This document shows, in pieces, positions 1 to 12,700 of a stretch of DNA of 12,700 bases. Both the position numbers and the translations under genes were made by a program. The DNA lies in contig CAZHPN010000171.1 in NCBI GenBank assembly GCA_964534375.1, positions 1 through 12,700 on the forward strand, in the 5' to 3' direction. This DNA comes from an uncultured bacterium. Its GTDB lineage: Bacteria; Lernaellota; Lernaellaia; Lernaellales; Lernaellaceae. Under the pieces are notes generated by a model. It saw nothing but the letters and a program-made list of their open reading frames with translations, made no database searches and had not been told where the DNA came from. The stretch's first letter is position 1. Each line of letters opens with the position of its first letter.

Positions 1-54
1 AGATGCGGACATCTTTAACTGCTTATACTGCGGACATCTTGAGTGTCTGTTACA
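1..54. mobile_element. Probable terminal inverted repeat (one end) of an insertion sequence, IS1202/IS481-like; element body lies left of the window
   Basis: 12-bp direct repeat TGCGGACATCTT at 4-15 and 29-40 (25-bp period), ending in ...TGTTACA at 54 (5'-TGT on the minus strand). The stretch is AT-richer than its flank. TGT termini with repeated internal transposase-binding motifs are typical of these families. Confidence 0.55.
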
Positions 55-72
55 CGCTGGCGCGAGGTGGGG

Positions 73-101
73 TTGTCTTGCCCAGCGAACTATGGTAGTT
101 A
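73..101 (+). promoter_or_regulatory. Possible sigma70-type promoter of rpsB-tsf
   Basis: TTGTCT (73-78), 17-bp spacer, TAGTTA (96-101) preceded by TG at 93-94; imperfect match. Confidence 0.3.
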
Positions 102-129
102 TCCGCGGCTTTTGGGGACTTTCTTTAAC

Positions 130-278
130 GAAGGCCGGCGATGCGACCCAACCGGCCGGTGCCGCGATCAGGCCACGGGCTCCAGCGGGATGGTTATCTC
201 GCCGACGCCGATGCGCTTTGAGACCGCGGTCTCCGGTGGGGATGACCATCGCCGGCGACAACAACCGGAGGAAAATTC
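130..278 (+). promoter_or_regulatory. Structured 5' leader of rpsB (candidate S2 autoregulatory leader)
   Basis: GATGGTTATCTCGCCG (189-204) can pair with CGGTGGGGATGACCATC (234-250) using G-U pairs, enclosing the perfect palindrome GAGACCGCGGTCTC (220-233). GGAGG RBS at 267-271. rpsB leaders are known autoregulatory RNAs. Confidence 0.45.
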
Positions 279-1208
279 ATGCCCGCAATCACCATGAAAA
301 TGATGTTGGAGGCCGGGGCGCACTTCGGCCACCAAACCCGCCGCTGGAACCCGAAAATGAAACCCTACATTTTCGGCGCGCGCAACGGCATCTACATCAT
401 CGACCTGCAAAAGACGGTCGAGTTGTACAAGCGCGCGTACAACGCCGTGGTCAAAGCCACCGCCGAAGGCGGCCGGGCGATGTTCATCGGCACGAAAAAG
501 CAATCGGCGGAAATCATCGCCGAAGAGGCGCGGCGCTGCGGCGGCTGGTTCGTCAACAGCCGGTGGCTCGGCGGCACGATGACCAACTTCGTGACCGTGC
601 GCAAGAGCATTGACCGTTACAAAGGCCTGCTGGATATGAAAGAAAAGGGCAACTGGGGCCCGGTCACCAAGAAAGAGCAGCTCAATCTGCAAAAAGAATT
701 GGTGAAGATGGAAAGGAACCTCGGCGGCGTCAAGGACATGGAAGAACGGCCGGCGATCGTCTTCGTCATCGATCCGCGCAAGGAACACATCGCGGTTCAC
801 GAAGCGAACAAACTCGGCATCCCGGTCGTCGCGATGTGCGACACCAATTGCGATCCGGAACCGATCGACTACGTCATCCCGAGCAACGACGACGCCATCC
901 GCGCGATCAAACTGTTCACCGGCGCGATCGCCGACGCCGTCATCGAAGGCCGGCAGGTATTCGAAGAAAACCTCCGCCAGCGCCGCGGCCGCGAAGAAGC
1001 GGCCCCGCGGCCCAAACCCACGGCCGCGCCGAAACCGGCCGCGGCGGGCGCCGAGGAAAAAGCGGCCGAGCCGCCTGTCGGCGTCGCCGTGGAAGTCAAA
1101 CGCGCCCGGAAACGCCCCGCCGAGGGGTCGCCGCCGGCCGTCGCGGGTGAGGAAGACGCGGACGATCTCGACGCCGAGGAAACTCCGGCGGACGACACCG
1201 ACAAATAA
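279..1208 (+). CDS. rpsB: 30S ribosomal protein S2 (uS2) with a low-complexity Pro/Ala/acidic C-terminal extension
   Basis: Signature motifs [69 protein letters not shown]; followed by tsf. Confidence 0.99.
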
Positions 1209-1260
1209 GCCGGCGCGCCCCCCTGGCGGGACGCCCCGATGATGCGAGAGGAGTGAGGCG

Positions 1261-2118
1261 ATGGAAATCAACAGCACGATGGTGAAAGACCTGCGCGAGA
1301 AAACCGGCGTCGGCATGATGGACTGCAAGAAGGCCTTGCAAGAATCGGCGGGCGACATGGAAAAGGCCATCGAGTGGCTCCGTAAGAAGGGCATTTCCAA
1401 GTCGGCGAAACGGGCGGACCGGGCCGCGAGCAAGGGCGTGTTTGGCGTCTATTTTGCGCCGGACCACAAACATTTCACCGCTGTGGAACTCAATTGCGAA
1501 ACCGACTTCGTGGCGAAGAACGAAGATTTCGTCAAGATGGCGAACGACCTGGCGGCCCACGTCGCCGCGCACGGCACGACCGACGAGGCCGCGCTGCGCG
1601 CCGAGAAATTCGCGGCCGACGCGAGCAAGACGGTCGGCGATCTGCTGGCGGAAGCCGTCGCCAAGATCGGCGAGGCGATTCGCTTCGGCAAGATCGTCGA
1701 TTGGAAAGCCGCAGGCGGCGAGAATTTCCTCGGCCTCTACGTCCATACCGGCGCCGCGGCGATCGGGCTGACCGAGCTGACCGGCGCGACCGGCGCGGAC
1801 GCGGTCGAACTGGGCAAGAATCTCGGCATGCAGATCGTCGCCTCGAAGCCGGCCTATCTGGCCCCGGCGGACGTTCCGGCCGCCGTCCTCGAAAAGGAAA
1901 AAGAGATTTACCGCGAAGAGGCCAAGGCCGCCGGCAAGCCGGAGAAAATCCTGGACAAAATCGCGGAAGGCAAACTGGCAAAGTTTTATCAGGACAACTG
2001 CCTGCTCAATCAGATTTACGTCAAGGACACCGACGGCTCGATGACCGTCGAGACGCTGGTGAAAAAGGCCGGCGTGAGCGTGCTGCGCTTCGCGCGCTTG
2101 ATGGTCGGCCAAAGCTGA
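1261..2118 (+). CDS. tsf: Translation elongation factor Ts
   Basis: VKDLREKTGVGMMDCKKAL, ELNCETDFVAKN, GKPEKILDKIAEGKLAKFY motifs; GAGGAG RBS; canonical rpsB-tsf order. Confidence 0.99.
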   Translation: MEINSTMVKDLREKTGVGMMDCKKALQESAGDMEKAIEWLRKKGISKSAKRADRAASKGVFGVYFAPDHKHFTAVELNCETDFVAKNEDFVKMANDLAAHVAAHGTTDEAALRAEKFAADASKTVGDLLAEAVAKIGEAIRFGKIVDWKAAGGENFLGLYVHTGAAAIGLTELTGATGADAVELGKNLGMQIVASKPAYLAPADVPAAVLEKEKEIYREEAKAAGKPEKILDKIAEGKLAKFYQDNCLLNQIYVKDTDGSMTVETLVKKAGVSVLRFARLMVGQS

Positions 2119-2144
2119 CCGCCGAATCGGCGTTGCCGATCGAG

Positions 2145-2176
2145 AAGGCGCGACCCACGCGGTCGCGCCTTTTTTT
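2145..2176 (+). terminator. Rho-independent terminator of rpsB-tsf
   Basis: AAGGCGCGACC-cacgc-GGTCGCGCCTT perfect 11-bp stem running into a T7 tract. Confidence 0.9.
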
Positions 2177-2201
2177 GCGCCTGGGAAAATCCGACGCGAA
2201 C

Positions 2202-2230
2202 TTCTCAACATCCCGCCGAACGTGTATACT
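2202..2230 (+). promoter_or_regulatory. Candidate sigma70 promoter of the kinase-regulator operon
   Basis: TTCTCA (2202-2207), 17 bp, TATACT (2225-2230), located between the terminator and the kinase start. Confidence 0.45.
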
Positions 2231-2293
2231 GCCTGGAAGATAGGCATCTGATTCGAGGGCGCGACGACGGGGCTCCCACATATTGGGGACCGA

Positions 2294-4462
2294 GTGATCG
2301 AGAATGCCGCGTCGTCGCCGTTCGAGTCGCGCAGCGTCAACCGAACCGACTTTGTGAAACGCACCATGAGTTCTCAGTTTCGGGCGACGGATGAAATCGC
2401 TTTGGAAAACGAGTCGCTGCGCGGCCGCGTCGCCGAACTGACGGCGCGTCTGGCGGCGCTGGCGCATCTCGACCGGGATTTCGCGGCCGAGCGCGCGTTT
2501 CTGCAAAACATCATCGTTTTGAATCCCTACGCGATTCAGATCCTCGATCGCGACGGCCGGCACGTAATGGCGAACGACGCCTTTCGCGGGCTGTTCGGCG
2601 GCGAGCCGCCGGCCGGTTGGTCGGTGTTGGAGGACGCGCAGATCAACGCGCTGACCGGGCCCGGCGAAGTCCAGAAACTCCGCGACGGAAAGATCCTGCG
2701 GATGTGCGTCGAATCGCCGTTCAACCCGAGCAAATCGTTGCCCAACGACGCCGTCCGGGCGCCCGATCGCACGGTCTGGATCAAGACCGTCGCCTTCCCG
2801 GTGTTCGATGCGCACGGCGAGATCACGCGCTTCGTCGTCATGCACGAAAACATCACCGACCGCAAGCGCGCGGAGCAGTCGCTACGCTCCGCCGAGGGTC
2901 GCTTTCGCTCGCTGATCGAAAAGTCGACCGACCTGATCGCCATCGTGGACGCCGACGGCGCCGCGGTCTACGTAAGCGGGTCGATCGAACCGGTCTTAGG
3001 TTGGACGCCCGAGGAATTGCTCGGCAAGCCGATCATGTCGTTGGTGCACCCCGAAGACCGCGCCCTGGTGAGGGACGGCATGGTCCGTTGCCTGGCGGCG
3101 GTGTCCGGCGAACCGGTTTTCGCCGCGCCGCGCATGCGCCACAAGAACGGCGCCTTCCGGCGCCTGGAGTGCACGGGCCGCAATTTGATCCGCGACGCCA
3201 CCGTCGGCGGTGTGGTGCTCAACGCCCGCGACGTAACGGAGCGGGAAACAGCGCAGGCCCGGCAACAGGCGGTCGAGGCCAAACTTCGTCAGGCGGAGCG
3301 GCTGGATGCTCTCGGCGCCCTTGCCGGCGGCATCGCCCACGATTTCAACACGGTGCTGGCGATCATTCACGGGTTCGCGGAAGAGACGTTGGCCGACGTC
3401 GCGGCGGACTCCGGCGTCGCCCGGAACCAGGAGCAGATCCTGACCGCCGTCAAGCGCGCCCGCGGGCTGGTCGAGCAAATTTTGACTTTCAGCCGCGCGG
3501 AGGCGGGGACGGTCAAACGGCCGGTGGCGATGAACCGCATCGTTCACGAAACGCTGAATATGCTGGCGGGGTGCATCCCGCGCTCGATCAAGATCGTGCG
3601 CCGCCTCGATCCGGCCGCCGGGCACGTCGTGGCCGACCCCAGCGAAATCCAGCAAATCGTGATCAACCTCTGCACCAACGCCCATTTCGCCATGGAGCAG
3701 ACCGGCGGCACGTTGACCGTTTCCGTGGCGCCCGTGCAACTCGCGGCCGGCCAACGCCTCGACGCGCCGCTTGCGCTGGCGGCGGGGTTCTACTGCCGCC
3801 TGACGGTCAGCGACACTGGCAGCGGCATGGACTCGGCGACGATCGCCCGCATCTTCGAGCCATTTTTCACAACCAAGCCGGTCGGCCAAGGCACGGGCAT
3901 GGGCCTGGCGGTCGTTCACGGCATCGTCAAGAGCCACGGCGGCGACATCCTCGTCGAGAGCGGGCCCGGGGAAGGCTCAGCGTTTCACGTTTTTCTGCCG
4001 CAGACTGAAGAAGTGGAGCGCGACGAAATCGAAGAACCCGGCGGCCTGCCGCTCGGCTCGGAACGAATCCTGCTCGTCGACGACCAACTGCAGATGGTCG
4101 CTGTTTACAAAGCCATGCTCGAACGGTTGGGATACCAAGTCACGTGTTTCACGAGCAGCGTGCGGGCGCTGAATGCGTTTCTGAAGAACCTGACCGCCTT
4201 CGATCTCGTGGTGACCGATCAGGTCATGCCGAAATTGACCGGGTTGGCGCTGGCCCGGCGCATCCGCGAACGGCACGCGGACCTGCCGATTCTGCTGACC
4301 AGCGCGCACGAGAAGAAACACATTCTCGACGAAATCGACCGGATCTCGCACGTCCGTTTTTTGCGCAAGCCGTTTTCCAAGCAGGTGTTGGCGACAACGG
4401 TTCGCAAAATGCTCGACCGGCCGGCCGCGCCCGCCGCGGCGCCGCCCCAGGGAAGTGACTAA
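2294..4462 (+). CDS. Cytoplasmic hybrid sensor histidine kinase (coiled coil-PAS-PAS-HisKA-HATPase_c-REC), CckA-like architecture
   Basis: H box LAGGIAHDFN, N box INLCTNA, G1 DTGSGM, F box FEPFFTTK, G2 GTGMGL; receiver ILLVDD...VVTDQVMP...LRKP; PAS motifs (LGWTPEELLG, VHPED). No transmembrane helix evident. Start may be GTG 2294 or ATG 2366. Confidence 0.95.
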   Translation: MIENAASSPFESRSVNRTDFVKRTMSSQFRATDEIALENESLRGRVAELTARLAALAHLDRDFAAERAFLQNIIVLNPYAIQILDRDGRHVMANDAFRGLFGGEPPAGWSVLEDAQINALTGPGEVQKLRDGKILRMCVESPFNPSKSLPNDAVRAPDRTVWIKTVAFPVFDAHGEITRFVVMHENITDRKRAEQSLRSAEGRFRSLIEKSTDLIAIVDADGAAVYVSGSIEPVLGWTPEELLGKPIMSLVHPEDRALVRDGMVRCLAAVSGEPVFAAPRMRHKNGAFRRLECTGRNLIRDATVGGVVLNARDVTERETAQARQQAVEAKLRQAERLDALGALAGGIAHDFNTVLAIIHGFAEETLADVAADSGVARNQEQILTAVKRARGLVEQILTFSRAEAGTVKRPVAMNRIVHETLNMLAGCIPRSIKIVRRLDPAAGHVVADPSEIQQIVINLCTNAHFAMEQTGGTLTVSVAPVQLAAGQRLDAPLALAAGFYCRLTVSDTGSGMDSATIARIFEPFFTTKPVGQGTGMGLAVVHGIVKSHGGDILVESGPGEGSAFHVFLPQTEEVERDEIEEPGGLPLGSERILLVDDQLQMVAVYKAMLERLGYQVTCFTSSVRALNAFLKNLTAFDLVVTDQVMPKLTGLALARRIRERHADLPILLTSAHEKKHILDEIDRISHVRFLRKPFSKQVLATTVRKMLDRPAAPAAAPPQGSD

Positions 4463-4842
4463 TGGCCGCGATCCTCGTCATCGACGACGACGAACAGACG
4501 GCCGCACTGCTGCGCCAGATGCTGGAGCGCGCCGGCTATGAGGTGCTCTCGGCCAACAACGGCGCCGAAGCGGTCAAGCTGCTCGAGCGGCATGACGTGA
4601 AGGTCATCGTCACCGACATCCTGATGCCCGGCATGGATGGCATGGAGTTGATCCTAAAATTGAAATTCGAGAAAAAGGCGCCGATCATCGTCGCGGTGTC
4701 GGGCGGCGGCAAGTACTACGGCGCCGGCGAGTGCCTTACTTGGGCCAGGAATCTCGGCATCCAACACACCTTCGCGAAGCCCATTCCGCGAACGGCGTTC
4801 CTGAACAAGATCCGCGAACTGATGACCGATCGTTCCGCATGA
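4462..4842 (+). CDS. Single-domain response regulator (CheY-like receiver)
   Basis: ILVIDDD, IVTDILMPGMDG, AVSGG, FAKP motifs; TAATG stop/start overlap with the kinase. Confidence 0.95.
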   Translation: MAAILVIDDDEQTAALLRQMLERAGYEVLSANNGAEAVKLLERHDVKVIVTDILMPGMDGMELILKLKFEKKAPIIVAVSGGGKYYGAGECLTWARNLGIQHTFAKPIPRTAFLNKIRELMTDRSA

Positions 4843-4922
4843 CCTGTTGCACTCGGCCGCGGAGCCAAATTGGCTTTGTTTCGTAATTTTTCGTAAACGC
4901 CCACCGCTAATTCGCTCCGAAA

Positions 4923-4938
4923 TGTTTCACGTGAAACA
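4923..4938. promoter_or_regulatory. parS: parS centromere-like site (perfect)
   Basis: TGTTTCACGTGAAACA, an exact match to the widespread bacterial parS palindrome. Confidence 0.92.
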
Positions 4939-5038
4939 CATTTTGCGGCTTTTATCCGCGTTTATTGGAAGTTTACCTTGGTCCTCTGCGCGATTTTCGC
5001 GACTCCGTCTCACTTATTCGATCAAAATAACCTCGAAG

Positions 5039-5100
5039 GCGCCCGATTACGCATTTGTTTGGTTGTTTATCCGCGAATGCGCCCGACTACGCATTTGTTT
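5039..5100. repeat. 22-bp direct repeat pair between the two parS sites
   Basis: GCGCCCGATTACGCATTTGTTT (5039-5060) and GCGCCCGACTACGCATTTGTTT (5079-5100): 1 mismatch, 40-bp period. Confidence 0.85.
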
Positions 5101-5131
5101 AGCCGCGAATACACATAAGCGAGACCGCGAA

Positions 5132-5147
5132 TGTTTCACGTGAAACC
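5132..5147. promoter_or_regulatory. parS: parS site (1 mismatch)
   Basis: TGTTTCACGTGAAACC, 15/16 match, 209 bp from the first site. Confidence 0.85.
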
Positions 5148-5198
5148 GCGTAAATTAGCGATATTCGTGGTTTATCATCATTTGCTTATTTGTATAAC

Positions 5199-5270
5199 CG
5201 CGAATGCACGCGAATGCACGCGAATAGGAACGGATATGCGAGCTCATGCTCTTATTCACGCGCATTCGCG
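5199..5270. repeat. REP-like element: tandem 10-bp units followed by an inverted copy
   Basis: CGCGAATGCA x2 plus CGCGAAT (5199-5225), and inverted arm ATTCACGCGCATTCGCG (5254-5270, 2 mismatches). Confidence 0.7.
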
Positions 5271-5765
5271 ATTTGCTGCCATCCTCTGCGGGAACTCCGC
5301 GTCGGAGCCTGCCAAGACGGCAAGGTCCCGAAGCCGAAACCCTCGACATATTTCTCCGCCAGGATCGGCCCGTTCGCCACGAAATAACCGGTTCGCCTCG
5401 TCAACCGATAGCCAGCTTCCGCGGCGTCGTTCGTGTCGTTGGGAAAACCGGCCCCCTCGCTGATGCCGCAGGAACGGAGAGGCTGGCGCGCTTTTCTTCG
5501 CGCTCTTCGCGTCTTTGCGGTGAGAATACCAGAATCACATCCCGGTGGACGCAACGCGGCCGCCGGCGGCAGCCAATGATTTGTGGCGCGGTGCAAAGAA
5601 TTTCGCGGTGGGTATAGTACAGTTCCCCGTATCGGCGTACGGCTCGTCGACCGCGCGCCCCATCTGGTCTGACTCCAGGCGGAGGTGCTCAGGGACGCCC
5701 AACAGACATTAACTTTTGCGCAAACGACGTTCACGCAAGAAAAATCGCCAGCTAACTCTTTTATT

Positions 5766-5911
5766 GCTTGACTTTGTGAAATTTGCGTAGCACTCTTCGG
5801 GACGTGTTGGAAGCTCCGGACTCGGGGCACGGTTACTCTTCATAAAAATAATAAGAGAAAAATAGTTGGTGTCGGTGCCGGGATACGTTTGCGTGGCGAA
5901 AGGAGGGTGCC
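5766..5911 (+). promoter_or_regulatory. Upstream promoter/leader segment of lipoprotein copy 1 (duplicated at 7217-7362)
   Basis: TTGACT at 5768 is exactly 144 bp before the ATG, as in copy 2. Weak -10 (CACTCT) at 17 bp; CTCTT-N12-AAGAG inverted repeat at 5836-5857; AAAGGAGG RBS. Confidence 0.65.
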
Positions 5912-7174
5912 ATGAGAAACGGGTTCTTGGGTGCGCTGGGCTTGTTGATGGCGATGGCCATCGCTTTTTTGGGCGCGTGCGCCCCGTCGAGCAGCAGCGG
6001 CGGAAATCATCCGGCCGACGACGACGCGTCGCCGGCGGATGACGACGCCTCGCCGACGGACGACGACGATAACGACACGACGCCGCCCGCAGACGATGAC
6101 GGCTCGCCAGATGATGACGACAATGACGACACATCGCCGGCCGACGACGACGACAACGACGACAACGACGATAACGACAACGACGACACGACGCCGCCGA
6201 CCGACGACGACAACGACGACGACAGCGCAACGGATGTCTTTGCGGTCGGCGACAATGGAACTATTTTGCACTACGATGGGACAACTTGGTCGCCCATGGC
6301 GAGCGGAACGACCCTTCCGTTACAATGTGTTTGGGGTTCCTCCGGAAGCGATGTCTATGCAGTCGGGGTCGGGACGATAATATATTTTGACGGTTCGGCG
6401 TGGTCGAACGTGCCAAACGTCCCCGAAGCAGGGAACGTGAATTTCGATGGAGTCTGGGGCACTTCGCCATCCGACGTGCTTGCCGTAGGCGGCGACCAAT
6501 CGTCAGGCAGGGCCGTCATCATGCATTACAATGGGACGATGTGGTCGGTTCAGTGGACCGCCGGAGCCTCCCTGGGGCTGTCTCAGTTGAGGGGCGTCTG
6601 GGGAAGCGCCGACTCGGGCGTTTTTGCGGTGGGCGAGTGGTCCCTGGATAATTACCCCCCTTCCCCGCCGGTCACTGGCGGATTTGTTGTCGACAAAGAC
6701 GGCGCTTCCTGGACTACGTCGGCCAACTCGGACATGTTTGGTCCGTTTCTAGCCGTCTGGGGAACCTCCCATTCCGACGTCTTCGCCGTGGGCTGGATTC
6801 CCAATGAAACCGGGAATCCGGGCGGCAATCAAATCGTTCATTACGACGGCGTCTCCTGGTCGGATATGGCCGTGCCGACGCAGGACGTCGCTGCTGTCTA
6901 CGGCATCTGGGGCACATCTTCCTCCGATGTATTTGCAATCGGCCAATATTACAAACTCGCGTTCATTGACCATTACGATGGCTCATCGTGGTCCCAATTG
7001 ATCACGTCGCCTTTTCAATTTCTCGGACTTTGGGGCGGATTCGCGGCGGACGTATTTGTTGTCGGGTGCGACGGCAACGCGGGCCTCATTGTTCACTACG
7101 ACGGTTCGGCGTGGATCACCATGCTTGCCGGGCTGCCAAATCCATTGTGGAGTGTTTGGGGCGTCGCGAAATAA
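5912..7174 (+). CDS. Lipoprotein copy 1: signal peptide II, Asp-rich linker, 7-repeat beta-propeller-like domain
   Basis: Strong RBS; hydrophobic N-terminus with lipobox LGAC (Cys23); poly-Asp/Pro/Thr linker; seven [VIL]WG motifs with recurring WGxSxSDVFAVG...HYDGxxW units. Confidence 0.92.
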   Translation: MRNGFLGALGLLMAMAIAFLGACAPSSSSGGNHPADDDASPADDDASPTDDDDNDTTPPADDDGSPDDDDNDDTSPADDDDNDDNDDNDNDDTTPPTDDDNDDDSATDVFAVGDNGTILHYDGTTWSPMASGTTLPLQCVWGSSGSDVYAVGVGTIIYFDGSAWSNVPNVPEAGNVNFDGVWGTSPSDVLAVGGDQSSGRAVIMHYNGTMWSVQWTAGASLGLSQLRGVWGSADSGVFAVGEWSLDNYPPSPPVTGGFVVDKDGASWTTSANSDMFGPFLAVWGTSHSDVFAVGWIPNETGNPGGNQIVHYDGVSWSDMAVPTQDVAAVYGIWGTSSSDVFAIGQYYKLAFIDHYDGSSWSQLITSPFQFLGLWGGFAADVFVVGCDGNAGLIVHYDGSAWITMLAGLPNPLWSVWGVAK

Positions 7175-7177
7175 TGA

Positions 7178-7219
7178 GTGCAGCCAAACATAGGCGCCAG
7201 CCACTTTTGCGGCGCGGCT
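7178..7219 (+). repeat. Junction motif copy A
   Basis: GTGCAGCCAAACATAGGCGCCAGCCACTTTTGCGGCGCGGCT, 3 bp after the copy 1 stop and directly abutting the duplicated promoter segment. Confidence 0.9.
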
Positions 7220-7362
7220 TGACTTTACGAAATTTGCGTCGCACTCTTCGGGACGTGTTGGAAGCTCCGGACTCGGGGCACGGTTACTCTTCAGAAAAAT
7301 AATAAGAGAAAAATAGTTGGTACGGGCGCTGGGATACGTTTGCGTGGCGAAAGGAGGGCGCC
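7217..7362 (+). promoter_or_regulatory. Upstream promoter/leader segment of lipoprotein copy 2
   Basis: Same length as, and near-identical to, 5766-5911; TTGACT at 7219; AAAGGAGG RBS. Confidence 0.65.
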
Positions 7363-8568
7363 ATGAGAAACGGGTTCTTGGGTGCGCTGGGCTTGTTGAT
7401 GGCGATGGCCATCGCTTTTTTGGGCGCGTGCGCCCCGTCGAGCAGCAGCGGCGGAAATCATCCGGCCGACGACGACGCGTCGCCGGCGGATGACGACGCC
7501 TCGCCGACGGACGACGACGATAACGACACGACGCCGCCGGCAGACGACGACGGTTCGCCGGCTGATGACGATAACGACGACAGTTCGCCCGCGGACGACG
7601 ACGACAACGACGACGACAGCGCAACGGATGTCTTTGCGGTGGGCTTGAACGGCGCGATTGTGCACTACGATGGGGCATCTTGGTCGCCCATGACGAGCGG
7701 GACGCCGAACGATTTAACCGGCATTTGGGGGAACGGCGGCTCCGACGTTTTCGTCGTTGGCTACCCCAGTGTCGTTTTACATTACGATGGTTCCCTTTGG
7801 TCAACCGTGGCAAGCATACCGGATACGGAATACGGCGGCCTTGCCTGCGTCTGGGGAACCTCGCCATCGGATGTGTTTGCGGCAGGCTACGAAGGAGGCC
7901 AAAATGGCGTCATCCTTCATTACGACGGCACCGCGTGGTTAGTTCAGTGGACAGCCGGTGTTTCATTGGGCGTTTCTGAAATACGGGGAGTTTGGGGAAT
8001 CGCCAGCACCAATGATTTTGTCGTCGGCGAATCGAGTGCCAATAATGCCGCGCCCTTTCCTCCGATCGTTAGCGGATTAGTTTTAGACAACAAGAACGGC
8101 TCCTGGACCGAGATGAACAACACCGGGTCCTTGGGCCCGCTTAACGCCGTCTGGGGAACCTCGCAATCGGACGTCTTTGCCGTGGGCTGGATTCCTAACA
8201 GCACGGGTAATCCCGGCGGGAATTTAATCATGCATTATGACGGGCTCTTGTGGTCGAACATGCCGGTTCCGACCGATGACACTGCCTTTGTAGCCGGAAT
8301 CTGGGGTGCATCTTCTTCCGACGCGTTCGCGGTCGGCGCGGATTACGAGGGCGGCTTCGTATTCCGCTACGACGGATCGTCGTGGTCGACAGCGACCAAC
8401 GCCGCCTCCGGCTTGTACGGAATCTGGGGTTCCTCGGCCGCCGATGTGTTTGCCGTCGGCCGGGATAACGACGCGGGTGTGATTCTGCACTACGACGGTT
8501 CGTCGTGGACCACGACGACCGCCGGGTTGTCAAACTCATTAAACGCCGTTTGGGGCGTAAAGCGATAA
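7363..8568 (+). CDS. Lipoprotein copy 2: same head, linker 19 aa shorter, divergent 7-repeat beta-propeller-like domain
   Basis: First 176 nt identical to copy 1; lipobox LGAC; seven [VI]WG motifs; ends VWGVKR versus VWGVAK. Confidence 0.92.
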   Translation: MRNGFLGALGLLMAMAIAFLGACAPSSSSGGNHPADDDASPADDDASPTDDDDNDTTPPADDDGSPADDDNDDSSPADDDDNDDDSATDVFAVGLNGAIVHYDGASWSPMTSGTPNDLTGIWGNGGSDVFVVGYPSVVLHYDGSLWSTVASIPDTEYGGLACVWGTSPSDVFAAGYEGGQNGVILHYDGTAWLVQWTAGVSLGVSEIRGVWGIASTNDFVVGESSANNAAPFPPIVSGLVLDNKNGSWTEMNNTGSLGPLNAVWGTSQSDVFAVGWIPNSTGNPGGNLIMHYDGLLWSNMPVPTDDTAFVAGIWGASSSDAFAVGADYEGGFVFRYDGSSWSTATNAASGLYGIWGSSAADVFAVGRDNDAGVILHYDGSSWTTTTAGLSNSLNAVWGVKR

Positions 8569-8603
8569 CGACACGGTGGCCGAGCCGGCCGCAACGCCTC
8601 AAC

Positions 8604-8641
8604 GTGCCGGCCAAACATAGGTGCCAGCCACTTCTGCGGCG
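8604..8641 (+). repeat. Junction motif copy B
   Basis: GTGCCGGCCAAACATAGGTGCCAGCCACTTCTGCGGCG, between copy 2 and the headless fragment. Confidence 0.9.
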
Positions 8642-8645
8642 GGAC

Positions 8646-9152
8646 CTGCCAAGCGGCACGACAGGCCAGCCGACCGCTGTGTGGGGAAGCTCTTCCTCAA
8701 ACGTGTTCGCCGTTGGCACAGACGCCGTGTATAACGGGTTGGTGTTGCTCTACGACGGAACCTCATGGTCGACGATTGCCGTCATGACCGAAACGAGCTT
8801 GTACGGGATCTGGGGCAACTCTTCCTCGAACGTGTACGCCGTCGGATACACCTCGACGGGAGACTGGGCCGTGATTTTGCACTTCGACGGTTCCTCGTGG
8901 TCCGCGATGCCAAACCAACTGACGGGGGCGAACGGATTGAACGGCGTGTGGGGCAGCGCCCCCTCGGACGTGTTTGCCGTCGGGCCGGATTATTACACGG
9001 GGCCCGTCGTGATTGCGCATTATGACGGTTCGTCGTGGTCGGCGATCGCGACCGGGACCACGGCAAACTTGCAAGGCGTTTGGGGCAGTTCCGCCACGGA
9101 TTTGTTCGCGGTCGGCCAGGGCGGGATCATCCTGCACTACGGGCAAAATTGA
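8646..9152 (+). pseudogene. Headless (5'-truncated or orphan) beta-propeller fragment, 4 repeats
   Basis: Propeller-like sequence (PSGTT..VWGSSSSNVFAVG) starts immediately after the junction motif. No signal peptide, linker or clear RBS. The first ~47 codons of ORF 8505-9152 are non-homologous and partly overlap copy 2 out of frame. Confidence 0.75.
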
Positions 9153-9216
9153 TCCGAGGGAAGACGGCGGCAACGAGATCGCGTTGGGCGGTGGGCAAGG
9201 ATTCGATAACGGCGTT

Positions 9217-9251
9217 GGCCGGCGGCGCCGCCGAGGGCGGTTTCGCCGGCC
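9217..9251. terminator. GC-rich hairpin between convergent genes (possible terminator or REP)
   Basis: GGCCGGCG-gcg-CCGCC-gag-GGCGG-ttt-CGCCGGCC; no U tract. Confidence 0.4.
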
Positions 9252-9293
9252 GGCTCCAAGACCCTTGCTTGTCACGGGTTTCTTTGAGCCTGC

Positions 9294-10979
9294 CTATTCG
9301 GGCGCCCGCCCGCCGAAATCGAAGTATATCGACGCCTGCATATCCCGCGTTTCGAATCGATCGACCAGGCGCGCGTGCGGCGGCACGCCGCAGTCGGCGA
9401 AATTCCGGCGGAAACGCCCGATTTCGCGAGACAGCCAGCCCGTGAGTTTGTGTGCGGAGAACACCGCCCACAACGCCAATCCGGCTTTTGAGTCCACCAC
9501 CACGACCATGAGATTTCGCGTCGCGCCAAAATCGGCCGCCCGGAGGCCTGGTTCCGCGTAGTAGTAAATGCCCGGCTTGCCTTGATCCCAGATCGAGGGC
9601 GGCGTTTCTCCCGGCCAAAATCGGTTGCACTGGCTGAAGCGAAAACCCGCCAAGCGGTGTTGCGCCACGACCGCGGCGACGTGATGGTAGACCGCGACCT
9701 GGTTGTCAACGTTCACCTTGTAACACGGGAACAGCCGCACGGCCGCCGCCGAAATCAGGATGGCAACCGTTGTGACGCCGGTCAGCGCCGCAAAAATCTT
9801 GGCGTGGAACGGACCGTTTTCACGCCAGTTTCGGTAAGGCGGCGACCATTTCGCGTATTGGAAGAACAAGCCGGCGAAATAGCAGAGAAAAGGCGCGGCT
9901 GGAAAAAAATAATGCGTGGGTTCGAAGGTCCAGGCCGTCGTCTGGTAGCGGATAAGGTGCAACGGCAGCATCACGGCGTACGCCAAGAACAGGGCCGAGG
10001 CGCCCCCGATGATGACATGGCGGTCGGTGCGCAGCGTCCGTAGCCAGCGACCGATCTGCAGCAGACTGAGCGCGCCGTAAAGGTTGACGCCGAGGCCGCC
10101 GAGCAGGATGGTCATCACGATGATCGGCAGCGCGGAAAAAGGCAGCGCCCGCAAAGCGCCCCGCGCGCCTCTGAGCAGATCGTCATTCTCGCTCACGTAG
10201 GCGCCGGCGGGCGCCAGGCGCGCCGCCGCTTGCTCGATGAGCGAAACATTGACCGCGGCCAGCGCCGCGACGCCGAGCAGGGTGAGCAGCAACGTCGCCC
10301 GGTCGCGCCAGAACCGCGTAACGATCATCGTGGGCACGATCAATAACACGGCGGACATATGGATTTGCATGGCGATGCCGAGAAACAGCCACGCGGGTGC
10401 GATCGTCCACGTCCGGTCGCGGGCGGACAACGCCAGAAAGCAGAAATAGATCGCGAGGAAAAACGGCAGGTAATAATTGTGCTGGGCGGCGAACGGCGTC
10501 ATCAGAAAATGGAAGGCAAAGGCAGCGGCGGCGAACCACTGGCCTGGGCCGTCGCCGAACAATTGCCGCAGCGCGAAAAAGATCAGCGCCAGCGCAAAGA
10601 TGTCCAACAAGGTAACAAAATAATATTGCGCGCGGAGGTCGCGCGAGATGCGCAGCGGCAGGAGGCTCCAATAATTCGCGAACGAACCAAGGCGAAATCC
10701 GTAACCGACAAGGTTGCCCTGATCGAGCGGCTGACCCGAGTCGAAGTAGTTGATCGTCCGCTTCAAGAAGACGTCGACGTCCCCGTCGACTGCGCGCAGA
10801 TCGAACGCGTGGAAAAGAACTTGCACGGCGAAAAACGACGCGAGACCGGCGATCAACAGGTTGCGCAAACCGCGGGGCGGAACCGCGCCGGCCGACCATG
10901 CGCCGATTCCCCGATTCCCATGTTCGCCGTCTCGCACGTCTCTAATCGTTCCCTCCCGCGCGCCTGCCGGCGTTCGCAA
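9294..10979 (-). CDS. Polytopic membrane protein, probably GT-C fold (ArnT/PMT-like) glycosyltransferase; start uncertain
   Basis: About 10 or more hydrophobic segments; acidic DGDVD loop after the first helix; ArnT-like spacing of motifs (G..LG..A.Y, LGIAMQIHMSA, HYFFPAAPF); soluble C-terminal tail. The TTG start at 10979 is doubtful. Confidence 0.7.
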   Translation of the reverse strand: MRTPAGAREGTIRDVRDGEHGNRGIGAWSAGAVPPRGLRNLLIAGLASFFAVQVLFHAFDLRAVDGDVDVFLKRTINYFDSGQPLDQGNLVGYGFRLGSFANYWSLLPLRISRDLRAQYYFVTLLDIFALALIFFALRQLFGDGPGQWFAAAAFAFHFLMTPFAAQHNYYLPFFLAIYFCFLALSARDRTWTIAPAWLFLGIAMQIHMSAVLLIVPTMIVTRFWRDRATLLLTLLGVAALAAVNVSLIEQAAARLAPAGAYVSENDDLLRGARGALRALPFSALPIIVMTILLGGLGVNLYGALSLLQIGRWLRTLRTDRHVIIGGASALFLAYAVMLPLHLIRYQTTAWTFEPTHYFFPAAPFLCYFAGLFFQYAKWSPPYRNWRENGPFHAKIFAALTGVTTVAILISAAAVRLFPCYKVNVDNQVAVYHHVAAVVAQHRLAGFRFSQCNRFWPGETPPSIWDQGKPGIYYYAEPGLRAADFGATRNLMVVVVDSKAGLALWAVFSAHKLTGWLSREIGRFRRNFADCGVPPHARLVDRFETRDMQASIYFDFGGRAPE

Positions 10980-11298
10980 GCGGCGCTTTCCGCCCGCCGC
11001 CGCGATCGAACTTCTTCGCCGGCTTCGCGCTGCTGAATTCGCGCCGCGACACCTTTCCCGTCGGGCTGGAGGACTGCATTTTTGGCCAGTTTTGGCGGGA
11101 AATCAAGGAACAAAACGAGAAGCGATAGGCAGTTTCCGGCCGCCGGAGCGCAATTGGGGCAAGCGTTCCATCGCGGATTTTCGGTCTTCAAACTCGCGCC
11201 GCAGGTTGTCGAGGGGCTGAGCAGTGTGGGATACTTGCCGCAAGCGAACGCCGGGGGGACGCCGGCGAAGCGCCGCTTTTCGCTACATTGGGGGCGGC

Positions 11299-11430
11299 AT
11301 GACGGAGTTGCATCGCCGGGCGGACCTTGCTGAAAACACACGCGGAGCGCCGCGCCGCGTTTTCTATTTTCTCGCCGCGCTGGTCGCGCTGGTGTATTCG
11401 TTTCGCTTCTTTGTCTACGCCCAAACATAG
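11299..11430 (+). pseudogene. Possible 5' remnant of a membrane-protein gene ending at the junction motif/IS boundary
   Basis: MTELHRRADLAENTRGAPRRVFYFLAALVALVYSFRFFVYAQT*: a charged N-terminus plus one transmembrane helix; the stop is the TAG of CCAAACATAG. Confidence 0.4.
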
Positions 11431-12566
11431 TGTAACGTTACAGTAAAATCTTTACAATTGGCACGGAGTGTGCTATCGTTGGTTTCATGTGGAAACCAGC
11501 CAAACCATTGCCGATGACGGAAGAGCAGCGCAAGACTTTGGACGCCTGGGTGCGCGCCAAGACGTCGCCGCAGCGAATCGTCCTTCGATCCCGGATTTGT
11601 CTGCTCGCGGCGGCGGGCGTTTCCCATAACGCCATTGCCAAAAAACTGGGCACTTCTCGCCCCACCGTTTTGTTGTGGACGGACCGCTTTCGGGGTCAAG
11701 GTCCTGCGGGTCTGGCGGAAGATGCGCCGCATGGACCCAGTGCCCGCAGTCTGACTGCCGCAAAGATCAACGCGGTCGTGGAAGCGACACTTCACACGAC
11801 GCCCAAGGACGCCACCCACTGGTCGACGCGGACCATGGCCCGCGCCATGGGCGTCAGCAACGCCACGGTGTCCCGCATCTGGGACGCGCATGGCTTGCAG
11901 CCGCATCGCGTGCGGGGATTCAAGCTCTCGAAAGACAAACGTTTTGTCGAGAAGTTGACGGACGTCGTCGGCGTTTACCTGAATCCACCGGACAAAGCCG
12001 TGGTGTTGTGTATGGACGAAAAGACGCAAATTCAGGCGCTGGACCGGACGCAGCCGGGTTTGCCGTTGAAGAAAGGTCGCTGCGGCACGATGACGCACGA
12101 TTACCAGCGCAACGGGACGACCTGCCTGTTCGCCGCCTTGAATGTGCTGGAGGGCAAGGTCATCGGTTCCTGTTATCCGAGACACCGAAACATCGAATTC
12201 CGGAAATTCCTGCACCAGATCGATCGCGCCGTCCCCCCCGAGTCAGACATTCACATGATCCTGGACAATTACGGCACGCACAACCATCCAAAGGTCAAAG
12301 CGTGGTTGGAAAAGCATCCCCGCTTTCATCTGCACTTCACGCCGACCAGTGCGTCTTGGCTGAATCTTGTGGAACGATGGTTCGGCGAGATCACGCGAAA
12401 ACGAATCCGGCGAGGGGTGTTTCGCAGCGTTCAGGAACTCATCAGCGCAATTGAAGACTACATCCGGGGCAACAACGAAAATCCCAAACCGTTCGTCTGG
12501 ACGAAAAAGGTCGAAGCCATCTTAGAAAAGACCGCTCGTTGTAAAGCCGTCATTGAAACAGTACAA
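11430..12566 (+). mobile_element. IS630-family insertion sequence (~1137 bp) with TA target duplication
   Basis: TA at 11428-11429 and 12567-12568. Imperfect terminal IRs: GTGTAACGTTACA versus the reverse complement of the right end, TTGTACTGTTTCA. Removing the element restores CCAAACATAGGTGC, matching the junction motif. Confidence 0.93.
11451..11479 (+). promoter_or_regulatory. Transposase promoter
   Basis: TTTACA (11451-11456), 17 bp, TATCGT (11474-11479) with extended -10 TG at 11471-11472. Confidence 0.6.
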
Positions 12567-12569
12567 TAG
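11487..12569 (+). CDS. IS630-family DDE transposase, intact single ORF
   Basis: N-terminal HTH; THWSTRTMA, CMDEKTQIQALDR, MILDNYGTH, HFTPTSASWLNLVERWF, NENPKPFVWTK motifs; the stop codon uses the duplicated TA. Confidence 0.97.
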   Translation: MWKPAKPLPMTEEQRKTLDAWVRAKTSPQRIVLRSRICLLAAAGVSHNAIAKKLGTSRPTVLLWTDRFRGQGPAGLAEDAPHGPSARSLTAAKINAVVEATLHTTPKDATHWSTRTMARAMGVSNATVSRIWDAHGLQPHRVRGFKLSKDKRFVEKLTDVVGVYLNPPDKAVVLCMDEKTQIQALDRTQPGLPLKKGRCGTMTHDYQRNGTTCLFAALNVLEGKVIGSCYPRHRNIEFRKFLHQIDRAVPPESDIHMILDNYGTHNHPKVKAWLEKHPRFHLHFTPTSASWLNLVERWFGEITRKRIRRGVFRSVQELISAIEDYIRGNNENPKPFVWTKKVEAILEKTARCKAVIETVQ

Positions 12570-12627
12570 GTGCTGCCAAACGTAGGTGCTGCCAAACGTA
12601 GGTGCCAGCCACTTTTGCGGCGCGGCT
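12567..12627 (+). repeat. Junction motif copy C with tandem expansion of a 16-bp unit
   Basis: TAGGTGCTGCCAAACG x2, then TAGGTGCCAGCCACTTTTGCGGCGCGGCT; the left part of the first unit (CCAAACA) lies at 11421-11427, across the IS. Confidence 0.9.
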
Positions 12628-12648
12628 GCGTGGCGAAAGGAGGGCGCC

Positions 12649-12700
12649 ATGAGAAACGGGTTCTTGGGTGCGCTGGGCTTGTTGATGGCGATGGCCATCG
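12649..12700 (+). CDS. Lipoprotein copy 4 (partial; runs off the window end)
   Basis: AAAGGAGG RBS, then 52 nt identical to the starts of copies 1 and 2 (MRNGFLGALGLLMAMAI). Confidence 0.88.
   Translation, partial: MRNGFLGALGLLMAMAI

Follow-up and report, generated by a model that had tools for sequence, protein, structure and literature searches.

Probable recurrent gene conversion of a shared 5' module among tandem genes for predicted propeller lipoproteins in an uncultured wetland bacterium

Among the described systems closest to the locus reported here, the lpl cluster of Staphylococcus aureus is made up of divergent tandem lipoprotein-like paralogs in which a conserved block acts as a site of homologous recombination (Tsuru & Kobayashi 2008, PMC2568036). 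In lpl this block is central, and exchange there brings the variable 5' and 3' halves into new combinations and alters the order of the genes from strain to strain (PMC2568036). In Helicobacter pylori, babA, babB and babC are homologous at the N- and C-terminus, with a middle region particular to each paralog, and conversion events in the first ~60-240 bp generate chimeras bearing the 5' end of another paralog; these loci are dispersed, and conversion carries a phase-variable CT repeat and so alters expression (PMC4552749). The Vpma/Vsp lipoprotein clusters of Mycoplasma share the stretch immediately before the start codon and diverge in their mature parts, and Vpma switching depends on Xer1, a tyrosine recombinase encoded next to the cluster, on one promoter only and on inversion at recombination sites from -1 to -72 (PMC2268961).

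The present locus belongs to a free-living wetland bacterium, uncultured and from a barely studied phylum. The window, that is the whole stretch of 12,700 nucleotides analysed, is an entire contig (C171) of a 381-contig bin, and its right end falls inside a repeat. The array comprises at least three complete paralogous genes in tandem, all on the forward strand, and one truncated remnant. It resembles lpl in that tandem paralogs for predicted lipoproteins combine conserved and variable parts with separate histories, but here conservation falls on the 5' end and the upstream DNA, homogenisation of that block is all that is seen, and both the protein family and the phylum differ; lpl-type reshuffling of propellers or of gene order was found in none of the assemblies examined, all from one population. 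With bab it shares paralogs whose 5' ends undergo gene conversion, here as the probable process; unlike bab, its genes lie side by side, and since the head repeat is built of GAC-type codons and keeps the reading frame, no on/off switch is evident. The likeness to Vpma/Vsp lies in a shared region upstream of the start codon and divergent mature parts, whereas the array genes face the same way, at least two copies possess the full upstream segment, and the window holds no recombinase; in a Pfam scan of 20 window frames no adjacent tyrosine recombinase was detected, the contig stopping at 12700. A Vpma/Vsp-type shufflon, in which inversion exchanges genes of either orientation at one promoter, was rejected, all copies lying on the forward strand with the upstream segment before both copy 1 and copy 2.

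Other well-known arrangements fit no better. Cassette antigenic variation of the vls or pilE/pilS type combines one expression site with an archive of similar promoterless partial cassettes, and the variable region is heterogeneous within the population. At this locus one upstream segment precedes copy 1 and another precedes copy 2, no paralog is more than 57% identical to the single headless piece, and the propellers contain no other letters in 4/4 sequencing runs, read from contigs that can hide rare variants. Rhs/CDI arrays are recognised by repeats of the Rhs/YD or filamentous haemagglutinin type, together with a toxin at the C-terminus and an immunity gene next to it; Pfam and NCBIfam scans of the window returned no Rhs, toxin, recombinase or reverse transcriptase domain, and the variable part of the array genes is a complete propeller. 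A diversity-generating retroelement carries a reverse transcriptase and a template repeat near its variable gene; the window is devoid of reverse transcriptase, and the sole RVT_1 match genome-wide is a 159-aa frame on contig C265.

Copy 1 (5912..7174, forward strand) translates into 420 aa arranged in the order signal peptide, lipobox LGAC (Cys23), Ser-rich stretch, Asp-rich linker reaching to about residue 105, and a propeller of 317 aa (6221-7171); exactly the same protein is recorded in two other assemblies. Copy 2 (7363..8568, forward strand) translates into 401 aa with the same architecture and likewise ends in a 317-aa propeller (7615-8565). An upstream segment, a ribosome-binding site and a start codon are present in each. 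The upstream segment of copy 1 (5766..5911, forward strand) starts with TTGACT, contains the ribosome-binding site AAAGGAGGG and is presumed to comprise promoter and 5' UTR; apart from the similar segment before copy 2 (7217..7362, forward strand) it has no further occurrence in the genome, an Rfam search gave no match to it, and its RNA fold is not better than that of shuffles (z = -0.14). Copy 3 starts in the window at 12627..12700 (forward strand) with a ribosome-binding site and an ATG at 12649, and is cut off at the contig end. Its similarity to the other copies begins at 12627, without the 121-nt upstream segment found in copies 1 and 2. Metagenome contigs L116 and L119 extend it, and L116 contains the complete 401-aa gene. 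In the last 16 nt of the window the copy 3 head mismatches L116/L119 at 12685, 12687 and 12693, and the window contig probably ends along the copy-1/2 branch of the assembly graph. Lipidation of the array proteins is predicted from a hydrophobic stretch followed by L-G-A-C23, read in copies 1 and 2, and surface exposure is presumed; a lipoprotein signal pattern of our own fits 98 of 150 family frames. The remnant (8646..9152, forward strand) is a headless, truncated propeller of four blades with 168 open codons (8646-9149) and no start codon with a signal peptide. Its best paralog, on contig C84, is 57% identical, it falls outside the clade of copies 1, 2, 3 and the dispersed gene C112, and it is probably a leftover of a different family member.

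The heads of these genes form a mosaic. Copies 1 and 2 share an exact run of 179 nt (5909..6087 = 7360-7538, forward strand), presumably the latest conversion tract between them, and a second one of 45 nt (6202..6246 = 7596-7640, forward strand) covering the linker end and the first propeller strand (DDNDDDSATDVFAVG); the Asp-rich linker between the two blocks has a 57-nt indel and scattered changes. Exact runs of 58 nt (7341..7398 = L116:1839-1896, forward strand) and 126 nt (7492..7617 = L116:1969-2094, forward strand) unite copies 2 and 3, and from 7539 on copy 1 departs from both, its exact runs with copy 3 being merely 39 nt and 47 nt. Homology of copies 1 and 2 sets in abruptly at 5766/7217, and their upstream segments match at 136/146 positions. 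Identity is therefore layered along the module: 93% upstream, 100% in the signal region, 83-90% in the linker of copies 1 and 2, 100% in that of copies 2 and 3, and ~90% in the signal region of copy 3. Signal-region dS is 0 between copies 1 and 2 and 0.165 in both pairs with copy 3, while for aligned linker codons it is 0.074 between copies 2 and 3 and 0.31 between copies 1 and 2. In all three pairs propeller dS is 1.01-1.15 and dN 0.30-0.36. The signal region of copies 1 and 2 shows 0 synonymous differences in ~22 synonymous sites, against a propeller pS of 0.59. When the 461 polymorphic sites were permuted, the observed run between copies 1 and 2 was reached in 0/10000 shuffles, that between copies 2 and 3 in 10/10000 and that between copies 1 and 3 in 9495/10000, so that the closest pair changes by segment, beyond what chance order of sites gives. 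The first-pass annotation had read much of this correctly from the letters: the 45-nt identity and a 176-nt one (5912-6087 = 7363-7538, in fact part of the 179-nt run) are exact, and the third head at 12649 and the headless fragment at 8646 are genuine. Its description of the upstream 146 nt as near-identical was right as to similarity and too strong as to degree, 10/146 positions being different.

The propellers tell another story. Those of copies 1 and 2, equal in length and strongly diverged as had been claimed, are 56% identical in protein (dS 1.15, dN 0.36), and in 60-nt windows their identity is mostly 45-70%. Propeller dN/dS is 0.28-0.33, and loop positions reach at most 0.33-0.50; with dS about 1, these values indicate an ancient split and purifying selection on each propeller. 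In the propeller tree copies 1, 2 and 3 form a clade with C112 (support 100/100), and C112 is sister to copy 1 (95/86). The signal peptide and upstream region of C112 are unrelated to those of the array, while the heads of copies 1 and 2 are identical; on the sequence evidence, head identity is thus at odds with propeller descent.

Strain comparison places recent change in the same block. Contigs L116, L117 and L119 are independent metagenome assemblies with the same structure at 99.8% identity. L117 spans copy 1 with 0 differences, and against window positions 3912-7614 it has 4 differences, one at 5049 and three within 7421-7455, i.e. in head 2; these three cluster in ~35 nt, compared with one change over the other 3.7 kb. 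The variant of head 2, seen in L117, run X3 and protein P0006, combines T>G at 7421 (L20W, residue -3 of the lipobox) with a synonymous substitution and the loss of 3 nt. The claim of zero differences between heads consequently holds for the present assembly and run X1, and fails for L117, X3 and P0006; the variant strain may be the converted one, its donor lying outside the sample. Across 7.3 kb, variant letters occur in the head alone in 4/4 runs. Head-propeller pairings and gene order are unchanged in L116, L117, L119 and P0006, a comparison that covers one population. All these data are short-read assemblies or Logan contigs, among which no one molecule reaches across the array, and such contigs drop rare variants.

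The array is probably the product of gene conversion that has acted repeatedly on the 5' module of neighbouring paralogs. A 5' module of ~480 bp, from the upstream segment through the first propeller strand, would be kept alike by short, non-reciprocal, repeated homologous recombination between neighbours, presumably gene conversion of the RecA type; separate tracts would be copied between separate gene pairs, and the GAC-rich linker would also shift in length by slippage. What marks concerted evolution is found here: a block of near-identity spans synonymous and non-coding sites inside diverged genes, the history of this block disagrees with that of the rest of the gene, and 3/4 of the L117 differences lie within 7421-7455. 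The first-pass annotation had argued that simple ageing of a duplication is inadequate and that gene conversion of a common head fits better, and both points are borne out, the former by dS of 0 in the signal region versus ~1.0-1.15 in the propeller, the latter by the patchwork of runs and the conflict with propeller descent. Any benefit would come from having a promoter and export head in common. Of programmed switching there is no sign; the process is of a familiar kind and not a switching system. Across the family, 23/4371 gene pairs have head DNA at least 80% identical, and in 22/23 of these the propellers are at most 61% identical in protein. Further tandem pairs of the family weakly show a similar tendency. 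Of the like-headed pairs, 17/23 lie on different contigs, so either proximity is not the sole factor or linkage is hidden by the assembly. The head DNA of the array was matched in 0/40 other genomes.

Several other readings have to be weighed against gene conversion of the 5' module. An illegitimate or IS630-associated rearrangement might have placed a promoter-signal-linker module, once and recently, before pre-existing propeller genes. An IS630 element indeed lies directly upstream of copy 3, homology of copies 1 and 2 starts abruptly, and the right end of a 42-nt intergenic motif, D9, adjoins a different sequence at each of its three sites in the window and yet another at a loose end at 7223 in X3. 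A single capture is nevertheless very unlikely: it predicts one age of the module in all copies where the identity layers differ, the strain-specific change in head 2 marks at least one further, very recent event, and the insertion sequence is single-copy with ends that do not flank the module. That repeat collapse or bubble popping has made truly different heads identical is exceedingly improbable, even though the window is one of 381 contigs in its bin and ends within a repeat, its last 16 nt show copy-1/2 letters where L116/L119 show copy-3 letters, and head 2 has three differences in two other assemblies and in run X3. In X1 the 179-nt contig at 7360-7538 has 0 other letters and a depth of 19.4 versus 8.3-8.6 for long unique flanks (20.2 for a contig at 7509-7625), whereas a popped three-variant bubble would, by our own estimate, have well under twofold mean depth. 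Since a branch does not always end a Logan contig, the twofold depth agrees with two exact copies and is not proof of them; X1 is possibly the window's own source sample, and its depth is then not independent support. The 10/146 upstream differences show two distinct loci, and the variant head 2 differs from head 1 in just 3 places in 179 nt, compared with about one third of propeller positions, so the mosaic stands under either version. As for purifying selection alone holding the head constant while propellers drift or diversify, signal peptides, lipoboxes and tethers are functional and head variants such as L20W could be deleterious; but protein selection does not hold synonymous sites, of which ~22 show 0 differences, nor does it explain a 93% identical non-coding upstream segment, and the sister paralog, C112, is evidence that a head can be exchanged in full, which makes this explanation hardly tenable.

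The first-pass annotation had favoured cassette-based surface diversification, comparable to variable-lipoprotein or Rhs/CDI-like loci, and this did not survive: the propellers are invariant, the pairings fixed and no recombinase was found in the window. It had also held that fixed head-domain pairings with no mosaicism would speak against its idea; fixed pairing applies to the propellers, and mosaicism does exist, confined to the head interior. A programmed system would have the expressed gene or genes receive propeller sequence, by recombination in the constant head, from silent donors such as promoterless copy 3 and the headless fragment, varying a surface protein as in vls, pilE/pilS and mycoplasma variable lipoproteins. 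Its attractions are that the variable propellers are bordered by a constant 5' block and by the 42-nt motif they have in common, that the 121-nt upstream segment is missing from copy 3, that one headless piece is present, and that conversion does happen at the locus. Yet every tract detected falls within the head, the propellers having none; the propellers have dS about 1 with dN/dS of 0.28-0.33 and loops at only 0.33-0.50; variant letters over 7.3 kb are limited to the head in 4/4 runs; L116, L117 and P0006 have identical pairings; the headless fragment is no closer than 57% to any paralog; a search of 5.8 billion protein clusters found the head on just these three genes; and the window has one gene orientation and neither recombinase nor reverse transcriptase. 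Such a system is most unlikely. Very unlikely, too, is a primitive two-tier system with copies 1 and 2 as the expressed genes, copy 3 (having lost its promoter segment and sitting behind the IS630 element) and the headless fragment as silent donors, and whole propellers occasionally swapped with the constant head and shared 42-nt motif as homology arms. If true, it would mean a recombining repertoire of tethered surface binders across ~150 genes, with events too rare for consensus contigs.

The array is thus a clean but ordinary case of a process already known, well resolved as an example of tandem genes for predicted surface proteins with a common promoter, export signal and tether and with distinct binding domains. 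Its wider interest is the propeller family, uncatalogued and from a barely studied phylum, which tells more of surface biology than the conversion does. The family has ~150 frames, or 3.5% of the genome; 59,522 cluster representatives from public data match its profile, and no curated family covers it. The propeller has seven blades and matches no Pfam family; no Pfam or NCBIfam model matches the array proteins of the window above its cut-off, and a profile search of PDB by sequence returned no relative. An AlphaFold2 model of the copy 2 propeller is all-beta (pLDDT 91.2, pTM 0.90), and Foldseek matched it to Ycf48 (PDB 5ojr, 2xbg; E 1e-9, TM 0.60) and to BtuG-type B12-binding surface lipoproteins of Bacteroides (PDB 8ptd, 8bmz; TM 0.65-0.69; lipoproteins going by PDB titles), at 8-18% sequence identity. 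Ycf48 is a lipoprotein in cyanobacteria. Like the array propellers, Ycf48 and BtuG are seven-bladed beta-propellers; the likeness is at the level of the generic propeller fold, from which no ligand can be inferred. Membership of Ycf48/PSII_BNR (PF14870) was rejected, the window proteins being unmatched by the model and alike in fold alone; 1/40 alignment members matches it (E 5e-5). The propellers probably act as surface-held binders of different ligands. Family frames run off a contig end in 28/150 cases, and shared heads and Asp-rich linkers are break points of this genome assembly; such families are consequently under-counted, and contig ends can carry a neighbour's sequence.

Of the 20 translated window frames scanned, 5 have a Pfam match above cut-off, namely ribosomal protein S2, a histidine kinase, a response regulator, the IS630 transposase and a reverse-strand frame (11415-12215) that overlaps the transposase gene and is a chance frame. 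The D9 motif occurs three times in the window, just past the copy 1 stop (7178..7219, forward strand, 42 nt, core GCCAGCCACTTTTGCGGCGC), directly adjoining the headless fragment (8605..8646, forward strand) and at 12586-12627, where it follows two 16-nt tandem units (12570..12627 in all, forward strand); its core is found at 11 genome sites with at most 2 mismatches. The IS630-family insertion sequence (11428..12569, forward strand), with ends read from the sequence, has TA at 11428-11429 and at 12567-12568 and a transposase gene at 11487-12569, which scores 275 bits with NF033545 against a cut-off of 100 and also matches DDE_3. It is single-copy in the assembly and unchanged in position in L116 and L119. 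The element is inserted within a tandem-unit/D9 element, the left flank (11419-11430) of which has a further partial unit.

The contig under study, which is wholly the window, belongs to a genome bin of 381 contigs (6.3 Mb, 94% complete), and the sequencing runs that contain its DNA are labelled as wetland or peat metagenomes. Its left part carries rpsB, tsf, a hybrid histidine kinase and a response regulator, and the array extends from position 5766 onward. Copy 1 (5912-7174, 420 aa) and copy 2 (7363-8568, 401 aa) encode proteins of the same design, namely a signal peptide to L-G-A-C23, a run of serines, a linker built from DDDxSP/DDND units and a propeller of 317 aa, and both are presumed from this design to be lipoproteins. 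Between the response-regulator gene and the array lie two direct 33-nt copies (5028-5060 and 5068-5100), 88% identical and 40 nt apart. Farther to the right, a 561-aa open frame on the minus strand (9294-10979) resembles, by eye, a hydrophobic multi-pass membrane protein; neither Pfam nor NCBIfam gave a match for it, and its exact sequence is absent from the protein collection.

Copies 1 and 2 share exact blocks, whose coordinates in the first-pass annotation were correct: sequence comparison found a run of 179 nt (5909-6087 = 7360-7538) and a second of 45 nt (6202-6246 = 7596-7640), between which the Asp-rich linker carries a 57-nt indel. The 146-nt upstream segments of the two genes differ at 10 positions, and their propellers are 56% identical. 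Homology sets in exactly at TTGACTTT (positions 5766 and 7217), an octamer that may be a -35 element and that also occurs upstream of a dispersed paralog on contig C112 (~9035), where the upstream region is otherwise unrelated. Comparison of the window with Rfam gave no match, and the RNA fold of the 5' UTR had z = -0.14.

A third head is cut off by the contig end after 74 nt. A degenerate pattern of the first 12 residues of the head, used as a query, returned four loci on three metagenome contigs. One of these contigs, L117, corresponds to window positions 3912-7614 at 99.8%; L119 corresponds to 10649-12700 at 99.9% and extends 179 nt beyond the window end into copy 3, and L116 corresponds to 10789-12700 at 99.8% and runs onward into a complete 401-aa gene, copy 3 itself. 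Relative to L116 and L119, the window deviates at 12685, 12687 and 12693 alone, with the letters of copies 1 and 2 where those two contigs have the letters of copy 3; the last 16 nt of the window (12685-12700) probably follow a wrong branch of the assembly graph at the contig end. The propeller of copy 3 is absent from the bin; there, if copy 1 in the window is set aside, propeller 2 has its closest tblastn match in the C112 paralog (57%). Of the shared upstream DNA, copy 3 has kept no more than 22 nt.

When the three genes are placed in a codon alignment, their similarity changes partner along the gene. In the signal region copies 1 and 2 are identical and copy 3 is about 90% identical to each; in the distal linker copies 2 and 3 are identical and copy 1 is 83-90% identical; and in the propeller all pairs are mostly 45-75% identical in 60-nt windows, with dS of 1.01-1.15 and dN of 0.30-0.36. 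Exact runs of 58 and 126 nt unite copies 2 and 3, and only 39 and 47 nt unite copies 1 and 3. With the order of the 461 polymorphic sites shuffled, the observed concordant run was reached in 0 of 10000 trials for copies 1 and 2, in 10 of 10000 for copies 2 and 3, and in 9495 of 10000 for copies 1 and 3. A maximum-likelihood tree of 16 family propellers, hand-chosen from the best matches plus the headless fragment of the window, united copies 1, 2 and 3 with the C112 paralog (C112:9105-10403) in one clade (support 100/100), inside which the paralog was sister to copy 1 (95/86). The paralog has no family neighbour, and its signal peptide and upstream region are unrelated to the heads of the array. 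Head identity tracks array position and the propeller tracks descent, and such discordant histories within one gene are the hallmark of recombination.

Identical heads could also be produced by assembly, and Logan contigs of four runs were mapped onto 5400-12700. In run X1, possibly the source sample of the window, a 179-nt contig coincides exactly with the shared run, shows no variant letters and has a depth of 19.4, and a piece common to copies 2 and 3 (7509-7625) has a depth of 20.2; the long unique stretches are at 8.5 (6217-7270) and 8.33 (7611-12656). These depths are those expected for two exact copies, but they are not proof, because Logan contigs do not break at every branch. L116, L117 and L119, which come from other samples, assemble the same structure. 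Contig joints leading from 6150-6187 to 7574-7594, 8168, 8481 and 9006-9096, and others elsewhere, were treated as cross-matches from other genes and not as recombinants; their shorter sides, of 20-39 nt, lie in GAC-rich linker DNA with at least 80 matches in the genome. The same cross-matches were held responsible for a depth of about 2249 in the X1 bin 6132-6375, which was not taken as a copy number.

The heads are not uniform among strains. L117 differs from the window at one position (5049) in about 3.7 kb and, in addition, by three changes within 7421-7455 of head 2: a T>G at 7421 (L20W, at the -3 position of the lipobox), one synonymous change and a 3-nt deletion. When the three differences of another run, X3, are put into the window sequence, the result is exactly head 2 of L117, and P0006, a protein encoded on a 13,808-nt contig in another assembly, carries the variant head on a propeller identical to that of copy 2. 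The earlier claim of zero differences between the heads thus holds in one strain, but in another (L117/X3/P0006) there are three. The clustering of three changes in 35 nt, where the other 3.7 kb hold one, is the footprint of a very recent conversion in one or other of the two lineages. Tryptophan is an unusual residue at -3 of the presumed lipobox, and L20W may impair lipoprotein processing of copy 2 in the variant strain.

The first-pass annotation had proposed gene conversion or domain swapping onto a common head, and had read the array as a candidate cassette system for surface diversification. The shared head is real, and the inference of gene conversion is right, upheld by the mosaic, the contrast in dS and the discordant descent; the cassette reading is not supported by the head-propeller pairings, the propellers themselves or a search for recombinases. 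Propeller dN/dS is 0.28-0.33 in all six pairs among copies 1, 2 and 3 and the C112 paralog, where the conserved blade motifs have values of 0.13-0.20 and the other positions 0.33-0.50. Head-propeller pairings are unchanged in every assembly examined, and variant letters over 7.3 kb are confined to the head in four of four runs, a comparison in which rare variants can be hidden by contigs. Head residues 1-40 matched, among 5.8 billion protein clusters, two clusters, those of copies 2 and 3; the cluster of the copy 1 protein has as its representative a partial sequence without the head. The headless fragment of the window (8646-9152) has four blades in 168 open codons and is missing the closing strand. 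In the genome it matches best, at 57%, a sequence on contig C84, and, placed outside the clade of copies 1-3, it appears to be left over from a different member of the family and not to be a donor for these genes. The 20 window frames compared with Pfam contained no domain of a recombinase, invertase, reverse transcriptase, Rhs protein or toxin, and neither did the eight compared with NCBIfam. Five of the 20 rose above the Pfam cut-off: ribosomal protein S2, the histidine kinase, the response regulator, an IS630 transposase and a reverse-strand frame (11415-12215) that overlaps the transposase gene and is a chance frame. The single RVT_1 match in the genome lies on another contig, and head DNA matched in none of 40 other genomes, none of which is of the same genus.

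The most likely mechanism is RecA-type homologous gene conversion between the directly repeated 5' modules, which are 1.45 kb (copies 1 and 2) and 5.3 kb (copies 2 and 3) apart, in tracts of about 50-200 nt. Such conversion, repeated often, would leave patches with different partners and ages, and the GAC-rich linker would both provide homology and slip. The uniform heads might be selected, e.g. for common regulation or for common export and tether length, or might be a mere by-product of proximity. The closest described cases are the S. aureus lpl cluster (PMC2568036), the bab paralogs of H. pylori, where chimeras arise when roughly the first 60-240 bp are converted (PMC4552749), and the mycoplasma Vpma locus (PMC2268961). 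The array is like the Vpma locus in layout, but the Vpma system needs Xer1, one promoter and inversions, and none of the three was found in the array.

The propellers belong to a large family. A tblastn search with propeller 2 gave 150 distinct stop-to-stop frames on 98 contigs (73,589 codons in total, or 3.5% of the genome; examples lie on C53, C234, C335, C316, C150 and C239), and these counts are approximate, as a few frames overlap. Our own lipobox pattern was fitted by 98 of the 150; of these, 80 carry two or more DDD in the 80 residues that follow the Cys. A family neighbour lies within 1.5 kb of 58 of the 150 frames. The 5' end is off the contig in 28 of the 150; six of these begin in a linker, and two, on C346 and C317, begin at one and the same residue of a head that they share with each other. 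Shared heads may cause contig breaks. All-against-all blastn of 96 family genes (at least 93% identity over at least 60 nt) gave 19 rows, of which 17 were the same DNA extracted twice for adjacent genes and one was a recent duplicate (C332+376/C344-465), the pair in the array being the sole true shared head among them. Other head families occur: six genes, on C142, C301, C66, C92, C332 and C4, have a MKKTWLLLLVLALSAVLLAACASGGSSSSK-type head, with 77-88% DNA identity between the heads, and have propellers that are 36-60% identical.

Among 40 other genomes, those of the same bacterial family gave 0, 4, 4, 6, 15, 15 and 68 matches, against 134 in the genome under study, and four genomes outside that family gave 2-4 each; these are matches and not gene counts. 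Six loci in the genome with 68 matches (G006) have the same architecture, and the few gene starts seen there, by eye and with some stretches masked, looked unlike. A 40-sequence profile run against 1.84 billion cluster representatives from public data retrieved 59,522 at E<=1e-3 and 13,188 at E<=1e-30, with relatives from many phyla. No relevant paper emerged when the literature was searched for these propellers as an expanded family of lipoproteins, and a term search of one paper naming the candidate phylum Lernaellota gave no mention of lipoproteins or propellers.

None of the window propeller proteins scored above a Pfam or NCBIfam cut-off; DUF6087 and Rax2, at or below the Pfam cut-offs over about 20-40 residues, were read as chance repeat matches. 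The family profile found no match among PDB sequences at E up to 1. AlphaFold2 confidently modelled propeller 2 as all-beta (pLDDT 91.2, pTM 0.90). Six complete WG...DVFAVG motifs are present in the sequence, and an N-terminal DVFAVG strand and a C-terminal VWG strand presumably close a seventh blade. Foldseek ranked Ycf48 first (E 1e-9, TM 0.60, 17% identity) and gave TM 0.65-0.69 for BtuG-type B12-binding surface lipoproteins of Bacteroides; this likeness is generic among seven-bladed propellers, a lead for a tethered surface binder and not a function.

A 42-nt intergenic motif, D9, follows the stop codons of copies 1 and 2 (7178-7219 and 8605-8646) and precedes copy 3 (12586-12627, within an element at 12570-12627). 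It is part of a dispersed intergenic element, found also at C131:17380-17540 and on C181, C201, C120 and C143, and its core, GCCAGCCACTTYTGCGGCGC, has 11 genome sites at no more than two mismatches. In front of most sites stand tandem units of 13-16 nt that are specific to each locus and end in GGTGC. In the window the right end of D9 adjoins three different sequences, namely the promoter segment, the ribosome-binding site of copy 3 and the propeller fragment, and an X3 contig departs from the window just past D9, at 7223, making this end a recurrent breakpoint. An IS630-family element (transposase NF033545, 275 bits) lies inside the D9 element before copy 3, between two TA dinucleotides, and occupies the same site in L116 and L119. 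D9 was considered as an inverted-repeat end of this element and rejected, as a search gave no inverted partner and the insertion sits inside the motif instead. At the right end of the IS630 element, a promoter-like site (12539-12567; TTGTAA, 17 nt, TACAAT), a consensus match only, is directed outward toward copy 3.

Follow-up and report, generated by a model that had tools for sequence, protein, structure and literature searches.

Shyamala et al. reportedly found, in 1990, REP sequences at the join points of tandem duplications. In the REP/RAYT system (REPtron; Bertels 2017, PMC5581495; Quentin 2018, PMC6006769), as the relevant portions of these accounts present it, short extragenic repeats confined to single lineages stand inverted around a Y1 gene. 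A related arrangement, called TIRYT or TIRtron, was described in 2013 (PMC3733652): as sketched there, a Y1/HUH gene lies within inverted repeats unrelated to the GTAG REPs, and the repeats also form a moderately abundant dispersed family, single or clustered. Insertion sequences of the IS200/IS605 family, which also use a Y1 transposase, have no inverted repeats; their ends are listed as asymmetric subterminal hairpins (Quentin 2018, Table 1, PMC6006769).

The DNA considered here, the window, is a whole contig of 12,700 nucleotides, ending inside a repeat, from an uncultured bacterium of the family Lernaellaceae. It carries a short motif at the junctions of repeated gene modules.

A repeated motif before propeller lipoprotein genes

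A pattern search of the window for a 32-nt motif, allowing up to three mismatches, returns exactly three matches, copies A (7183-7214), B (8610-8641) and C (12591-12622), all on the plus strand, just where a preliminary description had placed them. Chance expectation is zero, with none found in 200 dinucleotide-preserving shuffles. Their spacing is irregular, 1427 and 3981 nt. The left part of the motif, GCCAAACRTAG, is specific to the locus, the core, GGYGCCAGCCACTT, occurs throughout the genome, and a tail, YTGCGGCG, completes it; a search of the genome found the full 32-mer only on the window's contig. Copies A and C extend to 42 nt (7178-7219 and 12586-12627, 93% identical, repeat family D14). 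Within its longer span, copy A has a degenerate unit, the unit GCCAAACATAGGCGCC, and last the core with its tail, AGCCACTTTTGCGGCGCGGCT; the family core lies at 7192-7206. Copy B (8605-8641, plus strand) has its family core at 8619-8633 and the tail CTGCGGCG. Copy C belongs to an array (12567-12627, plus strand) that begins with the remainder of a first unit, TAGGTGCT, and goes on with unit 2 (12575-12590) and unit 3 with its core and tail (12591-12627). The number of outer units is one in copies A and B and three in copy C.

The first unit of that array is split, as had been suspected from a partial unit near 11421. Its left half, GCCCAAACA plus the target TA (11419-11429, plus strand), and TA-GGTGCT (12567-12574) together make one 16-nt unit, parted by a 1137-bp insertion sequence (11430-12566, plus strand; transposase ORF 11487-12569), and the reconstructed empty site gives a unit resembling those at 12575 and 12591. 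The insertion has the marks of the IS630 family: a DDE_3 transposase with HTH, duplication of the target TA (11428-11429 and 12567-12568), and terminal inverted repeats, imperfect at 19 of 30 matches counted by eye. The transposase scores 275 bits against NCBIfam transpos_IS630 (cut-off 100) and matches Pfam DDE_3 and HTH_23, its HTH being N-terminal. The element is single-copy in the genome, and its transposase is the only recombinase among the window ORFs scanned. The window contains neither a Y1 gene nor an inverted partner end.

The three intact ends all face the same way, and a propeller lipoprotein gene follows closely on each. Gene 1 (5912-7174, plus strand, 420 aa; its blade repeats are families D1-D9) begins with a head module at 5766-6166 (plus strand; repeat D4, 97%) comprising promoter region, lipoprotein signal peptide and the start of an acidic linker. 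Gene 2 (7363-8568, plus strand, 401 aa) has a head module recognized by repeat comparison (7217-7640, plus strand) with promoter, signal peptide and acidic linker, and 7217-7617 is 94.5% identical to the first head over 401 nt. Copy A ends where this homology to the gene-1 promoter begins, 7217 corresponding to 5766. Copy B ends where a headless propeller begins, its four blades (8668-9152, plus strand) starting at about 8668, 27 nt after the copy, without promoter, signal peptide or linker. It is probably a 5'-truncated pseudogene; the ORF at 8505-9152, upstream of 8668, is a read-through, in another frame, of the motif and the end of gene 2. After copy C come the 5' UTR, with a ribosome-binding site, and the first codons of gene 3 (12627-12700, plus strand), at which point the contig ends. 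This stretch is 100% identical to 7341-7414 (repeat D10), so copy C lacks, relative to copy A, the 121 nt that correspond to 7220-7340. All three of these discontinuities had been recognized in the preliminary description.

Two of its observations fared less well. The membrane ORF supposedly cut off to the left of copy C is a plus-strand ORF ending at 11430 and only 68 aa long, while the real gene, for a polytopic membrane protein of 561 aa with no Pfam family found, lies on the minus strand at 9294-10979 (GC3 0.78). And no motif had been seen upstream of gene 1, but alignment brings out what appears to be a fourth, decayed element end, TCGCCAGCTAACTCTTTTATTGC, at 5745-5767 (plus strand), directly 5' of the gene-1 promoter. 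It keeps CGCCAGC, A.CT and TT, and its distance from TTGACT is that of copy A. The match is modest and its significance a rough estimate; by this inferred homology, and with a position equivalent to that of copy A, gene copy 1 would not be truly motif-free.

A dispersed family and its Y1 transposase

The core is found in 50 exact copies, or in 58 on 30 contigs if one filtered mismatch is allowed. The 11-mer GCCAGCCACTT is present 56 times, where ten shuffled 11-mers give 0-30, and a 17-mer occurs 29 times in the genome (G000), never when read backwards and not once in 40 other genomes. In being extragenic, dispersed and lineage-specific (the 17-mer in one of 41 genomes searched), the family resembles canonical REPs; by crude gene calls, 16 of 21 solitary copies lie outside genes. 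Extra outer units accompany 27 of the 58 copies, and 27 of the 58 continue into sequence homologous to the interior of an element.

That interior encodes a recombinase of the RAYT/Y1 kind that the preliminary description thought might be linked to the motif. On contig C35, a 316-aa ORF lies between the arms of a 24-nt perfect inverted repeat, GGCAAAAGGCGCCAGCCACTTCGG, that contains the core. The protein matches Pfam Y1_Tnp (PF01797) at 25.7 bits (cut-off 23), and its best NCBIfam match is the REP-associated tyrosine transposase (REP_Tyr_transpos) at 50.9, below the cut-off of 80. Its HuH motif takes the form SNH-L-H, with S66, N67 and H68 invariant, and all five proteins aligned keep the HuH histidine and the tyrosine. 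The motif around the tyrosine reads Y128-L-L-S-Q-G and lacks N-P. A sequence search found no solved structure. Every ORF of at least 150 aa listed for the C35 locus is one of several overlapping frames in the transposase region and its flanks, and none represents a second gene. By tblastn the genome holds about ten copies of the gene, one full, one internally deleted and eight as contig-end fragments, a count taken from a fragmented bin of 381 contigs in which repeat-bearing contigs can be mis-binned. Inverted pairs of ends occur only around the Y1 gene; clusters of ends on C42, C120, C171, C276, C277 and C300 are all in direct orientation. The left part, being inverted on C35, belongs to the inverted repeat, and it was rejected as a target-site duplication for this reason and because the two ends differ from each other in L026 and in L027.

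Then there is the evidence from relatives of the transposase, known from 61 distant and five near-identical metagenome loci. Homologues in L011, L013 and L016, with 45-51% identity, keep the layout, [CCAAxxAGGTG]n followed by CCA, and in L011 and L016 the gene again lies between terminal inverted repeats. Among the distant loci, GGTGCCA pointing inward adjoins the gene on its 5' side in 30 of 40 flanks and on its 3' side in 17 of 37, against 1 of 40 and 2 of 37 for the outward control, and short iterated units often stand upstream of it. Relative G016 has a single Y1 copy and shows no dispersal of the ends (15 matches, 20 in the control). This much is established: the family exists, it is linked with the Y1 gene, and distant relatives conserve the end. 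With the core inverted around the Y1 gene and GGTGCCA kept so far afield, the motif appears, from its sequence, to be a solo end of a RAYT/TIRYT-like element in the TIRtron arrangement, the transposase gene lying elsewhere in the genome.

Might the motif instead be a regulatory element of the host (an operator, promoter element, terminator or mRNA-stabilizing hairpin) repeated through gene paralogy? A propeller gene does follow closely on every copy, with the orientation always the same, and on C277 a family member precedes the start of a propeller gene by about 33 nt. But copy B precedes a fragment with no start, about half the family flanks a transposase gene rather than host genes, and in unrelated organisms of metagenomes it is again Y1 genes that have the core at their flanks. 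Nor do the window copies fold beyond shuffles on either strand (z -0.65 to +0.72), and there is no terminator-like site at any of them. I consider a regulatory origin very improbable. Only 2 of about 12 solitary loci lie beside propeller genes, too few for a claim of enrichment, and a sigma-54 promoter was discarded as unsuitable in spacing by eye. Stems drawn by hand between left part and tail, with apparent covariation (for instance CAGNGGT/ACTNCTG on C201, C300 and C120), were dropped as a trait of the family, since they occur in some type II copies only.

It is hardest of all to believe that the motif is an intergenic flank passively duplicated with its gene, with no tie to a mobile element, or an artefact of assembly at repeat boundaries. 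The extended 32-mer is unique to the window's contig, to be sure, and that contig ends in a repeat, but the core has copies throughout the genome and a tie to the Y1 gene. Contigs of four public wetland runs, one of them possibly the source of the window DNA, confirm the structure of the locus: copies A, B and C, the two IS junctions and the join at 12627 (this last in X3 record 24) are all crossed by independent contigs, and in other samples every junction recurs unchanged (X2 records 12 and 15; X3 records 21 and 24).

Origin of the copies and their boundaries

I propose that the window copies are solo terminal repeats of a family of Y1/HUH tyrosine transposase elements that spread locally with the heads of paralogous genes, and I consider this probable. 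An end would consist of at least one outer unit (a variable 8-10 nt, then AGGYGC), the conserved core and a short tail, and a whole element of two ends facing inward around the transposase gene. The window copies would come from one local ancestor; as the heads of the genes they precede (promoter, signal peptide and acidic linker) were duplicated or converted, the copies would have travelled with them. Two deletions of unequal length would then have extended from the inner edge of the end, at copies C and B, and later an unrelated IS630 would have inserted at a TA of copy C's outermost unit. The common local origin, the breakpoints and the IS630 insertion are established; I infer the order of events.

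Spread along with gene heads is indicated by the decayed fourth copy before gene 1 and by the left part, unique to the locus. Window copies agree with each other at 9-10 of 10 left-part positions and with the best copy elsewhere in the genome at 7 of 10; genome-wide, pairs within a locus average 6.9 of 10 and pairs between loci 3.9. Passive co-duplication alone is not sufficient, though, since the window copies are identical at 30-31 of 32 positions and the gene bodies at only about 66%. Recent conversion, selection or activity is needed.

If activity, then the motif would be a recombination site in its own right, where the Y1 enzyme cuts at the end and deletes, duplicates or moves adjacent DNA in one-ended or end-to-end events. 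The motif would be the cause of the module junctions, not a passenger. I regard this as unlikely, but there is something to be said for it. The deletions at copy C and at copy B (where the promoter and about half a gene are missing) differ in length but start exactly at the motif's inner edge, which makes some local activity possible, and the homology shared by the contexts of A and C begins exactly at its outer edge. Conservation is higher in the motif than around it, outer units vary in number both in the window and across the family, right-side tandem duplications occur on C41 and C42, and there are the ten or so copies of the Y1 gene in the genome. On the other hand, ordinary duplication and conversion can account for both the shared left part and the decayed copy. 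The spacers between four copies on C276, 364-703 nt apart, are unrelated to one another; the family thus has no general tie to duplications, and motif-bounded duplication was rejected as a rule. Motif-to-motif joints, proposed in the preliminary description as a sign of excision, did not appear among the best-supported 15 of 132 joints in contigs of the four runs, all 15 falling in blade and acidic repeats; contigs, it should be said, drop rare variants. What survives of the earlier idea of a REP/MITE-like element that catalyses rearrangements is the dispersed family and its Y1 gene. Co-duplication and conversion fit the locus, and catalysis is only possible.

A bolder version, which I think more doubtful still, makes the GGTGCCA-type end a working one-ended substrate of an uncharacterized clade of long Y1 proteins. 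Cutting and rejoining would stutter at the end, giving rise to the iterated outer units, and the enzyme would also delete or copy DNA beside the inner edge, in this organism shuffling heads of promoter plus signal peptide among the members of a very large family of propeller lipoproteins. If that were true, solo ends would be a built-in engine by which surface proteins diversify and not passive scars.

To return to solo ends spread with gene heads, an odd junction motif can now be understood as part of a mobile-element system with a located recombinase, from an element family widespread in uncultivated bacteria, as the 61 distant loci attest. In annotation, a motif of this sort can serve as a marker of a contig break, a pseudogene boundary or a recently converted gene head. 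The Y1 enzyme presumably acts on these ends, although they lack hairpins.

Comparison with known systems

The preliminary description was right that the motif is no strong palindrome and neither attC nor CRISPR: there is no fold, the spacing is irregular, and an Rfam scan of the whole window, with E up to 1, gave just two chance-level matches, both away from the motif. Nor is the family palindromic (mean z -0.75 over 50 copies, -0.51 over 100 random windows), and so recognition of a single-strand hairpin, as by IS200/IS605 or the E. coli TnpA-REP, cannot simply be assumed.

The present protein is like the transposases of IS200/IS605, elements that often carry tnpB as well, in being a multi-copy Y1 HUH enzyme, but its ends, inverted repeats without significant hairpins, set it outside that family as tabulated.

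The likeness to REP/RAYT is closer, in the short extragenic repeats of a single lineage, inverted around a Y1 gene, and in the best NCBIfam match. Unlike the REPs of those accounts, however, neither the family nor the window copies form the canonical hairpin, and a conserved GT[AG]G foot is absent: ATAG or GTAG stands at this position in the window copies, but over 50 copies it varies (AAAG, GAAG, ACAG, AGTG, CGATG and others) and carries little information. A REPIN is an inverted pair with a short spacer, and the clusters here are all direct; a MITE has two inverted ends and a target-site duplication about a short non-coding body, and the window copies are single direct ends 1.4-4 kb apart. 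As all of them are direct, they are not REPIN- or MITE-like pairs. The protein, 316 aa with a long C-terminal extension, also departs from RAYTs as there characterized: typical RAYT genes are single-copy and this one is multi-copy, and its Y-L-L-S-x-G differs from the Y---NP of RAYT class 2 (TnpA-REP). It fits none of the published tyrosine-motif classes compared, as far as the sources define them.

TIRYT/TIRtron, as outlined in PMC3733652, provides the nearest arrangement, with a Y1/HUH gene flanked by terminal inverted repeats unrelated to the GTAG REPs and a moderately abundant family of single or clustered repeats. It differs in its majority end motif, GGGGWSAS in place of the GGTGCCA conserved here. 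Iterated outer units of 11-16 nt are not part of the description given there, and the present genome differs also in its ten or so gene copies.

As with the REPs of Shyamala et al., a short dispersed repeat stands at the boundaries of duplicated segments. The present motif differs from those in being a candidate recombination site only, and in that its copies share a private local variant.

Motif copies and junctions in the window

The pattern in the preliminary description matches the window exactly three times, at 7183, 8610 and 12591 (copies A, B and C of a 32-mer), always on the + strand, and 200 dinucleotide-preserving shuffles give no match. Copies A and C align over 42 nt (7178-7219 and 12586-12627) with 93% identity. 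The claim that each copy marks a junction between modules mostly stands. Homology to the promoter of gene 1, the first of three paralogous propeller lipoprotein genes, begins at 7217 (counterpart 5766). Positions 12627-12700 equal 7341-7414, the 121 nt that follow copy A (7220-7340) being missing after copy C, and the blades of a propeller fragment without promoter or signal start 27 nt past copy B. The window makes up one complete contig (C171), among 381 in a bin of 6.3 Mb, and its end falls within the 12627-12700 repeat. What falls away is the membrane ORF supposedly cut off to the left of copy C: the + strand ORF that stops at 11430 is 68 aa long and retains its TAG with or without the insertion sequence there, while the real membrane gene lies at 9294-10979 on the minus strand.

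The split unit reported near 11421 is real. An IS630-family element (11430-12566; transposase ORF 11487-12569, NCBIfam 275 bits) with TA duplications interrupts the outermost unit of copy C, and its removal restores GCCCAAACATAGGTGCT. The element is single-copy in the bin, and the same insertion appears in contigs from other samples (X2 record 15; X3 records 21 and 24). At its right end (12539-12567) is a promoter-like pair, TTGTAA-17-TACAAT, recognised by consensus and directed out of the element to copy C and gene 3. Gene 3 has lost its own promoter, and this pair could drive it.

Two other features of the region and genome may be recorded. In the long gap between a response-regulator gene and gene 1 (5028-5213) are 3-4 copies of an AT-richer 33-35-nt repeat, with patterns TA[AT]CC[TG]CGAA[GT]GCGCCCGA[TC]TACGCATTTGTTT and CATTTG.T..TTGT.TA.CCGCGAATGC (families D18 and D19). 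The propeller lipoprotein family, with its aspartate-rich linker and HYDG/W blades, is hugely expanded in the genome: tblastn with gene 2 matches dozens of contigs, often several genes in each (e.g. C239, C210, C44, C365, C332).

A dispersed motif family and a linked Y1 transposase

The full 32-mer has no match elsewhere in the genome, even with up to 6 substitutions allowed. Its middle, G[CT]GCCAGCCAC[CT]T, has 50 exact copies, and the core with one filtered mismatch has 58 on 30 contigs, two of which (C32; C276:2616) fall within ORFs, perhaps by chance. The 11-mer GCCAGCCACTT is found 56 times, whereas ten shuffles of it give 0-30; the 17-mer GGYGCCAGCCACTTCGG occurs 29 times, never when read backwards, and not once in 40 other genomes, none of the same genus. 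In each copy the core stands between a variable left part, some 10 nt long, and a tail of one of two types, CGGA... in type I and YTGCGGCG in type II, to which the window's copies belong. Immediately upstream, 27 of the 58 copies carry 1-3 further repeats of the left part with AGGYGC, in units of 12-17 nt; copy C has three such units. About 24 core copies, in some 12 loci, are solitary; crude gene calls place 16 of 21 examined outside genes. Tandem duplications are also present inward of the core (AGCCACTTCGGAT x2; GCCACCTCGGAGCG x2), mirroring the iterated outer units (C41:32583-32625, C42:7987-8030, C310:3880-3915).

The search for a linked recombinase found one on contig C35, where two inverted sets of motif copies, sharing a 24-nt perfect inverted repeat, enclose a 316-aa ORF. 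It scores 25.7 against Pfam Y1_Tnp (threshold 23), and among NCBIfam families it matches REP-associated tyrosine transposase best, at 50.9, below the cut-off of 80. Homology to the element interior follows 27 of the 58 motif copies. I identify the motif with high confidence as a solo end belonging to a family of Y1-transposase elements.

By tblastn the genome holds one full Y1 gene, one internally deleted (C242) and eight contig-end fragments; counting distinct 5' and 3' sides puts the number of elements at roughly ten. A large number of contigs break off within Y1 elements, whose interior is collapsed in the assembly. Contig ends fall 27-430 nt inward of the motif in C42, C55, C93, C179, C225, C228, C250, C314, C67, C101, C268 and C300, and the gene fragments at contig ends begin at aa 250-266. 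In C201:1-870, two successive segments, each a Y1 3' fragment (aa ~261-316) plus a type II end, lie ~379 nt apart, either an end-bounded tandem duplication or an assembly effect. In another genome, G016, the element is single-copy and dispersed ends are absent, so the expansion is particular to the genome studied here. A second repeat family (~31-37 nt, GGGAGCGCCGACGCCC...CGTCGGCGAC, with inverted copies) adjoins type II ends at C268:5780-5929 and C380:470-640. Nearby, at C380:1155-1418, is a second Y1-like gene, distant at 30% identity, and a third such gene is found at C59:17867-18115.

As first described, the motif is not a strong palindrome. Folded as single-stranded DNA, 50 family copies do no better than 100 random windows (mean z -0.75 vs -0.51), and the three window copies, on either strand, range from -0.65 to +0.72. 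An Rfam scan gave no match to the motif, and no copy has a terminator-like site.

History of the window copies

Genome-wide, left parts agree at 6.9 of 10 positions within a locus and 3.9 between loci. Those of the three window copies agree at 9-10, against 7 for the best match elsewhere, so they descend from one local ancestor rather than from three insertions. In front of the gene 1 promoter, where the motif was not seen at first, lies a probable decayed copy (5745-5767), as far from TTGACT as is copy A. The arrangement suggests that end, promoter and gene formed one ancestral unit. Gene bodies are ~66% identical, heads (promoter, signal peptide and acidic linker) 94-100%, and motif copies 30-31 of 32 positions, a pattern indicating that end and head were recently converted or duplicated anew.

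The deletions after copy C (121 nt) and copy B (promoter and half a gene) both begin at the motif's inner edge. Deletions starting at an element end are typical of transposase-mediated adjacent deletion, which would fit both losses. Contigs of four public wetland runs, one of which may be the source of the window DNA, were aligned to the window; they span the three copies and all junctions without differences. The 15 best-supported of 132 joints all lie in blade or acidic repeats and none at a motif, in a survey resting on contigs, which drop rare variants and may therefore miss excision products. Local co-duplication and conversion, followed by deletions next to the end, best explain why the motif sits at module junctions; an active part in rearrangement is possible but less likely.

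Conservation of the end and the closest known systems

In homologues at 45-51% protein identity (L011, L013, L016) the architecture is the same, with CCAAxxAGGTG repeated in tandem ahead of CCA and both sides oriented inward. Out of 68 loci from a metagenome scan, the first 66 (L025-L090) were searched for ends; five at >=77% identity were excluded from the counts. Where at least 300 nt of 5' flank was present, GGTGCCA was sought within 450 nt. It faces inward in 30 of 40 5' flanks and 17 of 37 3' flanks, and outward, as a control, in 1 of 40 and 2 of 37, with about 0.03 per flank expected by chance. By a conservative criterion, iterated units are present in seven 5' flanks and four 3' flanks. 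S66, N67, H68 and Y128 are invariant in all five aligned proteins. At L011, in a distant relative, 246-nt direct repeats of host sequence (993-1238 and 2774-3019, 91% identical) bracket the complete element, unit arrays included, and upstream is a third, partial repeat; here again the element sits between tandem paralogous segments.

The closest described kind, in the part of the literature available here, is the TIRtron/TIRYT, in which a Y1 gene is accompanied by inverted repeats other than REPs, and these can build families of moderate abundance (Di Nocera et al. 2013, PMC3733652). The two differ in motif, GGGGWSAS there and GGTGCCA here, and the iterated units of the present element are not described for TIRtron/TIRYT in the available portion of that paper. 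The tyrosine motif of this Y1 protein is Y-L-L-S-x-G, whereas class 2 RAYTs have Y---NP, according to the portion of PMC6006769 at hand.
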